A DNA stretch of 64,000 bases from Longimicrobiales bacterium. Lineage in GTDB: Bacteria; Gemmatimonadota; Gemmatimonadetes; Longimicrobiales; Gaopeijiaceae. The notes below the pieces were generated by a model. That model was not told where the DNA came from. It saw nothing but the letters and a program-made list of their open reading frames with translations, and did not search any database. The stretch spans positions 2,304,001 to 2,368,000 of the forward strand of contig CBDAON010000004.1 of the NCBI GenBank assembly GCA_965198065.1, given 5' to 3'. The translations under genes and the position numbers were made by a program. Positions 1 through 64,000 of the stretch are shown here, in pieces; within the stretch, counting starts at the first letter, position 1, and each line of letters opens with the position of its first letter.

Positions 1-466
1 CACTTCAAGGAGTTCAACGACCGGTACGGCTACAACAGGGGCGACCGCGTGATCCTGCTCCTCTCCATGATCCTCCGGGACGTGGTCCGCGCCTTGGCAC
101 CGGGAGGATTCGTGGGCCACATCGGGGGGGGACGACTTCATCTTCTCGGTTCCGCTAGAGCACATGGAGAAGACGTGCGACGAGATCCTCGCTCTCTTCG
201 ACGAGCTGATCCCGTTCCAGTACCACGAGAAGGATCGAAAGGCCGGTTACTACCTTGGGAAGGACCGGCGCGGGAACCTTCTTCGCATCCCGCTCATGAC
301 CCTCTCAATCGGCGTGGTCACAAATCAGTTCCAGGAGTTCGCGCACCCTGCGCAGGCCAGCGAGCTTTGCGCGGAGATGAAGACTTACGCGAAGACGCTC
401 CTGGGATCGGTATACGTCGTGGACCGGCGGCAGATCGAGGCAGCGGAAGCCCCCGCGAAGGTGTGA
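1..466 (+). CDS. 3' part of GGDEF (diguanylate cyclase) domain protein; apparent +1 frameshift in a G8 run at 124-131
   Basis: Frame 1 reads HFKEFNDRYGYNRGDRV...GHIGG. Removing one G gives GHIGGDDFIF, continuing into the frame of ORF 164..466 (..LMTLSIGVV..). The 5' end lies outside the window. Confidence 0.8.
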
Positions 467-473
467 GAGAACG

Positions 474-1403
474 TTGATCCCGGCGGCCCGATTCTTCACG
501 ACCCATTGCCCCTCCTGCTCGACCGGGTTCCCCATCGATCCCGGCAAGGTCCCCGAGGGTGGGATTGCCGCGATCTGCTCGGATTGCCGGCGCGTGTTCA
601 CGGTGGTGGTGCCCGAGGGGTACTCCACCGCGGCATCCGCCGACATCCTGGGCGGCTCGCCTCGGGAAGAACCGGATCTCCCCGCGTTCACGATCGAGGA
701 GCCTGGCATCGAGGCTCCATCTCTGGAAGTGGAAGCGGAGGACGCGGCTGATCGGCCCTCCCTCGACATCGAGCCCGACGTCGAACCGCCGGCGGAAGTG
801 GAACACGAGGCGCCAGCGGATCGCCTGGACGCCGAGCCCCTTCCGGGCGCGGCCCTGCTCCTGGACGACGAGCTTCCCGACTCGCCCGCCGCCGCAGCGC
901 CTCCGGCCGCCACGGAGGATCCGCCGACGAAGGTCCCGGAGCCACCTCCCACCTCGACTCCCACCGCCGATCCGGGTTCGACAGCCCCGGCTCCGAAGGC
1001 CGAGCCGAAGCCGGCGGCGCAGCCGCCCGAGACCGAACCGCGGCCGGACCCCACCTACGTGGACCTCAGCCGCCTTGCGAACGAGGCCCTGGCCGACGAA
1101 GCGCCGGCCCCGCCAATGGCAGGGAAGTCGGCGACAGCGGGAAGTCAGCGGTTCGGTAAGCGGGACCCGCACGAGCGGGCTCAGCACCTGGCCCGCGTGC
1201 TCGTCTCCGACATCATCGCGTACTATCCGGTCCGGTACCAGGATGCGCTCTCCAAGGGTACTCTCGCGGAGGACTTCGCGAACGAGATCAAGAAATCGTT
1301 CAGGGAGTTCACGGATCAGGTCGGAGCCGAGATGGCCGAATCAACACCTTACTTCAACCAGGCGTTGAACGAAGTCCTCGCCCGCGGGAAGCAGGTCTTC
1401 TGA
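474..1403 (+). CDS. Zinc-ribbon (MJ0042-like) protein with Pro/Ala/Glu-rich linker and helical C-terminal domain
   Basis: CPSC...CSDC pair at the N-terminus, low-complexity middle, C-terminal DPHERAQHLARVLVSDII..YFNQALNEVL. Confidence 0.7.
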   Translation: MIPAARFFTTHCPSCSTGFPIDPGKVPEGGIAAICSDCRRVFTVVVPEGYSTAASADILGGSPREEPDLPAFTIEEPGIEAPSLEVEAEDAADRPSLDIEPDVEPPAEVEHEAPADRLDAEPLPGAALLLDDELPDSPAAAAPPAATEDPPTKVPEPPPTSTPTADPGSTAPAPKAEPKPAAQPPETEPRPDPTYVDLSRLANEALADEAPAPPMAGKSATAGSQRFGKRDPHERAQHLARVLVSDIIAYYPVRYQDALSKGTLAEDFANEIKKSFREFTDQVGAEMAESTPYFNQALNEVLARGKQVF

Positions 1404-1443
1404 CGCCGTTCCCCGAACGGGCGTCCCCTGGGATGTCTGCCCG

Positions 1444-2554
1444 ATGAATTCCGACAAGCTCCAACATGTCAGACGGCTCCGCCAACGGGTCCAGGACCTG
1501 AGGGGGTTCCTTTGACCTGCATCACCGGGAGCGCAGGATCGAGGAGCTCGAGGCACGAATGGCAGAGCCCGACTTCTGGAGTCGTCCGGAGCACGCTCGC
1601 GAGGTCATGGCTGAAGCCACGCGCCTGAAGAGCTGGCTCGGGCCGTGGTCGAAGATCGACGGGAAGACGGCGGAGCTCCTCGAGATGGCGGAGCTCCTGA
1701 AGGAAGAGCCGGACGCCGGGCTCGAGGAGGAGTGGGACCGAGAGCTGGCTACTGCGGAGGACGGGGTGGACGAGCTGGAGCTCCGAACCATGCTCCAGGG
1801 CGAGAACGACCAGCGGGGCGCGATCCTCACGATTCATCCGGGGGCGGGGGGCACCGAGTCGCAGGAGTGGGCCGAGATGCTGATGCGCATGTATGGCCGC
1901 TGGGCCGAGAGGCATGGGTACGACGTCGAAGTTCTGGACCGGCAGCCGGGGGAGGAGGCCGGAATCAAGAGTGCCGCGCTCCAGGTCTCCGGGGAGTCCG
2001 CCTTCGGATTTTTGAAGGCGGAGAAGGGCGTGCACCGCCTGGTCCGGATCTCTCCGTTCGACGCGCAGTCGCGCCGACATACCTCCTTCGCGTCCGTCTT
2101 CGTCTATCCCCAGGTAGAGGACGACGCCGAGATCGAAGTGGACGAGAGCGACCTGAGGATCGATACGTATCGGTCTTCGGGCGCCGGAGGGCAGCACGTG
2201 AACAAGACCGACTCGGCCGTACGCATCACGCACGTTCCAACCAGGATCGTAGTGTCGTGCCAGAAGGAGCGCTCCCAGCACAAGAACAAGTCCACGGCAA
2301 TGAAGATGCTGCGAGCGGCCCTGCTCGAGCGTGCGCAGGCAGAGAAAGAGAAAGAGCGCGAGGCGGTCGAGGCGGAGAAGACGGACATCGCCTGGGGAAA
2401 CCAGATCCGCTCGTACGTCTTCCAGCCGTATACGATGGTGAACGACCATCGCACGGAGCTGAAGGTGAGCGACGTAGAAGGCGTCATGGACGGCGATCTC
2501 GATCCCTTCATCCGTGCGTACCTGAAGCAGGCCGGGGCGAGGGCCCGGACGTGA
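1444..2554 (+). CDS. prfB: Peptide chain release factor 2, with programmed +1 frameshift
   Basis: ATG 1444 reads MNSDKL..RGFL to CTT-TGA-C (1510-1516). The +1 frame joins ORF 1559..2554, which has the SPF and GGQ motifs. Confidence 0.96.
1501..1516 (+). promoter_or_regulatory. RF2 autoregulatory frameshift site
   Basis: Internal SD AGGGGG (1501-1506), 3 nt spacer, then CTTTGAC; the canonical RF2 arrangement. Confidence 0.95.
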
Positions 2555-2578
2555 GCGCCCGTTCATGAGTGGACGGGC

Positions 2579-4138
<1,560 letters not shown>

Positions 4139-4190
4139 GAGCGTGCCCGCTGCGTCCGCGAGGGGGGCCGGCTGGCGGAGCGTTCCGCAC

Positions 4191-5441
4191 GTGAAAGCCC
4201 TCTCCTGGTTTCTCGCCCGACGGTACCTGGCTTCCCGTAAGAAGGGCCGGCTCCTCTCGTTCATCACGTGGATCGCCCTGGGCGGGATCACCGTCGGGGT
4301 CACGGCCCTCATCGTAGTCCTCGCGGTCATGAACGGCGCCCAGGAGGAGCTCTACGACAAGATCCTGGGGTCCACGCCCCATGTGATCGTGCTCGAGCGG
4401 GGACCCTCCCTCCGGATGAACGGCTGGCAGGAGGTGGCCGAGCGCGTCAGAGCGATCCCTCGGGTGGAGGCCGTTGCGCCCTTCGCCCTCTCCAACGTGA
4501 TCGTGGCCCGCGGAGACGAGTACGTGCAGGCCGCAGACCTCTACGGCGTGGCCCTGGACACGGACCAGGAACAGGCCGTGACCCGGATGGAAGCCGATAT
4601 CTCCCGGGGGATCCTCGACCTGGGTCCGACCCGGTCGGGAGCGCCGCCCCTGGTCGCCGGGGCCCGTTTGGCGGAGCGGATGGCGCTCTTCCCCGGGGAC
4701 AGCGTCCTCGTGTACTCGCTCGAGCACCTGGGCACGAACCCCATGGGCTATCCGCAGCTGCGCATGCGGGAGTTCGAGGTCACGGGGACGTTCGAGACCG
4801 GGATGTACGACTACGACATTGGAAACCTCTACGGCTCCCTCGAGTGGGTTCAGTCGCTCCTCGGAATGGGAGCGGATGAGGTTTCCGGGCTCGGGGTCCG
4901 GATCGAGGACCCGTGGGCCGCGAGCGAGGTCGCCCGCGAGATGCAGGAGGCGCTCGGCTTCCCGTATTTTGCGGAGAGCTGGATCACCACGAACCAGACG
5001 CTCTTTTCGGCGCTCGAGCTCGAGAAGCTGGCGATGGCGGTGATCCTGTTCCTGATCGTGATCGTTGCCGCCTTCAATATCGTGAGCACCCTCGTGATGG
5101 TCGTCGTGGATCGGACCTCCGAGATCGGGATCCTCAAGTCCATGGGCATGACGGACGGACAGGTATTGAAGGTCTTCCTCCTCCAGGGGATGGCGATCGG
5201 CGTGCTCGGCACCATGCTCGGGTCGGGAATCGGCCTGTTCCTCACGTGGATCCTCCTCCGCTTCGAGATCATCGAAATCCCACCCGACGTGTACTTCATC
5301 GAGCGCCTTCCCGTGTCGGTGAATCCCGTGGACGTCCTGGTGATCGTAGGGGGGAGCTTCCTCATCTCCCTCCTGGCCACGATCTACCCGGCGCTCCAGG
5401 CCTCCCGCCTCCTGCCGGTGGAGGCGATCCGTCGTGAGTGA
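4191..5441 (+). CDS. lolE: Lipoprotein-releasing ABC transporter permease (LolC/E family)
   Basis: FLARRYL..SFITWIALGGITVGVTALIVVLAVMNG and AAFNIVSTLVMVV..EIGILKSMG; next to lolD. The start could also be GTG 4143. Confidence 0.88.
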   Translation: MKALSWFLARRYLASRKKGRLLSFITWIALGGITVGVTALIVVLAVMNGAQEELYDKILGSTPHVIVLERGPSLRMNGWQEVAERVRAIPRVEAVAPFALSNVIVARGDEYVQAADLYGVALDTDQEQAVTRMEADISRGILDLGPTRSGAPPLVAGARLAERMALFPGDSVLVYSLEHLGTNPMGYPQLRMREFEVTGTFETGMYDYDIGNLYGSLEWVQSLLGMGADEVSGLGVRIEDPWAASEVAREMQEALGFPYFAESWITTNQTLFSALELEKLAMAVILFLIVIVAAFNIVSTLVMVVVDRTSEIGILKSMGMTDGQVLKVFLLQGMAIGVLGTMLGSGIGLFLTWILLRFEIIEIPPDVYFIERLPVSVNPVDVLVIVGGSFLISLLATIYPALQASRLLPVEAIRRE

Positions 5442-6174
5442 CGTGGAACCGATCCGTGGAGCGCCAGAGGCGGGGGGCGAGGCGGGAAATGGAACGCCGA
5501 TCCCTGTCCGTGCGTTAGGGGTCCGGAGGAACTACCGGTTGGGCGACGGGAGCGAACTGGAGGTCCTCCGGGGGGTAGACCTACGCGTTTCGGAAGCGGA
5601 GACCGTCGCCGTTGTGGGAACCAGCGGGGCGGGGAAGTCTACGCTTCTCCACCTGCTCGGGGCGCTGGATGTCCCGACGGCGGGCGAGATTGAGCTCGGT
5701 GGGGAGGCGCTCGCCGGCCTCTCCTCCGTCGAGCTCGCGCGGTTGCGGAATCGCTATGTCGGATTCGTGTTCCAGTTCCACCACCTCCTACGTGAGTTCT
5801 CCGCGCTCGAGAACGTCATGATGCCACGCCTAATCTCGGGGGCCTCGCCGGCCGGCGCTGAGGAGCGCGCGCTAGATCTGCTCCGGGCGGTGGGGCTCGG
5901 CGACCGGCTGGGTCACCGCCCCTGGCAGCTGTCGGGGGGGGAGCAGCAGCGGGTCGCGGTGGCTCGGGCCCTCGCGGCCGAGCCCCGCGTTCTCCTCGCG
6001 GACGAGCCGTCCGGAAACCTCGATTCGCGGACGAGCGAAGGCCTCCACGAGGTGCTCTTCCGGCTCCAGGACGAGCGCCGGATCGCCCTCGTTCTGGTGA
6101 CCCACAACCGCGAGCTCGCTGCCCGTGCCGACCGGACCCTGCACCTCCACGACGGAGTACTGTCCGAGGAATGA
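5434..6174 (+). CDS. lolD: Lipoprotein-releasing ABC transporter ATPase
   Basis: Walker A GTSGAGKST, LSGGEQQRVA, ADEPSGNLD, FVFQFHHLL. Confidence 0.9.
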   Translation: MSDVEPIRGAPEAGGEAGNGTPIPVRALGVRRNYRLGDGSELEVLRGVDLRVSEAETVAVVGTSGAGKSTLLHLLGALDVPTAGEIELGGEALAGLSSVELARLRNRYVGFVFQFHHLLREFSALENVMMPRLISGASPAGAEERALDLLRAVGLGDRLGHRPWQLSGGEQQRVAVARALAAEPRVLLADEPSGNLDSRTSEGLHEVLFRLQDERRIALVLVTHNRELAARADRTLHLHDGVLSEE

Positions 6175-6254
6175 TCGAGGGATGCTCAGCGGGAGCGCGG
6201 TGCGACACGGGCCGCGCCCTTCGTGCCCGGCATCCCTGAGGCCGGGGAGGAGAG

Positions 6255-6752
6255 ATGACGTGCCATAGCTGCGGGTCGGAGAAGGCAGTCGTTCATCTGA
6301 CCCAGATCGTGGACAACGAGATGCGCACACTTCACCTCTGTGAGCGATGCGCCGTCGAGAAGGGGCTCGAGACCTCGACGGTCCCGGAGAACTTTCCGCT
6401 GACCGACCTCCTGGCCCAGATCGACCGTGAGGAGCGCGCGACGGCCACCGAGGCGTCGGCGCCCGAGTGCGCGTTTTGTGGGCTGACGCTCCAGAGCTTC
6501 AAGGAAGTCGGTAGGCTCGGCTGCCCGCACTGCTGGTCCACGTTCGAGGGGCAGCTCCGGGGCCTGGCCCGAAGGATTCACGGCGGATCCCAGCACGTGG
6601 GGAAGGTCTACCTCTCGGCCGATCCGAGCGTCTCGGAGCGCGAGAAGCGAGTCGAGGCCCTGAGAAGAAAGCTCCTCCGCGCCGTGGAGCTCGAGGACTT
6701 CGAGCGGGCTGTCGAGATTCGGGACGAGATCCGGGACATGGAGCCGGCCTGA
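6255..6752 (+). CDS. mcsA: McsA, activator of protein-arginine kinase
   Basis: Four CxxC motifs, GRLGCPHC, HVGK, C-terminal UVR motif (EDFERAVEIRDEI); upstream of mcsB and clpC. Confidence 0.9.
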   Translation: MTCHSCGSEKAVVHLTQIVDNEMRTLHLCERCAVEKGLETSTVPENFPLTDLLAQIDREERATATEASAPECAFCGLTLQSFKEVGRLGCPHCWSTFEGQLRGLARRIHGGSQHVGKVYLSADPSVSEREKRVEALRRKLLRAVELEDFERAVEIRDEIRDMEPA

Positions 6753-6828
6753 CCGTGCGCCGAGCCGGCCCGACCGTATCCCCGGCAGATCGCGCCCACG
6801 GCGACCCGCGCCGCGACCCCGACCGCCG

Positions 6829-7959
6829 ATGAACGGAAGCCTTCCCTTCGACGAGTTCGGCCTCGGCTGGCTGGATGCACGTGGGGAGCATCCCGACATC
6901 GTCTTGTCCACCCGGGTTCGGCTCGCCCGGAATCTCCAGGGGTTCGCCTTCGGACCCAGAGCGCGGGTGAACGACCGCACGGCTGTGCTCGAGCGCGTGA
7001 CGGCCGCGTGCGAGCGCGTGCCGCTCCTCCAGGGGGGACACGTGCAGGAACTCTCGGCCCTGAACCCCAGGGGGCGACGCCTCCTCCTCGAGCGGCGACT
7101 CGCGTCGAGAGACCTGGTCGAGGAGAACGGGTCATCGGTGCCCAAGGGGACGGCGGTCGTGGTCACGCCCGGGCGGCCCCTTTCCGTGATGGTGAATGAG
7201 GAAGACCACCTGCGCCTACAGACGCTGTTCTCGGGTCTCCGGCTCCGCGAGGCGTGGGACCTTCTGGACGATCTGGACGACGAGCTGGGGCGCGAGGTGC
7301 CATTCGCGTACCACCCCGAGTTCGGATTCCTTACCAGCTGCCCCACAAACGTCGGGACGGGGCTCCGTGCCTCGGTCCTGATGCACCTTCCCGCGCTGGT
7401 CTTGACGAAGGAGATCGGAAAGGTGCTCCAGGGCCTCGGCCAGGTGGGTCTCACATTCCGGGGGCTCTACGGCGAGGGGTCCGAGGTGGTGGGCAACTTC
7501 TTCCAGGTCTCCAACCAGACCACGCTGGGCAAGAGCGAGGACGACCTGGTCGACCACCTGGATCGGATCGTCCGGCAGGTGATTCAGTACGAGACCCAGG
7601 CGCGCCAGGTGCTCCTCCGGGACGCGGGGGCCGTGACAGAGGACAAGATTTGGCGGGCCTACGGTTTACTCCGTTACGCCCGGTCCCTATCCTTCGAGGA
7701 GCTCATGAACTTGCTGAGCGGCGTGCGCCTTGGAGCGAGCCTGAAACTACTCCCGGGCCTCCGTGTATATTCGCTCAACAAGATCGTGATCTTCACCCAA
7801 TCGGCCCATCTGGAAGAAGCGGCTGGCCGAGACCTCTCCCCGGCGGAGAGCGACATCCACCGAGCGTCCTTCGTGAGGCGAGTTCTCGCCGCCGAAGGCG
7901 CGGTGTCCACGGATGACGAGGCGTCTGAGGGGGACGCCCCCCCGGGCGAACCCGGATGA
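6829..7959 (+). CDS. mcsB: Protein-arginine kinase McsB
   Basis: STRVRLARN, NEEDHLR, SCPTNVGTGLRAS, RGLYGEGS, QVSNQTTLG. Confidence 0.93.
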   Translation: MNGSLPFDEFGLGWLDARGEHPDIVLSTRVRLARNLQGFAFGPRARVNDRTAVLERVTAACERVPLLQGGHVQELSALNPRGRRLLLERRLASRDLVEENGSSVPKGTAVVVTPGRPLSVMVNEEDHLRLQTLFSGLRLREAWDLLDDLDDELGREVPFAYHPEFGFLTSCPTNVGTGLRASVLMHLPALVLTKEIGKVLQGLGQVGLTFRGLYGEGSEVVGNFFQVSNQTTLGKSEDDLVDHLDRIVRQVIQYETQARQVLLRDAGAVTEDKIWRAYGLLRYARSLSFEELMNLLSGVRLGASLKLLPGLRVYSLNKIVIFTQSAHLEEAAGRDLSPAESDIHRASFVRRVLAAEGAVSTDDEASEGDAPPGEPG

Positions 7960-7990
7960 CGCCCGAGCCCGATCCTTCTCGAGGGCCGAA

Positions 7991-10489
7991 ATGAACTACA
8001 ACTTCACGGATCGCGTCCGCAAAGTGCTTGCGATGGCCCGGGACGAGGCCATCCGTCTCCAGCACGACTACGTCGGGACCGAGCACGTCCTGCTCGGCCT
8101 GATCCGGGAGGGCGAGGGGGTCGCGGCGGCGGTGCTCACGAACCTGAGCGCGGATCTCGACCAGGTGCACGAGCGCATCGAGGAGGCGATCAAGAAGGGG
8201 AAGGCGACGATCGCTCTGGGGGAGCTTCCCTATACGTCCCGAGCCAAGAAGGTCCTCGAGTTCGCGATGGCCGAAGCCCGGGAGATGAGCCACTCCTACG
8301 TCGGTACCGAGCACCTGCTGCTGGGGCTCCTCCGCGAGGAGAAGGGCGTGGCGGCCCAGGTGCTGGGCTCCCTCGGGATCTCGCTGGAGGATGCCCGAGC
8401 CGAGACGCTCAAGGTCCTGGGCTCCGAGATGAGCGGGGGAGGGGGCCCCTCCGAGCCGGCCGGCATCGGGGGCGGTGGCTCCCCCACCCCCGGAGGCGGC
8501 GCAAAGGGGGAGAAGAAGTCCAAGACTCCCGCGCTGGACCACTTCTGCCGGGACCTGACCGATCTCGCTCATCAGGGCAAGCTGGATCCCACCATCGGGC
8601 GGACGACCGAGATCGAGCGCGTGATCGAGATCCTCTGCCGCCGGAAGAAGAACAACCCTGTCCTGATCGGGGAGCCTGGCGTGGGGAAGACCGCGATCGT
8701 CGAGGGACTTGCCCAGCTCATCGCCCGGAGCGAGGTGACCGAGGCGTTGAAGGACCACCGCGTGCTCGCGCTCGACATGGCGGCCGTGATCGCGGGGACG
8801 AAGTACCGCGGTCAGTTCGAGGAGCGGCTCAAGGCCGTCATGAACGAGATCTCCCAAAACAAGAACGTCGTGCTCTTCATCGACGAGCTTCACACGCTCG
8901 TCGGCGCGGGAGCGGCGGAGGGCGCGATCGACGCCTCGAACATGCTGAAGCCGGCCCTCGCCAGGGGTGAGCTCCAATGCATCGGGGCCTCGACCCTGAA
9001 CGAGTACCGGAAGTACATCGAGAAGGATGGGGCGCTGGAGCGCCGATTCCAGCCGGTCATCGTCGATCCGCCCGCGGTCGAGGAAACGCTCGAGATCCTG
9101 AAGGGGCTCCGCGCCCACTACGAGGACCACCACCGGGTGGTGATTCCGGACGACGCGCTGAACACGGCCTCCCGTCTCTCGGATCGCTACATCACGGACC
9201 GGTTCCTTCCGGACAAGGCGATCGACGTGATCGACGAGGCCGGGGCCAGGGCCCGGATCGCGGCCCAGGTACCACCACCCGACATGGAGGAGATGAAGGA
9301 CGAGCTAGGTCGGATCGGGGAGCGGAAGGAGTCAGCGATCCGTGACCAGGACTTCGAGCGGGCCGCTGAGCTCCGGGATGAGGAGCGGGAGGTTCAGCAT
9401 CGGATCAAGGTCCGCCAGGACGAGTGGGAGGCCGAGCGCCGCGAGAACCGTCCCGAGATCTCCACGGAAGACGTAGCCTTCATCGTCTCGCGATGGACCG
9501 GGATTCCGGTCATGCGCTTCCAACAGGCCGAGACCGACCGCCTCGTGAACATGGAGGCGGAGCTCCACAAGCGCGTGGTCGGGCAGGACGATGCCATTGC
9601 CTCGATCTCCCGGGCGATCCGGCGAAGCCGCGCGGGGCTCAAGGATCCACGGCGGCCGATCGGCTCGTTCATCTTCTCCGGACCGACCGGCGTCGGGAAG
9701 ACGGAGCTCGCCCGCGCCCTCGCGGAATTCCTCTTCGCGGATCGGGACGCGCTCATCCGTGTGGACATGAGCGAGTACATGGAGAAGTTCTCCGTCTCGA
9801 GGCTCATCGGGGCGCCGCCGGGATACGTCGGATACGAGGACTCGGGAGCGCTCACGAAGGCGGTCCGACGGCGCCCGTACTCCGTGGTGCTCCTGGACGA
9901 GATCGAGAAGGCGCATCCGGACGTGTTCAACATCCTCCTCCAGGTCCTGGACGAGGGGCATCTGACGGACAACTACGGTCGGATGATCGACTTCAAGAAC
10001 ACCGTCCTGATCATGACGTCGAACCTGGGTGCGCGGGACATCACCAAGGGGGCCGGCGTCGGATTCCACACCAAGGATCCTCTGTCCAACTACGAGGTGA
10101 TGCGCGACAAGGTCCGGGAAGAGATCGAGCGGGCGTTCAACCCCGAGTTCCTGAACCGGATCGACGACACGATCGTGTTCCATCCGCTTACCCGTGAAGA
10201 GATCGGACAAGTCGTTCATATCCTCCTGTCCGACGTGGAGGGGCGGCTGCGCGAGGAGGAGCTCACGCTCAAGGTGACGGACGCGGCCGTGGACTTCCTG
10301 GTGGACAAGGGATACGACCAGAAGTTCGGAGCGCGGCCACTTCGCCGCGCGATTCAGAGGTACCTCGAGGATCCGCTCTCCGAGAAGATCCTCGTCTCCC
10401 ACTTCGGAGCGGGAGCCGAGATCGAGGTGGATGTGGACCCCGATGGGGGCCGCCTCTTGCTTCGCGAAGCTTCCGCAACCAAGACCTGA
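7991..10489 (+). CDS. clpC: ATP-dependent Clp protease ATPase ClpC
   Basis: Clp-N repeats ([18 protein letters not shown]), two Walker A motifs ([16 protein letters not shown]), UVR middle domain, GARPLRR. Confidence 0.95.
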
Positions 10490-10493
10490 CGAG

Positions 10494-12965
10494 ATGCGCT
10501 CCGTCTGTTCGCTGCAGGGCGCACCCTGGTCCACGTGGGCCCCAAGGCCGTCCTTCGCCGTGCTCGCGATGGTCCTCGGCCTAGCCCTGCCGGGCGGGGT
10601 CCGCGCCCAGATACCCGACACGCCGCTCGGACCGGCCGGTGCCATGATCGATTCGGTGGTCGTGATCGGCAGCGAGAGCTTCGTCCCGGGCGTCCTTCTC
10701 GGCACGATCGGGATCGTCGAAGGAGAGCCGGCGACGTACCAGGACGTCCGGGAGGCGGAACGGCGCCTCTGGTCCACGGGCCGCTTCAGCGACGTGGAAG
10801 TCACGGTCGAGGGAACTGAGCCGGGGCCCATCGTCCTGGTCTTCCGAGTGGAGGAGCAGCCGATCGTGCGCGGCCTCGCGATCGAAGGGCTCTCCCGCGT
10901 GAGCGAGCAGGACGTGTGGGAGGCGGGAGGCGTGCTCGTGGGGCAGGCGTATTCCCCGAGGGGGGTCGCCGAGTCCGAGAAGTACGTCCTTGACACCCTG
11001 GGACAGCGCGGGATTCCATTCGCCGAGGTGACGGAGCAACGAGAGCCGTTGGAGGGCGGCGGGGTGTTCCTGACGCTCGTGGTGCGGGAGGGTCAGCGCG
11101 TGGAGCTCGCCGACGTCGTCTTCAACGGCAACGACGCGTTCACGGACGAAGAGCTCAGGAGCATCCTGTCCACGAAGGAGGAAGGCTTCTTCTGGTGGCG
11201 CACCGGCGCCTTGAACCAGGAGACGCTGGACACCGATCTCTTCGACGAGCTCCCGAACTTCTACGGCGCGCGTGCGCACCTCGACTTCGGCGTGCTGGGA
11301 GACACGCTCGTCATCGACCCGGAGACCGGGAAAGCCCGGCTCGAGGTGGATGTGTTCGAGGGCGAGCCCTTCCGAGTCGCGAGCTTCACCGTGACCGGGA
11401 ACCGCCGCTTCCCTGCGGACGAGCTCGAGCAGTACTACATCCAGGAGGAGGGGGGCCTGCTCAGCTCGCTGGGGCTACAGGCTGGGCCGGACGTCGACGA
11501 GTTGGGGGCCCGGCTCTTCGACCAGAGCGCCTTTCAGGAGGCCACCGCCGCGGTCTCGACCCTCTACCAGAACTCGGGCTACCTGTACGCGACCGTGACG
11601 CCGGGGCTCGAGCGCCTCCCGCCGGCCGTGGAAGGCGGCTCGCCTCTGGTCGAGCTCACGTGGACCATCGAGGAGGGACAGCCGGCCTACATCCGATTCG
11701 TTCGGATCGAAGGGAACGAGTACACCCACGACAGGGTGATCCGGGAACGGATCGTTCTCCTTCCGGGCGACCTCTACTCGGAAAGTCTGCTGCTCCGAAG
11801 CTATCAGGCCGTTCAGGGGCTCGGCTTCTTCGAGACCCCGATGCCGCTTCCGCGCCTGGAGCCGGACCCGGCCACGGGCGACCTCGACATCGTGTTCGAG
11901 GTGGTCGAGCGGCAGACCGGCTCCGTCAACTTCGGGACCACGATGGGCGGGTACACCGGGCTGTCGGGCTTCGTCGGATACGATGAGCCGAACCTGTTTG
12001 GGCAAGCCAAGTCCGGAAGCATCCGGTGGGACTTCGGACGCTTCCAGAACAGCTTCACCATGACCTACAGCGACCCGGCTCTGTTCCTGTCCAGGGTCAG
12101 CGGGACGCTCTCGCTCTTCAACTCTCGCGATCGGTTCTTCTCGTTCACCAGCGGCGACCGCCGGCAGCGGGGCGGCTCCGTGCGCCTCGGCTTCCCGGTG
12201 CCCGGATCGTTCTTCACGCGATTCTACGTCGGATACTCCCTGTCCAGGACCGAGTACCACCTTCGAGGTAGCGGCGATGACAGTTCGCTCTTCGGCCGTC
12301 CTCCGGGAACGCAGAGCCAGGTGAGTGTGGGCCTCGCACGCCAGACCCTCGATCATCCCCTCTTCCCGACGGTCGGATCCAGCCAGAGCTGGACCTCGGA
12401 GTTCAACGGGGGAATCCTCGGAGGAGACGGCCAGTTCTCGCTCCACCGCTTGCAGGGGAGCTGGTGGGTCCCTGTGGGGCAGCTGGGGGGTGGCGCTCCA
12501 GGCTCACGTCCCATCGTTTTGGCGCTCGGGTTCCGGGCCAACCTCGGGGCCATCTTCGGGAACGCCGAGGCGTTCCCGTTCGAGCGCTTCTGGATGGGCG
12601 GCGTTCAGTTCGGCGAGCGCCTGAGGGGGTACGAGGAGACGACGATCACGCCCGTGGGCTACGTTGCTCGCGATTCCGGCAGCGTGCAGGAGGCCCAACG
12701 ACTCGGTGACGCGTTCCTCCTGGTGGGCGCTGATTACGCGATCCGCTTGTCGGACGCGATCTCGGCCTCGGCGTTCTTCGAGGCCGGCAACGTGTGGCGG
12801 GACCCGAGGGAGATCAACGTCTCCCGCCTGCGACGTGGCGCGGGGATCGGGGTGGAGCTGGTGACGCCGTTCGGCCCGCTCGGACTGGACTTTGCGTACG
12901 GATTCGACCGGACGGATCCGGGCTGGGAGCTGCACTTCCGGATGGGCAGCCAGGGACCCTTCTAA
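10494..12965 (+). CDS. bamA: Outer membrane protein assembly factor BamA
   Basis: POTRA-like repeats, LRGYEE, C-terminal GPLGLDFAYG; upstream of skp and lpxD. Start codon uncertain. Confidence 0.92.
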   Translation: MRSVCSLQGAPWSTWAPRPSFAVLAMVLGLALPGGVRAQIPDTPLGPAGAMIDSVVVIGSESFVPGVLLGTIGIVEGEPATYQDVREAERRLWSTGRFSDVEVTVEGTEPGPIVLVFRVEEQPIVRGLAIEGLSRVSEQDVWEAGGVLVGQAYSPRGVAESEKYVLDTLGQRGIPFAEVTEQREPLEGGGVFLTLVVREGQRVELADVVFNGNDAFTDEELRSILSTKEEGFFWWRTGALNQETLDTDLFDELPNFYGARAHLDFGVLGDTLVIDPETGKARLEVDVFEGEPFRVASFTVTGNRRFPADELEQYYIQEEGGLLSSLGLQAGPDVDELGARLFDQSAFQEATAAVSTLYQNSGYLYATVTPGLERLPPAVEGGSPLVELTWTIEEGQPAYIRFVRIEGNEYTHDRVIRERIVLLPGDLYSESLLLRSYQAVQGLGFFETPMPLPRLEPDPATGDLDIVFEVVERQTGSVNFGTTMGGYTGLSGFVGYDEPNLFGQAKSGSIRWDFGRFQNSFTMTYSDPALFLSRVSGTLSLFNSRDRFFSFTSGDRRQRGGSVRLGFPVPGSFFTRFYVGYSLSRTEYHLRGSGDDSSLFGRPPGTQSQVSVGLARQTLDHPLFPTVGSSQSWTSEFNGGILGGDGQFSLHRLQGSWWVPVGQLGGGAPGSRPIVLALGFRANLGAIFGNAEAFPFERFWMGGVQFGERLRGYEETTITPVGYVARDSGSVQEAQRLGDAFLLVGADYAIRLSDAISASAFFEAGNVWRDPREINVSRLRRGAGIGVELVTPFGPLGLDFAYGFDRTDPGWELHFRMGSQGPF

Positions 12966-12978
12966 GGGAGCCGGTTTC

Positions 12979-13581
12979 ATGCGAATACTCGGGTGCGTCC
13001 TAGTCGGAGCCACGCTGCTCTCTCCCGGAGGCGGCCTTCGGGCGCAGGATCAGCTTCGCATCGGCTACATCGATTCCCAGGCCATTTTGCTCGAAGCTCC
13101 CGGCGCGGCGGAAGCCCAGGCGGAGTTCGAGCGCCAAATGCAAAGCTGGCAGCGGGAGCTCGAGACAATGACGGCCGAGCTCGATACGTTGGTCGCGCGC
13201 TACCAGCAGCAGCAGGCCGCGCTCCTTGCGAACGTCCGGCAGGCCAGAGAGGCCGAAATCCAGCAGAGGGACCTGCGACTTCAGACACGGATAGGAGAGG
13301 TGGAGCAGGAGGCGGAAGCCACCCGTCAACGCCTCATGGCGCCCATCCTGGAGCAGATCACCCAGGTGCTCGAGACCATGCGAGCCGAAGGCAACTATTC
13401 GTTCATCCTGGATGCCGCCGCTCAGTCGCCGGTCATCGTGGCCGCGGATCCAGCGCTCGATCTGACCGAGGAGGTCGTCCGGCGGCTCCAGCAGGGAACG
13501 GCAGCCCAGGCACCGGCGCAGCCTCCGGCTCAGGGACCGGCCCAGCCTCCGGCTCAGACTCCGGCTTCCGGGGTCCCCTGA
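12979..13581 (+). CDS. skp: OmpH/Skp periplasmic chaperone with Gln/Pro/Ala repeat tail
   Basis: Signal peptide, IGYIDSQAIL, coiled coil, DLTEEVV; lies between bamA and lpxD. Confidence 0.88.
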   Translation: MRILGCVLVGATLLSPGGGLRAQDQLRIGYIDSQAILLEAPGAAEAQAEFERQMQSWQRELETMTAELDTLVARYQQQQAALLANVRQAREAEIQQRDLRLQTRIGEVEQEAEATRQRLMAPILEQITQVLETMRAEGNYSFILDAAAQSPVIVAADPALDLTEEVVRRLQQGTAAQAPAQPPAQGPAQPPAQTPASGVP

Positions 13582-13645
13582 CGCGGCCGGCTGCGCCTGA
13601 GGAAACGCTCGTCGAGCACACGGGCGTACGGGCGGGAGGCGGGCG

Positions 13646-14770
13646 ATGAGCACGTTTCCCCTCCGTCGTTCCGCGCCCCTTCCGCATCCCCTCTCCACGC
13701 TTGCTTCGCTTCTCGACCTCCCGCCCCCTGACCGGGACATGGAGCTCAGGGGAGTGGCACCTCTCGGGAGGGCCGGTCCCGAGCAGCTGGGGTTTCTGGC
13801 TCACCGCCGCTACCTGCCCGACCTGACTGCGAGCCGCGCCGGAGCGCTCGTGGTCTCCTCCGACATCGAGAGCCTCATCTCGGCCGATCCACGCCCCCGC
13901 CTGGTGGCCTCGGACGCGCATGCCGCCCTGGTAAGGCTCCTCGAGGCCTTCCATCCCGAGGAGCCCTCGGATCCGGAGGTCCACCCAACCTCCGTCCTCG
14001 GCAAGGGCGCGCGCCTGGGAAGGGACGTTCGGGTCGGTCCGTACGCCGTGATCGAGGCCGACGCCGTGGTGGAAGACGCCGTGGCGATCGGCGCCCACGT
14101 AGTCGTGGGCGCCCGATCCCGTATCGGGAGCGGGTCGATCCTCCACCCCCACGTGGTCCTCTATCCAGGCTCCGTGCTGGGCCGCCGCGTGATCGTCCAC
14201 GCGGGCGCCCGACTGGGAGTGGACGGGTTCGGATACGTCTTCCAGGACGGGGCCCATCGAAAGGTGCCGCAGGTGGGCGGCTGCGTCGTCGAGGACGACG
14301 TGGAGATCGGGGCCAACAGCACGCTCGATCGGGGGTCGATCGGTGAAACGCGGGTGGGCGCCGGGACCAAGCTGGACAACCTCGTCCACCTCGGCCACAA
14401 CGTGGAGGTCGGACCCAAAGTGATCCTGACCGCCCAGGTCGGGGTCGCCGGATCGGCCACGATCGGAGCGGGGGTCCAGGCCGGCGGACAGGCCGGCATC
14501 GGGGGGCACGTGAGCGTTGGGGACGGCGCGAAGGTGGCAGCCAGGACTGGGGCCATCCGCGACGTGGGGCCGGGCGAGGTGGTAATGGGCTTCCCGGCGC
14601 GCCCCCGGGCGGAGTTCCTCCGAGGCCTCGCCGGCTCCGGAAAGGTCGCCGACCTAGTCCGTCGCGTTCGACAGCTCGAGGAACGCCTGGGGAGATCGGC
14701 GACCGAGAGCGTCGAGAACGCAGGCTCGGGGCGCGAGGGAGCCGCGGACGGGGAGCCGGAAGACACATGA
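13646..14770 (+). CDS. lpxD: UDP-3-O-acyl-glucosamine N-acyltransferase
   Basis: Hexapeptide repeats, DGFGY, KLDNLVHLGHNV. Confidence 0.93.
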   Translation: MSTFPLRRSAPLPHPLSTLASLLDLPPPDRDMELRGVAPLGRAGPEQLGFLAHRRYLPDLTASRAGALVVSSDIESLISADPRPRLVASDAHAALVRLLEAFHPEEPSDPEVHPTSVLGKGARLGRDVRVGPYAVIEADAVVEDAVAIGAHVVVGARSRIGSGSILHPHVVLYPGSVLGRRVIVHAGARLGVDGFGYVFQDGAHRKVPQVGGCVVEDDVEIGANSTLDRGSIGETRVGAGTKLDNLVHLGHNVEVGPKVILTAQVGVAGSATIGAGVQAGGQAGIGGHVSVGDGAKVAARTGAIRDVGPGEVVMGFPARPRAEFLRGLAGSGKVADLVRRVRQLEERLGRSATESVENAGSGREGAADGEPEDT

Positions 14771-16059
14771 TCGGACCCAGGCACCGCACGATCCACGAGC
14801 CCGTCACCCTCGACGGAGTCGGGGTCCACACCGGGGAGCCGTCCTCCGTCACCTTCCGGCCAGACCCCGAGGGACCGGGCATCCTGTTTCGCCGGGTTGA
14901 TCTGGACGGCGCTCCCGACATTCCGGCCGACCTCGACCACGTGGTGGGCACTGAGCTGGGGACAAGCCTGGCCGCCGGAGAAGAGGCACGGGCGAGCACC
15001 GTCGAGCACGTGATGGCCGCTCTCGCGGCCGCCGGTGTCACGCGCACGATCGTCGAGCTGGATGGCCCCGAGCCCCCGATCTTGGACGGCAGCTTCCGCG
15101 GGTACCTGGAGGCGCTGACGCGCGCGGAGAGCCTGGAGCTGGAAGATCCGGTGCAGGTCCTCCGGCTCCCGTCCCCGATCACCGAGGAGGGGAGCAAGGG
15201 GTGCCGCTACGTGGCCGTGCCCTCAGACGATTTTCGCGTCTCGGCGACGATCGAGTTCGACCATCCCGCGATCCGCCGGCAGTACGGATCCTTCGGCTTC
15301 GCGGGCGACGGATTCTCAGACCAGATCGCTTCGGCGCGCACGTTCGGCTTCGAGGCCGAGGCGGAAGCGCTCCGCGCCCGCGGACTCGCGAGGGGCGCGT
15401 CGCTGGAGAACACGATCGTTCTGTCGGCCGACGGGATTCTGAATGCCGATCTCAGGTTTCCCGACGAGTTCCTGAGACACAAGGTCGGGGATCTCGTCGG
15501 GGATCTCGCTCTCCTGGGCGCTCGCGTGGACGCACACGTGATCGCGGAGCGTCCGAGCCACGCGGGGAACGTCGCCCTCGCCCGGCGCCTCCGGGAGGCC
15601 GGTCGCCGAAACCCAGGCGGCGCCCCCATCGTGGACACGCAGAAGATCCTCGAGTACCTCCCCCACCGCTTCCCCATGCTCCTCGTGGACCGTGTGATCG
15701 AGTTCGAATCGGGGAAGCGAATCGTGGGGGTGAAGAACGTCACGATCAACGAGCCGTTCTTCCAGGGACACTACCCGGGCCACCCGATCATGCCCGGGGT
15801 GCTCGTCATCGAGGCGATGGCCCAGGTCGGAGGGCTGCTCCTCATGGATGCGGTCGAGAGCCCCGAGAACAAGGTCGTATACTTCATGTCGCTCGATAAC
15901 GTGAAGTGGCGTCGTCCGGTGACGCCAGGAGACCAGCTCGTGTTCGAGATCGAGCTCCTTCAGTTCCGGAGGAGCATCTGCCGCATGAGGGGGGAAGCGT
16001 TCGTGGACGGCAACCTCGTGGCCGAGGCCGAGTTCAAGGCCCGGGTAGTGGACAAGTGA
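14767..16059 (+). CDS. lpxC-fabZ: Bifunctional LpxC deacetylase / FabZ dehydratase
   Basis: [27 protein letters not shown] (LpxC), then [11 protein letters not shown] and [15 protein letters not shown] (FabZ). Confidence 0.94.
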
Positions 16060-16856
16060 AGGCCGTGACGGGCACCGCTGCGGACGTTCAGGTCCACCTG
16101 CAGGCGATCGTGGACCCGGGGGCCGAGCTCGCGGCGGGCGTGAACGTGGGCCCCTGGACTCTCATCGGACCCGACGTGAAAATCGGCCCGGGGACGGTCG
16201 TGGGGCCCGGCGTCCTAATCGAGAGGAACACGACGGTTGGGGCGGACTGCGAGATCCACAAGGGCGCCGTTCTGGGCACGCCGCCACAGGACCTGAAGTT
16301 CCGGGGCGAGGACAGCCGTCTGGTGGTCGGAGACCGGACGGTCATCCGGGAGTACGCGACCCTGAACCGGGGGACCTCCGCATCGGGCCTGACCGCGGTG
16401 GGGGACGACTGTCTCCTCATGGCATACACGCACGTGGCGCACGACTGCCGGCTCGGGAACCACGTGATCCTCTCCAATGCCGTAAACATGGCCGGGCACG
16501 TCGAGCTCCACGACTGGGCGATCGTGGGAGGGCTGACGCCCATCCATCAGTTCGTGCGTATCGGCATGCACGCGTTTATCGGCGGCGGCTCCCGCATCTC
16601 GCAGGACGTCTCGCCGTTCTGCCGGGCGGCTGGGAGCCCACCGAAGCTGTACGGGTTGAACACGGTCGGGCTCGAGCGGCGGGGCTTCCCGGCAGAGACG
16701 CGCGCCGCGCTGAAGAAGGCCTACCGGATCCTCTTCCAGTCCGAGCTCAACGTGTCGCAGGGGCTCGAGCAGGCGCGCGAGGAAGTGGAGCCTCTGCCCG
16801 AGGTCGTGCTCCTCTTGGACTTCATCCGGGACTCCGAGCGCGGAATCACGATCTGA
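16056..16856 (+). CDS. lpxA: Acyl-ACP--UDP-N-acetylglucosamine O-acyltransferase
   Basis: PQDLKF, IREYATLNRGT, HVAHDC, HQFVRIG; GTG start overlaps the fabZ stop. Confidence 0.94.
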   Translation: MKAVTGTAADVQVHLQAIVDPGAELAAGVNVGPWTLIGPDVKIGPGTVVGPGVLIERNTTVGADCEIHKGAVLGTPPQDLKFRGEDSRLVVGDRTVIREYATLNRGTSASGLTAVGDDCLLMAYTHVAHDCRLGNHVILSNAVNMAGHVELHDWAIVGGLTPIHQFVRIGMHAFIGGGSRISQDVSPFCRAAGSPPKLYGLNTVGLERRGFPAETRAALKKAYRILFQSELNVSQGLEQAREEVEPLPEVVLLLDFIRDSERGITI

Positions 16857-17872
16857 TGGGCGAACGCCGGTCCCCGCTCCGACTCGGCGTGGCGGGTGTG
16901 GGCAGTTTGGGGTTCCACCACGCGCGCATCGCGAGGGAGCTCCCTGGCGTGACCCTGTCGGGGTTCCACGACCCGCGGGCCGACCGGGCCGGCAAGGTCG
17001 TGTCCCAGCTGGGGATCCGGTTCCTTCCCTCGCTCCCGTCCCTCCTCGGCGAGGTGGAGGCTCTGGTGGTGGCCACCCCCACCACCACGCACGCCGACGT
17101 GGCGTGTGCCGCGCTCGACCGCGGAGTTCACGTGTTCATCGAGAAGCCGATCGCCTCGGACCTCGCCCAGGCGGATCGGATCCTGGAGGCCGCCTCCCGA
17201 ACGGGGGCCCGGGTCCAGGTCGGCCACGTCGAGCGCTTCAACACGGCTCTGGTGGGCGCCCGTCCGTACCTCGAGGCCCCGCTCTTCATCGAGTCGCACC
17301 GGCTGGCGCCGTTCACGGAGCGAGGAACGGACGTGGCGGTCGTGCTGGATCTCATGATCCACGACGTGGATCTCGTGGCGAGCCTCGTCGGGCAACCCAT
17401 CGTCAGTTTCGAGGCCACGGGGATCCCGGTCCTCACCCCCTCGGTGGACATCGCGAACGCGCGGATCACGTTCGACGGCGGCGCGGTGGCCAACCTCACG
17501 GCGAGCCGCGTGTCCATGGAGCGCATGCGGAAGCTTCGGATCTTCCAGAAGTCCGGATACCTGAGCCTGAACCTGGCGAGCGGGACCGGTGAGTTCCTGC
17601 GCCTCAAGCGGGACATCCCTACCTTCCTGGACGGGCGGCGGCCCGAAGGGAAGGGCCCGCTGGCCCTCGACATTTCGAGCATCGTGGAGCGGATCCCGCT
17701 CTCCGCCGAGCCGGTGGAGCCACTCCGACGGGAGCTCGAGGGGTTCCGCGACGCGATCATCTCGGGCACGGAGCCCCCGGTCACCGGGCGGGAGGGCCGC
17801 GAAGCTCTCGCAACCGCGCTCGCCATCGAAGATCGGATCATGAGCCATGTCTCTCATACGAGTTCGGCGTGA
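16856..17872 (+). CDS. Gfo/Idh/MocA-family NAD-dependent oxidoreductase (GnnA-like position)
   Basis: GVAGVGSLG Rossmann motif, EKPIA, GHVERFN, DLMIHD; lies between lpxA and lpxB. Confidence 0.88.
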   Translation: MGERRSPLRLGVAGVGSLGFHHARIARELPGVTLSGFHDPRADRAGKVVSQLGIRFLPSLPSLLGEVEALVVATPTTTHADVACAALDRGVHVFIEKPIASDLAQADRILEAASRTGARVQVGHVERFNTALVGARPYLEAPLFIESHRLAPFTERGTDVAVVLDLMIHDVDLVASLVGQPIVSFEATGIPVLTPSVDIANARITFDGGAVANLTASRVSMERMRKLRIFQKSGYLSLNLASGTGEFLRLKRDIPTFLDGRRPEGKGPLALDISSIVERIPLSAEPVEPLRRELEGFRDAIISGTEPPVTGREGREALATALAIEDRIMSHVSHTSSA

Positions 17873-17969
17873 CCGAAAGAAGGACTGGATCGACATCAAG
17901 AAGGGTATTCCTACTCGGGTGCTCGTCGGGCTCCTGGCCCTGGCCGGGCTTCTCATGTGGTTGCTCTAG
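17847..17969 (+). CDS. Putative 40-aa small membrane protein (absent from the ORF track)
   Basis: MSLIRVRRDRKKDWIDIKKGIPTRVLVGLLALAGLLMWLL*: basic N-terminus plus one hydrophobic helix, filling the gap before lpxB. Confidence 0.55.
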   Translation: MSLIRVRRDRKKDWIDIKKGIPTRVLVGLLALAGLLMWLL

Positions 17970-17996
17970 GGAGGCTCCGAGTGGGGGCGGCGCGCC

Positions 17997-19148
17997 GTGA
18001 ACGCACCGGTCTTCCTGATGCTCGCGGGGGAGCCGTCGGGAGACGCACACGGCGCGCGGCTGGCGATGGCGCTCCGAGCCCGCTGGCCCCGCTGCCGGAT
18101 CCTGGGGACCGGAGGGGAGCGCATGTCCGCGGCCGGCGTCGAGCTTCTGGCCGGCCTCCACGACCTGGCGGTCATGGGCTTCGTCGAGGTGCTGGAACGA
18201 ATCTCCTTCTTCTGGAAGCTCGAGCGCCGGATCGTCCGCATGCTTCGGAGCGAGCGGGTAGACCTCGTGATCCCGGTGGACTACCCGGGCCTGAACTTCC
18301 GCATCGCGGGGCGGGCTAGAGCGGCGGGAATTCCGGTCCTCTACTACATCGCCCCGCAGGTCTGGGCCTGGCAACCGGGTCGGGCCGTGAAGCTCGGGCG
18401 CCTCGCCGACCGGATCGCGGTCATTCTCCCCTTTGAGGAGGAGATCCTTCGGAACGCTGGGGGGAACGCCGTCTTCGTCGGCCACCCCCTGCTCGATCGG
18501 GACGAGCCCGTGGCGTCCCGGGAGGACTTCTGCCGCTCGGCCGGGCTGGGCGTCGACCGCCCGATCCTGGCTCTCTTCCCCGGGTCGCGCTCCCAGGAGG
18601 TCCGGCGGCACCTGGCTCCCTTCGTCGAGGCGGGAAGGCAGCTGCAGGCCGAGCGGCCGGGTCTGCAGATCGTGATCGCGCGCCGCGAAGGGCTCGAGCT
18701 GGAGGTCGCGGACACGGTGGGCGTCCAGGTCACCTCGGACTCCCGGGCGCTTCTGCGGCACGCGAGGGCCGCCCTGGTGAAGTCGGGTACGACGACCCTG
18801 GAGGCCGCGCTGGAAGGAGTTCCGTTCGCGGTCGCGTACCGGGCGCACCCGCTCACGTTTTGGCTGGCCCGGCGACTCGTCCGTGTGGATCACATCGCGC
18901 TCGCCAATCTGGTGGTCGGTGAGCGTGTGGTCCCGGAGCTCCTCCAGGATCGGGTCGTGCCCGGGATCCTGGCCGAGACGCTCCTTCCCTTGCTCGACGA
19001 GTCCGCTGCACGCGGACGAGTCCTGGCCGGTCTGGAGAAGGTGCGGAGCCGACTCGGCGCCCCGGGAGCATCCGACCGGGTTGCGAATCTGGCCGCAGAC
19101 GTCCTCTCCAGGCGCCGTGAGGAACGCCACCCGGCGTCCGCTCCCTGA
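17997..19148 (+). CDS. lpxB: Lipid-A-disaccharide synthase
   Basis: AGEPSGD, VDYPGLN, PQVWAW, FVGHPL, PGSR, SGTTTLE. Confidence 0.95.
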   Translation: MNAPVFLMLAGEPSGDAHGARLAMALRARWPRCRILGTGGERMSAAGVELLAGLHDLAVMGFVEVLERISFFWKLERRIVRMLRSERVDLVIPVDYPGLNFRIAGRARAAGIPVLYYIAPQVWAWQPGRAVKLGRLADRIAVILPFEEEILRNAGGNAVFVGHPLLDRDEPVASREDFCRSAGLGVDRPILALFPGSRSQEVRRHLAPFVEAGRQLQAERPGLQIVIARREGLELEVADTVGVQVTSDSRALLRHARAALVKSGTTTLEAALEGVPFAVAYRAHPLTFWLARRLVRVDHIALANLVVGERVVPELLQDRVVPGILAETLLPLLDESAARGRVLAGLEKVRSRLGAPGASDRVANLAADVLSRRREERHPASAP

Positions 19149-19151
19149 TCC

Positions 19152-19811
19152 ATGGAACGTGACGGGGCTGGGGTTCGAGTGGTCGGCGCCGTGGGCGCCG
19201 GACTGCTTGGCGCGGTGGGCCGATCCCTCCGTTTCCAGATCGAAGGGCAGGAGCACGTCCAAGGCTGTCGGAGCCGCGGACAGCCCGTCATCTTCGCACA
19301 CTGGCACCGATGGATCCTTCCCCTGGCCTACCTCCACCGTCGCCAGGAAATCGTCGTCCTCGTGAGCGACCATAGGGACGGGGAGTACATCACGAGCGTC
19401 ATAGAACAGATGGGATTCGCCACGGCGCGGGGGTCCAGCACCAGAGGGGGGACCAAAGGGCTGAAGGCCCTGGTGCGCGCAGGTCGGGAGGGTCGTGACA
19501 TGGGGATCACCCCCGATGGTCCTCGCGGACCGGCGCTGGCGTGCAAGCCCGGCGCGCTCGTTGCCGCGCAGCTCTCGGGAGCCCCTATCGTCCCCATCGC
19601 GGTGGAGAGCGCCGGGGTGTGGCAGCTCGAGTCATGGGACCGGTTCGTCTTCCCCAAGCCGTTCGCCGCCGTTCGGGTGCGTTACGGAGCGCCCCACTAC
19701 GTACCTCGCGACGCCAACGAAGCGGACTTTCTCGGCCACGCCAGGGCGATCGAGGACGCGCTGAACGTGCTCTCGGCGCCGGCAGTCCACGAACACCGGA
19801 GCAGTGTGTGA
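19152..19811 (+). CDS. DUF374 / lysophospholipid acyltransferase-family protein
   Basis: HWH, SDHRDGE, RGSSTRGG, ITPDGPRGP, SWDRF. Confidence 0.85.
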   Translation: MERDGAGVRVVGAVGAGLLGAVGRSLRFQIEGQEHVQGCRSRGQPVIFAHWHRWILPLAYLHRRQEIVVLVSDHRDGEYITSVIEQMGFATARGSSTRGGTKGLKALVRAGREGRDMGITPDGPRGPALACKPGALVAAQLSGAPIVPIAVESAGVWQLESWDRFVFPKPFAAVRVRYGAPHYVPRDANEADFLGHARAIEDALNVLSAPAVHEHRSSV

Positions 19812-20836
19812 ACCGACTCCCCCGCGAGCTGACGCGGATGTGGCGCGGGGACCGTGGGCTCCTGCCGTTCGTCCTGGGAGCCCTCACGGCCCCTCTCTCC
19901 GCAGCGTTCGGCGTGGCTGTGCGGGGTCGAAACCTTCTCTACGACGCAGGGCTCCTGGCCTCGAGGCGCGCGCCCCTGCCCGTGGTGTCGGTGGGGAACC
20001 TCGCGGTAGGCGGGGCCGGAAAGACTCCCGTGTCGGCCTGGGTGGCCCGGACCCTCGAACAGGCCGGACGACGACCGGCCATCGTCTTGAGGGGGTACGG
20101 CGACGACGAGCCGCTCCTGCACGCCCGGTGGAACCCCAGCGTCCCGGTCCTTCGGGCCCCGAGGCGCATCCAGGGGGTGGAGGAAGCTGCGCGACAGGGA
20201 AGGGACGTCGTGGTGCTGGACGACGGATACCAGCACCGTGCCCTGCACCGTGACGTAAACCTCCTCCTCCTTTCCCCGGCTCACCACCTTCCGCCGCGCC
20301 TCCTCCCACGAGGCCCGTTTCGGGAATCCCTCATGGCCATGCGGCGGGCGGACCGGATCCTGATCACGGCAAAGGGGGACCACGAGCTCGAGGGCGCCCG
20401 CGCGCTCGCCGACGAGGTTGGACGGATTCCAGGTCTCGCGCCGGTGGAGGTGTTTGCCTTCCGGGCCGGGAGCTGGGAGAACTTGCACGGCGCGCCCGAG
20501 CCTCCTCCTCCGGGGGATACATTCGTCGTGACGTCCGTAGCCGAGCCCAGCGGCTTCGTGCACCTCGTGACGGAGCGGACCGGCAGGAGCCCACGCTCGG
20601 TTGCGTTCCGCGACCACCATGCCTTTTCCGCTCGGGACGCGGATTGGATCTCTCGAGCAGCCGAGAGCGCGGGATGGATATCCGTCACGGAGAAGGACGC
20701 CGTGAAGCTCCTTCCCCTCGAGGCGCTCCTGCCCCCGGCCCGAGTGCTGCCCCTAGTGCCCGTTCCTCCGCCCGACCTCGGCCCGTGGATCGTGGACGCC
20801 GTAGCAGCCGAGCGAACCGGAGCGACCCGCCCATGA
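19808..20836 (+). CDS. lpxK: Tetraacyldisaccharide 4'-kinase
   Basis: VSVGNLAVGGAGKTP, RGYG, LDDGYQH, P.GPFRE, TEKDAVK. Confidence 0.93.
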   Translation: MNRLPRELTRMWRGDRGLLPFVLGALTAPLSAAFGVAVRGRNLLYDAGLLASRRAPLPVVSVGNLAVGGAGKTPVSAWVARTLEQAGRRPAIVLRGYGDDEPLLHARWNPSVPVLRAPRRIQGVEEAARQGRDVVVLDDGYQHRALHRDVNLLLLSPAHHLPPRLLPRGPFRESLMAMRRADRILITAKGDHELEGARALADEVGRIPGLAPVEVFAFRAGSWENLHGAPEPPPPGDTFVVTSVAEPSGFVHLVTERTGRSPRSVAFRDHHAFSARDADWISRAAESAGWISVTEKDAVKLLPLEALLPPARVLPLVPVPPPDLGPWIVDAVAAERTGATRP

Positions 20837-21315
20837 GGATCATGGTTTTGGTCGTGGGGAAGAATCGCGGAACGCTCGCGCCGGCGGTGCGCGAGTATGA
20901 GGAGAGGGCCTCCCGCTACTGGAAGCTGGAGGTAAGGGAGGTCGACGCCGGAAGCGGGCGTGGGTCGAGGTCGGACACCGAGGCTATCCGGCGAGCGGAA
21001 GGGCGGCGGCTTGCCGCGCGCATTCCGGAGGGTGGGGGCGTTTGGGCGCTCACGCGAGAGGGGAAAGGGACGTCGTCCGAGGGGCTGGCCCAGACGCTCG
21101 GCGCAGAGGCCGTCGCGGGCGGCCCGGGTGTCACGTTCCTGATTGGCGGAGCCTTCGGACTCGACCCCGAGTTGGTCCGGGGCGCGGACCACCGAGTCTC
21201 GCTCTCGATCTTGACCCTCCCCCACGCCTTCGCGCGCCTCCTCCTGGCGGAGCAGCTCTATCGGGCAGGCACCATCCTCCGAAACGAACCCTATCACAAG
21301 GGAGCCGCCGAGTGA
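20833..21315 (+). CDS. rlmH: 23S rRNA pseudouridine-1915 N3-methyltransferase
   Basis: FLIGGAFG, LTLPHAFARLLLAEQLYRA, PYHK. Confidence 0.93.
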   Translation: MRIMVLVVGKNRGTLAPAVREYEERASRYWKLEVREVDAGSGRGSRSDTEAIRRAEGRRLAARIPEGGGVWALTREGKGTSSEGLAQTLGAEAVAGGPGVTFLIGGAFGLDPELVRGADHRVSLSILTLPHAFARLLLAEQLYRAGTILRNEPYHKGAAE

Positions 21316-22919
21316 GAGTCGAGGCAAGGCGGCTGGCGGGAAACTCCCTGATCGAGGGCCTGGCCCAGGAGGACCCGGGCACGCTCTCGTTCTTCCCCGG
21401 CCGGCCCAGAGACCTGGAGGCGTATCGGGGGAAGGTCCGGGAAGTGGACGGGCGCTTCGACTCCGAGGCGCGGAAGGTGGCCGCGTCGAGCCTCACCGGG
21501 GGAGGGTTCGATGCTTCGGACCGCCTCCGATCCTTCGTCGAGGAGGACGGCCTGATGGTGACGACCGGGCAGCAGCCCGGTCTCTTCGGGGGTCCCCTCT
21601 ACGGGCTCTACAAGGGGATGACCGCGGTCGCGCTCGCGCGCCGACTGGAGGAGGCCCTGGATCGGCCCGTCCTCCCGGTGTTCTGGATCGCGTCGGAGGA
21701 CCACGACTGGGACGAGGCCCGAACGAGCTACGTGCTCGACCGCGAGAACGTGCTCCAGGAGGTGAGCCTCCCCGCTCGGGCCGGCTCCCCGGCTCCTTCC
21801 ATCTACCGGATCGCGCTGGGGCCGGAGGTGGACGAGGCGCGGCGCCGCTTCCTGGACCTCCACCCGGAGACCGAGTACCTGCGGCGCTGGCGAGAGGTCA
21901 TCGAGTCGGCCTACTTCCCCGGCGCGAACCTGGCCGACGCCTTCCAGCGCGTCCTGGACGCGCTCCTGGGGCCAAGCGGCCTGTTCCTCGTCCAGGCCCA
22001 CCACGGGGAGCTGAAGGCACGCTCCCTTCCAATCCTTCTCCGCGAGCTCCGCGAGACCGCTGAGCGCGTGCGCGCGCTCGAATCGCGGAGCCACGAGCTG
22101 GCCGGGGCAGGGCACCCCGTGCAGGTCCCGGTTCTGGAGGGCGCCTCGAACGTCTTCCTGGAGGGCCCCGGAGGTCGGGAGCGCCTCATCGTGGACGGGG
22201 AGGGGTTCCGACTCAGGGTCTCCGGAGTGCGCGTCACCCTCGCCGAGATCGAGGCCCGGGCTCGCGCGGATCCGCTCGCGCTCAGCCCGAACGTGCTCCT
22301 GCGCCCCGTGATCGAGGGCGCCCTCCTCCCCACGGTCGTCTACGTCGGGGGTCCGGCCGAGGCCGCGTACCACCCCCAGACCGACCCGGTCTTTGGGGCC
22401 CACGGGGTGGAGCGCCCCATCATGCACCCGCGAGCGAGCCTCCTTCTCCTCGAGGGGAAGATCGAGAAGGTGCTTGCAAAGATCGGTCTTTCGGTCGAGG
22501 ACCTGGCCCTCCCTGAGCACGAGGTCGCGCAGCGGTTTCTCCGCGACGGGATGCCTCCCCCAATCCAGGAGGCCATCGACGGGCTCCGGGACGCGATTGG
22601 AGCGAGGGTCCTCGAGCTCCAGGATGCCGTCCAACCGCTAGACCCGACCCTGCGCGGACCGGTCGAGTCCCTGCGGAATCAGGGGATGGGGCTGGTGGAC
22701 GACGTGGAGCGGAAGGTCGTTCAGAGCCTAAGGCGGCGAAACGAGGTTGGGCTCGCCCAGATCGCGAAGGCCCGCGCGCACCTCTATCCCATGGAGATGC
22801 CCCAGGAGCGCGTGCTGAATCCGTTCTACTACCTCGTGCGGTACGACGGCGACTTCCTCGCGGCGGTCGAGGAAGCGGCTCGGGCGGCTGTGCTTCCACC
22901 CGTTCCAAGCGCGACGTAG
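21312..22919 (+). CDS. bshC: Bacillithiol biosynthesis cysteine-adding enzyme
   Basis: TTGQQPGLFGGPLY, PVFWIASEDHDWDE, SPNVLLRP, YVGGPAE, PQERVLN. Confidence 0.9.
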   Translation: MRVEARRLAGNSLIEGLAQEDPGTLSFFPGRPRDLEAYRGKVREVDGRFDSEARKVAASSLTGGGFDASDRLRSFVEEDGLMVTTGQQPGLFGGPLYGLYKGMTAVALARRLEEALDRPVLPVFWIASEDHDWDEARTSYVLDRENVLQEVSLPARAGSPAPSIYRIALGPEVDEARRRFLDLHPETEYLRRWREVIESAYFPGANLADAFQRVLDALLGPSGLFLVQAHHGELKARSLPILLRELRETAERVRALESRSHELAGAGHPVQVPVLEGASNVFLEGPGGRERLIVDGEGFRLRVSGVRVTLAEIEARARADPLALSPNVLLRPVIEGALLPTVVYVGGPAEAAYHPQTDPVFGAHGVERPIMHPRASLLLLEGKIEKVLAKIGLSVEDLALPEHEVAQRFLRDGMPPPIQEAIDGLRDAIGARVLELQDAVQPLDPTLRGPVESLRNQGMGLVDDVERKVVQSLRRRNEVGLAQIAKARAHLYPMEMPQERVLNPFYYLVRYDGDFLAAVEEAARAAVLPPVPSAT

Positions 22920-22928
22920 CTTTCGCTC

Positions 22929-23216
22929 ATGTGGTGGCTCGTCATCATCGTTTTCGCGTTCCTGATTCCCGAGATCCTCTCGACCATCCTCGAGTCTCGA
23001 ATCGGCCGGGCCGTGGCCGCTCGGATCGAGAGTCGGGGTCGAGCCGGAGGTGCCGACCGCCTTCAGGACCGGGTCCGCTATCTCGAGGCGGAGGTTGATC
23101 GGCTGACCCAGGACGTTCAGCGGCTCACCGAAGAGACGGAGTTCTTCCAGAAGCTCCTGACCGAACGAGCTTCCGGGGGAGGCCCAGAGCACAACCCGGG
23201 CGATCGTGCTCCCTGA
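22929..23216 (+). CDS. Small membrane-anchored coiled-coil protein
   Basis: N-terminal hydrophobic helix followed by a heptad coil (LEAEVDRLTQDVQRLTEETEFF). Confidence 0.7.
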   Translation: MWWLVIIVFAFLIPEILSTILESRIGRAVAARIESRGRAGGADRLQDRVRYLEAEVDRLTQDVQRLTEETEFFQKLLTERASGGGPEHNPGDRAP

Positions 23217-24855
23217 CCCTCCGGGGGGAGAGGACCCGAGGGATCTCCCTCACCCCGGCCCGACTGCGGCCCCCGAACGGCCGATCGACGGCGCCCGGCA
23301 TCGCGCCCGGGCCTCGGGTCGTGTGGCGGCCGGCATCCTCGTGAGCCGGATCTCGGGACTCGCTCGTGAGGCCGTCTTCGCCCACTACTTCGGGGCCTCG
23401 GCGGTCGCGGACGTGTGGCGCGCCGCGCTCCGCACCCCGAATGTCCTCCAGAACCTGATGGGTGAGGGCACGCTCTCCGCGTCCTTCATTCCGGTCTACT
23501 CCGGGCTCCTGGGCGACCAGCGGAAGGAGGACGCGGCAGGGTTCGCGGGCGTGATCCTCGGCCTCCTGACCGTGGCGGCCGGGGCCCTCGCCTTCCTCGG
23601 CATCCTCGTCGCTCCGCTCCTCGTCGCCGTCCTTTTCGCCGGGTTCGATCCCGAACGGCAGGCCCTCACGATCGAGCTGGTCCGGATCCTGTTCCCGATG
23701 ACGGCCCTCCTGGTCGTCTCGGCCTGGTCCCTCGGGGTCCTGAACTCGCACCGCCGGTTCTTTCTTCCGTACGTGGCTCCGCTGGGGTGGAACGCGTCAA
23801 TGATCGGCGCCATGCTCGCAGGGTCGATCGGACTCGGGGCCTCGGGCGACCGACTGGCCCACGTTCTGGCCTGGGGCGCCCTGCTCGGGGCTGGCGTGCA
23901 ACTCGGAGTGCAGCTTCCGGCGGCCGTTCGGCTCGCGGGCCGGCTCCGGCCGTCGCTCTCCCTCCAGATCCACGGAGTTCGCGAGTGCCTTCGGAATCTC
24001 GCGCCGGTGGTAGCGGCCCGCGGCGCCGTCAACCTGAGCGGGTACTTCGACTACTTTCTTGCCGCGTTCCTCACGACCGGAGCGGTGGCCGTCCTCGGAT
24101 ACGCACAGACGCTCTACCTCCTGCCCATCTCCCTCTTCGCGCTGTCGGTCGCCGCGTCGGAGCTGCCGGAGCTCTCCAGGGATCGGCTCGGGGCGACAAA
24201 GCGGCTGACGAGCGACGTGGGGCGCGGGGTGGAGCGGGTCCTCTACTTCCTGGCCCCGAGCGCCGCGATCTATCTGTTGGTCGGGGACGCGATCGTAGGG
24301 GCGCTCTTCCAGCGGGGAGCCTTCGGCCCCGACGAGGTGCGGGTCACCTGGGTCGTGCTCGCTGCGTACGCCCTCGGGATGCCCGCGTCGGCCGTCTCCC
24401 GCCTCCTCTCCTCCGCGTTCTACGCTCTCCGCGACACGCGGACGCCGGCGCGCGCCGCCTACCTCCGGGTGGCGCTGTCCACCGTGATCGGGGTCGCGGT
24501 GATGGTTCCGATGGACCGCGTGGCTGTCGGGAGCCTCCGGCTCGGCGCCGCGGGGCTCGCCGTGGGGGCTTCGGTCGGTGCGTGGACCGAGTGGTTCCTT
24601 CTCAGACGCGCTCTCGGGCGCCGGCTCGGATCGCCGCCGGGCGTGGCCCCGGCTCGCGTGGCCCGGATTCTCGTTGCCGCATGCGTGGCCGGGGGCGCGA
24701 GCCTCGCCGCGAGGACGGCGCTCGATCCCTTCCACCCCTGGATCCTGGTGACCGGAACGCTTCTCGCGGGCGGGGGGGTATACCTCGCCGTCACTGCCGC
24801 CCTCGGAGTCTCGGGTCCCCTCCGGGACCTCTTTCCCGGCCCCGACGGAGCCTGA
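23206..24855 (+). CDS. murJ: Lipid II flippase MurJ
   Basis: SRISGLARE, PNVLQNLMGEGTLSASFIP, FYALRDTRTP, many TM helices. Confidence 0.93.
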   Translation: MLPDPPGGEDPRDLPHPGPTAAPERPIDGARHRARASGRVAAGILVSRISGLAREAVFAHYFGASAVADVWRAALRTPNVLQNLMGEGTLSASFIPVYSGLLGDQRKEDAAGFAGVILGLLTVAAGALAFLGILVAPLLVAVLFAGFDPERQALTIELVRILFPMTALLVVSAWSLGVLNSHRRFFLPYVAPLGWNASMIGAMLAGSIGLGASGDRLAHVLAWGALLGAGVQLGVQLPAAVRLAGRLRPSLSLQIHGVRECLRNLAPVVAARGAVNLSGYFDYFLAAFLTTGAVAVLGYAQTLYLLPISLFALSVAASELPELSRDRLGATKRLTSDVGRGVERVLYFLAPSAAIYLLVGDAIVGALFQRGAFGPDEVRVTWVVLAAYALGMPASAVSRLLSSAFYALRDTRTPARAAYLRVALSTVIGVAVMVPMDRVAVGSLRLGAAGLAVGASVGAWTEWFLLRRALGRRLGSPPGVAPARVARILVAACVAGGASLAARTALDPFHPWILVTGTLLAGGGVYLAVTAALGVSGPLRDLFPGPDGA

Positions 24856-24890
24856 GCCGGTCCGGCTCCGATTCTCAGGCTGGGTTTGCG

Positions 24891-26759
24891 ATGATCGACC
24901 GCGGGACCCTGAGCCACCTTCCCACGTCACCGGGGGCCTACCTCTTCCGAGACGTCTCCGACCAGATCCTATACATCGGGAAGGCGAAGTCGCTTAGGGG
25001 GCGGGTTCGAAGCTACTTCCAGAACGACCGGAGCCGGGGCGCCCGCCTGCGGGAGCTGGTCAACAGGGCCGAGCGGGTCGAAACCATCGTGGTGGACTCG
25101 GAGGCGGAAGCCCTGATCCTCGAGGCCAACCTCATCCGGGAGCATCGGCCTCCCTTCAACATCCAGCTGCGGGACGACAAGCGGTACCCGTTCATCAAGG
25201 TCACCGTCCAGGAGCCGTTCCCGCAGGTCTTCGTGACGAGGAAGGTCCGAAGGGACGGATCCAGGTACCTCGGTCCGTTTACCTCGGTCGGGCCGCTCCG
25301 GCAGGCGCTGGAGGTCGTCAAGCGCCTCTACACGGTCCGATCCTGCCGGTACGCGCTCCCGAAGGAAGGGCCGCCCCGGCCTTGCCTCGACTACCACATC
25401 GGGAAGTGCAAAGCGCCCTGCGTGGGCCTCCAGTCCGAGGAAGAGTACCGGAGCATGATCGGAGAGATCATCCGCGTGCTCGAGGGCGACACGGACGAGC
25501 TTCGACAGGCCGCCGAAGAGCGGATGCAGGCGGCGGCTCGCGAGCTTCGTTTCGAGGAGGCGGCCCGACAGCGGGACGTTGTCCTGGGGCTCGAGGCCAT
25601 CGCGATCGACCAGCGTGCCGAGCGGGTCCCGGGCGGCAGCCAGGACGTCGTGGGACTTGCCCGGGACGGGTCCCTGGGGTCGGCGGTCCTCCTGCGGGTC
25701 CGCAGCGGGACCCTCCTCGGGCGCGAGAGCCACCGCTACAGCGATCTCGAGAACGAGTCCGAAGCCGAGCTCCTCGAGGCCTTCATGACGCGGCACTACC
25801 TCGGCCGCCCCGACGGGGGCGGGGACCTCCCGGCCGAGATCCTCCTTCCGGGCAGGTTTCGGGGCTGGAAGGTCTTCGAGCAGGTGCTCTCCGAGCGGGC
25901 CGGCCGACGGGTCCGGCTGAGGGTGCCCGAGCGCGGCGAAAAGCTGAGGATGGCGCGACTGGCCGCGACCAACGCGCGCCACCTCCTCGAGGAGCGGGTC
26001 ACCGCCCTCGAAGTGGCCCCGGACCGCGCCGAGGAGATCCTCTATGAGCTCCAGGACCGGCTCCGAATGAAGGTGGTTCCGCGACTTATCGCCTGCCTCG
26101 ACGTGTCGCACACGCAGGGCAGCGAGCTCGTGGCCAGCGTCGTCGTGTTCGAAAACGGCGAGCCCAAGCGTGGACTCTACCGGCGCATGCGGATCCGCGG
26201 CGAGTGGAGGAACGACGACTACCGCTCGATGGCGGAGGCGTCAGAGCGGTACCTCGGGCGGCGCCTTCGGGAGGGTGACCCTCTCCCCGAGCTCCTCGTC
26301 TTGGACGGGGGAAGGGGCCAGCTGTCCGCGGTCGAGCCCATTCTGAAGGAGCTAGGCGTCCCCGAGGTGAACCTCGTCGCCCTGGCCAAGAAGAACGAGG
26401 ACATACTGATCTCCGGCCGAAAGGAGCCCTTGCGCCTCCCACGACGGGATCCCGCGCTCCGCCTCCTTCAACGTCTCCGGAACGAGGCCCACCGGTTCGC
26501 GATCTCCTACAACCGGCACCTGCGCGGCCGCCGCACGGTGTGGAGCGCCCTCGAGGAGATCCCAGGCGTAGGACCATCGCGCCAACGTGCCCTCCTCACC
26601 CGGTTCGGATCCGTGAAGGCGATCCGCGAGGCGAGCGTGGACGCCCTCTCGGCCGTGCCCGGCATCTCGACGACCCTCGCTCGCCGAATCCTCTCCCATC
26701 TGGGAGCGGACGCCGGCGGTAATGGGTCACCCATTACCGACGCTGGCCCGATCAATTGA
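24891..26759 (+). CDS. uvrC: Excinuclease ABC subunit C
   Basis: GIY-YIG (PGAYLF..YIGKAKSL), DDKRYP, DGGRGQL, RNEAHRFA, HhH tail. Confidence 0.95.
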   Translation: MIDRGTLSHLPTSPGAYLFRDVSDQILYIGKAKSLRGRVRSYFQNDRSRGARLRELVNRAERVETIVVDSEAEALILEANLIREHRPPFNIQLRDDKRYPFIKVTVQEPFPQVFVTRKVRRDGSRYLGPFTSVGPLRQALEVVKRLYTVRSCRYALPKEGPPRPCLDYHIGKCKAPCVGLQSEEEYRSMIGEIIRVLEGDTDELRQAAEERMQAAARELRFEEAARQRDVVLGLEAIAIDQRAERVPGGSQDVVGLARDGSLGSAVLLRVRSGTLLGRESHRYSDLENESEAELLEAFMTRHYLGRPDGGGDLPAEILLPGRFRGWKVFEQVLSERAGRRVRLRVPERGEKLRMARLAATNARHLLEERVTALEVAPDRAEEILYELQDRLRMKVVPRLIACLDVSHTQGSELVASVVVFENGEPKRGLYRRMRIRGEWRNDDYRSMAEASERYLGRRLREGDPLPELLVLDGGRGQLSAVEPILKELGVPEVNLVALAKKNEDILISGRKEPLRLPRRDPALRLLQRLRNEAHRFAISYNRHLRGRRTVWSALEEIPGVGPSRQRALLTRFGSVKAIREASVDALSAVPGISTTLARRILSHLGADAGGNGSPITDAGPIN

Positions 26760-26785
26760 CTCATGCTACGGACCTCCGGTAGCTT
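26717..26785 (+). promoter_or_regulatory. Putative sigma70-type promoter with an upstream 23-bp palindrome
   Basis: CGGTAATGGGT-C-ACCCATTACCG (26717-26739); TTGACT (26756-61), 18 nt, TAGCTT (26780-85), ahead of the TPR gene. Confidence 0.5.
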
Positions 26786-26873
26786 CCCGGTTTATTCATC
26801 GACCAGGCGGGTCGGATGGGCTCGCCGGCCGGGCCCAGCTGATGGGTTGGTTCGCTCTCTCTAGGAGGATTGT

Positions 26874-28340
26874 ATGAGTTCCCGAATCGCCATTCCGAGC
26901 CTTATGGTTTTGGCCCTCGGACTCGGAGGCTGCGCCGCAGGCGCGGCGGGAGGGGGCGGGGCAGGAGCTGCCGCTGCTGCCGCGCAGATCGACACGGACG
27001 ACCTCCCGGAATGGGCCCTGGCGCTTCCGGAAGGTACGCCGCCCCGTGACAACGATCAGACGAACGAAGCGGCTCTGGCGCTGTTCCAGGCCAGCTCCAC
27101 GCCCGACGAGGCCCGGATGGCGACGTTCTTCCAGGATGCGCTGGCCATGGCCGAGGCGGGGATCGCCGCGGATCCGGGCAACCCGCAGTCGCATCTCCAG
27201 GCCGGCGAGGCGCACCTCGGGCTCGGGAACCTCGAGGAAGCCGGTCAGGCGTTCGATCGAGCCGAGGAGCTCTACCCGCTCTACGTGCTGGACACCCGGT
27301 TCCTGCGCGAGGAGGCCTGGATCGACGCCTACAATGAGGGGGTCGCGGTCGTCGAGTCCGACCCGGCGGCTGCTCAGCCTCACTTCGAGCGCGCTCACGC
27401 CGTGTACCGGGGTCGTCCGGAGGCCATGTTCCAGCTCGGACAGTTCTACATCGAGCAGGCACGGAACAGCGACGCGATCGAGGTCTATTCCCAGGCGCTC
27501 GAGGCCATCCGGAGCCCGGCCGGCCGGGAGGGAATCGACCCGGAACCGCTGGTCGCTTGGGATGCGGCCGTCCAGCCGATCCTCTTCAGCCTGGGCCAGC
27601 TGTACATGTCGGAGCAGCGCTACGCTGAGGCCATCGAAACGTACGACGAGATCCTCGAGTCGAATCCGGGCGATCTCACGGCCACCTCGAACCTGGCGGG
27701 TGCCCTCGTCTCCGAGGGGGAGACGGAGCGGGCCAACGCGGTGCTGAACCAGCTCCTCAGCCGCACCGACCTTTCCTCCCGGCAGTCCTTCGCGGTGGGC
27801 CTGGGCCTGTTCGAGGCAGATCAGTACGCGCAGGCGGCCCGCGCCTTCGGGCAGGCGTCCGTGGGCATGCCGGGGGATCACCAGACCCTGTTCATGCACG
27901 CTCAGTCCCTCTACTTCAACGCCCTGGAGGCGGGGGGGAGCTGGCAAGAGGTGATCCCGGCCGCCGAGCGGCTCCTGACGGTGGATACGCACAGCAGGAA
28001 CTCCATCCTCTTCCTATACCAGGCGCTCTCGAACATCCAGAACACGGAGAGAGCCAACGAGGTCGCGGTGCTCTACGACGTGCTCCCCTTCGAGGTGACG
28101 GGCCTTCAGCTCGCGACCGATCAGGGCGCCGCAGCCGTGGGCGGGCAGGTGACGAACCTCACGTCGGCGCCGGGGACGTCCGTGACGATTCGCATCACGT
28201 TCTTTGACGAGAACGGAGCCCAGGTAGGGACGGGCGACACGACGCTGAGCCTTGGGGGTGCCGAGGAGTTCGTGGACTTCCAGGTGGACGCGTCAACCAC
28301 CGGTACCGTGGCCGGATACCGCTACGAGGTGGTGAACTGA
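26874..28340 (+). CDS. TPR-repeat lipoprotein with C-terminal beta (FxLYD-like) domain
   Basis: AGGAGG RBS, lipobox LGGC, several TPR-like helical pairs, C-terminal G.VTN...FFDENG beta-rich domain. Confidence 0.75.
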   Translation: MSSRIAIPSLMVLALGLGGCAAGAAGGGGAGAAAAAAQIDTDDLPEWALALPEGTPPRDNDQTNEAALALFQASSTPDEARMATFFQDALAMAEAGIAADPGNPQSHLQAGEAHLGLGNLEEAGQAFDRAEELYPLYVLDTRFLREEAWIDAYNEGVAVVESDPAAAQPHFERAHAVYRGRPEAMFQLGQFYIEQARNSDAIEVYSQALEAIRSPAGREGIDPEPLVAWDAAVQPILFSLGQLYMSEQRYAEAIETYDEILESNPGDLTATSNLAGALVSEGETERANAVLNQLLSRTDLSSRQSFAVGLGLFEADQYAQAARAFGQASVGMPGDHQTLFMHAQSLYFNALEAGGSWQEVIPAAERLLTVDTHSRNSILFLYQALSNIQNTERANEVAVLYDVLPFEVTGLQLATDQGAAAVGGQVTNLTSAPGTSVTIRITFFDENGAQVGTGDTTLSLGGAEEFVDFQVDASTTGTVAGYRYEVVN

Positions 28341-28402
28341 CCCGATCCGTACCGAGAGCTTGAACGGCGGGGCTCCTCGAGGGGGGGGCGCTGCCGCGGT
28401 TT

Positions 28403-28475
28403 GCGGGCGTAGCTCAGTTGGTAGAGCATCAGCTTCCCAAGCTGAGGGTCGCCGGTTCGAGCCCGGTCGCCCGCT
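28403..28475 (+). tRNA. tRNA-Gly (anticodon CCC), CCA not encoded
   Basis: Acceptor stem GCGGGCG/CGCCCGC, D-arm AGCTCAGTTGGTAGAGC, anticodon arm TCAGC-TTCCCAA-GCTGA, T-loop GGTTCGA. Confidence 0.96.
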
Positions 28476-28773
28476 TTGGGTGACCCCCCGATACCGCCGT
28501 CCCCCCGGCCGGCGTTTGACCGGCCTCTGAGCCTCTCTGAGCCACGCAGACCCACCGCGCGCGGACGACAACTCGTCGTTCGGCACCGAACTGGGACTTG
28601 CCCGCCGTGAACACGCTCCGGCTCCGCTCCGCCATGGGTCGGGCGAGTCTCGACGGCGCGGCGCTGGATGAAGGCCTGTACACTAGGTCTCGCCAAACCC
28701 GAACATGGACATTCAGTGGCCGACCGAACGCCTGACTGCGAACACTCGCTTATTTGAGGCCTAGCTCAGCCGC

Positions 28774-29661
28774 CTACAGGTTTCGGTTCGAAAACTCTGC
28801 TTCGTCCTTGGCACCTTGGTGGCATTCGGCCCGTCCGGCGGCGTTCGAAATCCGATCGCACAGCTGCTGGGTGCGTGCCAGGTCATGTTTGTAGTAGAAC
28901 ATCCCAATCTCTCCGATGTTCAGGTAGCAAAGACTGAAATGGGTGGCGGTGAGGCTGAGGCCTTCGCACGCAAGCGGCGCGGCCTGCTCATACGCGGCCT
29001 CCTCCAGCTCGAGGTAGTTCATGGCGTTCTGCATGAAGACGCCGCCGTCGCACCGGTGGCGCGCCTGCGCGGTCAGGAGTTCTTGGCAGTGTTCGAGCGA
29101 CTCCGTGATATCATGGTCGTGCTTGTACATGAGCCCATGCCCGACGCCGTGGACGCACGCGTCGTATCGTTGGGGATCGGTCAGGAGCCCGTCGCACAAG
29201 TGGGCTAGGTCGACGTCAGGCAACACGTGGTCGTGCGGGCCCGGCGTCTTGTCGCCGCCGATGGCGGACTCGACGACTCCGTGGTAGTACCCATTGCTGC
29301 AGACGCCCTCGCCGAGGAGGAACGTTCGAGTCAGGTCGTGCCGGTACTCGTAATGGAAGGCCGCGTGGCCGAAGTGGTGGGCGAATATGTGACAGTCGTC
29401 GATTGTTCCGTCCACGTCCAGACTGTGGAGTTGAAGCAGGAAGCCCCGCTGGTCGTCCGCCGCCAGCGCTTCTTCGAACAGCGGCTCCAGGCATGCAAGT
29501 TGCGCCGCGGTCGAATCTAAGACGACGCATTCGGCCAACGCGGCGAGACGCGGGTCAGTCGGGCTGGCCGCGCAGCCGGCCAGAAGGGCAGCGGACACCA
29601 CAAACAGGGTTGCCCCCGCCGCTCCGTTCCGACCGCAGAAACCGAACATGGTTTTGAGCAT
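28774..29661 (-). CDS. Cys/His-rich putative lipoprotein of unknown function
   Basis: Lipobox LAGC; repeated CH..AHHFGH, CSNGYYHG, CVHGVGHG, CDGGVFMQN motifs; AGGAGG RBS upstream. Confidence 0.75.
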   Translation of the reverse strand: MLKTMFGFCGRNGAAGATLFVVSAALLAGCAASPTDPRLAALAECVVLDSTAAQLACLEPLFEEALAADDQRGFLLQLHSLDVDGTIDDCHIFAHHFGHAAFHYEYRHDLTRTFLLGEGVCSNGYYHGVVESAIGGDKTPGPHDHVLPDVDLAHLCDGLLTDPQRYDACVHGVGHGLMYKHDHDITESLEHCQELLTAQARHRCDGGVFMQNAMNYLELEEAAYEQAAPLACEGLSLTATHFSLCYLNIGEIGMFYYKHDLARTQQLCDRISNAAGRAECHQGAKDEAEFSNRNL

Positions 29662-29713
29662 GTCCCTATACCTCCTGTTGAGCGATCAACCTCGGGCCTT
29701 GTGCCCGCAACGA

Positions 29714-30137
29714 AAGGAGCCACCGCCCTGGCCAAAGAATCCACAGGGTCGACCCCGTCGTCAAGCGTGGTGTGGGAGCAGCTGGAGGACTTTGCCCGAG
29801 GGCAGGTGCAGGCGTTCATCCAGCGGATGTTCGAGGTGGTGGTGGAGCTGCTGGGTTGCGAGAAGTCGGAGCGACGAGAGCCCGGGTCCGAGCGAGCGTA
29901 TCGGAATGGATATGCGGAACGATCACGCCGAGAGGGCCGCGGGTGCGGGGTATGGAGGAGCGGTTCGAGAGCCGGATCCTGCTGGTGCTCAAGCGGCGCA
30001 CGGAAGAGGTGAGCGAGCTTTTGCCGCAGCTCTACCTGCACGGCCTGGCGCTCGGTGACTTCGAGCTCTCCCTGCCGGGACTCTTGGGATAAGGGGCGCC
30101 GCTGTCGGCGGCCTCGATCCCCCGGCTGAAGGCGCAG
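29714..30137 (+). pseudogene. IS256-family transposase 5' remnant
   Basis: WEQLEDFARGQVQAFIQ..YRNGY, then in another frame RVRG.EERFESR..LPQLYLHGLALGDFE..LLG*GAPLSAASI.RLK; frameshifted, internal stop, truncated. Confidence 0.8.
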
Positions 30138-30314
30138 CCCCTCCCGGCTGCCCTCCCTACGACCGATCTCTGGAACCTCCCCTCCTGCCTCCGCCTCGAT
30201 GAGGGTTCGAGTCGAGCTCGAGCCCGTCCTGCCAGATCATCTAAGATACGTATGTACACGTAGATAAGTATCATCGCCGTGACCGTGACCTGCCCCGAAG
30301 AGCGGTACCACAAC

Positions 30315-31212
30315 CTATGTTAGTCCCAGCACCTGTGGAGGGCGGTGAAGGACGGGCATCCTCAGGAACCAGGGCGACGGCTTAATCGCCTCAGGGGCCG
30401 GGGGAAAGCCGCCGCAGGCGCTGTGGGGTCGGACGGTATCGTACTCGCGCCTCCATTGCTCGACCAGCACGGCCGCCTCCGCCAACGAGCAGAAGATCTC
30501 CCCGTTCAACAGCTCGTCCCTGAGCTTGCCGTTGAAGCTCTCGTTGTAGCCGTTCTCCCACGGGCTGCCCGGCTCGATAAAGAGCGTCTCGACGCCCACG
30601 CGCCCCAACCACCGCCGCACGGGCTTCGCGGTGAACTCCGGTCCGTTGTCCGACCTCAGATACTCGGGAGGGCCCGTGTCGGACGAACAGATCGTCCAGC
30701 ACCTCGAGCACGTCGTGCGAGCGGATCTTGCGAGCCACCACGATCGCCAGGCACTCCCTCGTGTGCTCGTCCAGCACTGTCAGCAGCTTCAGCGCACGCC
30801 CGTCGTGCGTCCTCGAGGCCACGAAGTCGTACGACCAGACGTGGCCCCGATACAGCGGCCTCAGCCGGATGCACGATCCGTCGTTGAGCCACAGCCGACC
30901 TCGCTTCGGCTGCCGCTCCGGGACCTTCAGCCCCTCCTGCCTCCAGATCCGCTCCACCCGCTTGTGCTTCACCCCCCAGCCCTCGATGCGGAGCGTGTCC
31001 GTGACGCGTCGCTAGCCGTAGCGGCCGAATCGACTCGCGAGTCGCACGATATCACCTCGGAGCGCCCCCTCGTCACTCGCCACTTTCCTCGCCCCGCGCT
31101 GGGTCGTGCGTGGCTGCCCGAGCACCCGGCACGCTCTCCTCTCCGACGCCCCGAGCTGCTGACGTACACGCACCACACAACGTCGTCGGCCCTCGGGGCT
31201 CAGAAGTTTCCC
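30315..31212 (-). pseudogene. IS3 transposase OrfB (DDE), disrupted
   Basis: SERRACR, RYG*RR (TAG at 31014-12), VWSYDF, frameshift near 30672 before SDNGPEF, PGSPWENGYNESFNGKLRDE. Confidence 0.85.
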
Positions 31213-31478
31213 TTGGCCGCTTCCTCCACGATCAGCTTGTCCAGTGTCAAGTCCGCCACTGCTCGCTTCAGGCGCCCGTTCTCGCGCTCGAGCTCCTTCA
31301 GGCGCCGTGCCTGGCTCACCTTCATCCCGCCGTACTCCCGCCTCCACCGGTAGTACGTCTGCTCGGTGATGCCGAGCTCCCCCCTGATCAGCTTCACGGA
31401 TTTGCCGCCGGCCAGACCGACCTCTGCCTCCCGCACTGCAGTGATGATCTGCTCCGGAGTGTGTCGCTTCCTTCCCAT
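31200..31478 (-). CDS. IS3 transposase OrfA (HTH)
   Basis: MGRKRHTPEQII..TYYRWRREYGG..LKELERENGRLKRAVADL; G-GGA-AAC -1 slippery heptamer at 31212-31206. Confidence 0.88.
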   Translation of the reverse strand: MGRKRHTPEQIITAVREAEVGLAGGKSVKLIRGELGITEQTYYRWRREYGGMKVSQARRLKELERENGRLKRAVADLTLDKLIVEEAAKGNF

Positions 31479-31847
31479 CCTGACCTCCTCGCTGAAAAGC
31501 TTCGGACCAGGTCGATCCTAACATTGCACCTGGTCTCGTTTCAGCGGGTCAGGTCATTTCAGGGGGTCAGGTCAACCGAACCGTAATTATAGTGTGACCG
31601 TAAGTACCTAGAACGTCGTACTAATCGTGAAGAATTGTAGACTGGACCTCCATACTTGATTGCGAATAAGCTCTTAGTAATCCTGATGGCATTCGTAAGG
31701 CTTGACACGACTCTTAGTACGGTCCCAAGTTGGTCGCATATCAGCCACGCACCTGACGCACTTCCGCACCTAACGAGGTTCAGGAAGGGTGCAGGTGCGG
31801 TGTACTGGGATAGTAAAGTAATGATTCCGAAGAGAGGAGGAGAGGCG

Positions 31848-34800
31848 ATGAGATCGCAACCGCATGTTTGGAGGAGGGGCGCGCTCATAGCGCTGCTGCT
31901 GGGCTGGGCATCGCAAGCAGGCGCGCAGCAGACGGGAACCGTGACGGGACGGGTACTCGATGAGACGGGGTCACCGCTACCGGTGGTGCAGGTCACGATC
32001 ACGGATCTGAGCGTCGGGGTTCTGTCGCAGCAGAACGGTACGTACACGCTGCAAAACGTGCCGGTGGGCACGCACGCGCTGACGGCGCAGCGTCTGGGCT
32101 ACCGCGTGGTAACCCAGAACGTGACGGTGACGGCAGGCGGAGCCGCGACGGCGGACTTCGAGCTAGGGCAGATCGCGCTGGCGCTGGACGCGGTGGTGGT
32201 GACGGGAACGGCGGGGGGCACGCAGCGTCGAGCGATCGGGAACGTGGTAACGCAGGTGCAGGCGGCGGCGGTCACGGAGTCAATGCCGGTCACGAACATG
32301 GTCGAAATGCTGGGAGGCCGTGCGCCGGGGCTCCAGTTCCAGCGAACCACGGGAGTGGTGGGCGAGGGCTCGGCGATCCGGATTCGCGGCGTCGGGAGTG
32401 TGACGCTGGGCTCGCACCCGCTCATCTTCATTGACGGGATCCGGGCCGACAATCGAACGAACGCTGGCCCCAATGGGTCCTCGGCGAGCGCGCTGGACGA
32501 CATCAATGCGAACGACATCGAGAGCATCGAGATCATCAAGGGCCCGGCCGCCGCGACGCTCTACGGCACCGAGGCCTCGGAGGGCGTGATCCAGATCATC
32601 ACGAAGCGGGGCGCGCAGGGAGCGCCGCAGTTCGACTTCGCGGTGCACCAGGGGATCCGCTTCATGCGGGACCCGGCCGGGCAGATCGGCACGCTTTTCG
32701 GGTGCCGTTCGACATCCAGCCCGCCGTGCCCGGTGGCAGACATCTTCGAGTACAACCCGGTGGACGAGGCGAAATGGTACATCGACAGGATCCACGGCCC
32801 CTTGGGGACCTCCGGTATCTACCCAGGCGGGCAGACCGAGTGGAACGAATGGCCGTGCGACCAGCTGTTCTGCAACGGTCACCTGGAGACCTACACGCTG
32901 AGCATCCGGGGCGGCACGGATAACCTGCGCTACTTCGTCTCGGGCGAGTTCCTGGGCGACGAAGGGGTGGTCCCCTGGAACTGGCAAGATCGGACGAACG
33001 TGCGGGTGAACCTGAACATGCTGCTCACGCCCAACCTGTCGCTGGACGTCTCCACGGGGTACGTCAGCGGCTACACGCGGTTCGCCGATACCCCAAGCGA
33101 GGGCGATGTCTTCGACGACATGCAGTGGGGCAAGGGCTACTGCCTCATACGGATCAACCCGGACGCCTGCACGCGTCAGGGCGGATTCCAGGAACGCAGC
33201 CCGGGGGACATGTGGTCCATAGAGAACACCCGCGAGTGGGACCGCTTCATCGGGAGCTTCACGGCCCAGCACATCTTCCGGGAATTCCTGACCCAACGCT
33301 TCATCTTCGGGATCGACAACACCTGGGAGATCAACCGCAACTACTTCCCCCTGGATCCGGTCTCGCCGCCCTACCGGAACGCGCAGGCTGGGGCGATCCG
33401 CTACGACCGGCCGAACGTCTCGAACATAACGCTGGACTACGCGGCCAGCGCCCGGACGCAGCTGAACGACGCCTTCAGCCTTAACACGTCGGTCGGGGTG
33501 CAGTACTACGAGCATCTGACGGAGACCTTCCGGAACGAGGGACGCGGCTTCGCGCTCCCGGTGCAGACCACGGTCAACCAGACGCCGGTCTCCTCGCTCT
33601 CGGTCGTCTACACGTACGTGCAGAACAAGTCGCTCGGCGCGTACATCCAGGAAGAGATCGGCTGGAACGACAGGGCGTTCCTCACGGTGGCCGTGCGCGC
33701 GGACGACAACTCGGCGTTCGGCGCCAACCTCGACGCCCAGTACTACCCGAAGGTGTCGGCGACGTGGGTGATCTCGGAGGAGCCGTTCTGGAACATCCCG
33801 CTGGTGAACACGCTGAGGCTTCGCTCGGCGATGGGTCAGGCGGGTCGCCAGCCGAACACGTTTGCCGGGCAGACGACCTGGCAATCGTATACGGGGCCGG
33901 GTGGAGCGGGTGCGGTTCGCCCGCTGTCGCCGGGCAATCCCGGCATCGGCCCGGAGGTGAGCACCGAGATCGAAGCGGGCTTCGACATCGCGATCCTGAA
34001 CGACCGCATCTCCGGCGAGTTCACCTACTTCCAGCGGACGACCAAGGACGCGCTCTTGAACGCGCCATTCGCGCCGAGTTCCGCAGGAGTCTCGCCGACC
34101 GCACGAGGTGTTTCTTTGACTCCCCTTCCTTCGGGTCCTTCGGGCACGGACGCCCGTGACCTGCGGCGGATGGATACCTGGGGAGGTCCTTCTTTCGGTT
34201 CCCTTCCTCCGACCTTGGCAGCCAGTCACCCGCCGCCGGGCACGACGATCGCCCGTAACCTGGGGCAGATCGACAACTGGGGCTGGGAGGCGAGCGTGAA
34301 CGCGCGCCTGATGGACCGGCAGAACGTGTCGCTCGACCTGACCGTGAACACCGACCACATCGGCAACGAGATCAAGGACCTCGGGGACTTCCCGGGGACC
34401 ACGAGCATCCAGGTCGGCTTCCCCTACCCCAACGACCAAACTCGTTACCGTGTCGTGAGCTGGAGTGACGAGCTCGACGAGTTCGGCCTGCCCGTAGAGG
34501 TCTTGTGCGAAGCTGGGACCGGGCCCGACAACCTCCGCCCGGGCGGCGAAATCGTGAACTGTAACGACGTGCGAGGCCGGCGGATGTTGCTCGGCCCCTC
34601 ATACTACACGTACACGTTCAGCCTCGTGCCGACGCTCACGCTCTACAACAACCTCCGGATCTTCGCCGTGGCGCAGGGCATGTACGGCAAGACGGGGAGC
34701 GAGTCGCAGGTGGGCTGGGGCCAACGCTACAACAACGGTTACTGCTCTCAGGCGCTGGGTGGGGATCCGGCCTGCATCGAGTGGCTGGTGCGTAACTGGG

Positions 34801-35096
34801 ACGGCGAGTTCCCGGATGACCGGCATCAGGACGACTTCGACGCGGACTTCTGGAAGCTCCGGGAAGTCGGGGTCCAGTACGATCTGCCGCAGGCCTGGAT
34901 CCAGAGAACCGGCGCGAGCCGGGCATCGCTGGGCTTCGCGGCCCGGGAGATTGGGACCATCTGGCGGGCGCAGGATACCGTTGGTGACACCAAGGCCGGG
35001 GCGCCCGGAAGGCACATCCCGGACTCGGAGTCCGACGGGCTCTACAAGCTGCCGGGGATCGCATCGTTGACCGCCACCATGAGGGTCACCTTCTAA
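31848..35096 (+). CDS. SusC/RagA-like TonB-dependent outer membrane receptor, copy 1
   Basis: Signal peptide, carboxypeptidase-regulatory-like N-domain, VVVTG, plug motif DIESIEIIKGPAAATLYG, C-terminal Phe; followed by a SusD-like gene. Confidence 0.9.
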   Translation: MRSQPHVWRRGALIALLLGWASQAGAQQTGTVTGRVLDETGSPLPVVQVTITDLSVGVLSQQNGTYTLQNVPVGTHALTAQRLGYRVVTQNVTVTAGGAATADFELGQIALALDAVVVTGTAGGTQRRAIGNVVTQVQAAAVTESMPVTNMVEMLGGRAPGLQFQRTTGVVGEGSAIRIRGVGSVTLGSHPLIFIDGIRADNRTNAGPNGSSASALDDINANDIESIEIIKGPAAATLYGTEASEGVIQIITKRGAQGAPQFDFAVHQGIRFMRDPAGQIGTLFGCRSTSSPPCPVADIFEYNPVDEAKWYIDRIHGPLGTSGIYPGGQTEWNEWPCDQLFCNGHLETYTLSIRGGTDNLRYFVSGEFLGDEGVVPWNWQDRTNVRVNLNMLLTPNLSLDVSTGYVSGYTRFADTPSEGDVFDDMQWGKGYCLIRINPDACTRQGGFQERSPGDMWSIENTREWDRFIGSFTAQHIFREFLTQRFIFGIDNTWEINRNYFPLDPVSPPYRNAQAGAIRYDRPNVSNITLDYAASARTQLNDAFSLNTSVGVQYYEHLTETFRNEGRGFALPVQTTVNQTPVSSLSVVYTYVQNKSLGAYIQEEIGWNDRAFLTVAVRADDNSAFGANLDAQYYPKVSATWVISEEPFWNIPLVNTLRLRSAMGQAGRQPNTFAGQTTWQSYTGPGGAGAVRPLSPGNPGIGPEVSTEIEAGFDIAILNDRISGEFTYFQRTTKDALLNAPFAPSSAGVSPTARGVSLTPLPSGPSGTDARDLRRMDTWGGPSFGSLPPTLAASHPPPGTTIARNLGQIDNWGWEASVNARLMDRQNVSLDLTVNTDHIGNEIKDLGDFPGTTSIQVGFPYPNDQTRYRVVSWSDELDEFGLPVEVLCEAGTGPDNLRPGGEIVNCNDVRGRRMLLGPSYYTYTFSLVPTLTLYNNLRIFAVAQGMYGKTGSESQVGWGQRYNNGYCSQALGGDPACIEWLVRNWDGEFPDDRHQDDFDADFWKLREVGVQYDLPQAWIQRTGASRASLGFAAREIGTIWRAQDTVGDTKAGAPGRHIPDSESDGLYKLPGIASLTATMRVTF

Positions 35097-35128
35097 ACGC
35101 CATCGGAGTAACCGAGATCGGCGACGTC

Positions 35129-35170
35129 ATCGGCGGCACGGGGCCAGCAGCAACGCCCTGTGCCGCCGAT
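35129..35170 (+). other. Intergenic hairpin between susC and susD (second copy at 40379-40415)
   Basis: ATCGGCGGCACGGG...CCCTGTGCCGCCGAT inverted repeat; stem kept and loop changed in copy 2. Confidence 0.7.
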
Positions 35171-35200
35171 TGGCGCTCCGCGAGATCAAGAGGAACCAAC

Positions 35201-36721
35201 ATGCGCAAGAACACAAACGTTAGAACTAGGCAGAGAGGAGGGGCGCTCCGGGGCCTGATCCTCACGCTCTCCCTCGGCGCTCTGGGCGCGCTCACCGCCT
35301 GCGATCTCGACTCACTGCTCGAGGTGGAGGCTCCCGACCAGATCACCGCAGGCGCCCTCGAGGACTCGGGCGCGGCCGGCCTGCTCGTCAACTCGATCAT
35401 CGCGCACTTCGAGTGCGGCTATTCGGGCTTCCTGTACGACGAGGCCGGCAAGTCCGATACGTTCGATCGCATTGCCGGGGCCGGCGCGGGCGGAGGTTCG
35501 GAGGGCTACGGCAACAGCACGGTGAGCACCGCAATAGGATTGTGTTCTGGCCCTGGCATCGGATACACCTGGGCAGGATCCATCCAGCTCGCACGCGGCA
35601 TGGGGATGCGCACCTACGAGGACCTGACGGGCTGGACAGACCAGCAAGTCGCGGGTGACCGGGAGAAGCTCCAGGCGACCGCGGCGCTCTACGCTGGGGC
35701 GGCCCTGGGCCTCTTTGGCGAGTTCTTCTGTGAGACCGCCATCGACATTGGGCCCCTCATGACCCAGGACGAGACGCTCGCCCTGGCCGAGGAGTGGATC
35801 AACACGGCCCTCGGCCACATCGCCAACACCGGCGACTTCGAGCTCGAGCACGGCGCGACGACCAGCATCGAGACCCTGGCCTACGGGCTTCGCGCCCGTA
35901 TCCGCTGGGCTCGAGGGACTCCAGGGTCCACCTTCTGGGACGGCGCCCGGGCCGACGCGCTTCGCGTGCCTCAGGGCTACACGGCCTGGGTGGTCCGGGA
36001 GAACAGCCCCACGCGGCAAAACAAGGTCTACGAGGTCGCAACCGACATCGGCGTTTCGGTCGTGATGGGACCCTTCACCCACTGGGTGGGGCCGCCCAAT
36101 CCGGTGACCGGCCTGACCTGGCCCAACCCCATCCCCTTCACCGGATACCTTGATCTCGGCATCATGCCCGACGGCCGCGTCATCAGCGAGGACCAATACC
36201 CCATCACGACGACCGGCTCTCCGGGCGCTATCCCGGATCCTCGCGTCGTCACCCGGATCCAGAAGATCCAGGGGCCCGACCCCGGGCCGGTACCGGTCAA
36301 GTATACGGCCCCCGACGACGACATGCCCTTCGTCAGCTGGAACGACATGTGGCTCATCCGTGCCGAGATCGACGGCGGCCAGGCGGCCATCGACCTGGTC
36401 AACGAGCTTCGGGTCGCGCGTGGGTTGCCCATCGTCACGTACGCCAATCCGGCCGACGCCGATCAGATCCTGGACATGATCATCGAGGAGCGCCGCCGCG
36501 ACCTGTGGCTCGAGGGCCGCTTCTGGGGCACCAAGATCCAGCACACCGACCGCCTCTGGTTCCCGCGCTCTTTCGGCTCTTCGCTGTTCCAGGGCTTCCC
36601 CTACTACGGGGCCGTCACCCTGATCATGGCTGAAAACGAGTACGAGCTGAACCCCAACTTAAGCCTCGCCGACCGCGCCACCGGGTGCGTTGACTCCAAG
36701 ATGCCCACGGTGGTCGACTGA
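35201..36721 (+). CDS. SusD/RagB-like lipoprotein
   Basis: Lipobox LTAC, LIRAE, VNELR, IIEERRRDLWLEGRFW SusD C-terminal motif. Confidence 0.88.
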   Translation: MRKNTNVRTRQRGGALRGLILTLSLGALGALTACDLDSLLEVEAPDQITAGALEDSGAAGLLVNSIIAHFECGYSGFLYDEAGKSDTFDRIAGAGAGGGSEGYGNSTVSTAIGLCSGPGIGYTWAGSIQLARGMGMRTYEDLTGWTDQQVAGDREKLQATAALYAGAALGLFGEFFCETAIDIGPLMTQDETLALAEEWINTALGHIANTGDFELEHGATTSIETLAYGLRARIRWARGTPGSTFWDGARADALRVPQGYTAWVVRENSPTRQNKVYEVATDIGVSVVMGPFTHWVGPPNPVTGLTWPNPIPFTGYLDLGIMPDGRVISEDQYPITTTGSPGAIPDPRVVTRIQKIQGPDPGPVPVKYTAPDDDMPFVSWNDMWLIRAEIDGGQAAIDLVNELRVARGLPIVTYANPADADQILDMIIEERRRDLWLEGRFWGTKIQHTDRLWFPRSFGSSLFQGFPYYGAVTLIMAENEYELNPNLSLADRATGCVDSKMPTVVD

Positions 36722-36762
36722 GCTCAGCAGGGGGCTAGAGGAAAAGAGTCGAACTGAACGGC

Positions 36763-36800
36763 CGACGGGCCCGTGCGACCAGCGTCGCGCGGGCCCGTCG
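36763..36800 (+). terminator. GC-rich hairpin after susD (terminator or stabiliser; second copy at 40730-40771)
   Basis: CGACGGGCCCGTGCGAC-CAGC-GTCGCGCGGGCCCGTCG; only a weak U-tail. Confidence 0.6.
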
Positions 36801-37106
36801 CTTATGGGGGCGATCCCCCCGCCTCTCTCTTCTGCCCGCCTGGCGGTCATTCGCCTCGTTCAAATGATGATGCTGATCGGGAATTGATATCCGCATTACT
36901 ACTGTTATATATTAGGTACCTTAGATGAAGACGACTTAGCATCAATTGTACACACATCCTCGTAGATAGAGTGTGGACGTCTGATGATGACTCTTGACAT
37001 TCCTCATCGTAGAGTAGCAGTTTCTGCCGATGACCAACCTTAGGGCGACCGCAGTTTAGCTTCGGAGCGTAGGTCTGTTCACTCGGCGAGATGAGGAGGA
37101 GAGGCG

Positions 37107-40100
37107 ATGAGATCGCAACCGCATGTTTGGAGGAGGGGCGCGCTCATAGCGCTGCTGCTGGGCTGGGCATCGCAAGCAGGCGCGCAGCAGACGGGAACCG
37201 TGACGGGACGGGTACTCGATGAGACGGGGTCACCGCTACCGGTGGTGCAGGTCACGATCACGGATCTGAGCGTCGGGGTTCTGTCGCAGCAGAACGGTAC
37301 GTACACGCTGCAAAACGTGCCGGTGGGCACGCACGCGCTGACGGCGCAGCGTCTGGGCTACCGCGTGGTAACCCAGAACGTGACGGTGACGGCAGGCGGA
37401 GCCGCGACGGCGGACTTCGAGCTAGGGCAGATCGCGCTGGCGCTGGACGCGGTGGTGGTGACGGGAACGGCGGGGGGCACGCAGCGTCGAGCGATCGGGA
37501 ACGTGGTAACGCAGGTGCAGGCGGCGGCGGTCACGGAGTCAATGCCGGTCACGAACATGGTCGAAATGCTGGGAGGCCGTGCGCCGGGGCTCCAGTTCCA
37601 GCGAACCACGGGAGTGGTGGGCGAGGGCTCGGCGATCCGGATTCGCGGCGTCGGGAGTGTGACGCTGGGCTCGCACCCGCTCATCTTCATTGACGGGATC
37701 CGGGCCGACAATCGAACGAACGCTGGCCCCAATGGGTCCTCGGCGAGCGCGCTGGACGACATCAATGCGAACGACATCGAGAGCATCGAGATCATCAAGG
37801 GCCCGGCCGCCGCGACGCTCTACGGCACCGAGGCCTCGGAGGGCGTGATCCAGATCATCACGAAGCGGGGCGCGCAGGGAGCGCCGCAGTTCGACTTCGC
37901 GGTGCACCAGGGGATCCGCTTCATGCGGGACCCGGCCGGAAATATCGGCACGCTTTTCGGGTGCCGTTCGACATCCAGCCCGCCGTGCCCGGTGGCAGAC
38001 ATCTTCGAGTACAACCCGGTGGACGAGGCGAAATGGTACATCGACAGGATCCACGGCCCCTTGGGGACCTCCGGTATCTACCCAGGCGGGCAGACCGAGT
38101 GGAACGAATGGCCGTGCGACCAGCTGTTCTGCAACGGTCACCTGGAGACCTACACGCTGAGCATCCGGGGCGGCACGGATAACCTGCGCTACTTCGTCTC
38201 GGGCGAGTTCCTGGGCGACGAAGGGGTGGTCCCCTGGAACTGGCAAGATCGGACGAACGTGCGGGTGAACCTGAACATGCTGCTCACGCCCAACCTGTCG
38301 CTGGACGTCTCCACGGGGTACGTCAGCGGCTACACGCGGTTCGCCGATACCCCAAGCGAGGGCGATGTCTTCGACGACATGCAGTGGGGCAAGGGCTACT
38401 GCCTCATACGGATCAACCCGGACGCCTGCACGCGTCAGGGCGGATTCCAGGAACGCAGCCCGGGGGACATGTGGTCCATAGAGAACACCCGCGAGTGGGA
38501 CCGCTTCATCGGGAGCTTCACGGCCCAGCACATCTTCCGGGAATTCCTGACCCAACGCTTCATCTTCGGGATCGACAACACCTGGGAGATCAACCGCAAC
38601 TACTTCCCCCTGGATCCGGTCTCGCCGCCCTACCGGAACGCGCAGGCTGGGGCGATCCGCTACGACCGGCCGAACGTCTCGAACATAACGCTGGACTACG
38701 CGGCCAGCGCCCGGACGCAGCTGAACGACGCCTTCAGCCTTAACACGTCGGTCGGGGTGCAGTACTACGAGCATCTGACGGAGACCTTCCGGAACGAGGG
38801 ACGCGGCTTCGCGCTCCCGGTGCAGACCACGGTCAACCAGACGCCGGTCTCCTCGCTCTCGGTCGTCTACACGTACGTGCAGAACAAGTCGCTCGGCGCG
38901 TACATCCAGGAAGAGATCGGCTGGAACGACAGGGCGTTCCTCACGGTGGCCGTGCGCGCGGACGACAACTCGGCGTTCGGCGCCAACCTCGACGCCCAGT
39001 ACTACCCGAAGGTGTCGGCGACGTGGGTGATCTCGGAGGAGCCGTTCTGGAACATCCCGCTGGTGAACACGCTGAGGCTTCGCTCGGCGATGGGTCAGGC
39101 GGGTCGCCAGCCGAACACGTTTGCCGGGCAGACGACCTGGCAATCGTATACGGGGCCGGGTGGAGCGGGTGCGGTTCGCCCGCTGTCGCCGGGCAATCCC
39201 GGCATCGGCCCGGAGGTGAGCACCGAGATCGAAGCGGGCTTCGACATCGCGATCCTGAACGACCGCATCTCCGGCGAGTTCACCTACTTCCAGCGGACGA
39301 CCAAGGACGCGCTCTTGAACGCGCCATTCGCGCCGAGTTCCGCAGGAGTGGCGCCGACCGCACGAGGTGTTTCTTTGACTCCCCTTCCTTCGGGTCCTTC
39401 GGGCACGGACGCCCGTGACCTGCGGCGGATGGATACCTGGGGAGGTCCTTCTTTCGGTTCCCTTCCTCCGACCTTGGCAGCCAGTCACCCGCCGCCGGGC
39501 ACGACGATCGCCCGTAACCTGGGGCAGATCGACAACTGGGGCTGGGAGGCGAGCGTGAACGCGCGCCTGATGGACCGGCAGAACGTGACGTTCGACCTGA
39601 CCGTGAACGCCGACCACATCGGCAACGAGATCAAGGACCTCGGGGACTTCCCGGGGACCTCGGCCATCCAGGTCGGCTTCCCCTACCCCAACGAGGTGAA
39701 CTACTTCAACGTGGTCGGTTGGAGCGAAGAGTTCGACGAGTTCGGCGAGCCCCTAGAGGTCTACTGCGACGCCGGGACCGGGACCAACAACCTCTTCGTG
39801 GGCGGCGAGACCGTGAACTGTGACACGGTGCGAGGCGCCCGGCCCCTCGTCGGCCCCTCATACTACACGTACACGTTCAGCGTCGTGCCGACGCTCACGC
39901 TCTACAACAACCTCCGGATCTTCGCCGTGGCGCAGGGCATGTACGGCAAGATCGGCGACGAGTCCCAGGTCTCCTGGGGTTTCCGCTACAACAACGGCTA
40001 CTGCACCCAGGCCCTGGGCGGGGATCCGGCCTGCACGGAGTGGCTCGTGCGTAACCGGGACGGAATGTTCCGGGACGTCCGGATGCAGAACACGTTCAAG

Positions 40101-40358
40101 GCGGACTTCTGGAAGCTCCGGGAAGTCGGGGTCCAGTACGATCTGCCGCAGGCCTGGATCCAGAGAACCGGCGCGAGCCGGGCATCGCTGGGCCTCGCGG
40201 CCCGGGAGATCGCGGACCTCTGGCGGGCGCGGGATACCCTCGGTGTAAATAGGGAAGGGACGACGCCGGGAAGACACATTCCGGATTCGGAGTCCGACGG
40301 ACTCTACAAGCTACCGGGGGTCGCATCGTTGACCGCCACCATGAGGGTCACCTTCTAA
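37107..40358 (+). CDS. SusC/RagA-like TonB-dependent receptor, copy 2
   Basis: Near-identical to copy 1 (offset 5259 bp) to about 39585, then divergent in blocks. Confidence 0.9.
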   Translation: MRSQPHVWRRGALIALLLGWASQAGAQQTGTVTGRVLDETGSPLPVVQVTITDLSVGVLSQQNGTYTLQNVPVGTHALTAQRLGYRVVTQNVTVTAGGAATADFELGQIALALDAVVVTGTAGGTQRRAIGNVVTQVQAAAVTESMPVTNMVEMLGGRAPGLQFQRTTGVVGEGSAIRIRGVGSVTLGSHPLIFIDGIRADNRTNAGPNGSSASALDDINANDIESIEIIKGPAAATLYGTEASEGVIQIITKRGAQGAPQFDFAVHQGIRFMRDPAGNIGTLFGCRSTSSPPCPVADIFEYNPVDEAKWYIDRIHGPLGTSGIYPGGQTEWNEWPCDQLFCNGHLETYTLSIRGGTDNLRYFVSGEFLGDEGVVPWNWQDRTNVRVNLNMLLTPNLSLDVSTGYVSGYTRFADTPSEGDVFDDMQWGKGYCLIRINPDACTRQGGFQERSPGDMWSIENTREWDRFIGSFTAQHIFREFLTQRFIFGIDNTWEINRNYFPLDPVSPPYRNAQAGAIRYDRPNVSNITLDYAASARTQLNDAFSLNTSVGVQYYEHLTETFRNEGRGFALPVQTTVNQTPVSSLSVVYTYVQNKSLGAYIQEEIGWNDRAFLTVAVRADDNSAFGANLDAQYYPKVSATWVISEEPFWNIPLVNTLRLRSAMGQAGRQPNTFAGQTTWQSYTGPGGAGAVRPLSPGNPGIGPEVSTEIEAGFDIAILNDRISGEFTYFQRTTKDALLNAPFAPSSAGVAPTARGVSLTPLPSGPSGTDARDLRRMDTWGGPSFGSLPPTLAASHPPPGTTIARNLGQIDNWGWEASVNARLMDRQNVTFDLTVNADHIGNEIKDLGDFPGTSAIQVGFPYPNEVNYFNVVGWSEEFDEFGEPLEVYCDAGTGTNNLFVGGETVNCDTVRGARPLVGPSYYTYTFSVVPTLTLYNNLRIFAVAQGMYGKIGDESQVSWGFRYNNGYCTQALGGDPACTEWLVRNRDGMFRDVRMQNTFKADFWKLREVGVQYDLPQAWIQRTGASRASLGLAAREIADLWRARDTLGVNREGTTPGRHIPDSESDGLYKLPGVASLTATMRVTF

Positions 40359-40429
40359 GACACGAGATCGGCGACGTCATCGGCGGCACGGGGCCAGGAG
40401 CCCTGTGCCGCCGATTGGCGCTTCGCCCC

Positions 40430-40690
40430 GTCACCTACGTGAATCCGGCGGACGAGGAGCGCCGCCGCGACCTGTGGCTCGAGGGGCGCTTCTGGTCCAC
40501 CAAGATCCAGCACACCGACCGCCTCTGGTTCCCGCGCTCTTTCGGCTCTTCGCTGTTCCAGGGCTTCCCCTACTACGGGGCCGTCACCCTGCTCATGCCC
40601 GAGCAGGAGTACGGGCTGAATCCGAACTTCGGCCTCGAGGCCCGCGGCACCGGATGCGACACCACCAAGGCGCCCACGGTGGTCGACTGA
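40430..40690 (+). pseudogene. 3' remnant of a second susD
   Basis: VTYVNPAD-EERRRDLWLEGRFWSTKIQ..PTVVD* matches the susD C-terminus; about 1.25 kb of 5' sequence and 27 internal nt are missing. Confidence 0.88.
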
Positions 40691-40901
40691 GCCCTGCAGG
40701 GGGCTAGAGCAAAAGAGTCGAACTGAACGGCCCACGGGCCCGTGCGACCAGCGTCGCGCGGGCCCGTGGGCTATGGTGCAGCCCCGGCCTGAGACTGGGC
40801 TGTAGTGAACAGCTGAAGACAACAGGACCAACCCGCAGTACCGCCTGAAATTATCGGACACGGGAGCCTGTCCCGCAAGCAAGTCCTTTGCGGTCCGGAC
40901 C

Positions 40902-42269
40902 CTACTCCACGGAGAGGGGGAGCCAACCTTGAACCCCGCTCCCCTCGGCACGGGCCAGAATCCAGGATCCGGAGCGCCCGAGAACTAGAACTACTTCTTC
41001 GTTCTCGATCCCGCGAATCCGGGGCGCACCCTCCACGGGGGCCGTTCTCATGACGAGCCTCGGCGGGATCGTCTCCACTCCCAGCGGCTCCTCAATGGGC
41101 TCGAGCGCGTCGCCAGGTGCGTAGCCCTGCTCGCCCCCGGGCAGCTGGACCCGGTACCACTGGCCCGCGCCCCCGAGGACACGGACGGGGAGCTCCGCCG
41201 GCAGGTCGGCGAGCCGGGCCGCTCGCCTCGAGGGCGCCGCGAGCAGCGTGGTCCCGGCGGCGCGAACCCGAAGGGTCTCCTGAAACGCCTCTCGGGACAC
41301 CGTGAGCGGCTCCGGCTCCCCTTCGGGATCGTGGATGAACGGATACGGGTCGACCGCGCCTCCCGGCCGCATGTAGACGCCGAAGTGGAGGTGAGGCGAG
41401 GTCGTCCTCGCGTTTCCCGTGTTTCCGACCAACCCCAACACGTCGCCGGCCCGCACGGTCTGTCCGTTTCGGACCATCTGGGAGTCTAAGTGGGCGAAGT
41501 ACTGGCGCTGCCTGCCGCCGCGATCCCTCACCCAGACCACCTTTCCGCCCAGATTCGTCACCTCAACGCGGTAGACGGTGCCGTCGGTGGCGGCACGGAC
41601 GGGCGTTCCCCTCGGGGCGAAGATGTCCACCCCGTGGTGATCCCTCGATCCCCCTGCCCGGATGTCTCCGAAGAAGCTGAGCACGTTCGCGGTCGAACGC
41701 CCCTCTACCGGAAACGCGAGAGACGGCCCGACGGTGACCGACACCTCCACGGCCCCGCCCGCCATGAGCTCGGGCTGGACGCGCAGGAGATACCGTCCCG
41801 TCGCTCTCGCGTCGTAGGCGATCGACCGCTCCCAGGGATCGGCCCACTCGACAAGGAGCTCGGACTCCTCGTCCCCCGGATCGCGCACCCGGTAGATCTC
41901 GAGGAAGATTTGCGAGATCGTGTCGTCGGTCCGGATCCGGACGTCGATCCGCTGCCCACGCTCGGCCTCCATCAGGTACCCGAACGCCGCTGGTACTTCG
42001 GGCGGAACCCAGACCTCCTCGACTACCGGGGGAACGATCTCCACCGCGTCCAGCAGGGCACGACGTCCCACGAGGTGCCAGGCGCGCACCATCGTGCTCC
42101 CACCCAGCCCGGCGCGATCGAGCGCCTCCTCGTACCGCTCGCGAGGCGTCTCCCCCCGGAACGGCTCGAGCAGGACTTCTCCGGCCCCGCACGAGGCGAG
42201 CACCGAGAGAGCTCCCGCGAGCAGGCTCCGTTGAGCCCACCCTCGGGCCCGGCTAAGTTCTCTGGCTAT
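40902..42269 (-). CDS. M23-family metallopeptidase lipoprotein with SH3-like C-terminal domains
   Basis: HHGVDIFA, YFAHLD, VGNTGNA, PHLHF; lipobox-like LASC. Start uncertain (ATA 42269 after an SD, or ATG 42308). Confidence 0.85.
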   Translation of the reverse strand: MARELSRARGWAQRSLLAGALSVLASCGAGEVLLEPFRGETPRERYEEALDRAGLGGSTMVRAWHLVGRRALLDAVEIVPPVVEEVWVPPEVPAAFGYLMEAERGQRIDVRIRTDDTISQIFLEIYRVRDPGDEESELLVEWADPWERSIAYDARATGRYLLRVQPELMAGGAVEVSVTVGPSLAFPVEGRSTANVLSFFGDIRAGGSRDHHGVDIFAPRGTPVRAATDGTVYRVEVTNLGGKVVWVRDRGGRQRQYFAHLDSQMVRNGQTVRAGDVLGLVGNTGNARTTSPHLHFGVYMRPGGAVDPYPFIHDPEGEPEPLTVSREAFQETLRVRAAGTTLLAAPSRRAARLADLPAELPVRVLGGAGQWYRVQLPGGEQGYAPGDALEPIEEPLGVETIPPRLVMRTAPVEGAPRIRGIENEEVVLVLGRSGSWILARAEGSGVQGWLPLSVE

Positions 42270-42297
42270 CTGCGTCCCCTCCGAGGAGGCCCACCCC

Positions 42298-43569
42298 GTG
42301 GTCCACATTGTCGCGATCGAATCGGGTAGCATCGCCGAGGCGCTGGCTCTCCGGGTGGGTACCCGCATCATTCGGATCAACGGCGAGCGCGTCCGGGACG
42401 GGATCGACCTCGCTTTCCTCCTCGCCGACACGGAGCTCGAAATCGAGGCCGTCGATCCGGACGGCCGACGGACCCTGCTGGGCGTCGAGCGCGACTCGGG
42501 AAAGCCGATGGGGATCGTTCCCGCTCCTGACAAGATCCGGGAGTGCGCGAACGAGTGCGTCTTCTGCTTCATCGACGGGAACCCTCCTGGGGCGCGCCGC
42601 ACCTTGTGGGTTCGAGACGACGACTTTCGTCTTTCGTTCACGTATGGGAGCTACGTTACGCTGACAAACCTGGGCCCGAAAGGGTTGAGTCGCCTGATCG
42701 AGCAGCGGCTCTCCCCGCTCTATGTGAGCGTCCACGCCACCGAGCCCGAAGTTCGAGCCCGCCTGCTAAAGAACGAGAAGGCCGGCCTCATCCTGGAGCA
42801 GCTCGAGCTCCTCACCGCGCAGGGCCTGGATGTCCACACCCAGGTCGTGCTCTGCCCGGGTTGGAACGACGGCCCTCACCTGGATCGCACGATCGACGAC
42901 CTGTGGAGCCTCGGGGAAGGGATCCGGACCCTCTCCGTGGTTCCCGTGGGCCTCACCAAGTACAACCTGGGGAGCCCTGTTCGGCTGCTGACGCCATCCG
43001 AGGCGGCGGCCGCCCTGGACCAGGTGGAAGCCATGCGCCGGCGGGCCAGGGCAAGCCGCGGATACGGCTGGTGCTACGCCGCGGACGAGCTGTTCCTCAC
43101 GGCCCGGCGGGAGATTCCGGAGGCCGCGTATTACGACGACCACGCGCTCACCGAGAACGGGGTGGGGGCGCTTCGCCGGTTCATCGAGGACTTCGCGGCG
43201 GGCCTCCCCCATGTACCGAAGCTCGAGGGCTCCCGGATCCAGATCCTCACCGGAACCTCCATGGAACCCGTCCTGGAGGAGCGTCGCGAGGCGATCGCGC
43301 GGGCCACGGGCGCCGCAGTCCAGGTCACGGCGGTCCCGAATCGCTATTACGGGGACACTGTGACGGTCGCCGGCCTCCTGGGCGGAGCTGACCTCCTCGC
43401 CGCGGCTTCCGACGCCCGGGAACGCGACCTTGTCCTCATCCCGGCCGAGGCGCTGAACGGGGACGACCTCTTCGTGGACTCTTTTCACCTCGATCGTCTT
43501 CGCGCCGAGCTGGCGCCGGCAAGGGTCGTCACCGGGTTCGAGGTCACCGCCGCGCTCCGTTCCCTGTGA
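42298..43569 (+). CDS. DUF512 PDZ / radical-SAM-like Fe-S protein
   Basis: CANECVFC, DDDFRLSF, ENGVG, VTVAGLL; upstream of der. Confidence 0.88.
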   Translation: MVHIVAIESGSIAEALALRVGTRIIRINGERVRDGIDLAFLLADTELEIEAVDPDGRRTLLGVERDSGKPMGIVPAPDKIRECANECVFCFIDGNPPGARRTLWVRDDDFRLSFTYGSYVTLTNLGPKGLSRLIEQRLSPLYVSVHATEPEVRARLLKNEKAGLILEQLELLTAQGLDVHTQVVLCPGWNDGPHLDRTIDDLWSLGEGIRTLSVVPVGLTKYNLGSPVRLLTPSEAAAALDQVEAMRRRARASRGYGWCYAADELFLTARREIPEAAYYDDHALTENGVGALRRFIEDFAAGLPHVPKLEGSRIQILTGTSMEPVLEERREAIARATGAAVQVTAVPNRYYGDTVTVAGLLGGADLLAAASDARERDLVLIPAEALNGDDLFVDSFHLDRLRAELAPARVVTGFEVTAALRSL

Positions 43570-44903
43570 GCGGAAGGCTCCCGGTCGTCGCCGTCGTCGG
43601 GCGCCCGAACGTGGGGAAATCCACGTTCTTCAACCGGGTCCTCGGACGGCGGGACGCGATCGTGGACGAGCGGGCCGGGGTCACGCGTGATCGTCACTTT
43701 GCGCTGGCGGACTGGGCGGGGCGGAGCTTCTTCATCGTGGACACCGGAGGAGTGATCGAGGGGAGCGACGAGCCCATGGATCGCTTGGTGCGTGGGCAGG
43801 CACTCACCGCGGCCCGGGAAGCGGACCTGATCGTCTTTCTCGTGGACGGACAGGAGGGAGCGCACCCGCAGGACGAGCGAATCACGGAGATCCTTCGCGG
43901 GACGGGCCGCGCCCTCCTCCTCGTCGTGAACAAGCTCGACAACCTCCCGGCCGACGAGGCACGTCACGATTTCTGGCGTCTCGGGCTCGGCGATCCGCTG
44001 CCGGTGAGCGCCATCTCGGGCAAGGGGTCCGGGGACGTACTCGACCGGATCGTGGCCGCGCTCCCCGAGCGAGAAGTCCGTGCGCCCCCCGAGGACGTTC
44101 GCGTGGCGGTGATCGGGAGGCCGAACGTCGGGAAATCCTCGTTCGTGAACCGGCTTCTGGGCGAGGAGCGCGCCGTGGTCAGCGAAGCACCCGGGACCAC
44201 GCGTGACCCCGTGGACTCGACCCTGGTGTACGAAGGCAAGCGGTGGACGTTCGTGGACACGGCAGGGCTCCGGCGGCACTCCCGAATCGACGAGTCCATC
44301 GAGTATTATTCGTCGCTCCGGACCCAGCGGGTGATTCGCGACGCCCATGTCGCCCTGATCCTCGTGGATGCCACCGAGGGCGTGACCCACCAGGATCTGA
44401 AGGTCATGGAAGCGGCGTGGGACGCGGGGTGCGGCCTGATCATTGGCGTGAACAAGTGGGATCTCGTCGCAAAGGGGACCTCGACGGCCCCGGATTTCGA
44501 GAAGGCGTTCCAGGCCCGGGCTCCGTCTTTCGCCGACGTTCCGATGATCTTCCTTTCAGCGCTCACCGGGCAACGGGTTCGAAAGACGCTGGACCTCCTC
44601 CTCCAGGTGTCTGAGGAGCGCCGCCGTCGGATCCCCACCCACGAGGTGAATACCGTCCTGGAGGGGCTCACGCGCCGCCAACCCGCTCCTCATTCCCGAG
44701 GGCGCCCGGTCCGGATCCGCTACGGATCGCAGGTCGATAGCGCGCCACCCACGTTCGTGCTCTTCTCGAATCTCCCCGACGCGGTCCCGCGGAGCTACGC
44801 GCGCTACTTACAAAATGGGTTCCGCGCTGCCTGGGGCTTCCACGGCGTGCCGCTCCGCGTTCGCCTCCGTGCTTCGGGGCGGGGTAGGGCAGCCGAGCCG
44901 TGA
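43566..44903 (+). CDS. der: Ribosome biogenesis GTPase Der
   Basis: Two GRPNVGKS G-domains with DTGG/DTAG and NKLD/NKWD. Confidence 0.96.
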   Translation: MSGRLPVVAVVGRPNVGKSTFFNRVLGRRDAIVDERAGVTRDRHFALADWAGRSFFIVDTGGVIEGSDEPMDRLVRGQALTAAREADLIVFLVDGQEGAHPQDERITEILRGTGRALLLVVNKLDNLPADEARHDFWRLGLGDPLPVSAISGKGSGDVLDRIVAALPEREVRAPPEDVRVAVIGRPNVGKSSFVNRLLGEERAVVSEAPGTTRDPVDSTLVYEGKRWTFVDTAGLRRHSRIDESIEYYSSLRTQRVIRDAHVALILVDATEGVTHQDLKVMEAAWDAGCGLIIGVNKWDLVAKGTSTAPDFEKAFQARAPSFADVPMIFLSALTGQRVRKTLDLLLQVSEERRRRIPTHEVNTVLEGLTRRQPAPHSRGRPVRIRYGSQVDSAPPTFVLFSNLPDAVPRSYARYLQNGFRAAWGFHGVPLRVRLRASGRGRAAEP

Positions 44904-45520
44904 CGGTTCCGCTCATCCTCGTCGCTCTCGCCTACGCGGTGGGAGCCACCCCGTCCTCGCACTGGATGGGGCGGTTCGTTTACGGCGTGGACCTCCGCAC
45001 CCGGGGAAGCGGGAACCTCGGGGCCACCAACGTCTATCGCACTCTTGGCGCGCGGGCCGCCGTTCCGGTCGTGGCCGCGGACGTGCTCAAGGGGTGGGCT
45101 CCCGTCGCGCTGTTTCCGCTTTTCGTCCCGGGCGCAGCGTACGGATGGAGACTCGCCTTCGGGAGCGCGGCCATTCTAGGCCACGTGTTCTCGGTCTGGG
45201 TGGGCTTCAGGGGAGGGAAGGGAGTCGCAACGAGCGCGGGGGTGTTCTTGGGGCTGGCCCCGACGGCGCTCATCGCGGCCCTGGTCGTGTGGGCCGCCGC
45301 CGTTCTCGCCACGGGATACGTGTCGCTCGGATCGATCCTTGCGGCCGTGGCCCTTCCGGTCGCGATCGCGCTCACCAGCCCTCCCGGGGGCCCCACGCTC
45401 CTCGCCTTCTCGGCCGGGCTCGCGGCGTTCGTGGTCTGGGCGCACCGATCGAACATCGCCCGACTTCTCCGGGGGGAGGAGAACCGCATTCGGCGCGGGC
45501 AGGGGGCCGCGCCCCCATGA
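44900..45520 (+). CDS. plsY: Glycerol-3-phosphate acyltransferase
   Basis: GSGNLGATN, GGKGVAT, HRSNIARL. Confidence 0.95.
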   Translation: MTVPLILVALAYAVGATPSSHWMGRFVYGVDLRTRGSGNLGATNVYRTLGARAAVPVVAADVLKGWAPVALFPLFVPGAAYGWRLAFGSAAILGHVFSVWVGFRGGKGVATSAGVFLGLAPTALIAALVVWAAAVLATGYVSLGSILAAVALPVAIALTSPPGGPTLLAFSAGLAAFVVWAHRSNIARLLRGEENRIRRGQGAAPP

Positions 45521-46572
45521 CCCCTTCGGCCTCCGGCCGCCCCTCGCGCGGGGGGCACCCGCGGGACGACCGGGTCCCCGTGGCCGTGGTGGGGGCGGGG
45601 GGCTGGGGCACGGCCCTCGCCTGCCACCTGAGCCGCGGCGGCCATCGAGTTCGGCTCTGGAGCTACGAGCTCGAGGTCGTCCGCTCCGTCAGAGAAGCGG
45701 GGGAGAACCGGCCGTACCTGCCCGGGGTGCGGCTCCCTCCCGAGCTCGTGGTGTCCGAGAATATGGACGAGGTCGTCTCGGGAGCGCACCTCGTCGTTTC
45801 GGTGAGCCCCTCCCAGCACGTGCGACGCGTGATGAGCGAGGCGGCCGCCCACGTGGACCCCGAGGCGCTCGTGGTGAGCGCGTCCAAGGGGATCGAGATC
45901 GACACACTCGAGCGCATGAGCCAGGTGCTCCGTTCCCTTCTCCCGCCGGGTGTGGGAGACCGAATTGTGGCGCTCTCCGGTCCCTCCTTCGCGGTCGAGG
46001 TGGCCCGCCTCATGCCCACGGCGGTCGTGGCTGCGGGGACGTCGTCCGAGGCCTGCCTGGAGGTGCAGCGGATCTTCACCTCCCCGGTGTTTCGGGTGTA
46101 CACGAGCAGTGACGTGATCGGAGTCGAGCTGGGGGGAGCGCTCAAGAACGTGATCGCGCTCGCGGGCGGCGTGGTGGCCGGTCTCGAGTTCGGGCACAAC
46201 ACGCTGGCCGCTCTCATCACGCGCGGACTAGCCGAGATCACGCGGCTGGGCGTGGCCATGGGAGCGGAAGCCGCGACCTTCTATGGGCTGGCCGGGCTCG
46301 GTGACCTCGTGCTCACTTGTACGGGGGACCTGTCACGCAACCGCACGGTCGGAGCTCGTCTCGGTCGGGGCGAGAGACTCACGGATATCCTGGCTGAGAT
46401 GACCGCGGTCGCGGAGGGCGTGAGAACGACACCGGCGGTGCACGAGCTCGCGAACAAGCACGGAGTGGAGATGCCGATCGCCGATCAGGTTCATGCCATC
46501 CTCGAAGAGCGAAAAGCGCCGAAGGATGCGCTCCAGGAGCTCATGCTCCGGGAGCCCGGAAGGGAATCCTGA
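45517..46572 (+). CDS. gpsA: NAD(P)H-dependent glycerol-3-phosphate dehydrogenase
   Basis: GAGGWGTALA, SGPSFA, GGALKNVIA, GLGDLVLTC, SRN. Confidence 0.95.
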   Translation: MTPSASGRPSRGGHPRDDRVPVAVVGAGGWGTALACHLSRGGHRVRLWSYELEVVRSVREAGENRPYLPGVRLPPELVVSENMDEVVSGAHLVVSVSPSQHVRRVMSEAAAHVDPEALVVSASKGIEIDTLERMSQVLRSLLPPGVGDRIVALSGPSFAVEVARLMPTAVVAAGTSSEACLEVQRIFTSPVFRVYTSSDVIGVELGGALKNVIALAGGVVAGLEFGHNTLAALITRGLAEITRLGVAMGAEAATFYGLAGLGDLVLTCTGDLSRNRTVGARLGRGERLTDILAEMTAVAEGVRTTPAVHELANKHGVEMPIADQVHAILEERKAPKDALQELMLREPGRES

Positions 46573-46614
46573 CGGACGGGCTCGAGCCCCCGGGGCGGGC
46601 CCGTAGGAGGAACC

Positions 46615-47004
46615 GTGGAAGATCCAGTCGCAAGGAAGGCCTACTACTCGATCGGGGAGGTCTGCGAGCTCATGGGCCTTCGGCCTCACGTGCTGAGGTA
46701 CTGGGAGACCCAGTTCCAGGCCCTCCATCCCACAAAGAACCGGGCCGGAATCCGCGTGTACCGACCCGAAGAGGTGGAGACGATCCTTCTCGTGAAGCGC
46801 CTCCTCTACGAGGAGAAATACACGATCGAAGGCGCCGACCGGAAGATCCGCGAGATGCGGAGCACCGGAGAGCTCAGGGAAGAGCGGAAGGACGCGGTCG
46901 AGCCCGAGCTCCTGTCAGCCATCCGGGGTGAGCTTCTCGAGTTGAGGAGGATCCTGACCCTCCCCACCGAAGCGGATCCGGACGACGAACGCACCAGCAC
47001 CTGA
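46615..47004 (+). CDS. MerR-family HTH regulator
   Basis: YYSIGEV..HVLRYWETQF..YTIEGA. Confidence 0.88.
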   Translation: MEDPVARKAYYSIGEVCELMGLRPHVLRYWETQFQALHPTKNRAGIRVYRPEEVETILLVKRLLYEEKYTIEGADRKIREMRSTGELREERKDAVEPELLSAIRGELLELRRILTLPTEADPDDERTST

Positions 47005-47021
47005 CCGTTCCGCGCGCGACC

Positions 47022-47774
47022 ATGCAGATCCTTTGCACGAACGACGACGGCTTCCTGGCCACGGGCCTACGGGTGCTCGCCTCTTCGGCGCTCCGCCTGG
47101 GCCACGTGACCGTGGTCGCCCCCGATCGCGAGCAGAGCGCGACGAGCCACTCCCTCACCCTCCACCACCCGCTTCGGAGCCGCCGGGCCTCCGACGGGAC
47201 GCTCGTCGTGGACGGAACCCCCACGGACTGCGTGATCCTGGCGGTGAACGCGCTCATGAACGACCGCCCGCAGTTCTGTCTCTCGGGGGTAAACCACGGC
47301 CCGAACCTGGGCGAAGACATCCTCTACTCGGGAACGGTCGCAGCAGCCATGGAGGCGGTCGTGCTTGGAATTCCTTCCGTGGCGATCTCCTACGCGGGAC
47401 CCGACTTCGAGTCGATCGAGGCGTGGGACGGAAAACTCTCGGATCTCCTCGTGCAGCTCCTCACCGGGCGACCCGACTTCCCCCGCTCCACCCTCCTCAA
47501 CGTGAACCTGCCCGCCCTACCACTCGAGGACGTGCGGGGGATCCGGGTCACCTCCCTCGGGGAGCGACGCTATTCGGACTCCCTGACCCGGGCCAAGGAT
47601 CCGTCGGGGCGGGAATACTTCTGGATCGGGGGGGGTGCGACCCATTGGCGAGGGAATCGTGAGTCGGACTTCAAGGCGGTGGACGAAGGCTACATTTCCG
47701 TGACGCCGCTTCACCTGGACCTCACCAACTACGAGCTGATCGAGGAGCTACGCGGGTGGAACCTGGAGCTGTGA
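47022..47774 (+). CDS. surE: 5'/3'-nucleotidase SurE
   Basis: TNDDG, GTPTDCV, SGVN.GPNLG, YSGTVAAA. Confidence 0.95.
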   Translation: MQILCTNDDGFLATGLRVLASSALRLGHVTVVAPDREQSATSHSLTLHHPLRSRRASDGTLVVDGTPTDCVILAVNALMNDRPQFCLSGVNHGPNLGEDILYSGTVAAAMEAVVLGIPSVAISYAGPDFESIEAWDGKLSDLLVQLLTGRPDFPRSTLLNVNLPALPLEDVRGIRVTSLGERRYSDSLTRAKDPSGREYFWIGGGATHWRGNRESDFKAVDEGYISVTPLHLDLTNYELIEELRGWNLEL

Positions 47775-48436
47775 GCGACTTCGGGTACGTGGCGTCCCGC
47801 CGGCGCCTGATCGAGGACATCCGGACGAAGGGGATCGAGGACCTGGCGATCCTCCAACTGTTCGACCGGGTTCCGAGGCACGTGTTTCTCCCCGAAGCCA
47901 TGCGACATCGCGCCTACGAGGATTCGCCTATCCCGATCGGATACGGACAGACGGCCTCCCAGCCGTCTCTCCAGGCGTTCTACCTGGAGGCGCTCCAGCC
48001 CCGTCCTGGCGACAAAGTGCTGGAGATCGGAACCGGAAGCGGCTTCCTGACCGCTCTCCTCGCCCTGAGCGCGGACCGTGTCTACTCGGTCGAGCGCGTT
48101 CGTGAGCTCTCGGCACGGGCGCGCATCGCCCTCGACTCAATGGGCGTTCGGAACGTCGCCCTTCTGGTGGGGGACGGCTCGATCGGGTGGAGGAAGTACG
48201 CGCCCTTCGAGGTGATCACCGTCTCCGCCGCCTCCCCTTCCGTCCCCCCGGCGCTGGTGGACCAGCTGGGAGAGGGAGGAAGGATGCTCATCCCGGTAGG
48301 TGGGAAAGAGATCCAGGACCTCCTCCTGGTCCGACGCCTGGACGGCGAGATCACCACCGAGTCCCTTCGCGAGAAGTGCACGTTCGTCCCCCTCCTCGGA
48401 CTATACGGGTGGTACCAGACCGATTGGACCCGCTAA
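47771..48436 (+). CDS. pcm: Protein-L-isoaspartate O-methyltransferase
   Basis: VPRHVF, AYED.PIPIGYGQT, LEIGTGSG, FVPLLG. Confidence 0.93.
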   Translation: MSDFGYVASRRRLIEDIRTKGIEDLAILQLFDRVPRHVFLPEAMRHRAYEDSPIPIGYGQTASQPSLQAFYLEALQPRPGDKVLEIGTGSGFLTALLALSADRVYSVERVRELSARARIALDSMGVRNVALLVGDGSIGWRKYAPFEVITVSAASPSVPPALVDQLGEGGRMLIPVGGKEIQDLLLVRRLDGEITTESLREKCTFVPLLGLYGWYQTDWTR

Positions 48437-49065
48437 TGGATCGACTCCTCCCGAGCCCGGGCGGCGTCGCCCGGGCAAGGCTCCGGAGGCTTTACGACTG
48501 GGTTCTCGGTTGGGCGAGAACTCCGTACGCGCTCGTGGCGCTCGTCACGCTCTCCGTAGCCGAAGCGTCGTTCTTCCCGGTCCCGCCGGATCCACTCCTC
48601 ATCGCGATGTGCCTCGGAGCACCCGCGGCGGCCTTTCGATTCGCCGCCTGGACGACGGCCGCGTCTGTGGCGGGGGGCGTCGCGGGGTACGCCATGGGTT
48701 TCGCGGCGTGGACCCTCCTTTCGGCATTCTTCTTCCAATGGGTGCCGGGCGTGACGCCGGAGGCTTTCGCGTCCGTTCAGACGCTTTACGGGCGCTACGA
48801 TTTCTGGGCCATCTTCCTGGCCGGGCTCACGCCCGTGCCGTACAAGGTGTTCACCCTCTCTGCGGGGGTATTCGCCCTCGACTTCCCGGTATTCGTGCTG
48901 GCGAGCTTCTCCAGCCGCGGGCTCCGGTTCTTTGCCGTGGCCACCCTGGTCTGGAAGTTCGGGGCGCCGGTTACGGCTTTCGTGGATCGCTACTTCAACG
49001 TTCTGACTGTGGTCTTCGGGGCTCTCCTGGTGCTGGGCTTCATTCTTGTCGGCACACTCCTCTGA
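48436..49065 (+). CDS. YqaA/DedA (VTT) family membrane protein
   Basis: EASFFPVPPD, TPVPYKVFT, SRGLRFF. Confidence 0.88.
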   Translation: MDRLLPSPGGVARARLRRLYDWVLGWARTPYALVALVTLSVAEASFFPVPPDPLLIAMCLGAPAAAFRFAAWTTAASVAGGVAGYAMGFAAWTLLSAFFFQWVPGVTPEAFASVQTLYGRYDFWAIFLAGLTPVPYKVFTLSAGVFALDFPVFVLASFSSRGLRFFAVATLVWKFGAPVTAFVDRYFNVLTVVFGALLVLGFILVGTLL

Positions 49066-49215
49066 GCACCCCCCTCGAGGGGGGACCCCGAGTCACCTCC
49101 CGAAAGCGGGCGACGGTCCCGGTCGGTGACTCGCTACCCAGGCGATCGTCCAGGTGCGAGTAGGGAGGGGGCGCCATATATTGGGGCCTGGTTGGCGTTC
49201 GACAGGGAGGGAGAC

Positions 49216-49800
49216 ATGGCCGACAGTCAAGCGGGCGCCGGTCGGCCCGGCCCGGAGGCTAGGCAGGACGGGGCAGGGGGGCCGGACGGCGAAGTACCCC
49301 CGAACAGGCCGCGAAAGCTCGACCAGCTCCCTCCGCCCGCCTTTCCGCCCGGAGCGCGGCGCACAGCACCCACGCGGTCGCCCCCAGACGGGGACGGGGA
49401 GACGTCCCTCGCCGAACAGCTCCCCGAGGGAGCGCTCATCTCTCCGGACGAGCCCGTTCGGCGCGTTTCCGGCGAGGTCCCCGAGGATGCCTTCATCTCC
49501 CCGGATGAGCCCATTCGGAGCCGTGACCCCCTTCCGGGACGTCCCCAGGACGCCGCCGCAACCGAGGACGACGTCGTTGTCACCGGCATAGGGGAGCAGG
49601 ACCCCGCCTACTACCGATCCCCATCCGCCGTCGTAGCCGACATGCACGACATCGAACAGGCGGCGCCAGTGCTGGAGGATCTCGCCAGGCAAATCCGGGC
49701 CGACGGAGTAGCCGCGCTCTTTTTGGAGTCGGGGCTCTCCCGGTTCGAGTCCGCACTCCGGAGCTTCCTGGCCGGCTACTTCGCCCGGGGAAGCGACTGA
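49216..49800 (+). CDS. Hypothetical protein with a duplicated ISPDEP motif
   Basis: GGGAGG RBS; PEGALISPDEP and PEDAFISPDEP 19 aa apart; helical C-terminus. Confidence 0.65.
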   Translation: MADSQAGAGRPGPEARQDGAGGPDGEVPPNRPRKLDQLPPPAFPPGARRTAPTRSPPDGDGETSLAEQLPEGALISPDEPVRRVSGEVPEDAFISPDEPIRSRDPLPGRPQDAAATEDDVVVTGIGEQDPAYYRSPSAVVADMHDIEQAAPVLEDLARQIRADGVAALFLESGLSRFESALRSFLAGYFARGSD

Positions 49801-49957
49801 GCGGTTCCCCTCCAAGCGCTCTCGTTGCTCGGCGAACAAGACGAGGCCCGGCCCCCGTTCTCTCCCGGGAGCCGGGCCGTTGTCGGTGCGGTTGGCCGGG
49901 TCTGGCGCGGGGCCCTCGAGGCCCCGGTCGCCTGACCGGCCCTTCGCGCCAGCTACC

Positions 49958-50482
49958 CTAGACGGTGCCGGCGACGTCGACCTCCGGGCGCTCGGGCTCC
50001 CCGTCGGGGCGGTCCGGCCGGTCGGGGCGGTCCGGCCGGTCGGGGCGATCCACATCTGGCCCCCGGTGATGCCTGTCGTCCAAGTATCGGATCACGCGAC
50101 TGGAAATCGAGGCGGACGCCTTGGCGCTTCGGATAGCCGCGTCGAACTCGCGCGCCTCGAAAGCCCGGACCGCCTGGTCCAACAGGTGCTCGGCCTCGCG
50201 AAGGGCCGCCGCCACCCGCGGCTCCGGGCTCGGTCCCGCCAGCTCGACCGCCTTCCTCAGCAGCTTCTGGGCGTGCTCGATCCACCGAGCCGCCACGGCC
50301 GCCGGATCGTGCCGCACGTCGTCGCCCGGGCGCTCCGGCGCCGCCTCGGGAAGCGAGACCTCCACCGCGGGCAGGAAGTCCAGATTTGGCTGGAGCTCCG
50401 CTACCGGTCCCAAGGGGCCCGTGTCGCATCCCGCTACCGCGGCGAGCAGCACCGACCACCACAGCTTCTTCATGCCGTTCAT
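49958..50482 (-). CDS. Putative lipoprotein with (DRP)n tail
   Basis: GGGAGG RBS, MNGMKKLWWSVLLAAVAGC lipobox, helical core, tandem repeat at about 50006-50050 encoding DRPDRPDRPDRPD. Confidence 0.65.
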   Translation of the reverse strand: MNGMKKLWWSVLLAAVAGCDTGPLGPVAELQPNLDFLPAVEVSLPEAAPERPGDDVRHDPAAVAARWIEHAQKLLRKAVELAGPSPEPRVAAALREAEHLLDQAVRAFEAREFDAAIRSAKASASISSRVIRYLDDRHHRGPDVDRPDRPDRPDRPDRPDGEPERPEVDVAGTV

Positions 50483-50755
50483 GACCATCCTCCCGTTTAG
50501 GCCGGGGGGCCGGTAAGGGCCCCCTGGTTGCTCGAGTCCGATCGGGGCTTCCTCCGGAGTGGAGGAGCGGCCGTCCGATCTCGGCCTGGGGAAGGGCAGG
50601 AAGGGTACCGTGCGGGCGTTGTGCATCCTAACGCGTTATCACAAAGTGAGTTAAGAATGATAATATCATTCCTCAGGATAGGTGAGCGCAACGAGGTTTA
50701 GCTCATAAAGAGTGCATAGGAGCAGGAGGGTGCATCACAGAAACAGTGCAGAACC

Positions 50756-51163
50756 CTAGGGGTCGCCGACGGCGCTCAGGACCACGTCGCGCTTTCGGGC
50801 GCGGGTGTCGAAATCGAGCAGCACTACCTGTTGCCACGTGCCTAGCGGAACCCTCCCGTCAACGATCGGGAGGGCGAGGGAGGGGCCGACCAGGCTCGCG
50901 CGGACATGCGCGTGGCCGTTGTCGTCGCCCCAGGTCTCCTCGTGGACGTACGACGCATCCCGCGCAGCCAGACGCTCGAAGGCCGCCGCAAGGTCGTGCT
51001 CCGCGAGTCCCGGCTCGAACTCCGTGGTCGTGAGCGCGGCGGTCGACCCTACGACCATCGCCGCGGCGTGGCCGGTCCGGATCCCGGACGCCTGGACGGC
51101 CTCCTGAACGGGCTCGGTCAGGTCTACGACGTGGCCGTGACCGCGGGTTTTGACGGCTCGCAT
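50756..51163 (-). CDS. yjbQ: YjbQ/UPF0047-family protein
   Basis: [38 protein letters not shown]. Confidence 0.85.
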
Positions 51164-51985
51164 GGGGCTCTCCGGATCCCCGGCGGGCCCCCTGTCAGGC
51201 GTCCCTCGGGGAGAGTGTTGTGGGCTTGACGCGCGGCCTCGCTCGGGCAGACGGCCCCGAACCGCCGCTCCCGCGAATGATACTCGCCCACCGCGGCCTC
51301 GAGCGCGACCGGGCCGAAGTCGGGCCAGAGAACGGGAGAGAACACGAGCTCCGCGTACGCGCATTCCCAGAGCAGGAAATCGCTCAGGCGGAGGCTCCCC
51401 TCCTGTACGGATCAGGAGGTCCACGTCCCCCACGGGTCCGCCGCCGTGGGTCGCCTCGCCAAGCATGTCGGCAAAGGAGCGCCGGGTGAGGGCCTCGGCC
51501 CCGCGAGCCCGCTCGGCGGCCCTCAGGATCGAATCGCGGGAAGAGTAGTCCACGGCCAGCCGCAGCTCGAGCGTCCGGCCGGCCGAGGTCGCTTGCTCGA
51601 TCTCCTCGATGGCCCGCCTCAGCGCGAAGCTCAGGCGATCCCTCCGGCCGATCACCCTGACGCGAACGCGCTCCTTGACGCAGCGCGCACTCTCGCGCCG
51701 CAAATAGGACCGGAAGAGGCGCATGAGCGACTGTACCTCATCGGTGGGACGGCGCCAGTTGTCCGATGAGAAGGCGTATAGCGTAAGGGTGCCGATCCCG
51801 AGATCGGGGGCCGCCTCGACGCTTCGGCGCACAGCCTCCGCTCCCGCGCGGTGACCGGCGGTACGCGGAAGACCCCTGGCCTTGGCCCACCGTCCATTCC
51901 CATCCATGATGATGGCCACGTGGAGGCCGGCCTCCGGCCCATCCTCGCCGCCTCCCGTCGCTCGGCCCAAAGCACTTTGGATCAC
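51124..51985 (-). CDS. uppS: Undecaprenyl-diphosphate synthase-like cis-prenyltransferase; one extra base near 51389
   Basis: [30 protein letters not shown]; then in the shifted frame [26 protein letters not shown]. Confidence 0.85.
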
Positions 51986-52025
51986 AAAGCCCTCCTCCAG
52001 AAAAAAAGTCGCCTCCGGCCCCCCG

Positions 52026-52457
52026 CTACCGATCGATTCGCCCTGGCACCCGCACCCTCCGGATCAGCGCTTCCATGTGGTCGAGGTACCGCTCGAGCGA
52101 TTCTCGACCCGCACCGGTCAGGTGGAATTCCGTGCGGGGCACACGACCCTCGAACGACTTAGTGCAAGTCACGTACCCGGCCTCTTCGAGCCGCCGGGCG
52201 TGCGCGCTCAGGTTCCCGTCCGAGGTCCGGAGCAGATCTTTGAGCTCCTTGAAGGTCAGGGGATCGTTCACGGCCAGCGCGCTCACGATTCCCAGGCGAA
52301 CCCTTCCGTGGATCACACGGTTCAGCTCGAGCGGGCTCGTGCGTGAACGCACGCCCGGCGCGGCGGGCTCTCTCGCTGCACCCCCGGCGGCCGATCCTCC
52401 CCCGGGGCCGGGGCGGCCGGACCCGGAGCGGTTGGGTACTGCGCTTCGACTAGCCAC
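52026..52457 (-). CDS. Winged-helix (MarR/ArsR-like) transcriptional regulator
   Basis: [49 protein letters not shown] before the GTG. Confidence 0.85.
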
Positions 52458-53061
52458 CGTACCTCCTAGCGATGGTCGCTCCAAACACGATGTGGAGACC
52501 CCCGAAACCGATCCCCATGTACGCGTCGCTCCAAGCGGAAGGCGAGAAGAGGGCCGCCACCCCCACGACCATGAAACACAGCCCCATGACGGGGACGATC
52601 CGGACGGAAAACGTCCCGGCCGTCACGACCCCCACTCCGTAAAGGAGAAGCCAGACGCCCGCGACCATCTCGGACATTCTCGTCCAGTAAAGGGCCGCCG
52701 TGAGCACTCCACCCGCGACGACCGGGGGGAGAAAGCTCAGGGCGAACTTTCGGCCCGGCCCGGACAGGAGCGAGAGACCGACTTGCCTCGCCTTTCGGGC
52801 CACCGTCCACCCGCCGACTACCGCCGCGAGGACTCCCTCGGCAATCCAGATTCCGAGCCACTCGGAGCTCCCTGGCGCACCCGTCGCAAGCAGCGCGACC
52901 AGGAGGGCAGACACCCCGACCGCGACACCGCCCCAGCCAGGCAGCGCCGTGAACGCACCTGCGCCCTCCATCGTGTCCCGTATGTACTTGAGGTCGGCCA
53001 TCGCGCGGGTATGAAGCGCGAGCGGCTCGGACGCAGGGTCGGGAAGGGACGGGGGGCTCAT
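52450..53061 (-). CDS. Multi-pass membrane protein
   Basis: RAMADLKYIRDTME N-terminus, about 6 TM helices, FGGLHIVFG..IARRYGG; coupled to the regulator gene. Confidence 0.8.
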   Translation of the reverse strand: MSPPSLPDPASEPLALHTRAMADLKYIRDTMEGAGAFTALPGWGGVAVGVSALLVALLATGAPGSSEWLGIWIAEGVLAAVVGGWTVARKARQVGLSLLSGPGRKFALSFLPPVVAGGVLTAALYWTRMSEMVAGVWLLLYGVGVVTAGTFSVRIVPVMGLCFMVVGVAALFSPSAWSDAYMGIGFGGLHIVFGATIARRYGG

Positions 53062-53095
53062 GCAGAATCGATCCTGGGGGCTGTTCGTATCATCG

Positions 53096-53707
53096 TCAAG
53101 TACTTTGTCTACCAAAGTAGGCGTCTAGGGCTTCGAGCGCCACCTCGATGGCTCGAACGACACGCCCGAGACGGGGGCCACGGGGCCACCGGTTTCTGGG
53201 CACGTGGAGAAAGCCGACGGCCGTGCCGCCCTGGGCGCGCTGGAGGCCCAGGAACAGGGCCGCGTTGCATGTAAAGGTACCGGCGTGCCACGAGCCAACC
53301 GCCGCGTTCCCGTCAGACTCGATCCGGGCGGCAATGACCCGGGCGTTCCAGGGCGCCCAGAGAGCGAGCGGCGCCCCTTCGACGAGTGGCTCCCGCTCCG
53401 GGGCTCGTCTGGCGTTGTCGGGGCCCCGGGAGTCCGCCACGTTCAGCGCGACCTGCTCGACCCGGAAGGGCCTTCCCGTGACCTCGCCCACGAGGAGGAG
53501 CGCCCTCGGGCCCCCGGCGAGGAGCGCGTCGATCGCCGGACCAAGCCGCGCGAAATCGACCGGTAGGCAGGCTCGCTCGAGCCCGGGCCGATCCGGTAGA
53601 CGGCGGACGGCCTCCCACGATCGGTTGCGCTTCCGACCGCCGAAGGGCTCAAAGCCCGCAACGATGTGCTCGATGCGCGACCCGCCTTGCCAGATACGTC
53701 TTGCCAC
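53096..53707 (-). CDS. pcp: Pyroglutamyl-peptidase I
   Basis: GFEPFGG..N.SWEAV, VEQVALN, AGTFTCN, GFLHVP. Confidence 0.87.
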   Translation of the reverse strand: MARRIWQGGSRIEHIVAGFEPFGGRKRNRSWEAVRRLPDRPGLERACLPVDFARLGPAIDALLAGGPRALLLVGEVTGRPFRVEQVALNVADSRGPDNARRAPEREPLVEGAPLALWAPWNARVIAARIESDGNAAVGSWHAGTFTCNAALFLGLQRAQGGTAVGFLHVPRNRWPRGPRLGRVVRAIEVALEALDAYFGRQST

Positions 53708-53755
53708 TCCCCGGCCCGCCTGAAACGTGGATGCGGCGAGGCGGCATTATAGGAG

Positions 53756-55351
53756 TTACCTCGGTAGTAGCGCGTACTCCATGGAGTCGGTGAGCGCCTG
53801 CCACGACGCCTCGATGATGTTGGCCGACGCGCCGACGGTGCCCCAGGTGCGTTCACCGTCGGTGGACTCGACCAAGACGCGCACCACGGCGCCGGTGCCG
53901 TCGGGTCCTTGCTCTACCACGCGCACCTTGAAGTCACTCAGCGATACGCTGGTTAGCGCCGGGTAGGCCTGCTCCAGGGCGCGCCGTAGTGCCCGGTCCA
54001 GCGCGTTCACCGGCCCGTTCCCCTCCGCCACCGTGTGGGCTAATTCGCCGCCCACTCGCACCTTCACCATGGCCTCGGAGAGCGAGTCCTCACCGTCGGC
54101 GGTGCTCCCCGGCCGCCGGCGCTTCTCCATGACCACCATCAGGTCGACCAGCTCGAAGGGTGGCACATAGTCGGGTAAGGTGCGCTCCACCAGCAGCCGG
54201 AAGGAGGCCTCTGCCCCCTCGTACTGGAAACCTTCGGACTCTCGCGCCTTCACGAGTTCCAGCAACTCCAGCAATCGCTCCTTGGGCACGGCGGCCTCCA
54301 GCCCCTCTTCTTGGAGCTTCATAGTGATGTTGCCGCGCCCCGATAGCTCCGAGACGACGATGTGCCTGGAGTTACCCACCGCCTCCGGGTCCACGTGCTG
54401 GTAGGAGCCCTCGTCCTTGGCCATGGCGGCGACGTGCAGGCCGCCCTTGTGGCTGAAGGCGCTCTCGCCCACGTAGGCTTGATAGCGCGAGCGTGGCATA
54501 TTCGCCACCTCGCTGACGAAGCGGTGGGCCTCTGTGAGGTGGCGGAGCTGCTCGTCGGTCACGCAGTCGATGTCTAGCTTTAGCTTCAGGTTGCCGATGA
54601 CGCTGAGCAGGTTCGTGTTGCCGCAGCGCTCGCCGTATCCGTTGATGGTGCCCTGCACCTGCGTCGCGCCTGCTTGGACGGCGGCGATGGAGTTGGCCAC
54701 CGCCACGTCGGCATCGTTGTGACAGTGGATTCCCACGCGCGCACCAGCCTCCGACACCGCGCGGCGGGTGGCGTTGAACACATCCACTGGCAGCGAGCCA
54801 CCGTTGGTGTCGCACAGCACCACGTACTCAGCACCAGCCTCGGCCGCCGCACGGATGCAGGCGATGGCGTAGTCCGGGTTCTCGGCAAAGCCGTCGAAGA
54901 AGTGCTCGGCGTCGAAGATCAGGCGCCTGCCCTCGGAGCGCAGGTGCTCGATGGACTCGCGGATCATGGCCAGGTTCTCTTCCAGCGAGGTCTCGATGAC
55001 GGTGTTGACCTGCGACTCGGAGGCCTTGCCCACGATGGTGATGACGCCCGCGCCTGAATCCAGCAGGGCCTTCAATTGCGGGTCCGTGGTGGCGGTGGCC
55101 TTGGCGCGGCGGGTGGAACCGAAGGCGACCAGGGTCGAGTTGCGCAGGCCCAACGCCTTGGCCCTCCGGAAGAAGGCGTCGTCCTTGGGGTTGGAGCCGG
55201 GCCAGCCCCCCTCGATAAAGTGGATGCCAAGTAGGTCGAGGCGCTCGGCGATGCGCAGCTTGTCCTCGACGGACAGGCTCATACCCTCCATCTGCGTGCC
55301 GTCGCGCAGGGTCGTGTCGTACAGCGTTACTTCGTCCTTCACGCTATCCAT
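53756..55351 (-). CDS. cimA: Citramalate synthase (LeuA/CimA family)
   Basis: YDTTLRDGTQMEG, GGWPGSNPKD, DAEHFFDG, GYGERCGN, HKGGLH, EGNGPVNALD. Confidence 0.9.
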   Translation of the reverse strand: MDSVKDEVTLYDTTLRDGTQMEGMSLSVEDKLRIAERLDLLGIHFIEGGWPGSNPKDDAFFRRAKALGLRNSTLVAFGSTRRAKATATTDPQLKALLDSGAGVITIVGKASESQVNTVIETSLEENLAMIRESIEHLRSEGRRLIFDAEHFFDGFAENPDYAIACIRAAAEAGAEYVVLCDTNGGSLPVDVFNATRRAVSEAGARVGIHCHNDADVAVANSIAAVQAGATQVQGTINGYGERCGNTNLLSVIGNLKLKLDIDCVTDEQLRHLTEAHRFVSEVANMPRSRYQAYVGESAFSHKGGLHVAAMAKDEGSYQHVDPEAVGNSRHIVVSELSGRGNITMKLQEEGLEAAVPKERLLELLELVKARESEGFQYEGAEASFRLLVERTLPDYVPPFELVDLMVVMEKRRRPGSTADGEDSLSEAMVKVRVGGELAHTVAEGNGPVNALDRALRRALEQAYPALTSVSLSDFKVRVVEQGPDGTGAVVRVLVESTDGERTWGTVGASANIIEASWQALTDSMEYALLPR

Positions 55352-55391
55352 CTCGCCGCCCCTTTCGTTCGTCTGCGCTCGGTGGTGCCGG

Positions 55392-55560
55392 AAACAAAAA
55401 AACCGTCCGCAAAGGCGGACGGGCTGATAACCCGCGGTACCACCACCGTCCCCTCCGGCGACCCGGAGAGCACTCATTGGGGCGCCAACACGCCCCCGCT
55501 CATGATAACCGGTGGCTCACCGTGTACCTCAAGAGATACGCGGGCTTCGTCGGCTCCGCA
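55392..55560 (-). promoter_or_regulatory. T-box leader, 3' portion (stem II to antiterminator/terminator), upstream of cimA
   Basis: Minus strand GGUGG-UGGUACC-GCG..CGU-CCGCC antiterminator overlapping terminator CCGUCCGC-CUUU-GCGGACGG-U7; preceded by a stem III-like hairpin, AAUGAGUG and CCGGUUAUC. Confidence 0.85.
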
Positions 55561-55582
55561 ACAGTCTTTGGCATGGCGACGA

Positions 55583-55633
55583 TTTCGGACTTCTTCCCGC
55601 CCGGACGAGCTGGACCATCTGCTCCCTGTACGC
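55583..55633 (-). pseudogene. Possible tiny IS3 OrfA remnant
   Basis: Translates to AYREQMVQLVRAGRSP, resembling IS3 OrfA N-termini. Confidence 0.4.
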
Positions 55634-55733
55634 TGCCTTGGCCCCGGCGGGGAACGGGAATCCGCTCGGTCCTGCGAGGACGGCCCCCCGCGCCCGATTG
55701 GTACTATTCCCGAGGTCAGGCGTTCTTAGGGTG

Positions 55734-56333
55734 ATGAGCACCGACGACCAGGAACTGATGAGCCGCCTTCGGGATGGCGACGAGCAGGCCGTGGCAAAGC
55801 TGTTGGAGCGCCACTGGAGCGAGCTCGTGCGGTATGCGTACGGCCTCCTGGGGGATTGGGACGGGGCGGAGGATGTGACCCAGGAGGCCTACGTGCGGCT
55901 ATGGGCTAACAGGAATCGTTGGACCGAAGGGAGCTCGGCGGCCCTTCTATATCGGATCACGCGCAATGCGGCATTGGACGTGGTCAAGTCACCACGCCAC
56001 GCAGCGGGATCTGAGATGCTGGAAGGGCTGGTCGCTGAAGGGACGCCAGAAGGCGATGTCGAGCTGTCTGAGCTGGAGGAGGCGGTCGGTGAGGCGATTG
56101 AAACGCTTCCACCGCGAAGACGAGAAGTCTTCCAACTGGTGCGTGAGCGCGGCTTCTCGTATGCGAAAGTCGCAGAGATCACCCAGCTCTCTCGGCAGAC
56201 GGTCGCGAACCACATGAGCCTCGCACTGAGCGATCTAAGACTCATGCTTCGGCCGTTCCTGCCTCTGCTTATCGGTGACGATGCCGAGCCAGGTTCTCCC
56301 GGATCAGGCGAGGCCTCTCAGGGGCATTCGTGA
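55734..56333 (+). CDS. ECF sigma-70 factor
   Basis: AEDVTQEAYVRLW (region 2); LPPRRREVFQL..GFSYAKVA..TVANHM (region 4). Confidence 0.9.
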   Translation: MSTDDQELMSRLRDGDEQAVAKLLERHWSELVRYAYGLLGDWDGAEDVTQEAYVRLWANRNRWTEGSSAALLYRITRNAALDVVKSPRHAAGSEMLEGLVAEGTPEGDVELSELEEAVGEAIETLPPRRREVFQLVRERGFSYAKVAEITQLSRQTVANHMSLALSDLRLMLRPFLPLLIGDDAEPGSPGSGEASQGHS

Positions 56334-56358
56334 ACGCAAGTCACAGGTAGATTGAGCT

Positions 56359-57333
56359 ATGGACGAACTCATCATCCGCGTGCTAAACGGCGAAGCCGAG
56401 CCAATCGAAGAACATCGACTGGCCAATTGGCGAAGCGAGGCGCCGGAGAACGATCAGCACTTCCGGGACTTGTCGGCGATCTGGCGGGCGTCGGAGGCTC
56501 TCCCGGTACCTGATGCGCGTATCTCATCGCCACCGTCAGTCGAGTCGATCATCCGCCGTGGCGAAGCAGTACGACGCCAAGAGTCGCGGCGGCGCTTTGC
56601 GCGCGGGCTCGGTCGGAGGGAGATCTGGCCGTGGGCCGTGGCGGCCGTGTTCGCCACCGTCAGTCTCGGCGTCTGGATCGGCCGTGGGGAGCGCGTGGGA
56701 GAGGAGCTGGCCGGTACGGAATTCGTCGCCGGAAGCACGGAAGCCACGACCGTGGCTCTGTCCGACGGGAGCTTCGTGCGGCTGGATGCTGGGAGCATGG
56801 TGCGGTTCGCCCGGGATGGAGAGAGCAGGGAGGCGTGGCTGTCGGGGCGTGCCTTCTTCGGCGTGGCGTCCGAGCCGGAGCGTCCCTTCGTGGTTCACAC
56901 TGATTCCGGAGATACGAGGGTCCTGGGGACGCGGTTCGAGGTGAGCAGTCGAGATGACGAGTTGCGAGTGATCGTGGTCGAGGGTCTCGTCTCCGTTACT
57001 TCGACGCGCGGCCGATCGACCGAGGTCAGCAAGGGACAAGTCGCCAGCCTGGCTGCCAACGGCGACTTCTCGGTCACAACTGTGGACGATGTGTACGCGC
57101 TGCTCGACTGGGAGGGAGGGATGCTCCTATTCCAGGGGACTCCACTGGCCCAGGTCGCCGAAGAGGTCGCCGCCCACTTCGATGTGCCGGTCACGGTGGT
57201 GGACGGACTCTCTAGCCGTACACTGACCGCATGGTTCGGGGACGACTCATTGGACGAAGTCGTGGAATCGATCTGCCTTCTGGTCCAAGCGGAGTGCGAG
57301 GTCGACATGGATGGGGTCAACATCGGTGGCTAG
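56359..57333 (+). CDS. FecR-family anti-sigma factor
   Basis: N-terminal W...PEN, one TM helix, LSDGS.V.L, G.AFF.V, VLGTRF, FQGTPL. Confidence 0.88.
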   Translation: MDELIIRVLNGEAEPIEEHRLANWRSEAPENDQHFRDLSAIWRASEALPVPDARISSPPSVESIIRRGEAVRRQESRRRFARGLGRREIWPWAVAAVFATVSLGVWIGRGERVGEELAGTEFVAGSTEATTVALSDGSFVRLDAGSMVRFARDGESREAWLSGRAFFGVASEPERPFVVHTDSGDTRVLGTRFEVSSRDDELRVIVVEGLVSVTSTRGRSTEVSKGQVASLAANGDFSVTTVDDVYALLDWEGGMLLFQGTPLAQVAEEVAAHFDVPVTVVDGLSSRTLTAWFGDDSLDEVVESICLLVQAECEVDMDGVNIGG

Positions 57334-57366
57334 GCAGACGAGGGCGAATCCCAACGCGGAGCGGGG

Positions 57367-57921
57367 ATGATGCGGATGACGTGGAAGACGCTGAGCGGGA
57401 TCGGATGGCTCTCCTGTTTTCTCCTCCTACCCGGCAGTGAGATCTCGGCGCAGGCCGGGTCATCGGTGGAGCTCGTCGGTAGGCCGGCGAACGTAGAGAT
57501 ACAGGGGGAACCACTCATCGACGCGCTGAGACTCCTTCAGGCAGGGTCGGGCGTGCCTATCGCCTTCAGTCCGGAGCTCATTCCCAGCCGGCGTGTCACG
57601 CGCTGTGACTGTCTCGAGTCGACAGTCGGTGAGGCTCTCGAGATCCTGCTGGAGGATACCGAGCTCACCTTTGTGGAGCGTCGCAGTCAGATCCTCGTCA
57701 CCCCGACCTCGATTGAGAGTGGTGCTGCCCCCGTTACCAACTCAGTAGTCGGCGTCGTGCGTGAGGAGGGTAGTGGTACGCCTATTAGCTCAGCCCGAGT
57801 GGAGGTGCGGGAACGGAGGCAAGCGACACTGACGGATGCGGCCGGGCGCTTTGTTTTGCTGTCTGTACCCCCCGGCACGTATCACATCGACGTGGCCGCT
57901 CTCGGATACGGATCCATGGAG
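57367..57921 (+). pseudogene. 5' fragment of a TonB-dependent receptor (STN-like + carboxypeptidase-regulatory-like domains) cut by IS256
   Basis: Signal peptide, PL.DALRLL..SGV.IAFS, TDAAGRF..VPPGTY..ALGY; stops at the IS left TIR. Confidence 0.8.
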
Positions 57922-59354
57922 GAGTGAGTCCCATCTTTAGTTGAAATTGAAGCGGCCTCCAACCTCAGGTAACGTGGGTGTGCGACCACACCACGGGATC
58001 ACAAGAGAGGAAGGAGGGCCACCGATGGGAAGGATGCCAAGGCTCGTCGAGCGGGGCAAGAAGGACCGGCGGCTCGGGGAACCGAGGGAGGTGAGTTGGG
58101 AGGAGATCGAGGCGCTGGAGCTGGACCCTCGGGTGGAGCTGATCCGGCAGCTGATTCCGCTGGGACTGGCGGAGGTGGGCCGGATGCTCGAGGAGGAAGT
58201 GGAGCAACTGGCGGGGCAACGTCACGCCAGGAAGACCGAGGACGATCGACATTGCCGGCATGGGCATAACCCAGGGTCGGTGCGGTTGGGCGGCCAGCGG
58301 CATCCGGTGCGAGTACCGCGGGTGCGAGGCCCGGCCGGAGAGTCGAGGCTGGCGGCGTATGAGCAGCTGCATGGCTCGCCCGGCGAGATGGACGAGGGGC
58401 TGTTTCGGAAGGTGCTGCTCGGGATCTCGTGCCGGGACTACGAGGCAGCGGTCGAGGCGGTGCCTGGAGCCATCGGGCTGTCGAAGTCGACGGTCTCGCG
58501 GGAGTTCAAGAAGGCCACGGCCGCGAAGCTGAAGGAGTTTCAGGAGCGGGACCTCTCGGGTTACGACGTGGGGTGGCACTCGTCCTGGACGGCAAGAGCT
58601 TTGCCGAGGACGAGATGGTCGTCGCGCTCGGGGTGACGACCAAGGGGGACAAGGTCTTCCTCGGGTTCGTCCAGACCGACACGGAGAACGCCGTGGTGAT
58701 CCGATCCTTCCTTCGGAGTCTGAAGGACCGAGGTCTCGACCTGTCGGCCGGAGCGCTCGTGGTGATCGATGGAGCCCGCGGTCTCCGGAGCGGCGTCCTG
58801 GCGGTCTTCAAGGGACAGGTGCTCATCCAGCGGTGCCAGTGGCACAAGCGGGAGAACGTGATCTCGTATCTGCCGAGAGCGGAGCAGAAGGGCTGGCGCC
58901 AGCGTCTGCAGCGCGCCTACCAGCGGCCCACGTACGAAGAGGCCGTCAAGGACCTCAAGGCCCTGCGCCAGGAGCTCGCGGGGGTGAACCAGTCCGCGGC
59001 GGCCAGTCTCGATGAGGGGTTCGAGGAGACCCTCACCCTCCACCGGTTGGGAGTCTTCCCCCTGGTCGGCCAGTCGCTCAAGACCACCAACGTGCTCGAG
59101 TCCGTGAACGCCCTGGCCGAGCAGAGGTGCGGACGCGTGGACCACTGGAAGAACTCGAGCCAGAAGCACCGATGGCTCGCGACCACGCTCCTGGAGATCT
59201 AGTCACGGCTCCGGAGGTTGCTCGGGTACCGACACCTCCCGCTCCTCAGGGCCGCGATCCAGAAGGACCTCGGATCACCCTTCCCGAGAGCCGTTCACAT
59301 GCTGTCGCCTGAGACGGAGGCCGCTCCAGTTTCAACTAACTTTGGGATTGACTC
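57922..59354 (+). mobile_element. IS256-family element with disrupted transposase (about 58025-59312)
   Basis: 39-bp TIRs GAGTGAGTCCCATCTTTAGTTGAAATTGAAGCGGCCTCC and GAGTCAATCCCAAAGTTAGTTGAAACTGGAGCGGCCTCC; IDG..GL, QRCQWHK, TTNVLES motifs; frameshift near 58571 and TAG at 59200. Confidence 0.92.
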
Positions 59355-59554
59355 TTTCCGGGTCCCCGGACCGAGCGGACCATAAGCCCCTGGCGAACGG
59401 AGTCCGTCAGGATCGTGCTCTCATCCACCGGCGGAGCCGCGGGCTCGAGCTGAGAGAGGCCGTACGTAGCCGCCGCCAGGCCAACGACTCCGCCTCCGAT
59501 CCAGAGGGATCTCCAGAGCTTCTTGTGCGGGGATGGTGCGCGCGGGATGTCCAA
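59355..59554 (-). pseudogene. 5' fragment of HlyD/RND periplasmic adaptor cut by IS256
   Basis: (M)DIPR..one TM..LEPAAPPVD..DSVRQG.MVRSVRGPG, stopping at the IS right TIR. Confidence 0.75.
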
Positions 59555-59846
59555 AGGTTTCTCCGTGTACGGGTCGAGGTGGGTCCCCCGTTGGCGAGGG
59601 AAGGTCCGTGCCGCAGCGGACCCACGGCATAAGGTGTTGATTAGTATATACATATATGCAATGCTAACGGTCTCGCCAAGGGCCCCGGAATGTTCGGTTC
59701 CGGGATCGACCTGTCCGGTACCGGACGGTCCGGTCCGCCGGGATCCGAGCCCCGCCCCCAGTCTCTTTGACTCCATGGGATGCGTGGCCTACCATCGGTG
59801 ATGCCCACACGAGCCGCTGGACCGACACCATTCCGAGGAGAGGAAG

Positions 59847-61889
59847 ATGCTCACCGACGTTTGCCGTTCTCTCGCTCGCGCTCGTTTCCGGGGGGCGGGC
59901 CTGACCCCAATGTTCGTCCTGCTCGCGGCGCTAACCCTGCCGGCCGCAGCGCAGCAGCCCGGTAACCCGTACGGGGAGTGGCGCTACTGGGGTGGCGATC
60001 TGTCCAGCACCCGGTTCTCCCCGGTGGACCAGATCAACGCCTCCAACTTCCAGAACCTCGAGGTTGCGTGGGTCTGGCGGGGTGACAATTACGGCCCCGG
60101 CCCCGACTTCGTGATGCGGTCCACCCCGACTTACGCAGACGGGATCCTCTACACGGTCGCGGGTGTGCGCAGGACGGTCATTGCCCTCGATCCCGCGACC
60201 GGCGAGACCCTGTGGACCTTCCGGGAGCCGAACACCGTGCGGTGGGAGGAGTCCCCGCGTCGAAACTACGGCCGCGGCGTGGCCTATGCGGAGGTGGATG
60301 GGCGGGGCGTGATCTACGTCGTCACGCCCGCGTTCTTCCTCCATGCGCTCGACGCCAAGACCGGCCGTCCCCTGGAGGGGTTTGGTGGCCAGATCCCCGT
60401 CGAGGGATTCCCCGAGACGGGCACCGTGGACATGCTTGCCACCCTAGGGCATCCCTACGACGTGAACACCGGGATCGACCCCACGGTCGGGGCCATCACG
60501 ACCTCGTCGCCGCCCATCGTGGTGAACGGGGTGATCATCGTGGGGAACTCGGCCCACCAGGGGGGCGGATACACGAGGCAGGAGAACGTTCCCGGTGACG
60601 TCCAGGCCTTCGACGCCAGGACCGGTCGGCACCTCTGGACGTTCCACACGATCCCCAGGGAGGGCGAGTTCGGGAACGACACGTGGGAGAACGACGCCTG
60701 GCGGTGGAGCGGAAACGTGAACGTCTGGGCGCCCCTCTCGGCAGACCCGGAGCTCGGGCTCGTCTACCTCCCGACCGACGCCCCGACGAACGACTACTTC
60801 GGCGGCTTCCGGCCGGGCGCGAACCTCTTCGGGAACAGTCTCGTCGCGGTAGACATCCAGACCGGCGAGCGGCGGTGGCATTTCCAGATGATCCACCACG
60901 ACATCTGGGACTGGGACCTCCCAGTTCCGGGGATCCTGGTGGACCTGACCGTGGACGGACAGGAGATTCCGGCCATCGTCCAGGTGTCCAAGCAGGCGTT
61001 CGTCTACGCGTTCAACCGCGAGACGGGCGAGCCGATCTGGCCGATCGTCGAGCGGCCCGTGCCCCAGGGGAGCGTGCCGACCGAGTGGTACTCACCGACC
61101 CAGCCGTTCCCCACCCGGCCGGCTCCGTACGAGCTCCAGGGCCTCACGGTGGACGACCTGATCGACTTCACGCCCGAGCTCCGGGCGATGGCCATCGAGC
61201 AGATCGGCAACATCAAGATGGGCCCGATCTACACGCCGTTCGTCCATCAGGGGAACGCGGAGGGGGTCCGGGCCACGGCCCAGTGCCCCAGCTCCACGGG
61301 GGGCACGAACATCCCCGGGGGACCGGTCATGGATCCCGAGACGGGGATTCTGTACGTCCAGTCCAGGAAGGCGTGCGGGGCCGGCGCGCTCAGTCCGGCT
61401 TCGAGTCGGGACGATGGGAGCCCGGGTGCGAACAGGGGCGTGACCGTGGTGGAGTTTTCGTCCGGACGTGGAGGCGGGTTCGGATCTCTCGACGGATTGT
61501 CGATCCTGAAGCCCCCTTACGGTCGGATCACCGCGATCGACATGAACACCGGGGAGCACCTCTGGTGGATCCCGAACGGCGACACGCCGGACGAGGTCGC
61601 GAACCATCCGCTCCTCGAGGGCATCGAGATCCCCAACACGGGATATCAGGGGAACGCGACCGTCCTCGTGACGCGTAGCCTCCTGATGTTCGCGGAAGGC
61701 CGGGGGGGACGCACCCTCTGGTACGCGGCGGACAAGCAGACGGGTGAGCGGATCGGGGCCGTGGAGATTCCAGCGCCGGTCAGCACCGCGCCGATGACGT
61801 ACCTGCACGACGGAGTGCAGTACGTCGTGGTCTCGATTGCGGGGAACGGGATTCCGGGCTCGGTCGCGGCCCTGCGGCTACCCGATTAG
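59847..61889 (+). CDS. PQQ-binding beta-propeller protein (quinoprotein glucose dehydrogenase-like), secreted
   Basis: TRFSPVDQINASN, WHFQMIHHDIWDWD, SPTQPFP, KPPYGRITAIDMNTG, APMTY. Confidence 0.88.
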   Translation: MLTDVCRSLARARFRGAGLTPMFVLLAALTLPAAAQQPGNPYGEWRYWGGDLSSTRFSPVDQINASNFQNLEVAWVWRGDNYGPGPDFVMRSTPTYADGILYTVAGVRRTVIALDPATGETLWTFREPNTVRWEESPRRNYGRGVAYAEVDGRGVIYVVTPAFFLHALDAKTGRPLEGFGGQIPVEGFPETGTVDMLATLGHPYDVNTGIDPTVGAITTSSPPIVVNGVIIVGNSAHQGGGYTRQENVPGDVQAFDARTGRHLWTFHTIPREGEFGNDTWENDAWRWSGNVNVWAPLSADPELGLVYLPTDAPTNDYFGGFRPGANLFGNSLVAVDIQTGERRWHFQMIHHDIWDWDLPVPGILVDLTVDGQEIPAIVQVSKQAFVYAFNRETGEPIWPIVERPVPQGSVPTEWYSPTQPFPTRPAPYELQGLTVDDLIDFTPELRAMAIEQIGNIKMGPIYTPFVHQGNAEGVRATAQCPSSTGGTNIPGGPVMDPETGILYVQSRKACGAGALSPASSRDDGSPGANRGVTVVEFSSGRGGGFGSLDGLSILKPPYGRITAIDMNTGEHLWWIPNGDTPDEVANHPLLEGIEIPNTGYQGNATVLVTRSLLMFAEGRGGRTLWYAADKQTGERIGAVEIPAPVSTAPMTYLHDGVQYVVVSIAGNGIPGSVAALRLPD

Positions 61890-61967
61890 GCGAGGGAAGC
61901 GGATCAGGCGCGACGGAGCTCGCCCTCGATCGAGCGACGTGGGGGTCCGCCGGCGGACAGGAACTCC

Positions 61968-62019
61968 AAACAGACCTCGGCCGGCCCGCGAGGCTCCGCG
62001 AGCCGGCCGAGGTCTGTTT
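61968..62019. terminator. Bidirectional terminator-like hairpin between convergent genes
   Basis: AAACAGACCTCGGCCGGC...GCCGGCCGAGGTCTGTTT, 18-bp perfect arms. Confidence 0.8.
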
Positions 62020-62044
62020 CGTTCCCTAGGGTTCAGCCGCCGAT

Positions 62045-63184
62045 TCAACGCTGCGGCATGGACCTGATGAACGCGCCCCCTCCGGAGACGACCGCCCCGT
62101 AGACGTTACCGGCCGCGTCCACGGCCACGCCTTCGGGGTTCGAGTCGTTCGGATAGGCTTCGACCCTGCCGGCGATCCGGTACTGCACGATACCGTCCCT
62201 CAGGCTCCCAACGCGGATTCCGTTGGCCCACCCGGGGTTGTTCCCGCCCTCGAAGTCCGACTCCGAGTCCGCCACGTAGAGCATGTCGTTGTCGTCCACG
62301 TAGATGCCGCTGGGGCGACCGAACTGGCGAAGCTCCGCGATGTACGTCCCGTCCCGCTGGAGGATCTGGATTCGGTTGTTCCCGCGGTCCCCGACGATCA
62401 GGCGTCCCTGCGAGTCGATGTCGATGGCGTGGGGCGTACGGAACTCACCGGGCGCGGCACCCAGCCGACCGATGGTGCGGAGGTACCGGCCGTTTGGGTC
62501 GAAGACCGCGATTCGGGCGACGGTCGACGCCGGCGTCCCGAAGTTCTGACCGCCGTGACCGTCGGCGACGTATATGATCCCGTCCTCGTCCGTCACCACG
62601 TCGTTCGGCGTGTTCAGCCGTCCGCCCGTTCCGTTTCCGGCGACACCGGGCGTCCCCACCGTGAGCAGCAGCTGCCCCTCGGGGCTGAACTTGTAGACCG
62701 CGTGCCCCTTCCCGTCCCTATCGGGGTTGGGGTTGGCCGCGTCCGGCCCCTGCGCGTCGGTTACCCAGACGTTCCCGTCGTCATCGACGTAGAGGCCATG
62801 GGGAAAGAGGGTATACCCGCCACCCAACATCGCGACGACGTCCCCCTCGGCATTGATCTTGAGAATGGGGTCGAGATCCGTTCCCGCGCAGGAGTTGGCG
62901 CCGCACCGGTCGATCGCCCAGATGTGGATCCCGTCGGGGTCCACGTGCGCGCCCGCGGTGGATCCCCAGGTGCGACCGTCAGGCAGCTGAACCCAGTTGT
63001 CAGCGCTCGCGTAGGGGTTGGGCAGGTCGTTCATGGGCGGAATGTTGGGCATCCGCTCCATAACCTGGGGGGCGTCCCCCGGCATGTACGCCGGTGCCAC
63101 CTGAGCCGTCGCCGCCCCAGGCAGCGACGCGAGCGCGACCAGCGCCGCCGTGAGAGTCGTGATCCTTCTTGTCAGTGGAGCCAT
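62045..63184 (-). CDS. Secreted NHL-repeat beta-propeller (PAL-like) protein
   Basis: Signal peptide, PHGLYVD..GNVWVTD, PNDV..G.IYVADG, FRTPHAI, DRGNNRIQ. Confidence 0.85.
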   Translation of the reverse strand: MAPLTRRITTLTAALVALASLPGAATAQVAPAYMPGDAPQVMERMPNIPPMNDLPNPYASADNWVQLPDGRTWGSTAGAHVDPDGIHIWAIDRCGANSCAGTDLDPILKINAEGDVVAMLGGGYTLFPHGLYVDDDGNVWVTDAQGPDAANPNPDRDGKGHAVYKFSPEGQLLLTVGTPGVAGNGTGGRLNTPNDVVTDEDGIIYVADGHGGQNFGTPASTVARIAVFDPNGRYLRTIGRLGAAPGEFRTPHAIDIDSQGRLIVGDRGNNRIQILQRDGTYIAELRQFGRPSGIYVDDNDMLYVADSESDFEGGNNPGWANGIRVGSLRDGIVQYRIAGRVEAYPNDSNPEGVAVDAAGNVYGAVVSGGGAFIRSMPQR

Positions 63185-63339
63185 AGCACACCTCCATTTC
63201 GTCACTTTCGATAACGCGACCCAAACTTGGACATCATACTACCGGGGAGCGCCCCGGGCCATCACGGGGCGCGGAGGGCCGAGATGTGCTCGGCTGGCAG
63301 CGGAGGGCAGAGGACCGAAGCCCCGGGTAGATCTGACTG

Positions 63340-64000
63340 TCACCGGGAGACCCACGGGGGGTCGATGATCAGGGCGGGGTCCGCGTCCGACCTGGGGACG
63401 AACTTCTGCGTGCGACCGTACTGGTTGTCTCCGCCGTACAGGTTTCCGTCCGAGTCGACCGAAATCGTGTGCACCTCCCGGAATCCGTCGGGCAGCTCGC
63501 TCGGCACGAGCCAGGTGTAGAGGTGCCTCCCCTCGAAGTCCAGCTTCACGAACCGGAGGGGTCCCAGGGTCGTGATCCAGAGGCTTTCCTCGTTTACGAT
63601 GATGTCCAGCGTCAGGCCGAACCCCGCCCATGTATCGACGTGCTCGACCCTCGCCGGATCGTCGGTGGTTCGGAAGACGTTGACCCGGCCCCCAGAGCGA
63701 TCCAGCGCGAAAATGAGCCCGTCGGGCCCGATCCCGATGGCGTGAATGCCGTTGAACTGGCCAGGTGCCTCACCGCGCCCCCCGAACTCTCCGAGATAAC
63801 GGCCGTCGGGGTCCAGAATCACGACCCGATGGTTGTCCAAGCCGTCCGCCACGAGGATCCTACCGTCGGGCAGGAAGGCCACGTCCTGGGGGCGGCCGAA
63901 ATGGGTTCCGTCGTCTCCTCGGACGTTCTTCTCTCCCAGGGTCATCAGGAGCTCACGCCCGTCGTTCGAGAAGACGTAGATCTGATGGAAGGTCTCGTTC
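63340..64000 (-). CDS. NHL-repeat protein, 3' part (start beyond the window)
   Basis: FGRPQDVAF..ILVADG.DNHRV, GQFNGIHAI, VHTISVDSDGNLY. Confidence 0.8.
   Translation of the reverse strand, partial: NETFHQIYVFSNDGRELLMTLGEKNVRGDDGTHFGRPQDVAFLPDGRILVADGLDNHRVVILDPDGRYLGEFGGRGEAPGQFNGIHAIGIGPDGLIFALDRSGGRVNVFRTTDDPARVEHVDTWAGFGLTLDIIVNEESLWITTLGPLRFVKLDFEGRHLYTWLVPSELPDGFREVHTISVDSDGNLYGGDNQYGRTQKFVPRSDADPALIIDPPWVSR

What the first reader, a model, noticed from the sequence alone, without database searches (positions are those of the whole stretch)
31834..40771. Tandem susC pair with a constant 5' part and loop-restricted variable 3' cassette: candidate receptor-diversification locus
Seen: identity between the copies starts exactly at the RBS (31834 vs 37093), and the upstream regions are unrelated. 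Over the next ~2.5 kb I found only two small mismatch clusters (32681-84, 34091-92). From about 34327 the copies alternate between DNA-identical blocks (e.g. YTYTFS..NLRIFAVAQGMYGK, DFWKLREVGVQYDLPQ..RASLG) and heavily substituted blocks (NDQTRYRVVSW vs NEVNYFNVVGW; WDGEFPDDRHQDDFD vs RDGMFRDVRMQNTFK). Known: Bacteroides shuffle susC/susD 3' cassettes behind shared 5' segments using invertases. Inference: here the copies are direct repeats with no recombinase in the window, so gene conversion or homologous recombination may swap 3' loop cassettes to change substrate or phage-receptor specificity.
Basis: partly seen in the sequence, partly recalled or inferred. Interest (0 to 1): 0.75.

Follow-up and report, generated by a model that had tools for sequence, protein, structure and literature searches.

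The report
Tandem SusC pair under gene conversion
Two neighbouring outer-membrane transporter genes of an uncultured bacterium are almost letter-identical over their first three quarters, likely because they repeatedly overwrite each other by ordinary gene conversion, while three predicted surface loops at the end stay different; this is a clear case of a known process, not an enzyme-driven cassette switch.

Summary
In detail: 5 differences in 2,495 bp, then 116 in the last 256 codons. A second assembly of the same species holds both proteins. In residues 1-826 the copies group by strain (6 of 10 variable sites, none by copy). In residues 827-1082 they group by copy (42 of 59 sites, none purely by strain). 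That is segmental concerted evolution, as in Helicobacter homA/homB. An AlphaFold model puts the boundary just after hinge loop L8. The differences sit in loops L9-L11 (47 of 162, against 8 of 94 elsewhere), and so do the silent ones (22 of 112 against 1 of 81), so the 3' strands are also homogenised. No recombinase gene lies in the window, both susC genes are full length, and no wholesale 3' swap is seen, so this is not a shufflon. Short-tract exchange does reshuffle the loops: a near-clonal third strain has a mosaic L9-L10. A three-unit array in another genus shows a similar signature. Reads were not examined. Verdict: new member of a known kind, of moderate interest.

The parts
31834..34328 (+). 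Homogenised 5' tract of susC1: RBS, signal peptide, N-terminal extension, plug, predicted strands 1-16 and loops L1-L8
   Evidence: 5 of 2,495 nt differ from copy 2; regions from the model
31848..35096 (+). susC1, SusC/RagA-type TonB-dependent transporter, 1,082 aa
   Evidence: TIGR04056 368.8 bits vs cut-off 368.25; plug and N-terminal extension domains; 22-strand model, pLDDT 86.1; top fold matches BT2264, RagA, ButC
34329..35096 (+). Copy-specific 3' part of susC1: strands 17-22 nearly homogenised, loops L9-L11 diverged
   Evidence: 47 of 162 loop vs 8 of 94 non-loop residues differ; silent differences 22 of 112 vs 1 of 81
35201..36721 (+). susD1, intact SusD-like lipoprotein, 506 aa; the only intact susD of the pair
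   Evidence: PF07980 21.8 bits, below the 23.1 cut-off; close homologues named SusD/RagB
36759..36800 (+). Hairpin (likely terminator) closing unit 1
   Evidence: self-inverted match; counterpart of the 40730-40771 hairpin
36812..37092 (+). AT-richer upstream region unique to susC2, with a promoter-like site at 36884-36913
   Evidence: GC 0.49; 1 sigma-70-like match found vs 1.4 expected by chance, so weak
37093..39587 (+). Homogenised 5' tract of susC2
37107..40358 (+). susC2, full-length paralogue, 1,083 aa, with its own RBS and ATG
   Evidence: TIGR04056 362.9 bits, just under the cut-off
40427..40690 (+). susD2 remnant: 3' end only, start and ~410 codons deleted, plus a 27-bp internal deletion; shares a 94-bp identical run with susD1
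40730..40771 (+). Hairpin (likely terminator) closing unit 2
   Evidence: 19-nt arms, 95% complementary
31557..31833 (+). AT-richer upstream region unique to susC1, bounded by an IS
   Evidence: GC 0.48

Best explanation
Two old tandem susC-susD units likely undergo recurrent RecA-type gene conversion or unequal crossing-over, which keeps the first 2.5 kb of the two susC genes nearly identical within each strain while the predicted surface loops L9-L11 stay as two distinct types. Shown: the sequence mosaic; strain-wise grouping of the 5' part and copy-wise grouping of the 3' part in two assemblies; silent-site homogenisation of the 3' strands; loss of susD2; an intact recA. Inferred: at least one long conversion tract in each lineage since the strains split; short tracts that also move residues between the 3' parts; and selection, helped by the mismatch barrier, that spares L9-L11. 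More speculative: because the homogenised part includes both SusD-binding hinge loops (L7, L8), SusC2 would use SusD1 as its lid, giving two barrels with different entrance loops and one lid.
For: Second assembly B (proteins P0124 and P0122 on a 3,026,644-bp contig). In aa 1-820, A1-A2 differ at 2 and B1-B2 at 1, but A1-B1 at 7 and A2-B2 at 6. In aa 821-1083, A1-B1 differ at 6 and A2-B2 at 15, but A1-A2 at 55 and B1-B2 at 52. Of 10 variable 5' sites, 6 are strain-shared, 4 private and 0 copy-specific. Of 59 variable 3' sites, 42 are copy-specific. Trees: 5' (A1,A2),(B1,B2) with support 59 and 79; 3' ((A1,B1),C),(A2,B2) with support 97-100. Outgroups place shared derived residues in both lineages: B 165N, 623T, 652M; A 458I, 822M. 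Silent differences are 1 of 81 codons in the 3' strands and turns vs 22 of 112 in L9-L11, P = 6e-5, and they cluster near amino-acid changes (P = 0.002). Purifying selection alone cannot produce this. recA is intact. L7/L8 bind SusD, and L9/L10 line the entrance in ButC (PMC11467351, passages; 10.1101/755678, passages). The same segmental pattern is described for homA/homB and babA/babB (PMC2795765, passages). G188 carries a three-unit array of the same subfamily with dS 0.02-0.10 outside L9-L11 and dN/dS 1.5-2.0 in L9-L11.
Against: The 5' signal rests on 6 sites, and tree support there is modest (59, 79). In L9-L11 dN/dS is 0.60, below 1, so point-mutation positive selection is not shown for this pair. 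The longest-run test on silent sites was not significant (P = 0.14; sum-of-squares P = 0.024). RagA L9 also stays in contact with the lid, which weakens the shared-lid idea, since L9 is the most divergent loop. Expression of susC2 was not shown. Reads were not examined.
Confidence: 0.75

Rival explanations
1. Neutral version: the same conversion process, with no selection on the loops. One long tract happened to end at strand 17. Since then identity has bred further conversion in the 5' part, mismatches have shielded L9-L11, and susC2 is a lidless gene on its way to loss in a decaying, IS-rich genome.
For: susD2 carries two deletions, and a third susC scrap lies at 28557-28649. The neighbouring IS has 23 near-full matches among 78 BLAST hits. 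Three other paralogue pairs in this genome are also patchy (64-98% per 100 bp). mutS is present. dN/dS in L9-L11 is 0.60.
Against: Both susC2 genes are intact in two strains 1.44% apart (65 of 4,519 aa in 12 neighbours). Strands on both sides of each loop are homogenised while the loops persist. SusD1 (25 of 503) and the copy-2 3' part (15 of 263) differ between the strains more than the controls do (P = 1e-7 and 8e-6). The same loops are the most divergent in the G188 array.
Confidence: 0.3
2. Active diversification or reservoir system: copy 2 (and a lost third unit) serve as donors of L9-L11 tracts for the SusD-coupled copy 1, producing new receptor variants within populations under phage or substrate selection.
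For: Fragment P0123 comes from a strain that differs from B at only 3 of about 1,531 residues in four neighbours (frameshifted tails of two proteins left out). It differs from B1 at 20 of 229 residues, 17 of them in L9-L10; 8 match copy 2 and 11 are new. B2 carries the copy-1 residue at 6 sites where A2 differs.
Against: A1 and B1 are identical from residue 823 to 1029. Copy 2 has its own RBS, start and upstream region, unlike a silent cassette. Exchange appears to run both ways. The P0123 assembly has frameshifts, and the fragment could be a third paralogue rather than a changed copy 1.
Confidence: 0.2
3. Assembly or polishing collapse made two moderately different 5' parts look identical.
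For: Both genomes are metagenome assemblies, and reads were not examined.
Against: Two assemblies show the same step at nearly the same place. Each keeps private differences inside the tract (A: 279, 749; B: 626, 821). Strain-shared sites at codons 4 and 822 lie about 25 and 18 bp from copy-specific sequence, where any read resolves them. Collapse would imply a true A-B distance near zero in 820 aa against 1.44% in neighbours. Collapse cannot remove ~15% divergence.
Confidence: 0.07
4. Site-specific shufflon like B. thetaiotaomicron BT1032-53, driven by a recombinase encoded elsewhere.
For: The genome has 34 tyrosine-recombinase matches. SusC genes are frequent targets of programmed inversions (PMC9881135, passages).
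Against: None of the 34 lies in the window; the nearest is a fragment about 49 kb upstream. Both genes are full length and in direct orientation. The boundary is gradual and differs between strains (codon 828 in A, 821 in B). No conspicuous inverted repeat marks it among the 25 longest of 229 pairs.
Confidence: 0.03

Closest known systems
Segmental concerted evolution of Helicobacter pylori homA/homB and babA/babB (PMC2795765, abstract and passages; babA/babB as cited there)
   Same: Paralogous outer-membrane protein genes in which one segment groups by strain and another by gene, attributed to intragenomic gene conversion; allelic and mosaic variation in a surface segment.
   Different: Here the homogenised part is the 5' three quarters of a TonB-dependent transporter, the copies are adjacent direct repeats, the spared part is loops L9-L11, and the partner gene susD2 is lost.
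Bacteroides SusC/SusD shufflons (B. thetaiotaomicron BT1032-53; 10.1101/521070, passages)
   Same: Several susC-like genes in one locus with alternative 3' parts; possible change of surface receptor.
   Different: No tyrosine recombinase in the locus, no 5'-truncated silent susC, no short crossover site; each copy has its own 5' end, and the 5' ends are homogenised rather than moved.
SusCD/RagAB transporters (BT2264, RagA, ButC, BT1763; PMC11467351, PMC7782687, 10.1101/755678, passages)
   Same: N-terminal extension, plug, 22-strand barrel, downstream SusD-like lipoprotein.
   Different: About 17% identity; a likely Gemmatimonadota host (nearest named homologues); a 38-residue low-confidence insertion in L8; two susC genes for one intact susD; substrate unknown.
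Concerted evolution of prokaryotic paralogues in general (PMC6053082, passages)
   Same: [quoted passage not shown]
   Different: Partial-gene and short-term here; not a whole-gene, long-lasting case.

Membership tests
SusC/RagA TonB-dependent transporter | TIGR04056 score above cut-off | tested here: met
   copy 1 368.8 vs 368.25; copy 2 362.9, just under; signature TIGR04057 38 vs 46.2, under for both
SusC/RagA TonB-dependent transporter | N-terminal extension, plug, 22-strand barrel | tested here: met
   (barrel predicted, copy 1 only)
SusC/RagA TonB-dependent transporter | Cognate downstream susD | tested here: inconclusive
   copy 1 has an intact SusD-like gene (PF07980 below cut-off; named homologues); copy 2 has only a remnant
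Segmental concerted evolution (hom/bab type) | One segment more alike within strains than between strains | tested here: met
   6 of 10 variable 5' sites strain-shared, 0 copy-specific; two strains only
Segmental concerted evolution (hom/bab type) | Another segment groups by gene copy | tested here: met
   42 of 59 variable 3' sites
Segmental concerted evolution (hom/bab type) | Silent sites homogenised | tested here: met
   2 of 769 same-residue degenerate codons differ from residue 30 to 826; 1 of 81 in 3' strands vs 22 of 112 in L9-L11; this genome only
Segmental concerted evolution (hom/bab type) | RecA-dependent intragenomic exchange shown by experiment | not testable with these tools
   recA is intact; dependence untested
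Bacteroides SusC shufflon | Dedicated tyrosine recombinase in the locus | tested here: not met
   0 of 34 PF00589 matches in the window; no PF00239 match in the genome
Bacteroides SusC shufflon | 5'-truncated silent susC genes sharing one expressed 5' end | tested here: not met
   both genes full length with RBS and ATG
Bacteroides SusC shufflon | Short fixed crossover site flanked by repeats | tested here: not met
   boundary gradual and strain-dependent; nothing conspicuous there among the 25 longest inverted repeats
Bacteroides SusC shufflon | Alternative arrangements coexisting in a population | not tested
   needs reads
Silent-cassette antigenic variation (pilS/vlsE/msp2 type; definition recalled, from no call) | Promoterless partial donor cassettes, one-way transfer to one expression site | tested here: not met
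   copy 2 is a whole gene with its own upstream region; exchange appears two-way; only two such copies in the genome
Diversity-generating retroelement (definition recalled, from no call) | Differences confined to template adenines | tested here: not met
   differences involve all four bases in both copies (codon list); reverse transcriptase not searched

The most novel reading that the evidence does not exclude
A recombinase-free receptor-diversifying arrangement in a Gemmatimonadota SusC subfamily: tandem susC genes keep plug, barrel and SusD-binding hinge loops interchangeable by gene conversion, so that one SusD lid serves two barrels, while selection keeps entrance loops L9-L11 distinct and short conversion tracts remix them within populations. 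The G188 three-unit array would be a second, independent instance.
Probability: 0.25. Interest if true: 0.65.

Novelty: new member of a known kind. Interest (0 to 1): 0.38.

Why it matters
The process is textbook. The case is clean, however, and my searches found no paper describing gene conversion between susC genes (search listings only). It marks L9-L11 as the part of a SusC that resists homogenisation, which makes these loops the natural candidates for specificity or phage contact. The two proteins are also a ready-made loop-swap pair, identical in plug, L1-L8 and most strands. If SusC2 borrows SusD1, it would be a natural exception to one-to-one SusC-SusD pairing.

Tried and rejected
Habitat: 8 of 22 listed runs (4 studies) hold half or more of the words of 34000-37200. 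That shows the sequence exists in independent samples, not how it is arranged. Read-level testing remains open. DNA of strain B was not obtained: the genome and metagenome scans returned only relatives at 38-45% identity, and the one same-genus genome has no close orthologue. More 3' variants: a search of 147-469 aa proteins returned 13 hits, none above 71%. An intact SusD2 was not found among the 120 of 228 hits listed; P0142 (83% identical) ends like SusD1. The remnant peptide is not in the collection as an exact sequence. Generality: 20 stretches from 7 relatives showed no paralogue-paralogue match of at least 200 bp at 80%. Among 14 stretches from 8 further genomes, only G188 showed the pattern; the G214 pair looks like ordinary paralogues (dS 0.5-1.0, dN/dS 0.4-0.7), except for a more alike N-terminus. 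Generic loop variability as the cause of the loop bias: five hand-picked homologue pairs give 3' loop/non-loop ratios of 0.6-2.0 against 3.4 here. The L8 insertion as a mobile repeat: no other copy in the genome. No complex prediction was run, since a SusC-SusD pair exceeds the size limit and would pass by likeness to solved structures. Earlier-findings look-ups by place and by sequence were empty. No supplementary files were read; they could hold unreported susC conversion cases.
Full report
Setting. The window is G000:C4:2304001-2368000 of a 3.05-Mb, 4-contig genome, 87.6% complete. The nearest named homologues of the two proteins come from Gemmatimonadota, so the host is likely of that phylum; this is inferred. 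The genome is IS-rich: the element beside the locus has 23 near-full matches among 78 hits. The order is tRNA-Gly (28403-28475), a susC scrap, an unknown ORF, a broken IS, susC1, susD1, hairpin, unique upstream region, susC2, susD2 remnant, hairpin.

Observation. The repeat begins at the RBS and has an offset of 5,259 bp. It has 5 mismatches in 2,495 bp, then 116 nucleotide and 55 amino-acid differences in 256 codons. The upstream regions are unrelated (470 of 500 shuffles score as high). No other close copy exists in the genome; the next susC is 29-30% identical.

What the proteins are. Both are SusC/RagA-type TonB-dependent transporters. An AlphaFold2 model of copy 1 from 118 sequences (pLDDT 86.1) has 22 barrel strands, which I numbered from the secondary structure. 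Its best fold matches are BT2264, the dextran SusC, ButC and RagA, at about 17% identity, which does not tell the substrate. The identity boundary falls at strands 16/17, just after L8. Loops L1-L8 differ at 2 of 261 residues. In the 3' part 47 of 162 loop residues differ against 8 of 94 others (P = 7e-5). In solved SusCD complexes L7 and L8 hold the SusD lid, and L9 and L10 are among the loops at the entrance (PMC11467351, passages). In RagAB, L9 also moves with the lid (10.1101/755678, passages); for Bt1763 the hinges are given as L6 and L7 (PMC7782687, passages).

The decisive test. The protein cluster holds both copies from a second assembly, B (P0124 and P0122, contig of 3,026,644 bp). 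B differs from this genome, A, at 65 of 4,519 residues in 12 neighbouring proteins. These 12 are the look-ups that returned a B member; of 20 queries, 6 were not in the collection, 1 had no B member and 1 was not a control. In residues 1-826, 6 of 10 variable sites are shared by both copies of one strain, 4 are private and none is copy-specific. In residues 827-1082, 42 of 59 are copy-specific and none is purely strain-specific. The trees agree. Outgroups indicate that shared derived residues arose in both lineages, so homogenisation happened at least once in each since the split (inference). Silent sites add independent evidence within A. They differ at 1 of 81 codons in the 3' strands and turns but at 22 of 112 in L9-L11 (P = 6e-5; dS 0.014 vs 0.37). 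Selection on protein cannot make that contrast, so the 3' strands are being overwritten too, and the loops are old islands. Their dN/dS is 0.60, which is high but no proof of positive selection. Against this reading: only two strains, B seen as protein only, 5' tree support of 59 and 79, and a non-significant longest-run test (P = 0.14).

Artefact. Reads were not examined, so this stays formally open. Collapse is unlikely for three reasons. Both assemblies show the same step. Both keep private differences inside the tract. Two strain-shared sites (codons 4 and 822) lie within about 25 bp of copy-specific sequence.

Is it diversifying? Partly. A1 and B1 are identical from residue 823 to 1029, so no wholesale swap is seen. 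But A2 and B2 differ at 15 of 263 3' residues, at 6 of which B2 has the copy-1 residue. SusD1 differs at 25 of 503. Both exceed the neighbour rate. A third assembly, C, is grouped by its contig length of 18,527 bp. It is 3 of about 1,531 residues from B in four neighbours, with the frameshifted tails of two proteins left out. Its SusC fragment P0123 differs from B1 at 20 of 229 residues: 17 in L9-L10, 8 matching copy 2 and 11 new. That is either a converted copy 1 or a third paralogue, and the assembly is error-prone.

Generality. Of 301 family genomes sampled, 30 match SusD1 at E of 1e-100 or better. G188, in another genus, has three tandem units at 86-89% DNA identity, with dS 0.02-0.10 outside L9-L11, 46-56% amino-acid difference in L10-L11 and dN/dS 1.5-2.0 in L9-L11. 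That is a similar signature, but spread along the gene. The G214 pair and the paralogues of 7 other relatives do not show it.

Mechanism. The most likely one is RecA-type conversion or unequal crossing-over between direct repeats (recA intact; mutS present), with L9-L11 spared by selection and by mismatch density. A crossover in the shared tract would excise 5,259 bp, remove the only intact susD and leave SusC2 lidless; selection against that product would explain why both strains keep both copies (inference). Because both hinge loops are in the shared part, SusC2 may use SusD1; this is untested.

Comparison. It works like, and meets the tested features of, segmental concerted evolution as described for homA/homB and babA/babB (PMC2795765, abstract and passages; PMC6053082, passages). 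It is not a Bacteroides-type shufflon, which has a tyrosine recombinase in the locus, 5'-truncated genes and a 7-bp crossover site (10.1101/521070, passages; PMC9881135, passages). I saw only the abstract of 10.64898/2026.09.16.752182 and it does not bear on the result. Search listings showed no paper on susC gene conversion (on the host group was also uninformative). Earlier notes of this scan record many similar cases in other genes; they are unchecked, but they suggest the process is common.

Verdict. The feature is real and well supported, a new member of a known kind. The open points are expression of susC2, a shared lid, and loop remixing within populations. Interest 0.38.

Noticed in passing
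window 34090-34215 and 39349-39474: Both susC copies carry a ~38-residue insertion in loop L8, absent from all 12 homologues aligned. It has GC3 25 of 46 against 896 of 1,006 elsewhere and pLDDT below 50, and contains a degenerate copy of the adjacent 'ARNLGQIDNWG' coding stretch. It is also present in strain B.
   Followed up: partly
window 28557-28649: Scrap of a further susC gene (two pieces, 94% and 80% alike, with an internal deletion) just after tRNA-Gly; possibly the relic of a third unit.
   Followed up: partly
window 30285-31556: Broken IS with HTH_Tnp_1 and rve domains (IS3-family label recalled), 277 bp upstream of the susC1 RBS; 23 near-full matches in the genome.
   Followed up: partly
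window 28774-29661 (-): 295-aa cysteine- and histidine-rich predicted lipoprotein-like ORF with no Pfam or NCBIfam match, conserved in five other assemblies.
   Followed up: no
L073/L074 (G188:C7:1822600-1839200): Three tandem susC-susD units of the same subfamily, 86-89% identical, with dN/dS of about 1 or above in most regions and L10-L11 about 50% different; a stronger candidate for diversifying selection than this window.
   Followed up: partly
G000:C4:2779500-2788000 and 2264600-2269700: Other tandem paralogue arrays in this genome (four copies of a secreted ~450-aa family; a pair of ~800-aa genes) with patchy 69-98% identity.
   Followed up: partly
L046 (G003:C320): A susC-susD unit with a second, 5'-truncated susD-like gene in opposite orientation immediately upstream of susC; possibly an inversion.
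   Followed up: no
window 50756-51985 (-): The undecaprenyl-diphosphate-synthase-like ORF (label recalled from its motifs) appears to leave frame after 'LIRTGGE' and runs into a second gene; pseudogene or sequence error.
   Followed up: no
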